From: Xylographa opegraphella
Taxonomy: Eukaryota
Length of the DNA: 64,000 bases
Direction of reading: 5' to 3'
NCBI GenBank assembly: GCA_022813865.1
Contig: JALDZX010000019.1
Coordinates: forward strand, 186,001 to 250,000
In this document: one piece after another, positions 1 to 64,000 of the stretch
Layout of the letters: every line of letters begins with the position of its first letter
How positions within the stretch are numbered: position 1 is the first letter of the stretch
The notes under the pieces: model-generated
Database searches by the model: none
The model's input: only the letters and a program-made list of their open reading frames with translations
What the model was told of the DNA's origin: nothing
Position numbers and translations under genes: made by a program

Positions 1-2577
1 AAGAGTTTTACCCCAGTTGCAGCAGTAATTCTCATTTGTTGTACTGCTTCCTCACCACCATCCAGCTCGGCTTTACTTATAGCGTTAAGCTGCAGTTTCT
101 GAGATTTCGGCACAGCTGCTTGCAGACCGACGCTTGAGAATCTATCGAAGTTGCTGTCATTCCGAAATCTTGCGAGGACTTGTGCTACTCCAGCATTCCT
201 CTGCACCTGGAGCGTGAGGCTAATATTATTTTTGTTATAAGCTTGATGAGTAGGTGGAGCACTTGCTGTGGGCTGAGATATTTCTCCTAGGAGATCGTTG
301 AGGCCTGAAGAGCTTTGTGGTGGAGGCGCAGCGTAGCCATTGGGTGTTGAGGAATCCTGGGAGCCAAACAATCCCAGGATATCTTGAGCATTGGATCTGT
401 TTGATGATGTAGGCAGCGGCGATGAACCTCCGCCGCCTAGTATGTCTGCTAGCAGATTTGCATTGTTCTGCGAGCCATTAGTGCTGGGAGTGAAATCGGT
501 AGTACCTCCCATAAGATCGAGGAGATCGTCATGTTTGGTCTGCTTGATTGACTGCTTCGCCTTCGCAGCAGCCTTCTTTTGCCTTGCGGAAGCTTCACCA
601 AAAACACGCTGCTCGTCGTGGATCTCAGGTGGTGGCATTCGTTCCAAGACACCCCGCCGTATTTGATCATAACCAAACAGATTCGTGTATTCAACCGCTC
701 TTTGCTGAATTTCTACACTGAGATCAGCTGCTCTACTGGAGAGCAGCCTTCGTAAACGGTCTATCTGAGCAGGTTGTTGGAGGCGCGTGGTGAGTTTCAT
801 GACTGAGGTGACCAGGTATTCGGTAACCACAGGTGAAGAGTAGCCGCTGCTGAGTATCGTGGTAAAGAGGTCCACTATTTCACTCTCCTCTACCTTTTGA
901 ACCAACTCGGCTTCTTCATATCCTCCACCTCGTACAAGAGCATCGCCATATTCGCCGATCACCCAGGCAGCTGCTAGTGTAAGACCCTCCTGCGTGATAT
1001 CCTCCTTCAAACTGGCGTACAGTTTCTGTACACAATATGTCTGCTGGTCGGGACTCGTGGCGATTAGGCGAACGAATGATGATAATATCTGTTCTTTGAC
1101 ATAGTTTCCGGCAAGCTTCAGCATGCGAAGCATGGTGTCGACGTGCCATCGTTTGTTGGGTGCATATCGATCCGCAGCTACACCAATTTGACTGGTCATG
1201 ATTGGCTTGAATTCGTTATCTGCTACTTCTAAGAATGCAAGCAACTCTCGTATCAGCAGGCTGACATTTCCGGCGTTGATCAACGTGAAGCTCAGATCAA
1301 GTGCTCGTCTTCGTATACTAATATCAGGATCTCTAAGACAGTCCAGGATCGTGTTCCGATGACGTTGAACAGCGTTTGGCTCGACTGCGACAACCTTGAT
1401 GAGAGTATTGAGAGCGACGTATCGTATGTTATTGTCTTTGTTGGCGAGGAATTTGCCCAGAATATTCACACCCAGAACTCGGAGACCCGAGTCTGCCTCA
1501 ATCTCTAAAATTGTAAGCACAGCTTCGTATAATATCGAGTTCCCAACGTTTTTAGATGAGTCGGTATTGGTAGCCACTTGAGCTAGTATATCGTTGATCT
1601 GTTCGCTAGTGGCCGCGTCTCCCTTGCCCAAAACCCGAAGCAGCCTCAAGATTCTGACTTGTACAAACGGATCCGTGATTCCAGTAACATCATGCTCTGG
1701 CGCATATCCCGAGCTTGCCAATGCTTTCAATGTCTTCACAAGAGGCCCCACAAGAGGCCTGAATATTTCCACAGCCCCTTCCTCTCCACCTTCTGCTTCA
1801 TCGGCCTCACACATGCTTGTCACGAGTGTCAGTCCACAGAGCAAGACGCCGTGGTTCCTATCATTGAGTAATAGCTTGGCATTGTCCACAAAATGCTCCT
1901 GCAGATCTGGAACTTTGCGGCATATTCTCATGGCGCACAGAGCAGCTTTCCGCCTGATATAGGGGTTTGATGTTGTGATGAGCTTTTCGATCTCTGGGAA
2001 CAGATCACGAGCCATCTCTACAGAAGCAATATTTCCAAGGGTGCACAGAGCTAGACCGACGACGTATTGATTGGAATGATTGAGGTCGCTGGCTGAGAAT
2101 TAGTTATAACTGAACTATCGGGATGCGCTCGATGTCTTACTTCTTTAACGAATTCGTAACCAGGGTCAATACTTCCTGATTCTCGTCTAGTAGCAGCATT
2201 GTTCCTAGATACCCAAGTCTTTTGTCCGCAAAACGCGGGGAAGCCAGAAGCTTCAGACATTCTATTTGTCCGAAGTGTGTCCGTTCACCTAGTGTAAATA
2301 GATATAGAAGTTTGGCAACATTATTCCTCCTATCATACTTATCAGCGCTTCTCCCCCGAATGTATGTAAAAGCACCCCACACACCTGACGTTTGAATCCC
2401 CACTTTCCTCACGAAAGCTCGCACGTATGGCCGCACTCTCCTTCTGCACAACTGCTCGCTCATCTGCGATTGTCTTGGAAGCGCGGACATTGCGTATGAA
2501 CTGTTTCACTATATTCGCACCCGAGTTCAGTTGTGCTCTAATTCATGAGGTTTCTGGCAAGACCAACAGGAACTCAT
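1..2577 (-). CDS. APL4: AP-1 adaptor complex subunit gamma (gamma-adaptin), multi-exon, 3' end runs off the window
   Basis: Spliced N-terminus reads [35 protein letters not shown]. Later exons read [61 protein letters not shown], which is typical gamma-adaptin. ATG at 2577. Confidence 0.95.
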
Positions 2578-3069
2578 GGTGTTTTTGTGTGGGAGGCCCT
2601 CGTCCCTTAGTGCGTTAAGGGCTTAATCAAGATCCGAGGATGATCTGATGGTCCATTAACTGTGGTACTCCATCAGAATTGCCGTTATATTATGCTTCTG
2701 GAGCATTCATGCCATGCGAGTAAGCTTCTAATGGGGATCGGGATATGGATAGTGGCCCGAGTGGCCTAGTTGTCAGCCCTGTTGCGGTACCTTTCCGTAG
2801 CGCGCTCACGCATCGGATGTTAAATGCCCGTTTTGCTTCCAAGAGCGTGACGTCGGCGACACGTTTCCCCAGGCGGCAGTTGTGAGGACCGCTGAGGTGA
2901 GATATTTCTCAAGGTATGTTTTCACCTGATCCTTTGCGTCCTTGGTCTATCTACTTATGGATGTAGCGGACTTGAAGATCATTACTACTACACTTTACCC
3001 TTTAGATACGCCCTTAATAGATGGTATTGAGGCCAGTCGTCGCCATCGCGACTGGATCTAGCTTGCACC

Positions 3070-4929
3070 ATGGCTTCAACAGCTGCCTCTCACGACCAGG
3101 ACAACCACGACCACATCCTTCGACCGAGGGCTGTTAAACCTGGGAACCCCATGGTACTTCGCGCCATGAGTGAGGAGCGGACATTGAAGCCGAACGGCTC
3201 TGTGAACATGCACCACTCTGGATTATCTAGGTCTTGATCTCGTCGTTACAGGCTCTATACCATACGACGTTGCTGATACTTTTGCAGCGGACGGTCAACG
3301 CCCCTCCCGGCCGATGCTCCGCCTTCACTTCAGTCGATATCTTCAGCGCGGAAGCAGATAAGGGCACAGCAGAAACACCGGATGTTCCCTACCGTCGACT
3401 ACTTTGCCCGCGTCTCCCATTTTGATCCGAAGAGCGAATATAGAGATTTTAAAGGGTTCTTTGTACTCTTCTGGATTGGATTAGCTATCATGGTTATGAC
3501 AACCATGCTACGAAATATAAAAGATACGGGCCTGCCATTGAGGGTACGGCCATGGCAATTGTTGACAGCGAATACCTGGCAGTTAGCCTTGAGTGACGGA
3601 GCCATGGTTCTTAGTACTGGTTTAAGCATCCCATTACAAAAATTCTTTCGTCAAAGTAATGGGATATTTCGCTGGTCGAGACTTGGAATGCCTACCCACA
3701 GCATATACCAAGTCGCATGGCTTGCGCTATGGGTAAATTGGCCATTCATGCTGAACTGGAAGTGGACCGCTCAAGTCTTCTTTACGCTCCATACACTAGT
3801 GATATTAATGAAGATGCACTCGTATGCCTTCTATAATGGACATCTTAGCACAACCGAGCGCCGCTTATCCGCGCTGGACAACCCGGAGACAGCCTCAACT
3901 GCGGCTGCTGTACGGTACCCGAGCTCCAGCACTAATATTAACGAGATCACTCAGGCATCGGAGGAGAAGAAAGATGCAGACGCTAAAGAGGCTCTGACAC
4001 AATTACGGGAGGACCTAGCATTTGAATTGACTTCACCCCTAGGACAAGTTACTTACCCGCAGAATCTGACTGTATGGAATTATGTCGATTATATTCTATG
4101 TCCCACGCTTTGCTACGAGCTCGAGTATCCGAGAACAGAGAAGACGCAATGGGCCGAGTTGTTTTATAAGACACTGGCTGTCTTTGGATGCATCTTCCTC
4201 CTCACCGTTACAAGTGAAGAATTTATCGTACCAGTCTTGAATGAATCAGCCCTTCGCTTGGAAGGCTTGACAAAGTGGACAGATATGGGCCTTGTGCTTG
4301 CAGAGACAATCAGTATGCTGTTGTTTCCATTCATGGTTATATTCCTGCTCGTATTTCTCGTCATCTTTGAATACGTGCTGGGCGCATTTGCAGAGATTAC
4401 GTGTTTTGCGGATCGCCATTTCTACTCTGATTGGTGGAACTCGTGCGACTGGTAAGTAATTAGTTGGCTGCTATAAGGCGGAAGTGCTAACATTATCGAC
4501 CAGGCTCGAGTTCTCACGCGAATGGAATATCCCTGTCCATCACTTCTTACGTCGACATGTTTATGGTGCTTCGAGGCCATACATCTCGAAGAACATGTCT
4601 ACCACGTTAACATTTCTCATCAGCGCTCTGCTACACGAGCTGGTCATGGGGTGCATCACCAAGAAGCTGCGTGGGTACGGCTTTGTTGCGATGATGCTGC
4701 AAATGCCGATCGTTGCTATACAAAGGACAAGTCTTGTCAGGGGGAGGACTTTATTCAATGTGAGCTGAGTGATGCGCTTCATCCAACACGTTACTGACAT
4801 TGTTTTAGAATGTCTGTTTTTGGATATCAATGATTCTCGGGTTGTCAATAGTGAGTCTAATTTGGCACATACTTGTTCCTGTTTTTCTGACCGGAGTGCT
4901 AGATGTGTGCTCTCTACGTTCTCGTGTAA
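3070..4929 (+). CDS. ARE2: Sterol O-acyltransferase (ACAT/ARE-type MBOAT family), multi-exon
   Basis: Motifs MKMHSYAFYN, PTLCYELEYP, FADRHFYSDWWNS, WNIPVHHFLRRHVY and catalytic SALLHEL. Several transmembrane segments. ATG 3070, TAA 4927-4929. Confidence 0.9.
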
Positions 4930-5348
4930 GATCCAAAGCCATCTCAGCTCAGCATGGAGGGAAAGGTCGTTGCATATTGGAGGAGTACTTGCATTGTCTG
5001 CGCAAAAACCATTCTTTATATTGACAAGCTAGCCTTTGGCTGGCATCGAATCATTCATATGAAATTCTGCGTTAAAGTGCACAAAACCTCTCAATTGGTT
5101 TGCAGTCCACGATGAGGTAAGTGGAGTGCTTAAAACATGACTCAAACCGAGGCCTTCCGACTAAAAACATAGCATCTCCAGGACATGCTCGGTCAACGCT
5201 GCCCTTGTAATTATCCACCATAAGTCATTGATCCTCAATGCTCTATAAAAACACTCCAGACTCCAATGCCATCGCTGCACTGGACCTTATCATTTGTTCT
5301 TCATCCTTGTTCCGTCTTATATTCCTACCCGTAATCCAACTCCCCATC

Positions 5349-6644
5349 TCATGTCCGGACCACCGCATCCAAACTGCTCAACATTGCTTGCGTTTCCTTT
5401 ACCAGCGCTTTTCTCCGCGCCCTAGCCTCATCATCGCCCTCCGTCTGCACTTCGTCCAGTTTCAGGATAATCTGCGCCAGGATCGATTCGCTCAGCTTCT
5501 TGTACTCCATGTCCCTGACCTTGGCGTCGTGGGGCGGGTTGCTGGTGAATTGAATACACTGCGGCACGAACTTCGTATGGAACGTCGATGATAGCTCGTT
5601 GAGCTTGTCCATTGCCGATTTAGGACGCGGCTGCTGCGGTTGCTGCTGATGCTGCTGATGCTGAGTTTTGGGCGATCCTTGGGCCTGGCTGGGTGCACTG
5701 CCAGGCATTGGTGAATTGCGGCCTTTGGTGGTGGTGCCGCTGCCTCCGTAGCCGCTGCTCTCATCGCGAGGGTCGCGCCGCTTCTTCTTGCCAGCGCGGT
5801 GACCTTTGCGGGCTCGCTTGGGACCACCGGCGATCGTCCCATCGACGTCGACGTGTACACCGCCATTTATCTCCTTCCCCAACATCTCGCCTTCACTCGC
5901 GCTCTCGCTGCTGTCCTCGTCCGCTCGTCCGTTTATGGGGCTCTCGCTCACGACACACATCAATTCGCTGTTCTGCTTAAGCCCTTCCTCGCGGCATGGC
6001 ACCGCGTCATCCTTAAGTACCTTGCCCTTGTACAGCAGCTTGATTCGCCGCGGGTCCATTCCGGGGTCAATCTTCTTGGCAGCCGTTCTCCGCAGCTCCC
6101 CTACCCGCAGTATTCCCTCTCCGATCTCGAACGCCGGGAAGTGAAGAGGGTAGGTGGTACCTCTGTGCTTGAGAATCAGGATGTCTGGCGCAAGAGGATT
6201 GGCGGCGTCGGCGCGTGAGGCGATGGGGCCCCGCGAGGAGGGGAAGTAGGAGCTTGTGCTGTTGGGAATGTAGGTTGGCCTTGGCGGGTCGACGATATCC
6301 TCGGGTCCGAGGTAGTGGTAGTCATCTTCAGAGACGATGGGCGGGACACGGGAGGGAGAGGCAGTGAAAGGAGAGTAGCGGCCCATGTAGGAGCGCCACA
6401 TGGACATGGTGAAAAGGAGGATGAGGATGGGAGCAAGCGTTGCGATGAGAATGGTAGGAGTGACAGAGGAAGGGAGATGGGAGGAAAGCGCGAGTAGTAG
6501 AGTTGGGAGCGAGGATGCAACGGGTGCCGGTGTTGGTGAAGCGAACGGTATGAGAGATTGTAATTGTGACGGCAGTAGCGGATATAAGGAATCTAGGTAC
6601 GACTGGGCCACATTAGTGAGCTTTGAAACTGTAGAGGAAGCCAC
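5349..6644 (-). CDS. BAG-family Hsp70 co-chaperone (ubiquitin-like domain + C-terminal BAG domain). First ATG at 6407, with a possible GUG-initiated extension from 6644
   Basis: UBL-like segment RRIKLLYKGKVLKDD..LKQNSELMCVV. BAG helix bundle EYKKLSESILAQIILKLDEVQTEGDDEARARRKALVKETQAMLSSLD. Confidence 0.88.
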   Translation of the reverse strand: MASSTVSKLTNVAQSYLDSLYPLLPSQLQSLIPFASPTPAPVASSLPTLLLALSSHLPSSVTPTILIATLAPILILLFTMSMWRSYMGRYSPFTASPSRVPPIVSEDDYHYLGPEDIVDPPRPTYIPNSTSSYFPSSRGPIASRADAANPLAPDILILKHRGTTYPLHFPAFEIGEGILRVGELRRTAAKKIDPGMDPRRIKLLYKGKVLKDDAVPCREEGLKQNSELMCVVSESPINGRADEDSSESASEGEMLGKEINGGVHVDVDGTIAGGPKRARKGHRAGKKKRRDPRDESSGYGGSGTTTKGRNSPMPGSAPSQAQGSPKTQHQQHQQQPQQPRPKSAMDKLNELSSTFHTKFVPQCIQFTSNPPHDAKVRDMEYKKLSESILAQIILKLDEVQTEGDDEARARRKALVKETQAMLSSLDAVVRT

Positions 6645-7071
6645 GGTGGCGGGTGGGAAGAAATCGTCTTGCTGAGTAAATCGGACGACAGATTTGGTGG
6701 GGAGAAGTGGAACGAAGAAATTCGAGATTCGAATCGGCTGACAAGCGCGCTTCTAATTTCAGGCTAATGCCGCTTGATTCGCGTCACGCCGTAATGGCTA
6801 CCTTTGACACTCGAAATAATACATACCGGAGTGTATACTTGTGTACTTTTGTAGATCTATGACTGAAACTTAACATATTAATGTGCTATGTACTAACTGC
6901 ATGTCAGATACAATGCCACATTCGATCACATGGGACAATGTTAAGGTACCCCAATTGCATATCTGCGCTCACTAGGATGTAATGCTAAACGCTGTTCACT
7001 TGGGTCGGATTGCTTAATGCAACGACGGTACAAATCATGCTGAAATTGTTCAGTGCTCAAAACCTACGCAA

Positions 7072-10056
7072 TCAAATGAGAAATGACTTGCTCCCCTCGA
7101 CCAAACCATCACTGAGTTTGGATACGCCAATCCACACAGGTGCAAATCGTCTCAGCTCCTCCAAAGCCGGAATGGTAGTCCTCTTGTTCTCGTCATTCCA
7201 TAAGCATATGACCTTACCGTCGAGTCCTCCTCCGTCGTTCTCATCGCTACTTGCCCACTTCACATGTACATCCCAAGGCTTCTCCCAAGTCCGGCTCCAA
7301 AGTCTAATTTCGTTGCTTCCGTCGTCTCCCACCCGTCTGAATGGACCTTCATCACCTGCTCCTTCTACTCTTATATCAGATATTGGTCTGTTGAACTGTA
7401 TTTTGCAATTGCGTGTATTGGTTCCCTTGACATGGATATGGGCTTCGTTGCCGATTCGAGTAATATTGTACGTCAGCCAATCCGCATATCCATACATTGG
7501 GGGAACTTCGGGATGAGTAGCGGCGACCACTCTTGGTGGAATGCCGTTCCAGCTGCACTCGGTGAGTCCTGTATACCTTTCACTTTGCACACAGCTTGGA
7601 GTCTGAGCTGCAGCACTTGGCAGAGTATGGATGACCTCATAAATGAGTGGTCTTCCAATGCCGGTAAGTGAAGCTCGATTAATACCAGTATCAAGGTCGA
7701 CCCTTTGGATAAAATAGAGTTTATGTCGATTGTTTGCCGAAAATGGGAAAGCGAGAAGATTATAGATTAAAGTCCCAGCAAAGATGCACATTAGGAACAT
7801 TGGAACATGAAACGTATAGCGGTGTAGATATGGTCCGAGTGGCGCGAGTAGTAGTACTGAGACGATGGACATCACCATGTAGACGGTCAAAGATGAACTA
7901 CCATCGGATAAGGTCTGATACGTGGCTGACATGAAGAGGAGGCCAATCTGACCAACAAAGACGACCGCGATAGGTGCAAATAGTAGGAACTGAAGCAGCC
8001 ATGTCCATGCGGGTAAAGACCAGCTCCAAGGCTGTTCATACCCATACACCCTGCTTTTCTTTGGTTCGCTCAAAACTTGTTCCGCTTCTGGAGGCTTTCC
8101 GATGTGGGAGCGCGAAGTATAGTTTGCGAAAGTTGAACCTACTCTTCCCCGTAATAGAGATGTAGTCTCGCCAGGCTCGTCTTCTTCTTCGTTATCCTCA
8201 GCATCCACCCCCTGTGTCTGTTCGTCTCTGCCAGGTGTAAGCAATCGTGCACTCGATACACTCCCTGATCGTGGACTCCTGGGCCCTTCCTGACCATCAA
8301 GATTCCTCTCGTATTCATCAGCATATTGCGACTTTTTGGACAAACCAAACAACTCCAGGAAGGCTATAACAGTTGCCAGGAACAAGGCGGCAAAATAAAA
8401 GACCATGAAGTATCCTGCGGCTATGTGAAATCTTTCTTCCGACACGGTGACAAGCACAAGAAGTATCCAGGAACCTGCAAACATCCAGAGTAGAGAATAC
8501 GCTCGATGCAGCGCCGTGGGTCGCACGAAGTCTGAAGCTCGAGAAAGAAACCATGCTATGAATAGCCACGCAGACAGCATCATACTCCACACAGCATATG
8601 GACTCGAAGACACGATGAAGGGATTGATCCTGTTGAGCAGAAATGCGAGACCAACAACCCCAGCGGAAGCGGCAGCGAAGATAATAGGATAACGGAAGAA
8701 TCCCCGCCACCCTTGTAGGCCGACCACGTCGTCGCCTTCTGCGTGATGGTGATGTTTGAACGAGCTGAATAAATACAGCTTGTCAACTTTGAATAGTACC
8801 GCACTTATGACGATAAGTGCAACTGGGCCAACCACAAGAAGAGTGACGGATAGAGCGAACAGGGTATGCAATTCAAAAACAGCAAACGCAAGACCAAATA
8901 GATCGAACCAGACGGCGTCAGATCCTGAGCCATTCGAAACTTTTCCTTTTGCAGGATCCCCACCTCTGAACGTTGAGCTTGTGTCTGACGTAAGTCCTTG
9001 TATTGTTGACAGCGCAGCTGACAGCATATGCCAAAGAGAATCGATGCTTGTTCGTCTTGTGTCGTCTTGATCAGTATGATAGCGGCTTCGAGGTTCCATG
9101 AACGCAATATCCAATCCTCGTAACCCTAGAATACCATTGAATATTATGTAGTCGGTCTGACTTCGTACAAACCCGCTCTTAAACCCATCGCCGCTGACGA
9201 CTGTCCCGAAAGGGTGTTTACTTCCTTTATAGAACTTAGTCACTTCTGTATCTGTGCTTCTGAATAGTGTGGCACGTCCACCAGCACCAGCTCCCTCGAG
9301 ATTGAGGAATGTTCGAAGAAACTGAGACCGGGCTATTGGATGCGCACAGAATGCATTTGCTCCATTTAGAAAGTCTTCTTCGCCATTATTGAGCAGTGCG
9401 ACCACTCCTATTTTGGGTTGATTACCAGATGTCGTGAAAAACTTGATAAGCTGGAGAATCGTCACAACGCCGATACCATCATCTGTCGCTCCGTACCCTG
9501 TAGAGACACTATCATAGTGAGCATTGACTAGGACCCCTCCAGGACCATTTGGTTTCGATTGAGATGTCCACCAATGTCCGGTATCGTCCTCCTTGCCTCG
9601 AACATAGACCATGATGTTGGTCCCCTCAAAGTACACTGATAATTTGCCAGACTCAAAAGTCACATTCGAGGTCATGTCGTTGAATATAACAGCACGCTCT
9701 GAATATTGTACAGATGACCGTCTCTCGTGACTGACCACACCATAATCGTTGAGACTTGTGGTAGCATTCGAAGCTTTGTTTTCCGTCAGTATTGTTTCTA
9801 TTCTTCTCAATAGCCAATCCCGAACGAAGTCGTTTCGGTGGCTGTTGTACGGGTGGAATCCATTTGTGAGAACTTGAAGGTCGGCCCACGCTTCTGAGAT
9901 GTTGATCCCCTTGACGGGAGTAGCATTCTCAGGGGCTGATGGGACAACCGAGTGTATCACAAGTAAAGTGATCAAGAGCCCAGCATAGATAATCGAAATG
10001 ATTATGGTGACAGGTAAGGGGGTGAAGCCGATTGGGTTGTGCAGCAACCACTTCAT
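7072..10056 (-). CDS. PFF1: Vacuolar membrane protease, M28 metallopeptidase family (PFF1/ERMP1-like), single exon, 994 aa
   Basis: M28 motifs VLVNAHYDSV, GATDDGIG, NNGEEDFLNGA, FLNLEGAGAGG and YHTDQD, followed by a multi-TM region. Confidence 0.92.
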   Translation of the reverse strand: MKWLLHNPIGFTPLPVTIIISIIYAGLLITLLVIHSVVPSAPENATPVKGINISEAWADLQVLTNGFHPYNSHRNDFVRDWLLRRIETILTENKASNATTSLNDYGVVSHERRSSVQYSERAVIFNDMTSNVTFESGKLSVYFEGTNIMVYVRGKEDDTGHWWTSQSKPNGPGGVLVNAHYDSVSTGYGATDDGIGVVTILQLIKFFTTSGNQPKIGVVALLNNGEEDFLNGANAFCAHPIARSQFLRTFLNLEGAGAGGRATLFRSTDTEVTKFYKGSKHPFGTVVSGDGFKSGFVRSQTDYIIFNGILGLRGLDIAFMEPRSRYHTDQDDTRRTSIDSLWHMLSAALSTIQGLTSDTSSTFRGGDPAKGKVSNGSGSDAVWFDLFGLAFAVFELHTLFALSVTLLVVGPVALIVISAVLFKVDKLYLFSSFKHHHHAEGDDVVGLQGWRGFFRYPIIFAAASAGVVGLAFLLNRINPFIVSSSPYAVWSMMLSAWLFIAWFLSRASDFVRPTALHRAYSLLWMFAGSWILLVLVTVSEERFHIAAGYFMVFYFAALFLATVIAFLELFGLSKKSQYADEYERNLDGQEGPRSPRSGSVSSARLLTPGRDEQTQGVDAEDNEEEDEPGETTSLLRGRVGSTFANYTSRSHIGKPPEAEQVLSEPKKSRVYGYEQPWSWSLPAWTWLLQFLLFAPIAVVFVGQIGLLFMSATYQTLSDGSSSLTVYMVMSIVSVLLLAPLGPYLHRYTFHVPMFLMCIFAGTLIYNLLAFPFSANNRHKLYFIQRVDLDTGINRASLTGIGRPLIYEVIHTLPSAAAQTPSCVQSERYTGLTECSWNGIPPRVVAATHPEVPPMYGYADWLTYNITRIGNEAHIHVKGTNTRNCKIQFNRPISDIRVEGAGDEGPFRRVGDDGSNEIRLWSRTWEKPWDVHVKWASSDENDGGGLDGKVICLWNDENKRTTIPALEELRRFAPVWIGVSKLSDGLVEGSKSFLI

Positions 10057-10499
10057 ATTGCTCAGAGCGAATCGGATCAGCTCCGAGGGATTGATTTGTC
10101 AATCCCCAGGACCTAGCTTATTGGCGTTTCATTCGTAACCAGATTTTTGATGAGAGAGAGAATACGGTAGCACGATCTGGAATGTCCTCGACAAGCAGTT
10201 GGGCTCTGGGACTACGTTGATGACGGTCAACAAGTGCTTGTCAACGTGACTTTGCGGGACCAAACTTTGCGGGGCTCAAACTTGTGATTCTGCCGAATCC
10301 GGGTGGAAATTCGGGCCGACAAGAGCCGAGGGCGGTGAGAGGATGACCTTCGCTAGCAATACTACTCACATACCACAGTACAGAACAAGATAGGTAACTT
10401 TTGGTGAACCAAATACCAGAGGGTTACTTTTATCTAGCTAGTGTTACTCATTCTAGAACATAATCATAACCATATTCGACTCCTGTTTTGACAGAGGTT

Positions 10500-11960
10500 T
10501 CAAATTATCATGCGAGACCTCCTTGAAGGCTCGATGTCCCGGCCCCTGATGGTTTGCCGATGTTACATCTCGTATCCAAATTTTCCGACTACCTCAATTG
10601 GGTCATCAGCATCTTGATATTGGCCAATCTATACCAATACACCATCTGGAACCTTTACTGATAGCCACCAGATACTTTTGCAGCAACTGCCCTTCAGTAT
10701 CGATATCTAGTCACCGTTCCGGGATGAACTTATCTGAATCTAGAAAAACGTTCAGATCATTGTGCATGGGCACAGATGTCATCCATATGGGTCCCGACGG
10801 GTGTTAATTCTGGTGCAATTCACTCATGAAAGCCGATAGCACGATCCGGTGATCCTCGATGAAGGCGATGGGCAACGCCATAGCTCATTCTCGAATCTTC
10901 GTAGACGATGGTGTTCAGATGGGGAAGGTACTCCAGCGTGGTCAAGGTAAAGAGTGAGCAGGAACCCGTAGATGCTACTCGCAACTCTTCCATCAGCTTG
11001 CCAAGCACGAGTTAGTTGTCGAGTATTTCGTAAGTGGCATGAATGAACATATGAGCAGTAGCTAGTGTGCCAGCTGGCAGAAAGATTTGAGCTTCATTGC
11101 TAAGGCGCTCGACCGATTTCTTCGAAACAGGTGAATTTGAATCTAACATGGCCTCGAAAAGGATACACGGAGCTGCCAAGACAACACCTTTGTTGTCATG
11201 GTGTTATTATGCTAGAAGTGTAGTGACCTGGTCGGAATAGAGCATTCTATTTTGAAGCAACAAATATATTCCTGGGTTTGATAACCTTGTAAGCCAAAGA
11301 GGAAACGAGTGCGATACCGGAAAGATTTATCTAAATTGTTTAAAGACATAGACAGTAGCGCTGTAGCTATCATAGCGCCGTGATGCACCAGTGCAAAACC
11401 ACTCCTCTAGACGGCGGATGTTATCCTTAGAGAAGTACTGCGCGTGTACTCTCGACGCTTCCGTTGCAAGTCATGAGTAGTCTGAATGGAGTACTCGATT
11501 CCAAACATGCGAATCTACCATGGTAGATCAATTCATGCAATATCAAACCGGAATTTGTAATCTCATCGAACCAAACAACTTATCTGTCTTTCCCTTTGTG
11601 GGGCCAACATACAAATTGTCGTAAATGTCAAGATCGTTAATATGGAGTTCGTAAGGACTGACGCGAATAATAGGGCCTGACAGACATGATCAGACTCCAA
11701 CTTCAAGCAACAGAAATCATATCAAATACCATAATTCTCGTGTAGCCCTGCTATCTTTCAGATGTATCTGCCGTCCAGAACACTGTCATAGTAGAATTTA
11801 TACCAAAAACCTGCGGATGCTTAACGAAGACCGGGAAATCTAGAAATGGGACCTGGATACAAGCTGTATACAATTTGGAGTGCGAGGTACCAAGGAAACA
11901 ACTGCGGCAAGGATGAAGAGCTCTTATAAGTCTATGAATAATCGCTAATAACAACAGACA
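10500..11960 (-). pseudogene. Degenerate cytochrome P450 (resembles CYP58/trichodiene-oxygenase-like fungal P450s); ends approximate
   Basis: Minus-strand fragments in the correct order: GPIIRVSPYELHIND (~11635-11680), I-helix ERLSNEAQIFLPAGTLATAH (~11050-11110), LEYLPHLNTIVYEDSRMSYGVAHRL, KFIPER*L (TGG>TGA at 10711-10713) and heme loop YLVAISKGSRWCIG (~10632-10675). Stops and frameshifts lie between them. Confidence 0.85.
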
Positions 11961-12702
11961 TTTTGCATTTGTACTCTTATCTTCTGGCTACTCAGCATGA
12001 ATAGGCAAGATGGCAAATACGTATTCTTGCTGGATGGGTAGTCAACCCGGCAAGCCAGAACCCATATCGCAAGGGCTGATCAATCGATATTTCGGCGCAG
12101 CAGGCATCAACAGGCTAACACATAAAATAATGCGCAAGAAAACGAGCTGATAACAAGGATCGCACACCGCGTGGGTAGATGCGATACAGGAAGGCCACTT
12201 ACTCCTTGACAGTTTGTGGTCCGGCACTTTGACAAAGCTGGATATCATCGAGAGCCACTCAACTAGTTAACGAACAGTACATTTTCGAATCAAAGTATCC
12301 ATGAAACGTGTATCTGAGCGTTCTATGGAGGATTGTAGAACTCGGAACCAGACCACCAGTTTGAAACGCCAAGTTTGAATACCTCAAGGCTGGAAAACAA
12401 GCTTGCTAGTTGAGATTTCATAAGTAGGTAGCAATAGGTATGACCATGTCCCAGGCAGCAAGTTTTATCAGCTACCTAATCTTACGATTCTGATTCAAAC
12501 TCAGCTCTTTGGAGACATTCCGTAGTCTAGCGTCATATCTGAATTAGGACTAGTGTCTCGGCGACTAGCGCACACAAATCACCCGAGGCCTTGAATTATG
12601 ATCGCACTCATCAATTCTTGCGACAACGACAACAAGGTACCAGTTCAGGCGACTCGTACCTCAATCCAAGTGATCCTTATTGTGAAGCCATAGCAGTCCA
12701 GG

Positions 12703-13686
12703 ATGTCGACGTTCGAGCCCGTCGTAAGTCATAACTGCATTGATGTCGCGCGTATCTCAACTTTTAGGATAACCGAAGAGCATTATCACAGAGGACAGGA
12801 TTCACAGACTGACCTTGCATACAATTTAGGTCGTTATCGATGGCAAGGGACATCTCCTGGGTCGCTTGGCTAGCACTGTAGCTAAGCAGCTGCTCAACGG
12901 TCAGAAGATTGTTGTGGTCCGCTGTGAAGCGCTCAACATTTCGGGCGAATTCTTTCGTGCAAAGCGTAAGTCAACCGTCCGCAAGCGAGGGTACTGGAAT
13001 ATACAGTGATGGTCCTTGGACAAGATGTTGCGGAAGGTTATTGCTGAGGCTACGAAAGCTGATAATTCATGTGTCTACAGTAAAGTACCATGCATACCTT
13101 CGAAAAATGACCCGTTACAACCCAACGCGTGGTGGTACGTATCTCTTCCTAAGCTCTTACCACGTAACCTATTCGCGAGACTTTTTACTGACGTAAACTG
13201 ATAGGCCCATTTCATTTCCGTGCCCCATCCCGTATTTTCTACAAGACTGTCCGTGGCATGATACCTCACAAGACTGCTCGAGGAGCTGCGGCAATGGAGC
13301 GCCTCAAGGTCTTCGAAGGTGTCCCCCCACCATACGACAAGAAGAAGAGGATGGTGGTACCGCAAGCGCTGCGTGTTCTACGACTGAAGCCAGGAAGGAA
13401 GTACTGCACCGTCGGGCGATTAAGCCATGAAGTAGGATGGAAGTACAAGGACGTTGTGGAGAGGTATGGATTGCGATTCGAATTCCTCCGCGTTGTCCGA
13501 TTGTGCAATATATCTTTTCAGACGGCAAAGCTAACAGGACGTTGCAGGTTGGAGGAGCGGAGAAAGGTCAAAGGAGCGGCATATTATGAGCGCAAGAAGG
13601 CGATTCGAAGGCAGCTGTCCGAGGCGCAGAAGAATGCCAAGGTTGACGACAAGACGAAGCAGCAACTTGCAGATTATGGCTATTAG
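12703..13686 (+). CDS. RPL16: 60S ribosomal protein L16 (uL13), multi-exon
   Basis: [116 protein letters not shown]. Confidence 0.97.
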
Positions 13687-14191
13687 GGTTGTTGAAACTG
13701 CACCATTTTCAGGTCTCACTGGAAAGTTTGCAATGCAGCGGATAAGTTCGCCTCCACACGGGAGGTCTGGACTGGAACTATGAATTCCCACACTGAGCAC
13801 GAGTGTCACAAATAAGCATAAACTTCCTCACGAGCTTGTGTGTGGTTAATGATAAGTACTTCTGCGTTCGTGGGCGCACATTTCCATATATTTTAAAGCT
13901 GCCGTCGACGGTGAAAGCTAAGGGACTCGATACTCTTCAAAGTGACAAGTGATTGGCCGAGACAAAATTCCACGAGCAGTCATCATCCATCTAAGCCTCA
14001 AGTAAGGTAGTTTAAGGTTGGGGCTTAGGGCATGTTCGGCAAAGGCGAGCGAAGCACGTTTCCCCGCATTATGTATCCAGTGGACCCTGGTCCTTCCGCA
14101 GCTCTTGTACACCTGCATTACACAGATCCATCTATTCGAGAGGTGATCTTGGATACTATGTGAAGTTCTGCACGACGTGTTAACTGTGGTA

Positions 14192-16152
14192 ATGTCGGGA
14201 GCGTACAGTCGTTTATCCAAACTTGCATCCCACTTTCTACCCTCTACACCCCAGTCAAATGACAATTTTGCGCATCGGCACAATGTCCATGCTCTCTCGC
14301 CCACACTTTTCTTGCCTCGAGCAGCTTCAATAGAACCTGACGTACAGGTGTTTGTCCTTGAGAATGAAGCGCATTGCGCTGATCTTCACATTAGGCTGAA
14401 GCCATCTACCATGTCACTGCAAACAACAAAATTCTTAGGCGCTCATATCAAGAAGCTGCAGATCGAGCCCGAGGCCTTGCATACTACTTGAAAAGGTACG
14501 GCTACAAGAAAGTAGGGATTCTATGTCCCAATACCCCTGCATTTCTTGAAGCTATTTATGGAATCGCTGCTGCCGGGGCAGTCAATGTGGGTATGGTCAA
14601 GCCACAAGCTTTGTGTCGACGCGTCGCTGATGCAGGATGTTCAAGCTGTCAATTATCGTCTGAAGACAGATGACATCGCATACATATTCGATCATGCTGA
14701 CACTGAAGTCATTATCGTGGATGCTGAGTTTGTCTCACTGTTAGATGGCTATCGCAAATTACATCCAGGGATTCCTTTGATTGTAGATGCCGATACGGAC
14801 GTTGGAGAGGGCGAGTTGAGTGGCCAGTTTGATGAAGCCATTCTCGACGGTTTGAAGTATGATCAGCAATCAGGGGGACTGGGCTGGGATGGTTTAGAAG
14901 TCCAAGTCAAAAATGAGGAAGACACTATTGCCCTGCCGTATACAAGCGGTACCACGGCAAGACCGAAAGGTGTCGAGTTCACACACAGAGGCAGCTACCT
15001 AGCAGCGGTTGGGAACGTTATAGAGTCTGGGCTCAATTATCACATTGGGAGATGTCGTTATTTATGGATTCTTCCTATGTTCCACGCGATGGGCTGGGTA
15101 AGAGTGTTTTGTGTCCAGTATTGTCTAAGCGAGAGTACTGATGTCAATGCTTACAGACTTTCCCGTGGGCAGTGACTGCTGTTCGAGGCACCCACTACTG
15201 TCTGCGTAAGATCGACTATCCCCAGATCTGGCAATTGCTCAAGGAAGAGCACATTACTCACTACAACGCCGCCCCTACGGTGAACACGCTTCTATGTGCT
15301 GCAAAGGAAGCTGAGCGTCTGCCTCACCCAGTTAGAGTCACAGTAGCTGCTAGTCCCCCAACTGCGCATCTCTTTGAACAGATGACGAAGCTGAACTTGC
15401 ATCCTGTACACGTCTATGGCTTGACAGAGACTTACGGACCTATCACAAAGGGCTATCACATGCCGGCATGGGAAAACATACCTAAATCCGAAAAATACCA
15501 GAAGATGGCTCGTCAAGGGCATGGATTCGTAACCAGCTTACCGGTCCGAGTCGTGAAGACCGATGTACCTGAAGGAACCATCGTTGACGTTGTTAAGGAT
15601 GGCAAGGAAATTGGGGAGATCGTGTGCCTAGGCAACATATGTGCCAAGGGTTACTACAAGGACCCAGAAGCTACACGAAAGCTGTTCGCGGGCGGTGTTC
15701 TGCACACGGGCGATCTTGCAGTATGGCATCCGGATGGAGCAGCTCAGATCCTGGATCGAGCAAAGGATATCATCATCAGCGGTATGCCAGGATGATATGA
15801 TATGTTTGGATTCACAGTGCTGACGGAGGAACTAGGAGGAGAAAACATATCGTCGGTGGCTCTGGAGTCCATGCTAGCCACCCACCCTGATATCCTGGAG
15901 GCCGCAGTCGTGGCCATTGCCGATTCGCATTGGGGCGAGCGGCCCAAAGCCTTCGTCACCGTGCAATTCGGTAAAGAGCTCAAAGGGGAAGACGTGATCG
16001 AATGGGCGAAACACAAGAGTGGGATTAGCAGATTCATGGTTCCACGCGAGGTTGAAGTGGTGGCGGAATTACCCAAGACATCGACGGGGAAGCTGAAGAA
16101 AAACGTATTGCGGCAATGGGCCAAGGGGGCTGACAGAACGGAAGTTACGTGA
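14192..16152 (+). CDS. AMP-dependent acyl-CoA synthetase (medium-chain/AAE-type), multi-exon, N-terminal PTS2-like signal
   Basis: AMP-binding motifs YTSGTTARPKGV, YGLTETYG, LHTGDLA, DRAKDIIISGGENISS and LPKTSTGKLKK. Confidence 0.92.
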
Positions 16153-16985
16153 TTGACAGAGCGAATTAATCCATATGTATATATACGTGATTTCCTACTA
16201 TTGTGAATTTGTTGTGAATTGCCTCGCCATTTGGACATGTAGTAGTGCTCCGACTGTAAGCATACATGCCAGGACTCTAGTGTGACGTGCCGATTCAAAC
16301 GGGATCGACGGGAGGCTTATGTGCTAGCTTCGTACACGCTGCCTCGCCGCGTACCGTACCGGGCTTACCCAAAATAGGTGCTTGGCGGACTGCTGCCTTT
16401 CGGCCCTGGATCAATATTACTTCGGCTCACCTCATTTTTTTGGCATCGACAGCACTGCCCAATTATATCCCTGCACCTGCATCTCCACAGGTCGGACAGC
16501 GACAAGCACGCATCACTTCACGAAGCCGTGTCGCTCCCCTCCTACAGTCTACACACTGTTCCCTAGGACCTTTTTATCAGGTTGGAATTCCAACGTGGAG
16601 TGCACTTCATTCGGTGTTGATTCAGCACGGCTGAGGGAAACACAAAGCCCGCTGCCGGCGCTTACCAATTCTACAAACACTCTGGCTCCTCAGACACTAC
16701 GATTCATCGATCACTCACAAGGGACACCGCTGCGGACCTCAAGGAGCTATACCGACTGTTCCTGCCGCCGATCGTCTTGTCGGCCTCTGAGAACGAGCTA
16801 CATCAGGCCCCTCTCCGGTATCAACTCCACCAACACCGCTCCAAGGCTGCAGGAGGCTTCTTCTGGACACCCGGATTGTGAGAGTCCGAGACGAAGACCT
16901 TGTATGCTGAGTGTTCTTCCTTTAAATGTTCCCATTCTGCATCCTAATTCCTTAGCCTTTCCATAAAAACTACTCTCTCATCATC

Positions 16986-18980
16986 ATGGAACAACCGAAC
17001 CCCATCTCCGAACCCGGTGCCGACGACTCTGCATCCTCGTCAACCCCGAGCACACCAGGGCAGATTCTCGATGATGAACCGGATTTTGCTCTAGCTCACA
17101 ACAATGATTCGCAGTCATCTTTTGGGGCTTCCTCTTCAAGAGAGCAAAGTGTTCAACCTCCTCCCGTACGGTCACGGCCTAAATATCCTATCGAGCGTCT
17201 TCCCCCCGAACTTCTCATCTACATAATCTCGAAGCTGAGTTCGCCGGGTGACATATTGAGGTGTCTGAAGGTGTCAAAGGCATGGTCAGATTGCTGTGTA
17301 GAACTCTTGTGGCATCGGCCTCTTTTCACCACGTGGGAGCGGCTCGTCAACGTGGTCAACTCTATTCAAGATACAAATGCCCATTGGCGATATGCCGACC
17401 TCATCAAACGACTGAACCTTTCCAACCTAAGTGATCAGATCAACGATGGCACACTTCAGCCGTTCGTCAACTGCAGAAGAATCGAAAGATTGACCCTCAC
17501 AAGTTGCAGCAGCCTGACAGATTCGGGTATCATAGGACTGGTACGGGGCAACAAGCAACTCTTAGCACTAGACATCACTGGACTGCATTCCATAACGGAC
17601 CTTACTGTAACGGCTCTAGCACACAACTGCCCACGTCTACAAGGCCTCAATATTACGAATTGCCGGAAGGTGACTGATGCGTCGTTGGTGACGTTAGCAG
17701 AAAATTGCAAATATCTCAAGAGGGTAAGTCCGATAGCCGATGGAGCAGCTATGATACTGATCGGTTGTAGCTCAAGCTCAACAAGTGTACTATGGTCACT
17801 GATGAGTCGATCGAAGCCTTTGCGCGACGATGTCCATCGATGCTAGAAATTGATCTGCAGGATTGTAGATTCATTACCGACCATTCCGTTACCTCTCTGA
17901 TGCTCGGTGGGCGTCAACTTCGTGAGCTGCGCCTAGCTTCATGCTCTAATATCACCGACGACGCCTTCCTTCAACTGCCGTCCCACCTCCGATATGACAG
18001 TCTCCGTATCCTGGACTTGACGGCTTGCCATCAATTAACGGATTCAGCTGTAGAGCGAATTATCGAAGGCGCTCCTCGTCTCCGGATTCTCGTCCTTGCC
18101 AAATGTGTTGAGATCACCGATCGGTCGGTCATGGCTATCAGTAAGCTAGGGAAAAACCTACACGACATCCATCTAGGTCGATGTCAGCAGATCAGTGATG
18201 ACGCGCTCAAGGAGCTTGTCAAAGCCTGTAATCGCATACGCTACATCGATTTGGCAGGCTGTCATCGGGTGACAGATGCCGCAGTCGAAAAGCTTGCGCA
18301 ATTACCGAAGCTACGGAGAATAGGCCTTGTCAAGTGTCAGGCCATCACCGATGATAGCATTAATGCCTTGGCTGGAATACGAAGGGGGGAGCGCAGTAGA
18401 AACAATATTGCGACGAACTTGGAGAGGGTACATTTAAGTTACTGTGTGCGCATCACGTTGGGGGTAACTATCATGTTATATCAAATCTCGAAGCCTCGTC
18501 GGAACTGACATGTCTTTAGGGCATAAAAGCTTTGCTGAATCACTGCCCGAAACTCACGCACCTCAGCCTCACAGGAATCCAAGCATTCTTTTTACGGGAC
18601 GATCTCATCCAGTTCTGCCGAGAAGCTCCAGCTGGTACGCTGTGCTCTATTTCCTTGCAACATCGATGTGTACAGACTTCACTAGTCTTTCTCAGCACAT
18701 CATCATTATTCTTCTTGGTTCATTAATTCTATACTAACTTTGTGCTCCAGAATTTAACGAGGAGCAACGGACCGTGTTCTGCGTCTTTTCCGGCGACGGC
18801 GTGAGCAAGTTGCGTAAATACCTAAATGAAGACCACATCGACAGCGAAATCACCATGTACGAGGAAGGGGACTTGCTAGGTGATGACGGGGATGCCGACG
18901 GGATATTGGGCCTGATGCAGTCCACCGGTTTGGACGCAGAAGACGGGGACGGGGACGACTTCGACGTCGATATGCAGTGA
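16986..18980 (+). CDS. GRR1: SCF ubiquitin ligase F-box/LRR substrate adaptor Grr1 (GrrA), multi-exon
   Basis: F-box PIERLPPELLIYII..LLWHRP, then about 12 Cys-containing LRRs. C-terminal LTHLSLTGIQAF and EFNEEQRTVFCVFSGDGVSKLRKYL. Confidence 0.93.
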
Positions 18981-19922
18981 TGGCCAGCAGATGAACGGGT
19001 TATGTGCTGTATTACTATGGGAACATCACGATGGGCTGCATTCTTGCAGGGAAAGACAGCGTTCCCATATGATGCTTCGACCTGTCGCCAACAGATGGCA
19101 TGGTTCTTAACGAAGATTAGCTTACGGTCTATATCTAGATGTGGAATGAAAGAATATATGTCTGGCTATTGCATCGAGAGGAGTGGTCAGCATGAGGATG
19201 AGGACGTGGAGGCTCTGCGGAGCTCTATTGATTGATTGCTTGTTGTCAAGTCCAGATCTAAACGGCCATGTAGGCGATATCCCAACCGCTCACTACCCAA
19301 GTGGCGACTTACCCACACGGTAGATACCATCCCCTCTCTTCCGCTCGTGTCACCTCGGCTCCTCGTGCAATTTCATGTTACAATATAGATAGACATGATG
19401 CGGGTATAGATATAATATAAAACATAACCAGTATGAATTCAAAAGCCACCTTCCACTCGCTAACGAGTTTTGATAAAGAGAAAAGAGTGAATCCCCGCCC
19501 AAGTACCCGCAAGACCGCAACGCTCATCCCCGGGAAAGAAAACCGAAATCCAACCTACGTTTCACAGCACCGTAATAAATTTTCCAAAGTCAAGAAACCC
19601 ATCTCACTGAACCTGAAAAAAATAATCCCCCGACTTCGTCGATAATGTCCCGGGGAGCTTGGGAACCCTCCATATCCCCCCGTACGGCAACAGACCCCTC
19701 AACTGCTTTCCCTTCCCCTTTTCCCCCACCACACCACCCTCCCTCTCGCCATCCTCTCCACATCAGTCAGCCATGCAGCCCAACCCCACCGCAGTGCAGC
19801 AAAACCACCCCTTTAAATAAAATATCCCGTCGCGGTTCCGCAGAAGGCCGCATATGGTGCGTACCTTACCCCTTCAAATAGGTTGCAGGTAGGTGACCAT
19901 CGAGACGGACTAATAATATAGC

Positions 19923-20240
19923 TTAAATGCCCATTACCTTATTTTCCTTCTCCAAGCTTCTTAACTTCTCTTTTTTGGCAGTTTTCGGCGAAACGAGACG
20001 TGATCTCGTACGGAGCTTATCGTCTAAGGCCCATCCAGGCCTTTCCAAAACACTGATCATCCCTTTGTAGTCACTGGGTCCTAGTTCGCACGGTGTCCCG
20101 CTTAGGAACCAGTGATACGCAGTGGCATACTTAGTCATAAGTTGCATCGCCTTTGTGTTCTCATTTTTTTCATTGTGGAACTCGTCTTCGATTATTCTGC
20201 CTATGGTGATACATTGTAGGAACGTTCGGATCGTAACCAA
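19923..20240 (-). pseudogene. Fragment of a SNF2-like (SF2) helicase/ATPase
   Basis: GRIIEDEFHNEKNENT (Walker B, DExH..KN..T), followed at the expected spacing by WFLSGTP (motif III) and D-x-x-G-x-x-x-x-L. No ATG start and no other helicase motifs in frame. Confidence 0.55.
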
Positions 20241-21235
20241 GCGAACTTGGCCTGGTTTATATATAGAGTCGATTTATTAGTAAAACCCCGGTGCAAGTAG
20301 CCTGGCTTCAGGACCTTGAGTCCTGCGTTGTTAGCTCTTGGGGGGGTAAGTGCTGTATATCCGATGCTTAGGTAGGGATGTGGCGCAGTCGATTCTCCAG
20401 GTCCACGGCCTATAACCAAAAAAATCCCATAAAAAATACAAATTACACAACGGTTTGTAGTAGGAGTAATAGGTGTCTTAATCAACGATGTCGTAAACAA
20501 GTTCTTCGTATCGCCATCATTCGGCTTTCCGAGGTAAGGGATGACCGGTCTCGACTAAGAGTTTTGATTTCTTCTTTGAAGGAATTCAGCTGTGAGCACG
20601 ACGCCAACCAAGCATTGATCAACGAAAGACAGAGCGTATATCCACCACACATCAAGCAGGCAAGCAACCTACCACCCCCCAAAAATCCCCACAATGATGA
20701 CAAAACCACAAAACAAGAAACCATTCGATCCCTCCCCCATCCGCCAAAAAAGCGTCTACACACCACGAACTACCAACGAGGCCCGTTCCGGCTGAGAGAG
20801 CGGCGGGGTCCGGAAAGCTCTCCGTTAGGGGAGGGAATGGACGCTCTTGCGAGTGGAAAGAAGGAGTGTGACGTCTAGTAAATAGACTACCTTAGTGTAA
20901 TGTAAGGCGGTTTAGGGGGATGGTAGGGGGGAGGAGGTGAGGTAGGCTTCATATATATAGAGAGAGAGAGAAGATTGTCGATTTTAGAGAATGAACCCTT
21001 TGCTCACTGGGACGGCGGATCGTTGCATGTATAGCACAGTCATGAAGGATAGAGGACGACAGCAAGAATTAAGTTGTGCAAGTGCGAGTCTCGCATCTAT
21101 GATATACTAACGAGTAGGAAGAAGAAAAAAGAAAGAAGAAAAAAAGAAAAAAGAAAAAAACAAAACGTGCCCATCTAAAACGCCATTCAACACAACAGTC
21201 CATATGCTTCGGCCGTTGCCCCGACGGCCGAGGGC

Positions 21236-24040
21236 TCAGAAGCCCTCGAACACCGTCGGGTACAACATCTCACCCGGCCCCATCGCCTCCGTCACCACTC
21301 CGTCTCCGGTCCCCTTCTGCAACGGGGTGACCCCGTCCGGCATGTAAGCAATTTCTTGCTTTTCGTCCCCTTCCTTCTCCGCCTCCTGGTGCGGGAGCCT
21401 GGTCCTCATCCCAGGCAACCCGATCTCGAACTCCGGCTCGGAGTATCGTGGCCGCGCTGCATTGCCGGCGCGGGTGAGCGAGATGGCAGGACTGCCATCG
21501 ACACGTCCGGTAGCGGGCGTGGCTGGAGTGAGGAGCACTGTGCCGGTGCCGGTGAAGGTGCTGCCGAAACGCGTAGACGGCGCCGTGGACTCGGTCGGAG
21601 CATCAGTGCTAGCGGTAGCAGGAGCCTGATCTATCTCCTTGGCACGATAGATCAGGCTCCTGTCGTCAACTGTGATATTGACTCGGTGGTCAATGGTTGG
21701 TACCTTAGCATCCTTCTTGGCTTTGATGATTCCTTGGATGGTCTTGGTGAGTTCTTTGCGGTCCCTATTGTGGATCGCAAGCTGGGTCCCAATCGGGAGC
21801 CCTGGCACAGGCTGGTCGGAGAAGGCGGGTGGGTTGATCCCAAGGAAACTTCTCATCTCCATCTGGAATTCCTCTGTGGTGATGTTTCCAGGGATATGCG
21901 AATCGTCAACGCGAATGCTCTCAATCTCTTCTAGCTTAGAGAGGTTTTGTGGTCTGCCGAAGAACATATCGCTGATACTGCAGTACCATTCATCCTCGCC
22001 GTCGAGATCAGGAAGCTCTTGGAAAGCCTTGCGATAGTAGTCATCCACGCCTTTAAGACTCTTCTTAAGAGGGGGCACGTCGTTATCAAACTTGGGAGTG
22101 CCCACGTAGATGTCGTTGATGACCGCGTTCTTGGCATGGCGATAGAAGTCGTCGAGGACAATGTCTCTCGCTGGGAGTAAGCAATGGTAGTCATCGAAGT
22201 GCTCCTCTATAGCTCGATGTTCTGTCAACCATAGAGGCACGGCCTGCTGGTTCCCAAGAGCGGCGGCAAAGTTATATAACTCAACCTCTGCGGGCTGTCG
22301 AGGCTTTTGTTCCGGGCGTTTGCTGACGTACGGCCTGGTCTTTGGTTTTCCATGCACAATCGCTTGTTGATCTTTCAAATCCGTATCGACCATCTTCCCT
22401 TTCCCTTTTACATCGATCGTCTTACGAGACTTGACACTGAGGATGTTTCCTGTCCCACCGGCATCGAATTTTCTGTCTTCTACTGGCTCATCGGCCAGCT
22501 TCCCTTTTCCTTTCACGTCAATGTTCATGTCGACCATCTTTCCTTTACCCTTCACGTCAACCTTCTCGTCACTCGTCCTCAGGATAAGCATGTCATCGAT
22601 CTCACACGGCTCAAACTTCAGCTCTTCCGCTTTCTCATTAACCATCGCCGAGTTTGCCTTCGTGTCAACTTTCTGATTTTCTATGTTGAGGTCGACCAGA
22701 TCTCCTTCGCATCTGAGGTCGATTAGATCTTCTTCGCATCTGAGGTCGATCAGAATTCCTTCCCCGTTCAGGTCGATCAGATCCTTCTCCCCTTTCAGAT
22801 TGACCATGTACTCATCCATGTACTCATTCCCGTTTAGGGCGATTGGATTCTGTTCCTCTGTTTCAACACGCATCTTGCCCTTTCCCTTCTTCTTAGAAGC
22901 AGACTTCCTCTTCTTCTTACTCTTGGTGGAAGGTTGGACGACTTTCTCCTCCACAATCGGTGCAGTCTCCGGTTCCAACACTGACAAGGCAACCTCATTC
23001 TGCTTCGTGGACGATGCAACCTCATTCTGCTTGAAGGGCGATGCAGCCTCATTCTGGTTCGACGACGATGCAGCCTCATTCTGGTTCGACGACGATGCAG
23101 TCTCATTCTGCTTCGAGGAAGATGCAATCTCGGTCAACGCATCATGATACCCACGGCAGGTCATACCAAACTCTTCTTCTGCTGAAGAGTCTTTGACAGG
23201 AGAATTGAAGAACGCGTCGTAAGGATTGGAGTTTATGATGGTCTTCGTTGGAACAGGAGAATGGATGACATTCGTAGGTACTGCGTTGAGCTTGTCCTTG
23301 CTGGTAGGGGAAATAAGCGTCTTGGTAGCTTTCCATGCTTTGTGAAGGTCTCCCAACTGCAGATTGAGGTGACTCGGGTCGCGTTTGAGCATGAACTTCT
23401 TGATCCGACCGACAGGGTTTTGCTTCTCCGGTGCAGTAGTGCTAGCTCCAGTGTTCTCAGGGGTGGTAAGGAGTGCATTACCTCCCATCTCAGAGGTGAT
23501 TCGTGCTGCGTTCTCAAGACTCACTTCCAGGTCGACCTCAATAGATTCGGTTTTCATCTTGTCGAAAATTTCCAAACACTTACTAAAAGCGGTCACGCTC
23601 TTCTCGAATAAGCCAAGCTTGAAATATGAGTTTCCTAAGCTGAACCAAGCAAGAGCAGAGTTTTCGTTGGACTTGACACACAAACTGAACGATTCGCAGG
23701 CGACGGCTTCTTGGTCTCTGAGGCTTTGGATCTGTCCGAGGTTGAACCACAGAACTGAGATGAATTTCTGGATTTCAGGAGTGAGAGGATTTTCTGGGTG
23801 TTGGGGAGGTACTAGCAATCGGAGATCGCGTAAAATCTGGCGATGTTTCTTCGTGCTGAGCTTAAGATCGTTCTCGAAGTAGAGATCCACTGCATAAGTC
23901 CATTGCTGGAGCAACTTTTTGGGATCGAAATCTGTAGTGTTAGACGCGACTGAGATGAGAGTTTCAGGAAATGTAAGGTCAGGATCGTGCTCAAAGCGAA
24001 CGACCTTGGCTTGCTCCGACGAGGCCTTAGGGCACGCCAT
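21236..24040 (-). CDS. Single-exon protein with N-terminal TPR region resembling NoxR/p67phox and a long repeat-rich disordered tail
   Basis: Uninterrupted ORF from ATG 24040 (MACPKAS). TPR helices LWFNLGQIQSLRDQEAVACESFSLCVKSNENSALAWFSLGNSYFKLGLFEKSVTAFSKCL. Confidence 0.75.
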   Translation of the reverse strand: MACPKASSEQAKVVRFEHDPDLTFPETLISVASNTTDFDPKKLLQQWTYAVDLYFENDLKLSTKKHRQILRDLRLLVPPQHPENPLTPEIQKFISVLWFNLGQIQSLRDQEAVACESFSLCVKSNENSALAWFSLGNSYFKLGLFEKSVTAFSKCLEIFDKMKTESIEVDLEVSLENAARITSEMGGNALLTTPENTGASTTAPEKQNPVGRIKKFMLKRDPSHLNLQLGDLHKAWKATKTLISPTSKDKLNAVPTNVIHSPVPTKTIINSNPYDAFFNSPVKDSSAEEEFGMTCRGYHDALTEIASSSKQNETASSSNQNEAASSSNQNEAASPFKQNEVASSTKQNEVALSVLEPETAPIVEEKVVQPSTKSKKKRKSASKKKGKGKMRVETEEQNPIALNGNEYMDEYMVNLKGEKDLIDLNGEGILIDLRCEEDLIDLRCEGDLVDLNIENQKVDTKANSAMVNEKAEELKFEPCEIDDMLILRTSDEKVDVKGKGKMVDMNIDVKGKGKLADEPVEDRKFDAGGTGNILSVKSRKTIDVKGKGKMVDTDLKDQQAIVHGKPKTRPYVSKRPEQKPRQPAEVELYNFAAALGNQQAVPLWLTEHRAIEEHFDDYHCLLPARDIVLDDFYRHAKNAVINDIYVGTPKFDNDVPPLKKSLKGVDDYYRKAFQELPDLDGEDEWYCSISDMFFGRPQNLSKLEEIESIRVDDSHIPGNITTEEFQMEMRSFLGINPPAFSDQPVPGLPIGTQLAIHNRDRKELTKTIQGIIKAKKDAKVPTIDHRVNITVDDRSLIYRAKEIDQAPATASTDAPTESTAPSTRFGSTFTGTGTVLLTPATPATGRVDGSPAISLTRAGNAARPRYSEPEFEIGLPGMRTRLPHQEAEKEGDEKQEIAYMPDGVTPLQKGTGDGVVTEAMGPGEMLYPTVFEGF
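22688..22812 (-). repeat. Coding 27-bp tandem repeat (about 4.5 units) encoding [DI]L[IV]DLxxEx
   Basis: Plus-strand units gaggtcgaccagatctccttcgcatct / gaggtcgattagatcttcttcgcatct / gaggtcgatcagaattccttccccgtt / caggtcgatcagatccttctccccttt. Confidence 0.85.
22989..23131 (-). repeat. Coding 27-bp tandem repeat (about 5 units) encoding ASSS[KN]QNE[TAV]
   Basis: Plus-strand unit gcctcattctggttcgacgacgatgca and variants. Protein reads ASSSKQNET ASSSNQNEA ASSSNQNEA ASPFKQNEV ASSTKQNEV. Confidence 0.9.
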
Positions 24041-27000
24041 TGTTAGCGTTGGATGCAGCGGAATAGCCGCGATAGCCGCGAAAAGCGATGTTGTGAAAGC
24101 TAAAAGGGTGAAGTTCACGATGCTCGAGAAGTGGGTGAAGAAGTGTTTTGGAGAGAAGTCAAGTGTGCAAAGAAATAACCTTAACACCCTAGCAACAGTC
24201 TTCCTTCAACGTCGTTTCCATGCTAGAGCAAAAATACGCAGCTCAGTGGCACAAATACGCCAAGCCGTCTGAGACGATGCACGACGATGCACGACGATGC
24301 CAGACAATCTTTCAGCCAGCCAAGACGCCAGCAGTTCAACCACAAACAGCTCTTCGTCATGTATAGTACCATAAACTACGGTAAAGCTGTTCTATAATGA
24401 ACGTTTCTCGTCAATCAGACTCAGTCGGCAAATTGTTTTTCTTGAGAAGATAAGTTGAGAGTCTTACTCAGTCTTGGTTCAAGTGACTAACATGTGTAAG
24501 CAGGACATCTCAGTGAAGGTGAAGTACGTGACCACTTTCTGGTGAAGGCTGAAACACACCAGAGAGTGAATTCAAAGGGGTCCATACTCACAGGCCCAGA
24601 CAAACCCATACCTGGATGTTTACGTTGCCGGTGTAGACAAATGATATCTTTGGCCGAGGCTACTATCTTTTCGGTATGATTGCATAGTACTGCTATGGCA
24701 TAGCTGTGGTTAAGATGCGGTCTGATCGATATTCGAATTTGCTTCAACCGAACATGCAAGGTGAGCTGTGGCTTGTTTTTGTTCTTCAGTCAAAGGTGAA
24801 CTCTGTTTGAAGGTCTTCTCTGATGTGACATGAGCAAATTGACCGAAGTAGCAGACGAAAGAGGGCGCCCCGCAGTGGCAACAACCAGCTCTCAAACGGC
24901 TACTAGCTATTTCGATCACTTTTTAACAAGTCGTAGATACTCATATCTATTTTTCCCAACCTAGAATCTGCTTAGCGTGATCGTGCTCGCAATAAATGAG
25001 AAAGTGGAAGCGTCGTCATTGGTTATGGGCGTCGTTGGCTGTGCTACATTGCAGCCACAGGCTTGGAAAAGATCTAGGATACACTTCAGCTTGGAAGATA
25101 CGCATACTGAGACAAGTTCATACCTGCAGTCTTCCCACAAAATCACCTGTTGATCTAAGATCTCTCAGGTGTCTTTACTAGCCGAGTATTTCTGGTAAAA
25201 GAGCGTCATTTCATTGTGACTGTTGATTGTTGTGCACAGTGACGGCTTCTTTGCAGCAGTCACTACGGCACCGAGTTCTCTCCAACAGAAATAACCAAGG
25301 TTTTCGATCATGGTTAGCAAAAACATCTTCAGAACTGACCACGACCTGTCGACCATGAGAACATTGCTCGAAACCAAAACAACCCCAACAGCCTCTCTGG
25401 CAGTGACAGTGAGCCGTGGTGGGGAGATGACAAGCGAGAATGAAATGCAAGTTCACAAGTGATGGGACCACATGGCTCGTGCTTCGCCAATCAAACATGG
25501 AAATTACAAGAACAGCCGGTCATGCTGGCCGGACTACGAGCTGGTCTGAGCTTGAGGTGACTTGATAACCTCGGAGAAAGGAAAGTATTGCTGCACCCGA
25601 GTGGCAGCAGTGCCGAAGGGTCGAGTGCACTCCACAATATTCTTGGATTTACAAAGTGATGCAGAGCAAGATCGGCTGGAAGAAAAGAGTGGCGTCACAA
25701 CGGCAGCCTCGGCAGCCACAGTGGGACCAAGATGGATTCACATCTTTGCGGAAGCCTTGTGGATGTGGGCTGCTTCATCACACCAGTACAGTGCCCGAGA
25801 AGTCATTGATGTGCCTTCTCCGGAAAAGCATTCGATCGTCCTTCTCGGGGCCTAATGACCGTAACCACTGGCTGCTCCCGGGAGACATCTATAGCATCCC
25901 ACAAGACATGTCACAAGGCATCAACCGAAAGCTTGACATCCGAGATAGAAATGGTCTGCTGGAGACACATGTGATGAGCTGATCTATGAAAAGCCTTCGG
26001 AGAAGATGAGGACTTGACTCATGACCTCGGCGCAGCAAAACGTTTCTCCGAAACACCCGCTAATTATCCTAGGCGCGCCGAGATCGCAAGCACGTGATGA
26101 TGATGAATCCCGAGAGGCACATACTGATAAATGCATCGTGGCTGCGTACATCAGAGACTTGGAATGTGACCATGGTTCTATCACCTAAAACACCTCGGTG
26201 ATCTATCAAATACCTTCTCACCCACGCCGTGCTCACGACAACCGAGTCATACCAGAAAAAAATACAATACCAAACAACCACCTACTACCTACCTCCCACC
26301 ACCACCACCAACCCCGCCTCCCCTGCCCCCACCCCTCCCCCAATAATCCAGAGCAAACACTCCCTCCCAACTCGCAACCTCCCACCATCCCACCCCTCAT
26401 GGCAAACTCCGCCCCCACGTCCACTCCACCGGCTCCCACGTCCATTTCACCGCCCTGTACCCACCATCCATCCCTTCCCCACGCAGCCCCCCCCCCACCC
26501 CACACGCAGCAACTCTAATCCAGCCAACGGGAAGCGGGTATAAGCGGCGGGATAGGGGATGCTGTTGTTTGATTTATTATTTGGGAAGGAGGGAGGGAGG
26601 GAATAAGGGGCAGAGAGTGAAGGCGCTATGAAGGTATTTTGAGACGGGGTGCCGGCAAGGGAGGGGGAGGAGGAGAGCGGGAGGCTTGGAGGCAGGCGAA
26701 AATGCCGGGTACGGATGCTGTACTTCTCCCTAGCGGTCGAGGAACGAAAACAGCGGTGCAAGGCGAGTATGTATTGAGTAGGTAATTAGTCGACGAAGCA
26801 GGTCTTCTGCACCTGATCTACAAGATCCATTGACACGGTTATTACCAGAACCATGCGATCCAGACGCGGGACACGTCTCAAAGAGCATTGCTTTTCGTTT
26901 TGATTTCGCTCGAGCCACGAAAAAAGCCTATTCTACAAATCCATTCAACTCTGCTGCTTGCTCCGAAGGCAGTGAAAATTGCCCTTATTATCAAGTCCGC

Positions 27001-27076
27001 TCGTTCCGTGCCCGACTTTCGATCGACCTTCTGTCATCCGACACGAGGCGATGGTGCTTGAAGCCCCACGGGAGTG

Positions 27077-28494
27077 CTATGATCCGCCAAGGCTGGGGAA
27101 GGCGCTGGTATCGGCTACGTTGACGGCATCGCCACCACGACCGCCACGGCCTCCGCGGTATCCACCACGGAAGTCGCCGTCGCCTCGCCCTCTATACCCG
27201 TCGCCGCGTCCTCGATTTCCACGACCACGATCTCCACCGCGGAAGTCGCCTCGGCCTTCGCCACGGCCACGTCCGCCGCGCCCACGATCGCCACCTCGGC
27301 CGCCGCTGCTCGGCTCAACATACCTCATGTCGACGTCCACTCTCGTCTTCTCCTTGCGCTGCCTCTCCCTCTTGGCCTTCTCTCCTTTACCAGCAATATA
27401 GGCCTCTTCTTCGTCTTCTTTCGTCAACGGCTTGGCTTCGGCCCACTTCTTGTCTGGTTTGCTCCCTTCATTGGGCTTCCGTGCTTCAGGGACTCCTCCA
27501 CCTAGTCTCAATTTCTTCTCAGCCTGCTCGGCGAGATACTCATCGTAGGATTTGCTGTTGTCCTCTGCCTCAGCCTCGACGGCAGGAGCAGCGGCATCAG
27601 TCGGTTCCGGTACGGTTTCCGGAGTGTTACCGTCAGCATCAACCGGAGCAGTGACAGTGCTGTCAAAGCCCTCTTTCTCTTCATTCTTGGCAATAGCTTC
27701 GCCAGCTTTCTCATCATCCCACTCAGCCGTGCCGGTAGGTGCACCCCACGATTGATCAGCTTGCTTAGCGTGGTCACTGCGTGCATGTTAGAGAACTCTA
27801 GTCATGGATAACTGGAATCTTACTTTGGTAGGCCTCGAGTATGCCTGTCGTCGCGATTGCCTCGACCACCACGACCGCCTCTCCCACCACGTCCCCCTCG
27901 CCCGTCGTAATTACCTTGAATACGCCCACCGCCTAATCGATCCGCATGACGATCTTCTCGTAGGCCATCTTCAGTTGGCTTACCGCGGTTGGTGATGCTG
28001 CCCGCTGCCCGATCACGGAATGCTATAAAGACCCCGTCGTCAGTTAGAATTCTCTCCTCATGCGGTCGATCTCTTCGAACCGCCAATTCTCAGCACCGAG
28101 GTCTCGACGTACCATCCTCGTTACCGGTGAAGCCTCCACGACGCCCGCCGCGTCCGCCTCGATCTCCTCCGGAAGGTGCATTCCTGTCTGTGGATCCACC
28201 AGGTGCAACTTCAGGAGCATTGCGCTTAGACGATCTTGCTAACGGTTTATCGACGACCTTGACAGGTGGTTCCGGTTCCTTGTCCGAGTCCTCGTCGTGG
28301 TCGTTACCTATGTATGTCAACAAGGAAGCTCATGAGCGATTGCCGCTGACAGTGGAAGCGCACCGAGGAGCTCATAAAGGTTCTAATCAAGTCAATCATT
28401 AGCCATTGTGTTTCGATCTGTAGTGTCCATAGCGCCCAACGACCTATGTGCGTCTCCTATAGAATTTATTTACCTTGGATTTAACGTCCGCCAT
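27077..28494 (-). CDS. STM1: Ribosome/telomere-associated protein Stm1 (SERBP1-like, RGG-rich), multi-exon
   Basis: Spliced MADVKSK|NLYELLG|NDHDEDSDKEPEPP, then DRHTRG, SWGAPTG, KSYDEYLAEQAEKK, RKPNEG, RGG repeats and terminal NVADTSAFPSLGGS. Confidence 0.92.
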
Positions 28495-29108
28495 GACGTT
28501 CAACTCCAACTGCCTTCCTCTGAAGGCTTACCCTTCTGTTGCGACACTATTCGTTGGCTATTCCGGTAACAAGAGCGACGAGATCCTACTGGAGGATCCT
28601 GTCTCTCAAGAAGTCACTCAACGTTACAACGTCGCAATAGGCGTGGAAGATTACAAGACACCACAGGTTTTGTGGGCGCGCTTACAAGCACACTTTAAGC
28701 GAGATCTTTACTGCGCAGTCCGCCAGCCCCCCGTGTTTGTAGCATAACACTGTTCGGACTCGTTTTACGGAGCATACACTTTCGTCTTGCCTCTATGAAG
28801 TCAACTCCCCTAAATATGTTTTATTCAAACCATAAGGAGCTCCTATATAGATTACAAGGACGATAACGACTCTGAAAGTACAGAAATGCCCTTCGCCCCA
28901 AGAAAACAACGCTTCAAAATGATTATTGATACATGCTCTCAGCCCAGAAGTTGATCCGTGGACGAGCTTAGGTATTCATCGCTTCCAATGCAGCCTCCCA
29001 CGCTTGACCTGTCACTATACGCCATAATCCCAGATCCTACCCAAACTTCCATCCATTTGCTCACACACAAGATCCTAACGCCACACGCTAAACGTTTGTC
29101 CTCAAACC

Positions 29109-30611
29109 TCATTTCCTCATTGAACTTTCCTGAAATGTAAATTGTGTAGGAAAGTGCATGCTCGCTGTAAGGCCAAACGGATCCGCGTCAAGCAATGGGT
29201 CGAAAGGATCAAACATTTGACTCATCTGGCTAAGAGCTGATCCTTGCAGATCACCGGAGTGCATTGCCGAAGATTGTGCCATAGACAGCGGTTGACTGGC
29301 ATGCAGAGATGGCTGGCCCGGCGGAAAGGGCTGGTGGTGGAATGGTTGAGGATATGGACCGGGACCCGCCGAGTGGTCACTCGCGTCTTGATCTTCGAGC
29401 ATTTCGGCATGCTGGTATTCGTGCTCTATAATGTACGAACGAAATCAATCTAGGACGAACAGAGCTCTATACAAAAACGAGGGGAGGAGGGGGCGGGTCA
29501 GCTTGCCGAGTTGCTCCATATGAGTCTGATATGATGATGACCATTGACTTGGCCTCGAGCCACTTGCGCTCGCCCTTCCATCGTCCGCGATTACGCTCGC
29601 CATACCGTGCTGTAGGTTTTGTACCCCAGGGCTTGGGTGGGGAATGGTGATAGTGGGGTAGGCGTGCGAATGTGAAAACGGTGCCGGTCTAAGCGGCTGC
29701 TGCAACTGCTGCTGCTGAAACTGGTGCTGAGCTTGATTAGTCGCACGGGGTGAAGTCATCCCACCTTGCATGACATAGATCGGAGATCTCGAGGTTGTCG
29801 GCGACGACGTCTGAGACACCGGGGTTGGCTGCAGTTGCGGTGACTGGCTCGAGAGTGTATTCGACCTCGATTTCTGAGCCTGGATCAGCCTTGGAACATT
29901 GCCGGAATTTCCCCGCTGGACTTGATGATGTCGATTCAACACTGCTCGCTGAGCTGGGGTGGGTAAGGCGACTGAGAGTGAAGGGATTGCGGACTGTGTG
30001 GACTCTTCTTTCGTCTTGAGTTCGGCCTGAACATCGATCCCTATTGTCATGCTGAGCACAGGATGGTGTGCCAGAGCGAGTGACGACAGCTTACCTTTCT
30101 CGAGTAAGATACGCTCCAGAAGGGAATTCTTGTACCGGAGCATGAGGCATTCATCCGCCGCCGAGCGGTGGCTTTGCTGGAGGTTATGTAGAGCTTCATC
30201 CTGCTGCTTGATGTTGTTCTCCAATTGCTTGATGTATTCTGTCCGCCGCTCTCGGAATGCGGCTTGGGCCTGACGGTTCCTTTGTTTCCGTTCCTCGGAC
30301 GTAGCATAGATCTACCAGCACCGTTAGTCCATCGAGTCCATGAGTGTGCTTTCCCGTTGGCGACCAACAGGCTTCCGTCCGCCTTTCCTCTTCTGCACCT
30401 GTACATTGTCTGCCGCAGTCGTCGGTCCATCAAGCTCGGGTTCCAGGTCGGAGTCTATGGATGATATAGAGCCCTCCCTGGAGTGCTCCGTCTTCGGGAC
30501 TACCGGGAGGTCTTCCACATCTTGCATCTCCAGCGACGGGTATCGAGAGTCGTTGATTCTGCCAATCAGGGTTGTCGGGACATCAGGCGCCGGTTCTCTG
30601 CTACCAGCCAC
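29109..30611 (-). CDS. bZIP transcription factor (YAP-like basic region), multi-exon; true start uncertain
   Basis: QKRKGGRKP|IYATSEERKQRNRQAQAAFRERRTEYIKQLENNIKQQDEALHNLQQSHRSAADECLMLRYKNSLLERILLEKG|IDVQAEL. C-terminal FDPFDPLLDADPFGLTASMHFPTQF. Confidence 0.9.
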
Positions 30612-32129
30612 ACCGCAGGCCTGCTAGCCCTAAGTGCAATGCAAAACAGTAGCCAGCGTGTAAGGGAGAAAGGGTGTGTCAAGATAACGAGAGAGAAACG
30701 TGGAGCTGGACGCGGGGAGGAGCAAAGGATTAGATAATAAGAACAGCGAGGTGAGGGGAAGGCCTTGGAAGTTGGGCTGTTTAAGAGTGGAAAGGCCGCG
30801 AAAGGGCATGTCATGCAGCCTTAACGAGGGAGACTGGTCTCAAAGGCGCCGACCAGGCTCTAAGGGTTCCAAGGACATGGGAGAAAACCTCGAAACTGTG
30901 GGGTAGCGTGTGCACGAAAGGTGGAGGCTGGGTCAGGGGTGCGGGTGCGTGTGCGTGTGTGTGCGTTGTTCAGTTTTTTAGTGCTGCTGGAGTGAAAAAT
31001 TTTCAATATCACGATACTTGCAAATAATGGTAATGGAGGGGAAATAAGCATGGAAAGCTGCTTCTTATTGGCGCGACGTTCATGCGAACTGCCCTGATTT
31101 ATTCTGGAGGCGCAGGTCGGCGACGCCAAGTCTTCGCTCAAATAGGTATACAAACACACGCGAGGACACGACACCAGGGGATCAACGTGGGGGATAATCA
31201 GTAGTATGTATTGCAATAGATGAGGCTATCATGATTCCAAGCCATGAGAGATTAGCTGACCATGATACCTTACCTTTGCTGACTGGAAGCCTTGGGGGCT
31301 AGGGAGTTAGGAGGTTTTTTTGTTTTTCGACCACCACCACGGAGGAAGAGGAAGGAGAGGGATGAGCAATGAGAGAGGAGGTTGGTCCGATGCCGCATCG
31401 AGTGCCTCCAACGGGCTTAGCGGGAAGAAGACCCTGGATTAGGCGGGCTCCGATGAAGGCCCTCAGAAGTCAACGTCTCCTCGGAACAACAAAAGGATCG
31501 ACCCCGGCTGAGGGCTTACCCCAGTAGCCCAGTAACACTCACCCCCCGGCCTGCCGCTCTCGGCCTGTGACGACGTTTGGTACACAGTACTTCCAACGCC
31601 GATGATGCTGCCGTCCTCGCTCGCTGGCGTGGGATCGTCAGGTACCGCGAATGTCAATCGAGCAGCTCGTCACGACATCCCTTATCAACCCCATCATCCC
31701 ATCATGCAACCCCCACCCTCCCTCCACACGATTCCATCCCGGCATCAATCGGGCAGCTGCGATACCCGCTTAGGGTGGGAGCGGAAAGCGGAAGCGTGGG
31801 AGCATGGCGTTGAACCACCCATGCAGTCGGAATACCGATGCGTCATCTATAGAGCAGTCCGTTCAAGTGCAGGCACGTTCCACCAATCCCTCCTTCACCG
31901 CTGGGCAGGTGGTGGCATAGTTACACCATCAGCCCCCCGCGTTCCAGAATGATCACCGCCGATTGTGTCTGGGGAGTTCTCTCTTGTGTGTAACCTGAGT
32001 CCACGCCGTGCGCCAATCATGCCCATGCTCAAGCGCCACCAATCCTGATATCCCTCAAGGTTGCCAGCCACGGATGTACTTGTAGGTTGAAACCTCGAAC
32101 GCTATGGGTAGGTCCATCACTACTGATGG

Positions 32130-34704
32130 ATGGGTCCTGGGGTCGTTGGGTCGTCCCGTGGTCGTGACCCAGGCACTGATGTTTCGTCTCATGATGCAGG
32201 GACGACATTCCTCTTCCGACGCAAATCAGTCGATCAGATCGACTTCAACGGACCAAGGACGGGAACCTGCAACTCGGCACAAGCCTCGCCTCGACCCTCG
32301 TCTGCTTTTGCTCGCTCAACCTTAGCTCGACCGCTTTCCAATATCCCTGAAGTTTCCAATGCAGGGATCGAAGCTCCCGACGAAACGGACGCGCCTCACG
32401 CGATTCCCAGAAATGAGGCGGGCGATGACCCTCGTGGATTGCTCGAATTAGATCGGACCGGTGCTGCGAGCACGATGAGCTTGGCCCTGTCCAGAGTACC
32501 GGAGCGAAAGTCGTCGCGGGTCTGGCTGCAACGCAGATCGTCGCAGCTGTCCAGGTCGTCCGTGGAGTTCCAGCCATTGCCGCCAGCCCCTGCCCGAGGC
32601 TTAGGCCATACAGTATCAGTTCGAGGTCAAAGCCGATCGCCAGTACGGTCTGCAGCGGCCAGACTGGATCCCGTCTCGTCGGCCATGCAACGGGTGCCGT
32701 CCAGAACGTATGTGCGCCCTGTCAAACCCATGGATATCCTCGATGTTCCACAGCTCAGCCATCCTCGAGCGGTCCTAGAGATGAGGACTGCGGCTCCGCT
32801 CTTCGTGGGTGGTGGCACGATTGAAGGTCAGGTTAACCTGATGATTGATGGCGGCCGTTCCTCAGGACGATACCAGAATCGCCCTGCGATCTCGATTGGG
32901 CGGTTGTCCATTGATGTTTTAGGCGTGGAGATTGGTCATCGCAGGCAGTCAATTTTCCGAAGCCTGGCACATGAGTTGATTGATGGGACACATCCACCTC
33001 CTAGTACTATGGTGGCAGCGCCTCGTGGACCTTCTGATGCCTTCTGGTCGGTTATACCATGTACTTCCGTACTCCCGTTCAAGCTTGATCTTCCCATCAA
33101 TATGGGCCCGCCGCCATACCAGTCGAAACATGCAAGTATCAAATACATACTATGCGCAACACTGGTGATAAGGATATCTGGCAAGCTGGACTTTGTGCGG
33201 AGGTCGCAGGAGATTGCGGTTTTGACGGTTCATGATCGTACGTATTGCGAAGAAAAAGCACGCTATCTGCAGGGAAGAGCTAACCCTATATAGCCGAGAA
33301 AGCCCTCGTGAATCTCGCCAGTCCGTTGATTGCAAGCGACGAGACATACTCATCGCGGATTGGCCTTCATGATTCCATCAAGCTTACAGCAGGTGTTCAC
33401 CGTCAAACATGGGTCAGTGGTATCGCGTTGTTCGTCGATGTGCACATTTCGAACAGTAGCAAGAGGACTGTCAAAAAGATCGAACTCCAGCTCGAGAGAG
33501 CAACGACATTCTACAGTCATGCACCGGCCTCGACACAGGCTGAAGTGGCGACCCATCTTAGACTGCCCGACAAGACTGAGAAAGAGACTTTGGTCAAGCA
33601 GAGTATCAAAAAGGGACATCATGGATGGTGGGGTATACCCCCTCAGTCGCAAGATGTTAGAACATGCCAATTGGATGTCCCACCTGGCCTTGCAACCATC
33701 GACACAGGTATGTCTTGTTACCGTCTAGGCTGACTTCAGCAAATATAGAACAGAACATCTACGAATATTTAGTATTACAGTATATAGAACTATGACACAT
33801 ATAATATCGGTTTCGGTACCCACAGTGTCTGTCTCGAAGACTGCTGATAGACCTTAGGTCGCTTTTTTGGCGTCAGGTATTTCTTGAACATTATCGTCAG
33901 CTGTTCATTCTCGTCAGTCATCTTTCCCACAATAGATGGTTCCGACTTACGTTCAGTAGGAAAGCTCTCGTGGTGCAAATCCCAATAACTATCATTCATC
34001 CGGTGTGCTATATTCCAGATCAATCACTTTCCCTTTCTTGCCGCTAAAAATGACATGTACAGAACTCCCTCGACATCGTACCCAACTCAGTAGCCCAGGT
34101 CGCCTCGGCTATCGAGCATCATCATCATCGCCGCCAGCGCAGCAATGCATCACGCCATACTGCTTCTCGGAGCTCGCCCAACGGCTCGGTCCATCCTCCA
34201 AGCAATTCAGCGTATCGCTATACCCAAGGAAGAGCATTTAGCGCGGCTAGAAGACAGTCCACCGAGCAGCTCCACGCAGCCGCGCAGAGGGCCGAAGAAG
34301 TCGTGGAAAAGCTCACTCGGGAACTCGACGGGAGTCCCAGAAAAGCTGGACCCAAGGGCCGTATCGGATTCCGCGCTCACAGATTCTCGATATCGCAAGA
34401 GAGCAACAACACGAAGGAAAACGCCAAGCCTCCGAGGGTCAAAAGCCACGCGCGACTCAATGAGCCGAGACTGATGCGGAGTACATCAGGACTGGGATTC
34501 GACTACAGCAGTAGCGAGGATAGTGAGGAAATGGAAACGGGGTCGGGCCCACTGTTCCATGGGATGTATCGAAGGAAGAGGAGCTTGAGAGGCAGGGAGG
34601 ATGAGCGGGTGCGGAAAGAACTCGGCGAGGCTGCGCAGAGGAATATGAAGGACTTGGGCGAGGGGGTCGGGTGGAGGAACGTGGCGGTTGGTAATGAGAG
34701 ATGA
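32130..34704 (+). CDS. Arrestin-domain protein, multi-exon; start uncertain
   Basis: APLFVGGGTIEG, LPFKLDLPINMGPPPYQSKHASIKYILCATL, HRQTWVSG..VDVHISNSSKRTVKKIELQL, RTCQLDVPPGLATIDT|GRFFGVRYFLNIIV, VQIPITIIHP|NSLDIVPNSVAQVA. Confidence 0.8.
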
Positions 34705-35320
34705 GGCACTGCATCGTTGGATGAGAGGGTGTCTTCGATGGCGGAGAACCATCACCGGTCAGGCGCGATGGACTGGAAAGGGTTGGATTGTTCCGATACC
34801 GTTCCTGAGCAGCATTCTTCGACCCGCGTCTGAGGTGGGGGGCATGGGGGCAATATTTTCTTCCTGCATGAGTCTTCTTAGCTACCTTAGTATAGCCACG
34901 TGTGCTGGAAGTCAGTTCAGGTAGCGCGCCGCTCGGCTGCCGGTTTTATCTTCAATCTGTATATCAGGTAGGTAGGTAGGCTTTCGAAACATTCACCACC
35001 CTGAATATCAATGATTTTGCCCACTCGGCAGAGTTGTAGCCTACCTTATCTAGATAGCCGAATATCCTTCTGTCCTCTCCCACCCGTCCGATCCGACCAG
35101 GCGATTCCATCTCCCGCCCCTCTCCTCGCCTTGCGTTTTCCACCCCTCACATGCCCCATCCACTCTCCGTTTTCCAAACCCAACCGCCATCGAGCACACG
35201 CTCATCCTCTCCAACGACTCCCCCCTCCATCTTCCTCCCGCACCTCACAATCCACCAAACCAACTTCTCAAACCCCCCCCCCTCTATCCACCAAACCCCC
35301 AACACCCCTACTCATTCCAA

Positions 35321-36059
35321 ATGTCCCCCCCCACCCCCAGCGAACTCGGCACAAAAACCTAGTCCCTCCCCCTCCCTCCCCCCATCCTTCTCCACGCTAA
35401 CCCCCCCTTCCAGCTGGACAACCACCTACGCGCGCGACCTCGCGCAGCACGCTTCCAACCCCTCGCACACAGGAACGACCTGGTTCGCCGACGCAGGCGC
35501 CGAGGACAAAATAGTCGCCTACCTCGACGCGCACGCCGCAGCGCTGGGGCTCAGCTGCGCGACGAGCTCGTTCGTGGATGTGGGCTGCGGGAACGGCGGG
35601 TTACTGGTTGCGCTCAGGGGGGAGGGGTGGGGTGGGGAGATGGTGGGGCTGGATTATGCGGCGGAGGCGGTGGAGCTGGCGAGGAGGGTGGCGGGCGGGA
35701 GGGGGGTGAGGTTCGAGGTGTGGGATGTTTTGGGGGGGGAGGTGGGGGGGCTGGAGTGGGTGCCCGAGGGGGGGTTTGCGGTCGTGCTGGATAAGGGGAC
35801 GTTGGATGCTGTGGTGCTGGGGGCGGAGGGGGAGGTCGAGCAGCGGGATGTGGGGGCGAGGTATGCGAGGGCGCTGAGCCGGTTGTTGGCGCCGCGGGGG
35901 CTGGTGTTGCTGACGAGCTGTAATTGGACGGAGGGGGAGTTGGCGGTGTGGTTCGGGGACGGGTGGGAGGTTGTGGGCCGGATTGCGTATCCTACGTTTC
36001 GGTTCGGGGGCGCGACGGGGCAGAGTGTGACGAGTGTGTGTTATCGGAGGGTGGGGTAG
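35321..36059 (+). CDS. EFM4: Protein-lysine N-methyltransferase Efm4/See1 (eEF1A methyltransferase); intron 35362-35413
   Basis: Spliced MSPPTPSELGTKTYWTTTYARDL..TGTTWF, SAM motif VDVGCGNG, VLDKGTLDAV, LLTSCNWTEGEL and YPTFRFGGATGQSVTSVCY. Confidence 0.9.
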
Positions 36060-36127
36060 TAGTGGGTGGTGTCAGGAGGGGTGAGGGAGTACGTCTTGGA
36101 GGAGGGTAAAGGAGTGGAGATGGGGGG

Positions 36128-37105
36128 TTACGATGCTGGTGGTTCTGTGCTGGGCGATATGCTACGGGGTTTGAGGGACTGCGCGTGCCGCAGCACGGCG
36201 ACGAGCATCCATCGTTTCCGCCCAGACACGTCCTCGCTGCCACTGCCGCGCTGCCTCGTCCACGCTCGTTCACGGCCGTCGACGTCTCGTTCCCAGATGT
36301 CTTCGACTTCCAGGCCGAGGCCGACGACGATGTCGAAGAACGGTGCGAGCATTGCGCGGCCGGTGTGGAAGCCGGCGATGACCCATGCCCGGGCGTCTTT
36401 TGTGTCGGACAGGAAGTGGCAGATGGATGCGGCGAGGCTGAGATGCTGCCACGGCATCCAGAGGCAGTCGGCGGCCATGACCCTTGTGTAGGCGTTCTTG
36501 TGGCTTGTGGCGAAGGGGTCTGTTAGGACGCCCCATTCGTGGCCTTCCACAGCAACGCTGGAGGTGGAAGCTTGAGGTACATTCCTATCTACATTTGTTC
36601 GAATGTTGGCGAGGATTTCTGGCGCGGGATAGTCCGAGAGGACGACCTCTGCAGCCCCGGCTAGAGCGGCCACGATACCGGCAAGGCCCGTACCTAGAGC
36701 CTAGATATCAGGTGGAGCTCTTGTATCCCAGACAGCAACGTGCCTATAGTAAATACACCCACCAGCGCCGAGCTCCATCACCGTTTCACCCCTGACGTTC
36801 CAGCTTCCTCCTCTTGCTTTCATCGCATGTCCGTCATCTGTGCCGCCACCGATCAGTTCGGCTATCAGAATGCCGGAGTTCCATAGGTATTGGGCAAAAA
36901 GCCTTCTTGCGTCCTCGCCTCGAGGGTCCACTAGTTTGAGCTCTAGGTCACCAAAGGCCTTTGACTTGTAGATCACGCTGGAGCCGGGGTCACCGTGTTG
37001 GTTGAGCAGGTCATCGGTGAAGATGGTGTTGAGGGCGGAGGAGAAGATGTCTTCGGTTGAGTCGGATTCGTTGGGGCTGGGAAGACGAATGAGAGAACCC
37101 AGCAT
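36128..37105 (-). CDS. NNT1: Methyltransferase family 16 protein, Efm7/Nnt1-like; one intron near 36702-36760
   Basis: LFAQYLWNSG, VRGETVMELGAG|TGLAGIVAALAGAAEVVLSDYP, GHEWG, AADCLWMPWQH and VIAGFHTGR. Confidence 0.85.
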
Positions 37106-37587
37106 TCTTGTGACACGTGAAGTCCGCCGCCACGCATCACGGTGAAGAGGAGTTTCATGCTATGACGTAGGCCAAGATCCATGGTTAACCTGCGCTTGAG
37201 TTCGAGTCCGATTTTCACGCTTCGCGCGTGTACGTCCTACGGAAACGTTAAGAATGACTTAATAAGTAAAGCCTCATCTGCTTTTAGAAGTGCCTGGAGC
37301 ATTGACGATAATGTACCTAGACAAAATACTTATAAAAGGGTGAAGTGTTAGATATGACACAGGGCAAGTGACTGGTTCTCTTACAAATTATGAGACGCGT
37401 TCGCCGAAATATTCATTTCGTGGTTTTGGGAGAAAACGCGTTGAACCCTGTACACTAAAGCTCAGCACTTTCTCAAATTACCCAAAGGTGTCTGGCGGAT
37501 ACGGCTTCAACCCCCAGCATCTCGCTTCATCCGCCTTGTTAATGACTTGAGCAAGATCTTCATCCTTCCGAGCTTCAAGATCTTAGG

Positions 37588-38511
37588 ATGCCCGGGCTAT
37601 CTCTTGCCATCCTCAAATATAACTACACTTGGCCTTACAAACCTGTTCCTCGGGCAACGTCTATGCCACCGACGCCTCGGCCAGCTCCATACCTGCTTCG
37701 CCGCTTCTGGGGCTATGTGCACAAGCTTCTTGTGAAGTTCTCTTACTACTACTACTGCCGTTGGAATGGGATACAACTCCTCGGGCAAATCTACCAACTG
37801 CCCTTCGGACTAATTCTCAAGTGGTCGGATGGCACTCGCCTGGAAGAAGCTCTGACGATGCAGGTTGCTCGTGCAGCAGGTCTACCAGTTCCTAGGGTAG
37901 TTTGTTATGGCGAACATCCTGATGCACCTCATGCTCCAGTATCTATTCTAATGACACGAATGCCAGGGCAAGTTCTGTCTGGGGAACTCTGGGATTGGTA
38001 TCTGCCGGTAGAGAAGGCTATAATTATATCGGAGCTCAAAACCTACCTTGATACCATGCGCAGCTGGCCAAGTCCTTGGACGCCTCCCACTCGAATCTGT
38101 GCGGCTTCTGGTGGCAGTATTCGTAGCATCCGCGTTCCCGACAAACAGGTTGGCCCGTGTCAAGACGAAAAGGATTTCAACAGATATCTTCTAGAGCCGG
38201 CTTGGCATGATCCCGATAGGTCTCTTGAGTGGTATAAACAGCAACAAGGTCAAGCGGCGGAGCTACATTCTGAATCCCACAGAGTCGTCTTCACTCATGG
38301 CGATCTGACGCCGTGGAACATACTTGTGCACGAAGGCCATGTCTCAGCTATATTGGATTGGGAAGCAGCGGGATGGTACCCAGAGTATTGGGAGTTCACA
38401 ACTGCATGGAGATATACTCCTGCTGGGAACTGGTGGTATGAAATTGTGAAGGAGTTGACTGGAGGGCGGTATCTGAGGAACGCAGAGGTGATTTGGCAGT
38501 GCGGGCTTTGA
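37588..38511 (+). CDS. Aminoglycoside phosphotransferase/choline kinase-like (APH) protein; possible frameshift near the C-terminus
   Basis: LPFGLILKWSDGTRLEEA, LPVPRV, Brenner motif VFTHGDLTPWNILV..ILDWEAAGWYPEYWEF. Confidence 0.88.
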   Translation: MPGLSLAILKYNYTWPYKPVPRATSMPPTPRPAPYLLRRFWGYVHKLLVKFSYYYYCRWNGIQLLGQIYQLPFGLILKWSDGTRLEEALTMQVARAAGLPVPRVVCYGEHPDAPHAPVSILMTRMPGQVLSGELWDWYLPVEKAIIISELKTYLDTMRSWPSPWTPPTRICAASGGSIRSIRVPDKQVGPCQDEKDFNRYLLEPAWHDPDRSLEWYKQQQGQAAELHSESHRVVFTHGDLTPWNILVHEGHVSAILDWEAAGWYPEYWEFTTAWRYTPAGNWWYEIVKELTGGRYLRNAEVIWQCGL

Positions 38512-38753
38512 CCTCGGACGCCATTACTGGCTGGTAATTATCACGTCGGATTTATCAATCGGCAACCTCCTTAATATGTGGGATTGATACTTGGTATGTA
38601 AGCTGGCAATATCTTCGCAAACTCAATATAGGAATGGACTAAGGAATTCGTTTCGCAGCCAATTCCTCTCCAAGGATCTGTGAGAGTATCTAGTTTGCAC
38701 ACTCAGGATTTATCATCATTGGGCGGTGACACGACATACCTTTGATCGGGTGA

Positions 38754-39517
38754 CTAGATTGGCTTCTCGTCACCACTTGGTGTCAAATCGCATTTCAAAG
38801 CGACGGCAATCGGACGAGGCTGGACATTCTGCTCGGCTTCATTGGCGTATCTGTTCCCGAACCCCTCCATGTCCCGCTGCAGCACTTCCCAGCTCGTGAA
38901 CCGAACATACCCTTGAGCCTTGAGCCGCACGCATGCCATCTCCACGTACAGGCGGCACCTGAAGCCCTCGATCTCATTGATCATTGCGTCCTCCGCTGTA
39001 ATCCACTTGGCAACGGCATCCATCTGATCCACAGGGACGTCGGCAATGCGCACAAGGCCGATCAGCATGCTGGAAGTGAGGGCCTCCCTGGTAGTCCCGT
39101 GGTCTATCTTCCAGCGGCCTTGCCTGCCGTCCACGTGAAATTTGCCTGCCGTCCACGTGAAATTTGCCTGCCGTCCACGTGAAACTTCTTCCCGCCAGAA
39201 AGCTCATTCTGGTGGAGGTAGAGGCCCCAGTGGAAACTGTTGGGCTCGATCGGCCACCGGCTAAACAGGACGATGTGGAGGCTGTCGGGCTTCAGGTCGG
39301 AGAGGGGGCGGGACTTTGTCACCTTGCGGCTGAACTTGGGCTCGACACGGGGCGCAGCGGCAGAAGATGTGCTGGGGGTTGCCAATGGCATGGCAGCGGA
39401 CTCGGTGGCGACGTGGTCCTGCAGAGATGAATTGAGGTAGCCTTCGACAGAGCTCTCGGATGGTTCAGCGGAGGGCGCCACAGCTTGTGATGACGACGGT
39501 TGTGCTTTGGAGTCCAT
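38754..39517 (-). pseudogene. Small His/Cys-motif protein (DUF6914-like, possible papain-like fold), paralog A, frameshifted by a 22-bp repeat expansion
   Basis: ATG 39517 frame gives SLHIVLFSRWPIEPNSFHWGLYLH..GGKKFHVDGRQ. A different frame continues GRWKIDH..LIGLVRIA..EGFRCRLYV..QPRPI. The two halves join in frame if only one repeat unit is present. Confidence 0.75.
39120..39184 (+). repeat. Perfect 22-bp tandem repeat, about 3 copies
   Basis: ttgcctgccgtccacgtgaaat at 39120, 39142 and 39164 (the last copy is 21 nt). Confidence 0.97.
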
Positions 39518-39725
39518 ATCGTCTATGAGACGGAATTGATATCTTGGAGATAGTTCGACCAATTCAAAGATTGCTTCGAAAGGACGAAAGACCGTGGACG
39601 GCCGAAGGTGAAGCACAATCGACAGACTAAATATTAGGAGCGAAATTTGCGGGTTCATTGACGTGACATTCACAACCCTTTTCGCGCAAAACCGGCTATA
39701 TCGATGGACATGCCCTTCATATGAG

Positions 39726-40378
39726 TCATAGCCCAACCAGGCCCTGTACCCCACACACCCTCGACTCCCATACCGGCCTCGGCTGCTCATTCCGCTCACA
39801 CCCCTCCGCAGCCTCGTTCCCAAACCCCTCACACTCCCCCTGCAGCGCCTCCCAGCTCTCAAAACGCATCAGGCCCACCCCTCTCAACCTCTCACACCCA
39901 TCCCGCAACCGCGAGCGACACCTCATACCCGGCGTCTCATTCAAGTGTCCATCCTCCGCGGTAATCACCCTGCGAACCAGATCCTGCTGTTCCTCTCCCG
40001 TGGCGGCGACGCGCACGAGCCCCACGAGGAGGAATTCCGCCGTGATGGCTTTGGTCTCCGCGTGTGCGCTGATCCAGCGCGCCGCGGAGCCGGTGATGTG
40101 GAATTTGGAGCCGCCGCTGAGGGCGGTGTGGTGGTGGTAGAAGGACCAGTGGAAGTTGGATGGCGTGGGTGTGCCGCGGTGGTAGAGTAGGATGTAGAGG
40201 CTATGGGGTGTGAGGGCGGCGAGCGGGAGTGGGGAATTGGCGCGGAGAGATGGGGCCGCAAGCGGGGTCGTTGGGGGCGCTGTGTAGAGGGTCAGCTGGG
40301 GTCAGGTTTGGAGATGTGTGTGGAAGTACCGCTGAGGGGCGTGCTCTGAGGATTGGCGGGAACATGGGACGACTTCAT
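39726..40378 (-). CDS. Small His/Cys-motif protein (DUF6914-like), paralog B, apparently intact; intron 40280-40329
   Basis: ATG 40378 and a GT..GCTGAC..CAG intron give SLYILLYHRGTPTPSNFHWSFYHH..GGSKFHITG..RW..LVGLVRVA..ITAEDGHLNETPGMRCR..RFESWEALQ..FGN..NEQPRPV, collinear with paralog A. Confidence 0.8.
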
Positions 40379-41494
40379 ATTTGGGTTGGGGGGTCAGTGG
40401 GGTTCAGGGGACGGTGATGTTGTGAGCATATGAAGGAAGAATTTGGAGCAGGGCTGTATCTTTGGGTCGTCAGACGCGACGGCAGAAAACAGATGACATG
40501 TTTAGTGTACAGGGTCAAACATCATTCACGGACGGAAATCGTTCAGAGAATCATGACAGCAGCCAACACGATTGGTATACAAAAAATGTAATAAGCTCCA
40601 GGCAGCAGTCAACACAAGATGAAACGAGCCTGGATTATCATGGATCTGGCTTAGCGATGGGCTTTAATTTGCTATGGTACCATGATCCGGCAAAATAATT
40701 GTTACATAGTAGATACCCTGTAGTTGTACAATTGAACATGGATTGTTCTGATACTTACAGCCAATTAGAGCCCTTGTTTGATATTACGCTAACCATTACC
40801 ACACCGAGAATTTGGCCGAGCTGCTTCCAAGACCGCGTAGGTAGGCCTTGTCTGCTACTCCTTACAAGTCTCAGATAAGGGGTTTCCAATATAATAATGT
40901 ATCCGCTAGTAGCCAAGACGAAGCGATAAAATACCCTTAGCGTGCCTTCAATGCTGCCAAGGCTTGAGCTTAATCCCACAACACAAAAGCGAGCCGGACA
41001 ACAGATTTGTGGTTACTCGAAGTAATAGACATAGGTATATAACGACGGGGTTCTTAGACCCCAAAACCCTGGGGTAACAACGCCGGCCCGTGGCGGTAGC
41101 GGTAATGGGAGTATATTTTAACGGCAGGACGACCAGACTGACTATGCCTGAAAAGCCGCCGTAACTGGAGAACTCTCCTTTTTCCAATTAGATCTGACCA
41201 TGTTTAGCTGCAAAGTGCCAGGTTTGACGAGTCGGCCGAAGTTTGATGTAGAACATTCACTATAACCCGTAAGCGTAATCGAAGTGACGTAAATACTGAG
41301 GCGCGTACTGATACCGCTCGAACAACTTCATCGCAGTCTATCCAGATATATAACCCAAAGACTGGCTCATCTTAGACCGCGTCAAACATCAAAGCATGGT
41401 ATCCCACCATTTGTCGTAGTCATTCTCACCACGGTTTCCCCACCCTCTGCTATTGCTGTCTCACGGGGTTCTCCCAGTTTATGCACAAACCTAC

Positions 41495-42550
41495 TCACAC
41501 ACCCAATCTCCCAGCCCTCACCTCCCACGCCTCCACCCAAAGCGGCTTCGTCCCATTATTCTCCATCATCTCGTTATCCTCAAAGAGAAAGATTGGCGTT
41601 GTCCTCTCCACCTCCACAACATCTCGCGACCTTGCCATGAACTCCTGCTCCATCTTTCTATTCGTCCAGGCCCTCTCGCGAGCGTCCGTACTGCTGACCG
41701 CGATCATAAACGCTGGCCCTTGCCTCAGTGCCCAGCTTTCCCTCCACCAGCAATGTTGTGCGAGATATAGCGGGGAATTGGGTTGGGAACCGAAGTTAGT
41801 ATTGGGCATCAGCGAGTGCAAGAAACCCTGGGCAACTTCGAGGTCTATACGCGTCGGCCGCGCGAGGAGAGCCACGAAAGGGGCCTGTGCAGCTTTGACG
41901 TCGGCAAATCGTCGCGCAACTGCAGCGGCAGACGGAACCCAGGATGTACAGCGGCTGTCCTCAAATTTAACGGGCGACGTGTTCGCTGTCTGAACAGGTG
42001 GAGTGATAGCATGAGGATCAATGGACGGCGATCTCAGAGTTGATACCCACGTTCGAGGGCTGAACAGGTGCGCCGCTTGTTTCCATCGCGTAGGCACCGG
42101 CCTAGGAGCAACTGATTGCTCAAGTCCGAAATTCGACACTGGGACTTGTTGAGGGCTTACACTTTCTTGAATATCGATGAGGGCCCAGAAGACAAGGAGA
42201 CCACGGGTACAACGTGCTTGCGTGTCTTCGTGCGTTGGGCTGTCTTTCGAGGCGCTGCCATTGACGGCACGATCGGCGAGCAATAGGACGCGTGGAATAC
42301 GCCAAAGAGCGTTAAAGTGTAAGTATCTGAGACCGGACGAAAAGGGTAAGAACTTAGGAGAAGGCAAGAAATCGAGGGATATGGAATATGTATGTAGAGC
42401 GATAGAGTTGCAGATCAACCTTTGATGGGCGATGATGACTGAGTTGATAGGGAGAGAGGTACGGCGGAAGGAGGCAAGGGTGGTAGGATCGAGAAAGGAG
42501 AGGATAAGAATGAGGATGTCAGGGATTTGGACGGCGGAGGCGGCAGTCAT
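41495..42550 (-). CDS. F-box-like domain protein, single exon, 351 aa
   Basis: N-terminal QIPDILILILSFLDPTTLASFRRTSLPINSVI fits the F-box pattern. The remainder is unrecognised. Confidence 0.7.
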   Translation of the reverse strand: MTAASAVQIPDILILILSFLDPTTLASFRRTSLPINSVIIAHQRLICNSIALHTYSISLDFLPSPKFLPFSSGLRYLHFNALWRIPRVLLLADRAVNGSASKDSPTHEDTQARCTRGLLVFWALIDIQESVSPQQVPVSNFGLEQSVAPRPVPTRWKQAAHLFSPRTWVSTLRSPSIDPHAITPPVQTANTSPVKFEDSRCTSWVPSAAAVARRFADVKAAQAPFVALLARPTRIDLEVAQGFLHSLMPNTNFGSQPNSPLYLAQHCWWRESWALRQGPAFMIAVSSTDARERAWTNRKMEQEFMARSRDVVEVERTTPIFLFEDNEMMENNGTKPLWVEAWEVRAGRLGV

Positions 42551-43857
42551 ACTGGAAAGATAAATCGTGATAGGCTTGATGCAGAATCTAATTGGAAGGT
42601 ATTGGAGATGGCTAAAAAGCTTTCAAATAGACAGAAGTTGGATATCCGGGATTTATGATTGGGATACCACAGAATTTCTTTCTATTGTCGTGGAGCAAGT
42701 GGCATAGACTGTGGGAAAGCTACAGGGACAGAAGGTGCTGGCATGTGAATGGTGATGCCCAGGGCAAGAGGCTGAGTGGCATCGGAGAAGCGATCAGCCA
42801 GGCCTCAGCGCTTGTGCTGAGCCCTATCGCACTAGCAGGGATCTGCGGATCAATGTTTGGCCATGTCGCTTCACGGGCTTTCATGCTTTTACGGGTACGC
42901 GGCTACCAACACTTGAATTTTCTACGCTATCCGCTAATCTACTGGGACAAGGTAATAGAAAGACTTACGACTACTGCAACAATAGTGGAAATGAGTGTGA
43001 ACGAACACCCCATCTGTCACCGTTGGCAAATGCCCGCACCTTAGAATTCCGCAGAATTATACGCTGAAGATACAGGCCAGGTTCAACGAAAGACAAGATT
43101 GTTCGGTTGTACCTGTTGGACTGGCAGTGCTAATTGCGCCTATATCATCAATCTTCGTATTGTGCTATCATCATATAGTTACACACGGCTAAAAGTCGGG
43201 GACCTAGCATTACAGATGTCCTCTAGACTTCCTACAATGGCCCTAGGCTCCAACGAATATCTCACCACCACCACAGATTTCAGTTTTGTCCCCTGTACTG
43301 TAAACCACGAATCGAGCTCTCCCTCAACTCACGTCTGACTCACGTCACGTTTGGCACAGTCAGAGTCCTGTATTCTTCGGCATGACTGTCAGTTTTTCCA
43401 GTCCCGGCTCCTGCAATACCACGTATGTGAAGGCATACTGACGGAAGGGTGTGCCTTTGTGAATCATCCCGACGATCACTAACGATTTGGTGCTGTGGTC
43501 GGGGGTTCCGATGGATAATTGTGGCTTTCAGTAGGTATTGCGTTATTGGCTCGGAAGACTCTCCTGAGACGACAAGGTTTTGTATATTAACCCAGGGTCA
43601 ACAATTGAGGTCCCATCAGATGAGAAAGTAAGCTTTAACCTATCACTGGGATTAGCTTCTCATGAGGAAATTAAATCGAACCGTCGGGAAGAATTCGAAG
43701 CTTGATAAACTTACGCGATTATTGAAGGAGGAAGAACAATAAGGCTACCTGAGAAGTCTTGTCCTTGGCACATACCGTATCAATCTGTCCGCTTCGAGTG
43801 ACGTTTAGGCTTCTGAACACTGAATGCTTGATCAACCTTGTTGTACCACCTGTGTGT

Positions 43858-45057
43858 TCATCTACGGTGGGATTCAGAAGTTGTCCATTTCTCCGTGTTC
43901 TTGATCGTTCTGCCTGATTTTGACGTCCTTTCTTGCTTCTCCTTACCATCCTCCTCCTCGTCGTCGACCCCGTCTGGAGTTCTTGACAGCTTACTCATGA
44001 CCGCTATGCATTCCAGCTGCGGTGTTTCCAGCGTCGCAGCGCTCACTGTCCTCAGCGGCGGTGTCGGCAGGCTTTCAGCAGGCTTTGCAAACGGGATTTC
44101 GGGTGCCTCATTTTCCACAGGACTTTTGCCACTACCAGCGCTGTGTCTTGGCGTTGGTGGAGCTCTCTTGCGTTTGTGCCCCGCGATGTTCGAGTTGATC
44201 TGGTTGACAAACTCGTACGTTTTCGCGGTTTTCTGGGTGCTGGCACTTCCTTTATCAGCCGGTCTAGGCCTTGTAGGCACCCGGGACGCAGAGCTTCCGA
44301 TTATCGCCGCCAGTAGAGTGACGGAATGTGCCGACTTCATGAGAATTGGGCTGCCGTACTTCTCCTTCCGCTTGCCAGCGGCCTTTTCCGAGATTGATGA
44401 CGCACCGTTGGTATGCCTCTCTGACCCCTGCTGGTTCGACACGGCGGGCTGCTCCTGTGGCTTTTCCTCAGGAGGCTCCTCGTCTTCGGTCGCATCAGGA
44501 TCAAAGTTGTCCATCCCACTGAGTGCTTCTTGACCCGAGTTCTGGTGCTGTGCTACTCTTTCGTTGAAGCTCTTAGACCATGGAGCCGGAGTCGTCTGCA
44601 GAATTGCCAACAGACCTGCGGCCTCCTTCATTTCTGGGCTCTCGTCCAATGCTTTGGATGCCCTCACGAGAGCGAGCTTCTGAGCCATAACTATCTTGTC
44701 TAGAATCTCGTTAACTGTTATACCGTGATCGAGACAGTTGGGAATCATACTATGAGGACTTGCCGTTGGAGGTACTATCGAAGATGTGGGGGCCTGTACC
44801 TCTGGGCCGGTTGTATTCCGGACAGAGCAGCCATCCCAAAGCACGGATTGTGCAGGAAAGAAGCCACCTGTCGTGGGTGCAGTATCCAACGATATCTCCC
44901 ACGAGTCGCGAGCCGGACTATCATGCGAGCTTGGTGGTGTCGTAAAGGAGAGTAGAGCTCCGGCGGCATCGTTTTCGTCATAAACGGAGCTCGAGTCTCC
45001 GTGAAAAAAGCTGGTCTCCAAGGATGGACTCCCATTGATGTTAAATGTAGGCGACAT
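43858..45057 (-). CDS. Hypothetical low-complexity S/T/P/E/K-rich protein
   Basis: Open frame of about 400 codons from ATG 45057. Basic patches (KRKEK, HKRKR). No recognisable domain. Confidence 0.55.
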   Translation of the reverse strand: MSPTFNINGSPSLETSFFHGDSSSVYDENDAAGALLSFTTPPSSHDSPARDSWEISLDTAPTTGGFFPAQSVLWDGCSVRNTTGPEVQAPTSSIVPPTASPHSMIPNCLDHGITVNEILDKIVMAQKLALVRASKALDESPEMKEAAGLLAILQTTPAPWSKSFNERVAQHQNSGQEALSGMDNFDPDATEDEEPPEEKPQEQPAVSNQQGSERHTNGASSISEKAAGKRKEKYGSPILMKSAHSVTLLAAIIGSSASRVPTRPRPADKGSASTQKTAKTYEFVNQINSNIAGHKRKRAPPTPRHSAGSGKSPVENEAPEIPFAKPAESLPTPPLRTVSAATLETPQLECIAVMSKLSRTPDGVDDEEEDGKEKQERTSKSGRTIKNTEKWTTSESHRR

Positions 45058-45897
45058 GATTATCAGAACGAAGCATCGAAAGGTAAATGATAGCAAAGAA
45101 TATTCAAGACTAATCAATGCAATTCAGATCAGGACAATGAAAGCCGGATGCAATGTGTGAATATGTCTATGAAGTTTCTGTGTATATGTTGTCTTACTGC
45201 TAATCAATATGAGGTGTCGTTGATGAGGAAAGAGAGAGATTTAAGGCAGGCACGACCTGAGTCTTATAAGACACTCGACTTGGGAAATCACGGTCAATAT
45301 TGAAATTCGCTTGCCACCGGTTCGGTTAGCATAAGCAGCCTTTGCAATCACCTACCGTACATAACGCGAAAGAAAGCACTGGGAGAAGAATTGACACCTA
45401 AAGTATATCAGCAGTCAGAATTACAAACAGAACCTAAAGATTAATTGCAAGCCGTGCTAGTTGCCAAAGAGGACCAAGGATGCCGCAATTCTAAGTCTGG
45501 TAGGTTCATGAAAGAGACTTTGACCAAGTCAGAATCGAAAAGTTAGCTCGCAACATTCGCATCGTGAGCCAACGACTCGGAATAGTTCGCACTCCCGATA
45601 AATCAGACTTGGCGCTCCTGTCAGTTGCAGATATCCTTTGGTACAAGGCAGCCATACGTTGCGAGAACTTCCATTGAGTGTATCTATCGACGTGGCTGAC
45701 TATCTCAAGACACGACGAAGCTAAAGGTTTGTCGGTAACTGTGCCAATTTAGCATTTCAATCTGGGAGTCTCAAATCTACTGTCAGTAAGGGCACTGGTA
45801 ACAATGACTGCCGGACCAGAGCAACGACGCCAACAACAATCACCGATATTCGGATCGAATGCCACAAAGGCATTGCCAGACAATATGCTTCTTCGGA

Positions 45898-46009
45898 GGA
45901 TTCCACATTCTTTCCTAGAAGTTTGATACTTTGATATCCTTGAAATGTCTTCGATGCTTTGATAGAAATGTTCATAGCTTTGAATTTCTTGAAAACTTCC
46001 CCAAGGTGA
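45898..46009 (-). mobile_element. Short remnant of a Ty3/gypsy reverse transcriptase
   Basis: HLGEVFKKFKAMNISIKASKTFQGYQSIKLLGKNVES matches the segment after YxDD in fungal gypsy RTs (HL..VF.....NISI...K.F.GY.S..LLG..V). YxDD itself is not visible. Confidence 0.6.
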
Positions 46010-47379
46010 CCGATGTGCCCTAGTTCATACCAGCAGTCTAGCCCCACAATTCTCATCCCGTGGCATCGTCCAAGGTTGCTTCTGCGTTGTCCAAAGACAT
46101 GGTGATGTCTATCCGACCAGGAATTGTGTTCCGCACCGGGCCTCTGTCCGTGAGTTTTGGGTCAAACACTAATAAAGCTCGAAACCGAAGCTCGCGCCAA
46201 TTCTCCGTTCACTGGTTTTTCCTACCATGCTTCATCATATATATCTTAAGAGGGATGTTGCTTTGTTATTTCCTGCAACGGCGACATCGCGTTCCACTGA
46301 CTCCCTTACAAGACAGTCCCACATCCGAAAGAGACAGCAGAGGTCTTTAGGACAAGCAAGTCGCTATAACCGTTGACCGCGATGTTGCACGTATTGAACT
46401 ACAAATTTTACATCAAAATTAATAAAAAAGCAGTGCCATTATTGTCGAATAGTATCTGGAGTATACGAAATAACAGGTAAAGTTGTCAGATCCGAATTAT
46501 ATGGATCTGGTAATTCCTTGGTCCATTCCGTTAGATGTCGCGGATCCAACAGAGGAGCTGATCCTGCGACTCCAACCTTGGTCGTTCAATCCAAAGTATG
46601 CTTATGCTTATCAGACCTCCAAGCTCGCTAAAGCCCTCGAGTTCCTCAGCGGAAACAGAGCTTTATCTCTGGCAAGCAGTCCGCACGAATCCTCCGAGGA
46701 TGATGGTGGCATATTATCCATGATTATAGTAGACCTTCGAAACCAGGGGGATGAAGACAGTCAGAATCTCATTCCTCTTACTCAATCGACCATGACGGAT
46801 ACTGGGTTTCCGTCGTGGCCGCTTGTATACCGTCGCTTCGGAAGGCCATACCAAAAAGCTTCCAATACAATTTGTTCTCATGCCATCTGATTCCACGGAG
46901 TTGTATTCGGGTCATTGCTTTAATGTCTTCGTGTACGCAAATAAAGACCAGGGCTGACGTCCCTCATCATGAACTGGGCAACATGGACGGCAAGTCTGTC
47001 GAGTCTTTACTGTATTGTTTCAATCTCCGCGTATCAAATTTTGGTATCTCTCTCCTTCACCTCGCACACTGCCCACGATGTCAGTCCTTTTCGAGATGCC
47101 TTGATCAATATGGAAGTAGCCCTTGCTCTTTATTTGCCACATTCCATTTCTGCGATAACCATGAGATTGGTCGAAGGTAGCGTACGAGAAACGATTGTCA
47201 GTGCTGAGTGTCGTGAGTCCCCTATCTTCCAGCGCCAGATTCATGAGGACTAATAGAATCCCGCATCACTGTTTTGAGACGGATTATACTAATCACCAAA
47301 CAGTGATTATAAGACTCGGAGTCGCCTCAAAATCCACCGCGACCTGGGCAAACTTCTGCGAAATCTAAGCGGTCAGCCC

Positions 47380-48140
47380 GTGCTTAATTAATGTTAAGGA
47401 TAAGTACATACCGTGTAACATCGTTTATAACCTGCGAGGCAGTAGGCGCAATTATAGAGCCGCCCCTTTTTCTAACAATCCGATGGAAATACGCGCTAAA
47501 AGCGCACCATTCTTTTTAAAATAGCGATAATAAAATATAAGGGCGGGCTTGGGGACGTAAAGTAAAATAATCGTCGGGAATACGGGTCCGGGGCGTTAAG
47601 GCGTTGAAAAATCAGGACTAAAAATTAATTTTTTACTACGGTTTCGTATAAACCCACCTTTCGAGAGTTACCCCCCAGTACGAGCTCAAGTATTACGACG
47701 TTTAACTATAATAAAATATATACGTAAAATACGTAAAAAGGTATTAAATATACGCCAACTTTACGTAAATATATAAAAATAATAAAAAAATAATAAGTAA
47801 TTAAACGTAAAAACGGCGCAAATTAAAAATAAATAATAATAAATTAATACAACGCTGATACGCGAAACTCGAAATATTAACGCCGTAATGAACCCGGTAT
47901 TAAAATTTACGATTTACGTAACACGCGCAATTACGGCTGCTAAGGCGAAAAAAATAGTAGGGAGCAACTTGAAGTTATTATAAACTATACAAAGGCCGAA
48001 CGCATAAAAAACGTAATAAAAAACTAATTTTTTCCCTAAAAGGGTATCCAGTTTATATATACACAGATAAACTTCTACCGCATAGACTCTATAAGAGATT
48101 ACATCGATGATCGGTGTAAGATGAATAAATAAATAAAAGA
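47380..48140. mobile_element. AT-rich relic with a RIP-like signature (probable decayed repeat)
   Basis: Abrupt shift to AT-rich sequence with many TpA and A-runs, few CpA/TpG and retained CpG (tatacgtaaaatacgtaaaaaggtattaaatatacgcc). No intact ORF. Confidence 0.6.
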
Positions 48141-51100
48141 CTCGGAGTCTTCTGCAAATAAGATGGGCGGACTTTGCTTTGTAAAGTAATCTCGGATTCG
48201 GCCTGAAGGTAATGATAGTTGATATCGTCTGGCACATTGCTCGGAGTCCAAGGCCCTAGGACACACTTTCATGATCGCGGTGTTGAGAACACTGTTGATC
48301 ATCTCACTTCCTGGGGAAACATCGGATCGTGCTCAGACGATAGTGTTTCAAACCGGCACTGGAACTGAGCTTGATCCACTCCTTCCTTGACCTTCCGCAG
48401 TTGATCCTGTATCTCCTCCCATGTCTCGTATGCTGAACTGTTTCGCTATCATGAAGATTCCGCAGTCTAAGCTATTTCCCTCAATAAGACTTGTAATCAT
48501 CAGCAGAAAAGAGCAACCGAACCAAATGATGGAATGCAACCAGTCGGCACAGTGTAGCGTTCAGCTATAGAGCGAAGGTTCTGACCTCATTCCCGCTGTC
48601 ATCTCCAACTCGCATTCGGCCCACGCTTCGTCTGCAGGAGAAGGTCCAAGAACAACCTGCGCTTTCGCAGCGCCTATGCCTTTCCAGTTACTCTAGGCGC
48701 TCCTCCTCCTCATCGTCTCGTTGTTCTCCACCTGTTCATACTGGGCCGGCCCAAATCGCCGCCCCTTAAAACGGTCCTTACACCGGCCTACGGAATCCCC
48801 CAAGTCAACTCCACCGCCAGCATTGTTGTCATCGGTATCGTGAATAACGGGCGCCGAGCGCGTAGATATAACCACCTGCGCGCTCAACGCGGGAGTATTC
48901 CGGCGCGAGCGTTGAAAAGTAACAAAAGGGGCGCGAAACCAAAAAAAAATATAAAAAAAGTAGCGAAGCAGAACGGCGGTCATTCTTAGACTCGGAAACC
49001 TATGCAAGCCCCATGCGCTGTATTAAATCTTTAAACTTCGCAACGGTAAAAAAACGTACTTATATCTCTATTGAAGAATCTGGTGTAGTTGATGTACGTG
49101 CTGTAAAATATATAGAATAGATCATTGGCCAAACTCGTTGCACTGGTAGCAGATCGGGTTTTCTGGATGGCCACGAGCTCAAGAGACAGTATATGCTGTT
49201 GTTTTCCGTATATACTCTACCTTCGACAGCTTTCGGTGAACTATCAGTCACAACCTTAGCTCCCTCCTCCTTTAATACTTGATGCCTCGGTTGGATTTTC
49301 CACTTCAGAAGCAGAATCTCGACCCGGCGAGTAAGATATACGGCCTCCAGATCTTGCGGATTTGTAGGAATCCCGGCTGCTAAATGAACCTCTTTGGACT
49401 GGTGTTTTGCCCGAATCGCTGTGTCAGTATGTGTCTCCAGCGGCATCTGAGGAACCGAGCGACTGCCCATAATCCCATTAACTAAATCGTCTGTACCTTG
49501 GATTAGACTTGCCCGCACATGTGTCGGATTGGTGTGCCTGTAACAAGCCACTCTTTGTGCTTATCTTCGTTGACTCCGCAGTATCATTGTTTAGTCAAGG
49601 GTTATCTCTTGATAAGCTTTATTTCGAAAGCAAAAATTCCTTGACTGCTGCGTGTCTGTCATTGTATATGGGAGTGCTGAACCATCTTTTTCAACAACTT
49701 CGTGTGTAAAGCCGTTGAGCTCCTCAGTATAAATTCGCAGGGTAATTTTGTCTCCAGCCAGCAGTTCGCTCCCCAACCTCAAGAAAGCACTCCCATGCGC
49801 GTGTACACTCTGAGACAGGCTGGATTGCAGTTGTTCCTCTGTCCATATGGTCAGGGCAACAAATATACATGCTGTTTGAAATGGTATAGAAGTTCACCAA
49901 CACGGCAGACACAAGAGCGCCGGTGAACATGATGGAGTAATACCATCGATATCAAATCACCTAAAGGCATATCAATCTATTTTTTTGGCTACTCTTGTCT
50001 TCCTGAGGACTGTTTTCTTCCTGACGAATGGTTCTCTTCTTAATCAACATGCCGACGACAGGCAATCCAAACCCCAACGTTGGAGTTTTCACGTTCCGTG
50101 AGCCTTGGCTCCATGATTAGTGCATCCAAAAGACTTCGATACTTCCCCTGTACGTCGACGCAATTGGTACTATACTTACACATCCAATCGCACACGATCG
50201 TGATAAGTGAATTTGGTAGCCTTGACCTAGATTCACCATAAAATCGACATCGCCTTCGAGGCACCATCAACGAAACTAGGGTCTTGGTTGCTTTTCATGT
50301 ACATGTCTCGGGTTGTGGCGTTCGTACTTCAGGAAGTGATTGTTCCAAAGATGTAGACAGCAGAAGATATCTCGAGCGGGGATGAGTGCTTCGTCCTGTT
50401 GCGGCTGATAGACTTTTGCCATAAGTGACGACGCTTTATCAAATCGTCCATGGAGCGACAAAGCCTCTTGTATGGTAGCCATGGCGATGGAATGACAGGA
50501 CCGGTCCATGCTAAACGTCAGTATCCTGCCTGCCACGACTGGCAGTGTTCGTTCACGCCGATATAGGCGGGTGAACCAAGTCAATCCATTCGGTGCTGCA
50601 AAGACAATGAGGCCGTCCGACTATGACTTTGAACTAACTCGTTAGCAAATGATGCTTGCCATGTATTGGAAGCTTCGATTCTTCCGGTCTGATAATGGTT
50701 TGACGTATGCGCTGTAGTTCACGCTTGATCTCAGTGTACACTGCAGCCAGCCTCAACCGTAGAAGCATTAGTATCGTAATCTGACTGCCGTCCCAGATTA
50801 TCCGCGCCGAGCCTTGCTTTCCAGACTCGAACGGTGGCTGGTCGTAACAACTCGGCGGCAAGCGGGATCGTCTGCAAAGTGACACCTCGGCCAACTCTCT
50901 CTGGTGTGTTGGGCGTCATGCTTCAGGAACTTAACTTGGCTTCCAAATCTTCGCCTTGTCGAGAGATGGTGGACTGGCTGAAAGTTCATGACGAACGAGT
51001 TTGAAATGGGTATCGATCTGAATGCAGGGAGGCAATATAGATAATGTTTATCTGAATCTCATATATATCGTGGAATCGCCCCTCTTGTGCCATAGATACG

Positions 51101-51603
51101 AGCATGGGTGAACGCAATGAAGCACTTTGATAGATGACCACCTTTGGTACGGGACGATTAATATATACAAATATTGATCAATACGTGCACTAGAAGAAAT
51201 GTAGTGAATACTTCGCAGGTAATGGGAGTGTCCAAGCAACTGACGAATGTTATGACACTTTAAACTGACGGAGTTGGAACAAGAATTGGTCAAGCCTTCG
51301 GAGCCTGACAGTCCAGGCTAGAAGGATAGAAATCAGTTGGTTCTGCTTGATCGTGAAAGCAAACGCTGTGCTGCCCGTTCTAAAGGGAACCAAATTGAAG
51401 GGAAGAAAACAGATCTCAAGACACATCGTAACTCTGAAATTTTGATCGAAGCAATAACTGGACGGAAAAAATTGAGAAGAACGCCACCTGAATCATACAA
51501 ATGATAGGAAAGCCGCTTGGAGGAGGAGTCGAAATATCTTTGACAAATACAGCGATGATTATAATTCAAGCCCACCTTCGCTAGATGTTTGCCGTCTGCA
51601 TCG

Positions 51604-54600
51604 TTACCTACTGAGAAACTAGGATAGAGTTAGCACGCGTGGTTCAACGAATTGTGCGGCCAATGCTATCCGAACCTGTTTTGCTTCATCGTCCCCAATA
51701 TCAGAAACCTCCATTTCACTCTTGACAATGAGTCCTAGCTTGTCCTTTCTGACACGCCACCAAAGCTCATCCCTCCCAGCACCTAGCTCATTACCTTTCA
51801 ACCTCTCTTTGAGGTTCTTCAGCCAGTCGTTCCATAGTCCTGGCTCTTCCATCTCTGTCATCTCTTGCCTCAAAGCCGCCATCTCTGCGATCACTCTATC
51901 ATAGTTGCTGTCGCCGAAGCTATCTTTGATATGCTTCTCGATTATGTTGATTAGCTGACTGGCAGCATCTACGATGCCATTAGGGTCTTCTGTTGTTTCG
52001 AGCATCTGTCGAAATTCTGGGATGGGGTTGTCTGGAGATATCCTGGAGGTGGAGCGAGATGTGGCAAGCAGAGCGGAAACGTCCAGACCTGAAAGAGGCG
52101 CGGCACGATCGCGTTGACGTTTGCGACTTCGGAGCTTAGGTGGTACTATAGTTCACAAGGTATTAGATGTATGTTGTGATATGACGAGAACCTTGAAACT
52201 ATAAAACTACCTTTTTTCACATTTGCTGCTTCCCTGAGCTTTACGAGCTGTAATTTGGAACCAGCCTCGAGCTCGTCTGGAATCTTGGTGAACTTCGTGA
52301 GGATATCATAGGGTGGCGGGATTGGCTCTTCCGGGTGAACTGCCCGCCAGCGGACAGCCTGATCTATACGATGAAGAACAGAGGAGAAAGTATCTGTCAT
52401 CTGCATATACTCCATCGGCTTCCTATTTGGCATCAGTACCAGACGAAGAAACGGGAGCGAGCGGATCGTACCCATCATCATCCCTTCCAAAGGATGAAAG
52501 ATCGAGACTATCTACATAGTCACTCATTGCAGAGCTCAACGCCTCATTTGGCAGATTACGATGCTCTTTGAGGATCTTCCCAGAAACTGTAATGATCCGA
52601 TCAAGTGGAGCAAATTTATAGGACCGGACATCTTCTGCGAATGGAATTTGTACGTCCAACAAGCATTCATAGTGTACCTCAATGGAAGGAGCAAGCAATA
52701 CAAGTACGGGTGCTTTGTTGGCTTTTGGGACCAATCGCGCGATGGCGAAGTATTCCAGTTCCATCAGTGCATGGATCAAAGAGGACAAAGCAATTATAGC
52801 TTTGCTATTTGTCTTCTGGGCAATAATGACATTAGAAGATGACATGCTCATATATCGGTCGTACTAGAGTATGTCAGCTACTGTTCGTGGCAAAGCAGCA
52901 ATAGTACCGAGCGAGGAAATCGTCCACGCTCTCGAAAATGTTCAAGTAATGTTCGTGCTCCAAATGTTCATACTAGCATAGACAGGAGGAGATTGGAGAG
53001 AAGACTTAGTAGGATGGCAGTCGGACGTGGAGTTATAACCGAGGCACAGAATCTTCATTGGCAATCGCTCCACAATCACAAGGTGTAATTGGATGTGAAT
53101 TGGTATGCCTAGAGGAAAATGGTCCGGGACCCGCACTCGTTCCTTCCTTCACGTACTCGCGAAAATTCTCGACCAAGAATGAGAACTGAAGGTACACAGG
53201 GGTAGCACTCACATTATCCTTGGGAATGAACCCTACAATTTCAAGGACTGCAGCGGTCTCCAGGTTCGTAATACTCTCGTCAGACTCACTAATGTGGACG
53301 GCAGTTCTCCCATACTCGTAACCCTTAGCTAGCTCATCTCGAGTGACATCTCTTTTGCCACCTGGCGCTGTATCATCTTCGACTTGATAGCTGCGGGCAT
53401 TTCTTACAGCAGCAAGTCCGTTCGTGTTTGGATTAGATGACTCGCCTTCAGGAGCATCAGCATCGGGTAGAATGGTGGTCGAGGATGAGACACTGGCTCG
53501 ACGGTTCGATAGATCGGTTCTGTGGACATATTGACTAGCACTAGCTGGTCTTCGGATCATCGTCCGAGGATATCTTTCGACGTCGATGGAAAATGCTGTA
53601 TCATAGTGCTCTGGGTCACCTAAAGTGAGCTGACCTTTGTAGGAGTTGACAGGTCTGGTCATCTTGAGACGTGGAATACCAAGCTCTTCAATCGCTTGGG
53701 CTAATGTTCCAAAGATGCCATCACAACTGTCAGCCAAAGTCTTGAGTATGGCTTCATGCTTAGTCTGTAGGCGATATCAGTAGCAGGATGCACCTCGTAT
53801 CGGACATCGAACCTTCTCGGAACCTTTGTCTTCCTCTTTGAACCCATATTCTGCGTCGTCAAAACCCACTCCCCTTTATACAGTCAGCAAGTACAAGATG
53901 ACAAAAGCGGGACTAGCTTACAGAATGGTTAGTTCTATGTTGTCCTCTTTGATCTTCGAGGTGATCTCAGATAGATCATCGGTGTCCATGGACCCGTGTC
54001 CGTTGGTGACCAGAACAATATTGCGTCTGTACTTAAGCTTCTTGCAGTATTTGGTGATAGCCTCGATCGCCAGGACAATAGCTGATATTGCTACACATAA
54101 ATTTAGAACAAGGAGGCCTGAGCCATACAAGGCCGTATACCATCGCCATCGTTCGTTTTGCTCACTCTTATCAGACTCCGTAGTCGCTGCAAATCGGGCA
54201 AAAGAGTCCTGACACAGTAAATAATTCTTAAGAGAAAAACGAACATAAGTGAACATACTGCTTAATATCTTGAAAAACCGATATATTTGCAAAGCTTTCT
54301 TCTTCTGCAAGTTCATTCGCAGTTCCTGAAATATATAATTGGCGATTGTGCCGGCCTCAAGTACAGATACCAAACCTACCGACTGTATGCAGTCCTATTA
54401 CTCCCAGGGTGGCAGTTTTCCGGTCTGTACCCACCTTTCGCAATCATTAGCACGCGGAGTGGAAAGCTAATGGATAAGAATCTCAAGCACCGTAGATGTG
54501 ATCTTGTCCCAAACATAAAGCATTACCCATTCCAAGTCAGACTGCTGGCGTCCCTGGTTCTTTCGGCCCATTGAACTTCCAACATCTACGATGTATACAG

Positions 54601-54619
54601 TAGCTTCCTTGTCCGCCAT
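51604..54619 (-). CDS. KU80: Ku80 (NHEJ DNA end-binding protein), multi-exon
   Basis: [88 protein letters not shown] and the Ku80 C-terminal domain ending FLSR*. Confidence 0.96.
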
Positions 54620-54966
54620 AGCGGTACAATGGTCGAATATTCCAAAGGTCGAATTTATCCAATAGAAGTGTGTGCTAGTCGGGAATTCTTCTAGATATCC
54701 ATTGTCTTAAGCATATACCTTACCATGAATACCGCAAGATAGCTCCATTGCCGCAAGCAAACAGGCAGACGCGGCTTAAGCTTAGGACCTAAGCGATTGG
54801 TCTTAACGTAAACGCGCTAAGGTCACGAAGACCACGGGCCGAGGTCAGTGCGAATTGACGGAGGGGGGCGTGGTGTCAGGCGTCATCACTCCAGAATTGT
54901 TGTCCATAGCAGCTCTTCTTCCATTTTCGTACTTCAGTACTGTTCTACTGGCAATTGCATACTACG

Positions 54967-55698
54967 ATGCCTGATTTTTCGATCCTTGGGAGCTTGGCAC
55001 CGTACCATATCATCAGGTACGCTGTTGTGAAACTATCTCTCCATAAAATCGACTGACGCTTTCAGCTATGGAACTCTACTCGGCACAGAATTCTTCCAGG
55101 TAGGATGTCCTTAGAGTACGGTTCAGTTCAATGAGAGGATCTAAATGTGTCCCATAGTCGTTTATCGGAGGTATAGTAGCCTACAAAGCACTCCCCCGTG
55201 CTCAGTTCTCGTCCCTTCAACAAGCCATCTTTCCGATATACTTTTCCTTACAGACAGCTCTTCCTGTTGTCCTCGCCCTCACATATCCTGGTTCCCATCA
55301 GACACTGGGAACCTCCTCGATACCATCCGGGCTGAGCGGGGTCCTGAGCGAAAACAACAGGGTCAGCGTGTTGCTACCACTTACCACAATTTTCGCGACG
55401 AGTCTGGCGAACCTGCTGCTGGTGGGACCAGCAACGACCAGGGTGATGCGAGAAAGAAAGCATCAGGGTAAGAGCTTCCCTACCAAGTTTTCGACAAAGA
55501 CACAAGTGCTAACGAGTCTGCGAATGAGCAGAGACGAAGGACGGCAAGAAGAGCTACGATAGCCCCCCGCATTCCAAAGACATGATGAAGATGAATAAAG
55601 CTTTCGGACAACTCCACGGGATTTCGACACTATTGAACATGGCGGGTTATTTCGCAACTGTGTGGTATGGCGTCTCATTGGCCGAAAGGCTGCAATAG
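54967..55698 (+). CDS. DUF4149/TMEM205-like membrane protein, multi-exon
   Basis: Spliced APYHIISYGTLLGTEFFQSFIGGIVAYKALPRAQFSSLQQAIFPIYF..ANLLLVGPATTRVMRERKHQ..LHGISTLLN..WYGVSLAERLQ*. Confidence 0.85.
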
Positions 55699-57201
55699 AG
55701 AGAAGCACATATTCTTGAATAAGATCAGCCAAGCCAGCGACCATACATCAGAGCCTATGTGATGCAATGGAATCGCGGCCTCCCATTGGGTGCGTCTTGT
55801 AAATGAAGGCCATTATTTCGATCAAAGTTGTCTGTTGTCTTTCCGAAAGGAGAGCCACTTGTCAGAGCAATCCGTATCTGTGCTTCTTGTCTTTGGATTG
55901 ACACAGAAGTAGCTCGTTCGCACGATGGCCATGCTGTTCATAGAAAAGGTCATTGTTGCTGTTGTAAGTGCTTTTGTCGCATGAGTCTGCGTTATCGGCA
56001 GAGATTCCCGTAATGTCGAAGGGGAAAGATAGATCGGATGAGCCATCCGTGACACTTTTGATGATCGACAAGCTCTGGGCTTCGTTAGCTGCTCTAGAGT
56101 AGGTACTCCGTACTCTACCTAATTTAGCTACAGCTGGGCCCCCTCCCTTTCCGTTCTCAGTCCTCTGCGTGCGACGTGCATTCCCCGCCCCTGTAAGAGA
56201 GCGCCACTGCGGGAGCGGGGCTTTGGGGGTGAAAGGTGCCTGTTTCTTCCGCTGGACTGGGAACCAAACAGAAGGACGGACAGCGACACATGAAAGGGTT
56301 TCCCCTGTCTTCATCGGTCTGTCCATTGGCAGCACGTTGCATCATCGTCTCCCGGCGATCAAGATCCCTTCGGACACGTCTCCGCACGGTCGTCTGCCTC
56401 ATCGCGCAGCGTCCCCGTTACGAAAACCAAATATATCAAGGCGTCAATCATTCGACCGCCATGGGCGCCCAGTGGATAGTGGTGATCGTCGCACGCGATG
56501 AGTCGTGTGGCTGAAGAAGCAGGCTCGTGGACCGCAGGGGGTATCAGTGACCCTGCTGGCGGCCTCCACTGAACGATTTAGCGGGCGATTCCCCCGGAGC
56601 GGAAGTGCGAGCTAAAGGCAATCCTGGCAGTGTGGCCGCATGACTTGGGTGCGCAGGATAAGGTCGCTGCTGCGGCGCTCGTCGTCGAATCAGACGCTAC
56701 GACGAGACAACCTGTTCGTGTCGGACTTGCGCAATTTGTTGCTCGCTTCCGAGGGCTGCTGCTGGCTGGCGCTGCGTGCGTCTTTCCGTGCGTGCGACCA
56801 CCGCAGTTAGACCACATACCTCCCCCCCCCACGGTGAGAGAAGCTCTTTGTTCTGTTCAACCATCAACAGCAACGTTTCTGGATCCAACAACTTCGCTAT
56901 CAAGACTCGCTCTAGCTATCACGTTCGTCGTCCGTCATCCGTCTCGCCCCTTCAATCTCCTGATCAGTCTACGCCTACCGTCGTCTGCTTACCACTGCGT
57001 CAGCAGCTATCTCCGGTGTTCGCGTTCCGATCTCGCTTTCTTTGTTTCTTTCGTAAGTCGATGTGAGTAATCCGGTGCCACATCCGGTAACAGTCATCAT
57101 ATCTCTGTCACTTGCTATGATCCAGCTGTGTATCTCACACTTGCTTATCCTGGCTGACCTTCGTTGTCTCTGTGTAGTGAAACACTCGATACCACCGAAC
57201 A

Positions 57202-58497
57202 ATGGCCACCGTTCTCAACAATAACACTTCCACTCCCAGCATGGCCTCTATCGGCGGCTCTAAGCTGTTCAACAACAAGAACAACTTCTGGACTGGAAAA
57301 GAGAGCTTCGCCGCTGTGGCCGCGAGGACTGTGCCTGGAAACACTCATCGTCCGGGTTTGCCGACTCCACCAAACTCCATATCCCCCAACCTTCCGCCTC
57401 AGGCTTATCAGAAACGCGACATAGCCGACCCTCCAACCCCTCCTGCTCATACCCTTGACTCCGATATTGACCTCCAGGACGCGGTCGATCATGCCAAGGC
57501 ACAAGACCTACCCCAACGCCGCTTGGCTGCCATTCCAGATGATGGCACCTCCGGAATCCTGGAAACGGCAGACGCTATCACGCCGAGCTTACTGGCAAAA
57601 TACTATCTCCCCGACATTCTCCTCAACCACGGTCCCCTTGCCATCCGCCATGTGATGGGATTTCTCACCGCGTCTCTTCCCGGCTTTTCTTCCATTCCAC
57701 CCGCAAAAGCACGAAGGCTTGTGGTTGGAGCTCTTGAGGGCCGTGGCAGTGGCAGCGAAAGCGGCGGACTACATGGTGATGTGGAGTTCGAGAAGGTCGG
57801 TTGGGGACGCTGGGATGCGCGACGCAGGGGCCAGCCGTCAAAACACGACCGTAACGTTCGTCGTGCAAGTCCCACCGCTACGAGGAATCAGCACCATTCC
57901 CTTCGAAGTCCGTCCCCATACGCGTCTAGCGGCATCCGCATTCCTCGTCGTGCAAATCACTCACGGAATCGAGTACCTATCACAACTTCTCGCACTCCTC
58001 TAACTCATGAATCTCTTCGGTCACTCGATTCAGACACAAACATGCTGGACCCAGAGACCGAAGCCGATAAAATGTCGTTGGATGATGGATCCGGATCCTC
58101 GTCAGCAGTACCTGATGATGGCCTTATCGCCGACGACGACTTGGGAGATGTGACTGAGGAGGAAGACTGGGCCAGTATAGGTGCTGCGGCCTTACGAGCA
58201 GGCTCCTTTCCTTCTGGTGGAGGCGGCAAGATATATACCGTCAGCAGTCACACTTCTCGATACCGGAAGAGTGGTGGTGGAGGGCCAGTGAGGAGGGCAC
58301 TTGCGACGTCTATGCCGACCCAGATGGGGATCCGACCGCTTGGTATTCAACACCAACAAGTCAAGAGGATCAAAGAGTGGCAAGAGAGGTCGACTGAACT
58401 TACTGACGAGAATGGCGAGGTTACTATGGACAGCATCGGGAACGATTCCCAGGAGCGCGATGCCATCCAGGCGTTATTGAGTTTGAGTTCTGTATAA
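57202..58497 (+). CDS. STB3: Sin3-binding protein Stb3-like transcriptional regulator
   Basis: ITPSLLAKYYLPDILLNHGPLAIRHVMGFLTASLPGFSSIPPAKARRLVVGALE..FEKVGWGRW, TEEEDWASIGAAAL and C-terminal DAIQALLSLS. Confidence 0.88.
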   Translation: MATVLNNNTSTPSMASIGGSKLFNNKNNFWTGKESFAAVAARTVPGNTHRPGLPTPPNSISPNLPPQAYQKRDIADPPTPPAHTLDSDIDLQDAVDHAKAQDLPQRRLAAIPDDGTSGILETADAITPSLLAKYYLPDILLNHGPLAIRHVMGFLTASLPGFSSIPPAKARRLVVGALEGRGSGSESGGLHGDVEFEKVGWGRWDARRRGQPSKHDRNVRRASPTATRNQHHSLRSPSPYASSGIRIPRRANHSRNRVPITTSRTPLTHESLRSLDSDTNMLDPETEADKMSLDDGSGSSSAVPDDGLIADDDLGDVTEEEDWASIGAAALRAGSFPSGGGGKIYTVSSHTSRYRKSGGGGPVRRALATSMPTQMGIRPLGIQHQQVKRIKEWQERSTELTDENGEVTMDSIGNDSQERDAIQALLSLSSV

Positions 58498-59764
58498 TAT
58501 TGGGTTGGCGCATTCTGTGGCAGGGGAGCAGTCATACGTCCGACGCCTCTGCCTGGTTATGTGTATCGGAATGGAAAGGACTGGACATAAGGCATAGGGA
58601 GAAACTCGGGAATCGAAGTGCTCGTTCCCCGCTCGGTCTTTACGGATCTCGAGCCTTTGGACGGTCCAGTGGGTGATTTGGCTCCTTGGAGGGCGGCCGG
58701 GGGTTGGTCTCACTCCGACTGTCAAGGGCATAATTTTGCCACATCATTTTTTTGCAGCTTTTTGGTTTCTTGCTTGCGGATTCAACGATAATACCCCCAC
58801 TCACACCTGATTTTTTCCGTCACATCTCTAGGACTTGTGCGGCTGGTTCATCCCCACCTGTCCTTTCCTAGCGACACAAGAACATCGACAAGCAGCGAGG
58901 AAACGGAGGCTGCTTTTGGCGGAGAAGGGCAAGGTCTCCTTCACGGCGAACCGGGAGGCAGGGGCTTGGGTCGGATTGCGGGCTATGGGTGAAATGGTGC
59001 TGGAGCCGTCTTCTTTATTGAATGCACGGTCGACAGCCTCGCGTCACCCATATTCTTGCCGCAGTTTCGTGTATCGTGCTGGGCGCGGGTCGGGTTCCCT
59101 ACGGTCTTCTTCACTGAATACACTGTAGCTAGAATTCGATGCTCTGCCCAACTTTACTGTTTGCATAGCTTGTGCTTCTCGTGCGGTGAGCTGATCGCTG
59201 TGGTTGGTGGACGTCTAGACTGGTCTGTAAAAACCCAACTGCTCATTTCGTTCTGCACTTCCCTCCCTCAACTCTACGTCCTTCCTATTCACATCTTCTC
59301 CCCAAATGTCCACCTCCCCTCGAATCCCAATCGAAATCCCTGTATATCCCATATATCCCTCCCCCTTCCCGCCACCCACGCTTACGCAGCCTCTCCCCCA
59401 CCCACGCCCCCTATACGCCCCCTAGTATAACCCGAAAAACAGACATCAACACCACGGAGCATCTGCGCTACTGCCCTGAGCAGAATTCAGCAGGCAGAAA
59501 CCTTGTTCGCCGAGGGAGGAAAAGATGGGTGTGAGGAAGGTGCGTACGGGGACGTTATGAACTGAGAGGATGTGTCTAGCTTGGCTTGGCTTGGCATGGT
59601 GGTTGCCATGCTCCGCTGTGTATGGTTTGGCGGGTGCTGAAAGGGGGGAAACGACGGGCTGGGAGGCGTGGGTTCGCGATATGGAGCTTGGGAGTTGGTG
59701 GAGAGCATGTGTGCTCTTAGCGCGCTGCGGGGTGGTTGTGTTGTTGTGTGGGTGGGGTTTCTGT

Positions 59765-59782
59765 TGTGTGTGTGTGTGTGTG
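59765..59782 (+). repeat. (TG)9 microsatellite
   Basis: tgtgtgtgtgtgtgtgtg inside a G/T-rich tract. Confidence 0.9.
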
Positions 59783-60044
59783 TCGGAGGAGCTGGGTCGG
59801 GTGGGGTTTTGGGGCTTGGTGTTGCTTGCTGGCACGCGAGGTTCGGGGGGGGTGAGGAGGAGTGTTCTTGGGTGTGTAAGAAGAAGCCAGAGGAGCGCGT
59901 CGGTGGTTATCCATTTCGCGCGGATTCATGGTAGCTAATGAGATCGAACCACAACTACGAATTGCTTAGGATGGATTGATAAATCATATTTCCAGTCCCG
60001 TCCGTCCATCACAACTCTCATTGCTCCAAGCGGATCCAGCAGCC

Positions 60045-62432
60045 TCATCCACCGTTGTCTATCCCATTATTGAAGACATATTTCCTGCATGCCTGGAAAA
60101 CGGTAGAAGTATCAGTAGTACTCTCTAGCCAACCTGCCACCAAAGGCAAGAAGGATGCAAAAAAAACTCACGGCCCTCAACACATTGACCTGTCGAATAG
60201 CCGTGACGAGCACTTCTCGATATCCTTCCAGTACTTCCTGCACCACCTCTCTCCTAGCTTTCGTCCCCGCGCAGATCTCCTTCATCTTCACCTCCATCTC
60301 CTTCCGTAAGAATGGCTTGCCTAAGCTGGTGGCAAGACCCATGTTGTCATAGCCTTCAATGAGTGCACATCCGAGAGTCGTAGGGATGAACTCAAGAACG
60401 CCGCTGGCACCAGATGTCGTACCGTCGGCTCGCGCACCACCTTGACCGCTGTCACGGCTTCCTCGCGAGCCACGCCCACCGCGAGTCCCACGGGTCGCGG
60501 CTTCGGTAGCATTTTCGCGTCCTGCTCCAGATCGTGAGCGTACTTCTACATACATGCGCTCTTGAATTTTTGCAATATGCTCTGCCATGGTGGCGTCAGT
60601 ACCGATCCCGTTAGCATCCATTAAACCGATCAACTCCGGCTCGGTCAAGTAACCAGGCGGACCTGTTTCGCCTTCTGTCATGGTCGCTTCTGTAGGTTCA
60701 AAGACCTCGTTAAGCTGGAATGTCGGAAGCTGTTGACTGCTCTCCCATCTGTCATATGTGTAGACATCCAGATAGTTGCGCTGTAGCACCAGGCGGCCGT
60801 TGGCGTGGAAGCTCTCATCTCCATAACTTATTTCGATTGTTGTTGATTCGCCTTTGGCATCTTCGGAACAGCATCCGAGAAAGCGGCGAACTACAAACTC
60901 ATAGACACGTCGCTCATCCGGAGAGAGGGAGGCTGGCACAACATAATTGACTGGGTGGATTGGTGGATGAGCTTGGTCATTATTACGGCCGGACCGTGGA
61001 GTCCTGAACCAACCATTAAGGAGACTATGCTTTTGATTAGTACCAACGCTTCAGATGATTTGGGAGAGATTACTTTTGGGCGTATGCTCCCCAAGCCTGA
61101 TCTGGGACTTGTTTCTCAATGAGTTTTCTAAGGTCAATGCCCTTATCGAATTGATCTGTTTCGGTACGTGGGTAGCTGATCCACCCCTTAGTATATAAAT
61201 CTTCTGCGATCTGCGGGACGTTAGATCGTGTACCCCGTTCCAACTCCTTGTTTCATTCATACCTTCATGACCTGTTGGCTGTTCATACGAAGAAACATAC
61301 TTCCAAGCTTTTGTAACTCAACCGTAGTCAATGGCAAAGGTCTCCATTTGCTAGTGGGCTTCTTCTGTAATTTGGAAACCCTTGCTGTTCGAGCAGAAAG
61401 GCATCTTTCAAAGAGTAAGGTAACAGCCATACGGTCGAACAGACGATGGCGTCGCCATAGGAAGGCTACGTCAATACCTTCACGCTTGTGTACAACCTTG
61501 ATGCTCCAGAACTGCTCGGGTACGAAGTTCTTAACTCGAAAGTAACGATCGACCACAAATCCAAGCGTAGGGAATTGACAAGATCCTGTAAACCGAAGTT
61601 GGCAATACTGAACACATGGGTGAGAAAAATCGCTTACCATAGCTGATTACTCGGTCTGCCAAAGACTCGCCCAGCCTTTGTAGTTCCAGAGTCTGAAATC
61701 TAGTGAACGAAGCGCCTAAGCGGAGATCGAGTTCGATTCTGGCGGCAACCGCATTCACTTGTCTCTCATCGAGGTCTATAGGGTTCAAGGCCGCCTGAAG
61801 AACATGGCTAACGAGATTTTAGACTATGAATCGATCAAGAGCATTGTCAATCACACGCACGCTCTCTCTGTATTGCTGAAGCGTGCTCTTTTGACTTGGA
61901 GTCGCTGGTTCCCTTTCAATGCCGCTTGTCTTACCTCTGCACCAATGTGCTCTCCTTCTCGATCACAGTCGGTCCAGATAAAGAGTGCTTTGGCATAGCG
62001 AGCTTGTTGGGTTATATTGTCGGCAAGCGGTTTCTTATCCTACTGCGGTGTAAACTTGTGCAACCTTATAGACGCCCTGAATTACATATATACATCATCT
62101 ACAGTCTCGATAACCTGTACATCAAAGAGGTGCTCCGGAGCGCAGGAACCCCACTTCCTATAGTTGGGCTCAAACTCCACCCCGTTGAGATGGCCAATGA
62201 CACTTGTCATGGTCACTGAGCAATTTCCCCATGGTGGCCCGAATGCGAAGTCAAATTCATAATTCTTCACGTATTGGTTTCCTTGAATGGATCGCTGCAA
62301 GCTGATCAGAGAAAGTCTTGCCAAATCAAGTGCTTCCAGACCTACGGTATTGACATGTCCGCCAGCAAGGTGGTTGGCGACGGCTTTGGCAATCGCAGGC
62401 TTTTCTGCAACGCAGAGGATCTTCTGAACCAT
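60045..62432 (-). CDS. TOP3: DNA topoisomerase III (type IA), multi-exon
   Basis: Toprim KILCVAEKPAIAK, TSVIGHL, IWTDCDREGEHIG, ELDLRLGASFTRFQT, SYGSCQFPTLGF, ISYPRTE, DQAHPPIHP and GIGTDAT. Confidence 0.97.
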
Positions 62433-62809
62433 TTCAGCTCTTTCGTCTTCCACGCACTCCAGTCCATCTCTTGGGTGGTATATCCGGCCGATGCTTCAGC
62501 GTGTAGTCAACTATGCGACGGATTGACGCGATGCAGCCAGATGCGGTGTTGACGAATGTCCTCCGTACTAGTTTGACTTAGGTGTAGGGGAGCTAGACGT
62601 GCAGGGGCATAGGCGAGCTATCCCTGATCCGGCACAGCAGCTCGTGCTCGGATGCGGCCGAAGGATGGCGCACAGATGCAGAGCTCTAATAAGTTACCTT
62701 CGGCAAGATCCAAGATCTCGTTCGTCATCGTTTCCTTGTTCTTCGACGGCAGACTCGAGAGCAAGTTGCTTCGTCCACCAGAACCTGTGAACACAGTTCT
62801 ACAGCGGAT

Positions 62810-64000
62810 ATGTCTCTCCCAACTGTTCAAACATTGACGGATTGCGCCGATTTCAGCAGGACTGTCCAACCATATATACCCCAGTTCTACGACTTGCCTG
62901 CACAGATTCTACAGAACCTCTCGAGCCTCCAGGGTCTCAAAGACGTGTACCTGTCTACGAATCCATTAATCACCGCATTCTCTCTGTCCTTGTTCTTAGC
63001 GCCCGTGTTTCTGATCGCTGCAGAAATTAACCGGAATTATTCCCAAGTCGATCGGTTCTGGAGTCTTCTACCAACAATCTATAATGCTCACTATACTATA
63101 TGGGCACACGCAAATGGGTTGCCGACTGAGAGGCTAGATTCGATGCTTGCTTTCAGCACAATCTGGAGTGTATGTTCAATATCTGGGGTGGCATGAATCG
63201 ATACCAATGTGCATACAGGCTCGTTTAACTTATAACTATTGGAGGAAAGGTGGTTATAATATCGGTTCCGAAGATTACCGATGGGAAATCCTTCGCAAGC
63301 ACATCCCAGGACCCCTGTTTTTCGTTTTCGACGTCCTCTTCATATCTACTGCGCAGAGTGTAAGTTTGCACGAAAGGTGTGATCATCCGCGGCTGACTTT
63401 GAGAATAGGTCTTGCTATTTAGCGTAACGATGCCATCCTACATCCTCCTTCTCACGTCAAATATAACGGGTAAGAGCATTGCAACATTGGATATAGTATT
63501 CTCGCAAGGGCTGGTTGGTGCAGTTTTGATCGCTGCGATTGCCGATCAACAGCAGTGGAGTAAGCGTCTGCGAATCTGGAACAAAGGGCAATGCTGACGT
63601 TTTCAGATTATCAGAACGCCAAACAGGAATATCGGAGATCAGCTAAAGTTCCTGAGAATTACAGCCAAGAAGAGCTTGACCGTGGATTTAACACGAAAGG
63701 TCTGTGGGCGTATAGTCGTCACCCAAATTTCGCGGCCGAGCAGACGGGATGGGTCGGCCTTTACTTGTGGTCGTGCTACCTGACAGAGACATACTACAAC
63801 TGGAGTGGCGTTGGGGCCATTGGATATCTTATTCTGTTTCAGGCTTCCACCTGGTTCACCGAGCTCGTTACTGCAGGAAAATACCCACAGTATGCTGAAT
63901 ACCAAAAGAAAGTTGGAATGTTCGTAGCGGGGCCGCTTTCCGCATTATCTGGTGGTTTCGACGCGAAAGCAGCTGCCAAATTGGAAGATGAGAAGAAGAA
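62810..64000 (+). CDS. DUF1295 (steroid-reductase-like) membrane protein, multi-exon, 3' end beyond the window
   Basis: NYSQVDRFWSLLP, RLTYNYWRKGGYNIGSEDYRW, ADQQQW, GLWAYSRHPNFAAEQ and STWFTELVTAGKYPQYAEYQKKV. Confidence 0.9.

Follow-up and report, generated by a model that had tools for sequence, protein, structure and literature searches.

The gene considered here lies on the minus strand of a 64,000-nucleotide stretch of Xylographa opegraphella DNA (the window), where one open frame of 467 aa covers 5349..6752 (stop-to-stop ORFs, translation table 1). When the minus strand is read, the context cccgccaccGTGg holds a GTG at 6644-6642; this codon shares the reading frame of the co-chaperone gene, which carries an ubiquitin-like domain (UBL) and a BAG domain, and lies 79 codons 5' of the first ATG of the BAG frame (6407-6405, context ttcaccATGtcc). 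Counted from this GTG to the stop codon, the gene occupies 5349-6644, which is the proposed long form. The in-frame TAG (6755-6753) is the only element upstream of the GTG, and the ORF translation contains no Met from the start of the frame up to ...TILIATLAPILILLFTMSMW.... The earlier note had described a GTG in a favourable context 79 codons 5' of the ATG, with the TAG further upstream and no ATG of this frame between, and this is confirmed by both the minus-strand read and the ORFs. The database model of the protein (P0001, 352 aa, 100% identical) starts at ATG 6407. An out-of-frame ATG, on which the earlier note was silent, is also present within the extension at 6613-6611, where it opens a mini-ORF of 6 codons closed by the TAG at 6595-6593; ribosomes using this ATG would need reinitiation to reach the AUG at 6407. 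The coordinates of all features are collected in the table below.

Table. Features of the BAG gene in the window, ordered along the reading direction of the gene.
Feature	Position	Strand	Observation or evidence
In-frame TAG	6753..6755	-	Ends the BAG frame 36 codons 5' of the GTG; no intervening ATG
Initiation context cccgccacc	6645..6653	-	A at -3 (6647), C at -4; +4 G is base 6641
Proposed GUG start of the long (anchored) isoform	6642..6644	-	GTG in 16/16 lineage representatives
79-codon N-terminal extension (VASSTVSK...LILLFT)	6408..6644	-	BAG frame alone open; dN/dS; orthologue alignment; AF2 helices
Out-of-frame ATG and 6-codon mini-ORF	6593..6613	-	Weak context: C at -3, T at +4
Hydrophobic segment, long-form residues 64-79 (TILIATLAPILILLFT), predicted single transmembrane helix	6408..6455	-	KD score; AF2 helix 63-86
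Conserved AUG, start of the annotated 352-aa isoform (MSMWRSY...), proposed soluble form	6405..6407	-	Met in 16/16 lineages
Ubiquitin-like domain, long-form residues 154-232	5949..6185	-	Pfam, AF2, Foldseek, profile matches
BAG domain (three-helix bundle)	5364..5603	-	Pfam PF02179, profile matches, AF2
TGA stop codon of the gene	5349..5351	-	Minus-strand read, ORF call

The BAG domain is recognised by Pfam BAG PF02179 with an E of 9.2e-22 (77.8 bits vs a cut-off of 23.4), its profile matches are to BAG-4, BAG-5, BAG-3 and BAG-1 chains, and AF2 gives its helices at residues 344-368, 374-398 and 405-430 (344-430 as a whole) with pLDDT above 90. The Pfam ubiquitin match is marginal, at 25.0 bits just under the cut-off of 25.4; AF2 places a beta-grasp at residues 154-232, again with pLDDT above 90, Foldseek on the UBL returns ubiquitin-like domains with a target-normalised TM of about 0.8 and also AtBAG1 (4hwi_B), and profile matches of this region are to the RAD23 UBL. 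On these domain matches and models, the gene encodes a BAG-1-like Hsp70 nucleotide-exchange co-chaperone with UBL and BAG domains, for which the exchange activity is predicted.

For comparison, 33 metagenome loci were examined for the codon and reduced to 16 lineage representatives, which come from other organisms and are diverged (with protein identities as low as about 30%); the 16 are nonetheless related lineages that stem mostly from one set of metagenome contigs, and counts over them, as well as the shuffle test given below, overstate their independence. The aligned codon is GTG in 32/33 loci and in 16/16 lineage representatives; elsewhere in the same genes of these 16 lineages, GTG represents only 34% of the Val codons. 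The context of the GUG is kept in the 16 lineages as well: -3 A, +4 G and +5 C are invariant (16/16), -4 C occurs in 15/16 and -6 G in 13/16. In 14/16 representatives an in-frame stop is located 4-55 codons 5' of the GTG with no ATG in between, and there is thus no alternative start for the extension in these representatives. Locus L007 has an ATG 43 codons 5' of the GTG, which is not conserved, and in L039 the upstream frame is open to the contig end. The extension frame of L031 and L041 contains neither VAS nor an ATG, L028 is cut at its contig end, L042-L045 matched with their C-terminal parts only (query residues 177-466), and 'KVASGP' is present in L035-L038, read in translation only. Because the codon, its context, the open frame and the hydrophobic segment recur in all 16 lineage representatives, the GUG observation goes beyond chance; these features and their conservation are direct observations on the DNA.

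Over the extension, the stops counted by frame in the 16 lineages are 0/29/21 (BAG frame first), and in the same length upstream they are 42/39/37. Pairwise identity by codon position equals 0.42/0.56/0.38, so that position 2 is the most conserved, and dN/dS is 0.24-0.55 in 7 related pairs (below 1 in 7/7), with selection weaker than on the main CDS in 5/7 pairs. The extension can be aligned with its orthologues, amino-acid conservation begins exactly at the Val, and in every lineage the extension ends in a hydrophobic helix followed by the invariant Met. The hydrophobic stretch before the ATG, already pointed out in the earlier note, is real: the best 19-mer has a mean Kyte-Doolittle (KD) value of 2.25 in the window, and in none of the 16 lineages does this value fall below 1.64. 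Taken together with GTG in 16/16 and 0 stops in the BAG frame, the check proposed at that time, an alignment of orthologues for a near-cognate codon, an open frame and a transmembrane segment, came out positive.

In the region of the extension, AF2 predicts helices at residues 2-23, 43-54 and 63-86, with low confidence (block means 46-71). The transmembrane call combines the hydrophobicity score with the AF2 helix and is conditional on GUG use, i.e., if the GUG is used as a start, the long form is predicted to have a single N-terminal transmembrane helix. In the window, there are 0 charged residues in the 15 residues before the best 19-mer and +2/0 in the 15 after it; across the 16 lineages, positive charges number +1 to +4 and negative ones 0-1 in the 15 residues that follow the helix, and the side before it is neutral or acidic. 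Since positive charges are found only C-terminal of the helix, the positive-inside rule would favour the cytosolic or nucleoplasmic side for the UBL and BAG domains. A mitochondrial presequence was considered and is unlikely, as the 63 residues before the best hydrophobic window contain one K/R and one acidic residue. A downstream hairpin boosting the use of the GUG was also considered and ruled out, because the RNA fold of 6565-6650 (-13.6 kcal/mol) is not better than shuffles (z -0.35, with 68/200 at least as stable).

The spacer from GTG to ATG contains, by frame, 0/2/0 ATGs (2 in total) over the 16 lineages, compared with 7/32/3 (42) in downstream CDS of equal length, and it is free of ATG in 14/16 lineages; the ATG at 6613 in the window is one of these 2. 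When codons were shuffled, out-of-frame ATGs averaged 9.8, and a count as low as the observed 2, or lower, came up in 0.3% of 2000 shuffles, a value to be read with the relatedness of the lineages in mind. The downstream Met is present in 16/16 lineages. The depletion of ATGs across the spacer fits leaky scanning to an invariant downstream AUG, and the leaky scanning suggested in the earlier note thereby gains support from comparative DNA. The context of the downstream AUG is not optimised (T at -3 in 9 lineages, A in 5 and G in 2), and its poor context in the 9/16 with T counts against the two-isoform explanation favoured below. Additionally, the invariance of the Met may have a reason other than initiation, because Eurotiales-type proteins with an AUG-started extension keep it.

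Of the database proteins, 38 have an internal residue at the aligned position, which is V in 32, L in 4, another residue in 2 and in no case M. Val at this place is found in named records of lichen fungi, Geoglossomycetes, Sordariomycetes, Leotiomycetes, Dothideomycetes and Chaetothyriales. Judged by these alignments, the conserved GUG characterises the orthologue family in much of Pezizomycotina; the GUG start had previously been treated as a feature of one gene, which holds as to its presence here and is too narrow in scope. In Eurotiales models the extension starts at an annotated Met, and the internal Met after the helix is still kept. Where AUG replaces GUG, its context is weak in the two readable AUG loci, with T at -3 in L040, C at -3 in L026 and no G at +4 in either, and the spacers of these loci contain 0 and 1 ATGs, respectively. 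Proteins beginning with 'MAS' could suggest further AUG starts; this was rejected for the two that were matched to DNA (P0019 and P0242; 30 others are without a DNA match), which are the ORFs of L023 and L032 from residue 2 onward and have GTG as the genomic codon. Such proteins are probably gene-calling artefacts, as these two cases are, and 10/10 'MAS' representatives that were looked up are ENA, Logan or NCBI-assembly calls. Named eukaryotic gene models mostly begin at the downstream AUG (e.g., Xylographa, Ptychographa, Trapelia, Umbilicaria and Teloschistales), and extra N-terminal residues before VAS are found in the models of Lasallia (MK-VAS...), Bachmanniomyces (M-VAS...), Polycauliona and others. 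The longer form thus seems to be missed by most genome annotations, and a conserved GUG start, if true, would correct both the downstream-AUG models and the models with unrelated upstream exons.

From these sequence comparisons, we consider it likely that initiation at the GUG yields an N-terminally anchored isoform and leaky scanning to the AUG a soluble one, so that one gene probably makes both the membrane-bound and the soluble protein. Scanning ribosomes would first meet the GUG at 6644, whose context is optimal (A at -3, G at +4), and a fraction of them would initiate there with Met-tRNAi, giving a product of 431 aa with one hydrophobic helix at the end of its N-terminal 79 residues. The UBL and BAG of this long form would lie on the cytosolic or nucleoplasmic side, like those of S. 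pombe Bag102. The remaining ribosomes would scan on through a spacer of 234 nt with hardly any AUG and start at the AUG at 6407, and their product would be the soluble 352-aa protein, the form called by annotators. We infer from the conserved sequence that initiation occurs at the GUG, that the long form is inserted into a membrane in the orientation given, and that the short form arises through leaky scanning; by analogy, the destination membrane would be the ER or the nuclear envelope.

Another explanation is that the GUG is the sole functional start, in which case the protein is always anchored, the Met is an ordinary residue of a juxtamembrane MSxW motif and the AUG-start models are wrong. 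The extension and helix are conserved everywhere, Eurotiales models with an AUG-started extension still keep the internal Met, and the internal AUG often has T at -3, all in agreement with such a view. However, a near-cognate start as a rule engages only some of the scanning ribosomes, the depletion of spacer ATGs in all three frames is understandable only if downstream initiation matters, and the start is never a strong AUG (Met at 0/38 internal residues, with the two AUG cases in weak context), which leaves this explanation unlikely. A further alternative, in our estimate distinctly improbable, keeps both isoforms but derives the short one from its own transcription start, placed within the extension or immediately 5' of it, instead of from leaky scanning: according to the available part of the source, some dual-localised fungal genes do back up the choice of start codon in this way (PMC7049704), yet the ATG depletion over the whole spacer in 14/16 lineages is what would be expected if ribosomes scan all of it.

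Positions 6408-6644 could also be an untranslated leader, or be translated for regulation only, with the conservation reflecting a function at the RNA level. To this view belong the lower conservation of the extension compared with the main CDS and the low AF2 confidence within it, but the BAG frame, unlike the other two, has no stop in any of the 16 lineages, conservation peaks at codon position 2 and dN/dS stays below 1 in all pairs, hydrophobicity is kept despite sequence divergence, the RNA of 6565-6650 folds no better than its shuffles, and the region is annotated as protein in Eurotiales; we therefore hold it to be very improbable. Several NCBI models of relatives assume an upstream AUG exon spliced onto the BAG frame, and those of Lasallia, Bachmanniomyces, Polycauliona and others do add residues before VAS. 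Against this, the added N-termini share no mutual similarity, amino-acid conservation starts at the Val itself, no conserved AG acceptor precedes the GTG (the preceding codon is aag, acc, atc or aca), and in-frame stops are present 4-8 codons upstream in the lineages of L001, L005, L024, L029 and L033; with the lack of a conserved acceptor and such nearby stops, the spliced exon was ruled out and has next to no chance of being correct.

Returning to the anchored and soluble isoforms made from one gene, it is possible, though rather doubtful, that ever since the radiation of the Pezizomycotina most of them have retained GUG, and at no time a strong AUG, at this start of their single BAG gene, which would serve to fix and possibly stress-tune the ratio of anchored to soluble Hsp70 nucleotide-exchange factor. 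The use of near-cognate codons depends on the status of eIF1, eIF5 and eIF2, and therefore ER or proteotoxic stress could move the cofactor between membrane and cytosol without new transcription. Such a stress-tuned ratio, if true, would explain why BcBAG1 mutants show ER-stress and UPR phenotypes, and downstream-AUG gene models, with the functional studies built on them, would omit half of the output of the gene. If the two isoforms exist, filamentous fungi would have the pair of anchored and soluble BAG proteins which fission yeast makes with two genes, and there would be a concrete reason why ER stress and the UPR are tied to the BAG mutant of B. cinerea. Constructs made from the annotated CDS cannot show the anchored form. 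The lineages with a weak AUG in place of the GUG would represent a natural experiment.

As far as the available parts of the papers go, B. cinerea BcBAG1 is described as a unique BAG gene with UBL and BAG domains, connected with ER stress, the UPR and BiP binding, and is treated as a soluble, AUG-started protein of 298 aa (PMC6467101); BagA of A. nidulans, of the same UBL and BAG family, is likewise treated as a soluble protein started from AUG. GFP-BcBAG1 was cytoplasmic in B. cinerea (PMC6467101, available part), and it could not report a long form because GFP was fused to the annotated 298-aa CDS. In the available text on BcBAG1 and BagA, neither a membrane anchor nor a non-AUG start is mentioned, and the word 'transmembrane' occurs once (for IRE1) and 0 times, respectively. 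Our literature search, with subscription papers outside its scope, found no paper on a non-AUG or anchored BAG isoform in filamentous fungi. The GUG-started anchored BAG isoform therefore appears to be new, and the logic of a near-cognate dual start is already known.

In the available part of the source, S. pombe Bag102 has one N-terminal transmembrane helix, resides in the nuclear/ER membrane and has its C-terminus towards the cytosol or nucleus, Bag101 is cytosolic and soluble, and both carry a UBL (PMC3907333); S. cerevisiae Snl1 is ER-anchored (PMC3962485, also from the available part). The protein of the window resembles Bag101, Bag102 and Snl1 as a BAG-domain Hsp70 co-chaperone, and the charges flanking its helix predict the orientation of Bag102. 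Unlike Bag101 and Bag102, one gene and not two paralogues would supply both forms; unlike in Bag102 and Snl1, the anchor lies at residues ~64-79 behind a conserved segment of ~60 residues and not within the first ~31 residues, and would be reached only via the GUG start.

The longest human BAG-1 isoform starts at a CUG, and the extension of this BAG-1L carries a nuclear-localisation sequence and not a membrane anchor. Human BAG-1 gives several N-terminal isoforms with differing localisation from one mRNA (PMC7766421, PMC8384158, available parts). The fungal gene is similar to it (BAG-1L/M/S) as a UBL-BAG co-chaperone with N-terminal isoforms, here proposed; since the human and fungal extensions are unrelated in position and sequence, the similarity would be a convergence.

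For near-cognate starts in fungi, the available part of the study on N. crassa cpc-1 describes such a start across Pezizomycotina, whose -3 A and +4 G are kept along with the amino-acid sequence of the extension, as well as several candidate near-cognate codons, an interplay with uORFs and no known targeting function (PMC5487733); 'BAG' occurs 0 times in its main text. The proposed near-cognate start of the fungal BAG gene is comparable, with A at -3, G at +4 and a conserved extension. In the DualNCC/DualAUG aminoacyl-tRNA synthetases, a leaky near-cognate or weak AUG start is followed by a second in-frame AUG, and weak AUG and near-cognate starts interchange between lineages in dual-localised fungal proteins; the same study saw no enrichment for signal-peptide cases (PMC7049704, available part). 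The BAG gene would share with them the leaky first start, the targeting segment and the in-frame AUG, and the interchange is seen when the GUG lineages are set beside L040 and L026, the two AUG loci. Unlike their mitochondrial presequences, the fungal BAG extension is nearly without basic residues before the helix and ends in a predicted transmembrane anchor, and it would, if true, illustrate cleanly how a near-cognate start can supply a membrane anchor in place of a mitochondrial presequence.

The frame of the BAG co-chaperone gene matches Pfam BAG (E 9.2e-22) and, marginally, Pfam ubiquitin (25.0 bits vs. a cut-off of 25.4); given the neighbouring genes, about 430 bp remain for promoter and leader of the gene (Table). 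The earlier note had described a GTG at 6644, an ATG-free frame open up to a TAG and a 79-residue extension with a hydrophobic end, and a reading of the minus strand bore out each element at the coordinates given; a start at the GTG adds the residues VASSTVSK...TILIATLAPILILLFT, which abut the Met of the first ATG. The 150 bases preceding the GTG contain no ATG. A second in-frame GTG lies within the extension; the residue aligned to it is non-Val in the other lineages shown in the alignment, and this codon is probably there by chance. The MBOAT fragment on the other side probably represents a single exon of a longer gene.

Table. Features of the BAG locus in window positions
Feature	Position	Strand	Remarks
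PFF1-type M28 vacuolar membrane protease	7072-10098	minus	neighbour; 1008-aa open frame
In-frame TAG closing the frame upstream	6755-6753	minus	ATG-free from TAG down to 6407
Stop-to-stop frame	5349..6752	minus	467 codons; only long frame of the region
Candidate GTG start	6644-6642	minus	context cccgccaccGTGg
Extension	6408..6644	minus	79 codons
ATG in the GTG-to-ATG spacer	6613-6611	minus	out of frame, weak context; 6-codon ORF 6593-6613
Second in-frame GTG	6609-6611	minus	extension codon 12, aatGTGgcc; A at -3, G at +4
First ATG of the BAG frame	6407-6405	minus	sequence ttcaccATGtcc
MBOAT acyltransferase fragment	4460-4768	plus	neighbour

When metagenome contigs were scanned with the alignment, 45 loci were recovered, 34 of which have a tblastn match starting no later than query residue 45, in the extension or close to it. 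The codon aligned with the candidate start is GTG in 32 of the 33 loci read, the sole exception (L031) being without the VAS motif. Near-identical loci were collapsed into 23 distinct extension sequences, from which 16 lineage representatives were chosen, the window included, with protein identities to the window down to about 30%; apart from the window, start codons were read in DNA only at metagenome loci. All 16 lineages have GTG with A at -3, G at +4 and C at +5, as well as C at -4 (15 lineages) and G at -6 (13 lineages), these lineages not being independent trials because they are phylogenetically related and come mostly from one family of metagenome contigs. Elsewhere in these genes, GTG accounts for 34% of Val codons (101/300).

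In 14/16 lineages an in-frame stop lies 4–55 codons 5' of the GTG with no intervening ATG; an ATG 43 codons 5' of the GTG occurs in the L007 lineage, though not in its sister L010, and the frame of L039 runs to the contig end. An upstream AUG exon spliced onto the frame was considered and rejected in view of the nearby in-frame stops and because no splice acceptor is conserved, the codon before the GTG being aag, acc, atc or aca. The alignment of orthologues that the earlier note had proposed finds the near-cognate codon, the open frame and the hydrophobic segment conserved in 16/16 lineages. Two loci, L031 and L041, have an extension frame with neither VAS nor ATG, and that of L041 opens with TTG directly after TGA, just 43 codons before the Met.

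The extension is 76–95 codons long across the 16 lineages and, summed over them, contains no stop in the BAG frame, as opposed to 29 and 21 stops in the two remaining frames, with 42, 39 and 37 stops by frame in an equal length upstream. Its codon positions 1, 2 and 3 have mean pairwise identities of 0.42, 0.56 and 0.38, and dN/dS in seven related pairs equals 0.24–0.55; the extension is under purifying selection, which is weaker than in the rest of the CDS in 5/7 pairs. The GUG-started extension is very likely translated. Every lineage has a hydrophobic 19-mer whose mean Kyte-Doolittle value is 1.64 or higher (2.25 for that of the window). It abuts the conserved Met, except in the L029, L032 and L033 lineages, where between a few and about 17 residues separate the two. 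The 15 residues past this helix contain 1–4 positive and 0–1 negative charges, and those ahead of it are neutral or acidic. AlphaFold2, run on an alignment of 25 rows, models helices at 2–23, 43–54 and 63–86, with low to moderate confidence in the extension, and the UBL (154–232) and BAG bundle (344–430) are both confident, their assignments being confirmed by Foldseek and PDB profile search, including AtBAG1 bound to Hsp70. The extension probably acts as a membrane anchor.

The Met after the helix is kept in 16/16 lineages and recurs in the majority of the listed representatives at greater distance. The context around its AUG shows no optimisation, with T at -3 in 9 lineages, A in 5 and G in 2. 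For all 16 lineages together, the spacer contains 0, 2 and 0 ATGs by frame, an equal length of downstream CDS contains 7, 32 and 3, and shuffles of codon order within each spacer gave a mean of 9.8 out-of-frame ATGs, with 0.3% of 2000 shuffles at or below the observed 2. An AUG-free spacer is needed for leaky scanning and would be needless if the GUG alone mattered, which argues that the downstream AUG is also used. Spacer ATGs occur in 2/16 lineages (the window and L025); the mini-ORF of the window would allow reinitiation, yet it is a blemish on the leaky-scanning model, and it could modulate the number of ribosomes reaching the AUG at 6407 in X. opegraphella. That both isoforms are made from one mRNA appears fairly probable.

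From this anatomy and conservation, which are direct observations, we infer GUG initiation, membrane insertion, topology, destination membrane and the leaky-scanning route. In the most likely scheme, the GUG would capture some scanning ribosomes and give a product of 431 aa that spans the membrane through one helix and exposes its UBL and BAG domains to the cytosol or nucleoplasm, and other ribosomes would continue scanning as far as the AUG, giving a soluble 352-aa protein. The reading of an anchored GUG product and a soluble AUG product, as put forward in the earlier note, is supported by comparative evidence. Judged by the orthologues, the GUG is a conserved, family-wide putative start, not peculiar to the window's gene.

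Of 7,998 candidates scored in a word-indexed protein search, 264 proved to be relatives; among the matches listed (the best 120 of 264) the closest named relatives are Xylographa soralifera (90%) and X. bjoerkii, which places the window in a lichen-forming lecanoromycete. Short models (about 345–365 aa) begin at the MSxW Met and span 81% of the query, and long models (about 405–455 aa) cover 97–100%. In an alignment of 22 sequences, the first residues of the long models are 'MAS...' or 'VAS...', aligned precisely to the Val of the window, and several NCBI eukaryotic models have unrelated extra residues ahead of 'VAS' or 'KVAS' (Lasallia, MK-VAS; Bachmanniomyces, M-VAS; Polycauliona; collected proteins P0052 and P0119). 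In some NCBI and other models (P0131, P0171, P0206, P0260) the BAG orthologue is joined to a long unrelated upstream protein, P0131 being an Agyrium rufum protein of 1237 aa labelled 'transcription factor'; such fusions are probably gene-model artefacts forced by the absent ATG.

An extension HMM was built and searched against 263 collected proteins, of which 139 matched, the alignment reaching the first position in 79. The residue there is internal in some proteins (V in 32, L in 4, another in 2, one of them a misalignment, and M in none) and the first residue in others (M in 32, V in 9). The first-residue Met of 'MAS' proteins is probably a gene-caller product, as seen in two proteins matched to DNA: beyond their first residue, P0019 and P0242 are identical to the ORFs of loci L023 and L032, respectively, and the first codon is GTG in both loci. 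Since a fungal contig's GTG first codon is rendered as Met in the protein collection, the initial 'M' of ENA or Logan fungal proteins is no proof of an ATG; 10/10 'MAS' representatives looked up are gene calls on ENA, Logan or NCBI assemblies. JGI-sourced entries retain V at the first residue.

Internal Val occurs in named records of Lecanoromycetes (Agyrium, Lasallia, Bachmanniomyces, Polycauliona), Geoglossomycetes (Trichoglossum), Sordariomycetes (Phyllachora, Colletotrichum, Xylariaceae), Leotiomycetes (Pseudogymnoascus), Dothideomycetes (Oleoguttula, Meristemomyces) and Chaetothyriales. Leu is at the aligned start (LAS...) in P0127 (Cirrosporium), P0142 (Thelocarpon), P0117 and P0063, protein records that possibly reflect a CUG or UUG start. 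Eurotiales models of Aspergillus homomorphus, Penicilliopsis zonata and Penicillium rubens have the extension annotated from a Met, and an AUG start of the extension was read in DNA at two loci, L040 (caatccATGaca) and L026 (gcccgcATGtcc), with a pyrimidine at -3, no G at +4, and 0 and 1 spacer ATGs, respectively. These two cases are suggestive of a weak AUG in place of an optimal-context near-cognate codon, an interchange known for dual-localised fungal proteins (PMC7049704).

A near-cognate start with leaky scanning giving differently localised isoforms is a principle already known, of which the BAG case would be a fresh instance. The L form of human BAG-1 starts at a CUG, and human BAG-1 has the isoforms L, M and S. 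Pezizomycotina do retain near-cognate starts, together with A at -3 and G at +4, as the extension of cpc-1 demonstrates (PMC5487733). The filamentous-fungal orthologues BcBAG1 and A. nidulans BagA have been studied as soluble, AUG-started proteins, with no mention of an anchor in either study; BcBAG1 (298 aa) is described as a 'unique BAG gene' tied to ER stress, UPR and BiP, and GFP fused to its annotated CDS is cytoplasmic. A literature search, with most subscription journals outside its scope, found no description of a filamentous-fungal BAG isoform that is anchored or starts at a non-AUG codon. Such a GUG start would have clear consequences for annotation and for how fungal Hsp70 cofactors are viewed in cell biology. 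In S. cerevisiae, Snl1 is ER-anchored. In S. pombe, unlike in the single gene proposed here, the anchored and soluble roles are split over Bag102, with a predicted N-terminal TM in the nuclear/ER membrane and its C-terminus toward the cytosol or nucleus, and the cytosolic Bag101 (PMC3907333).
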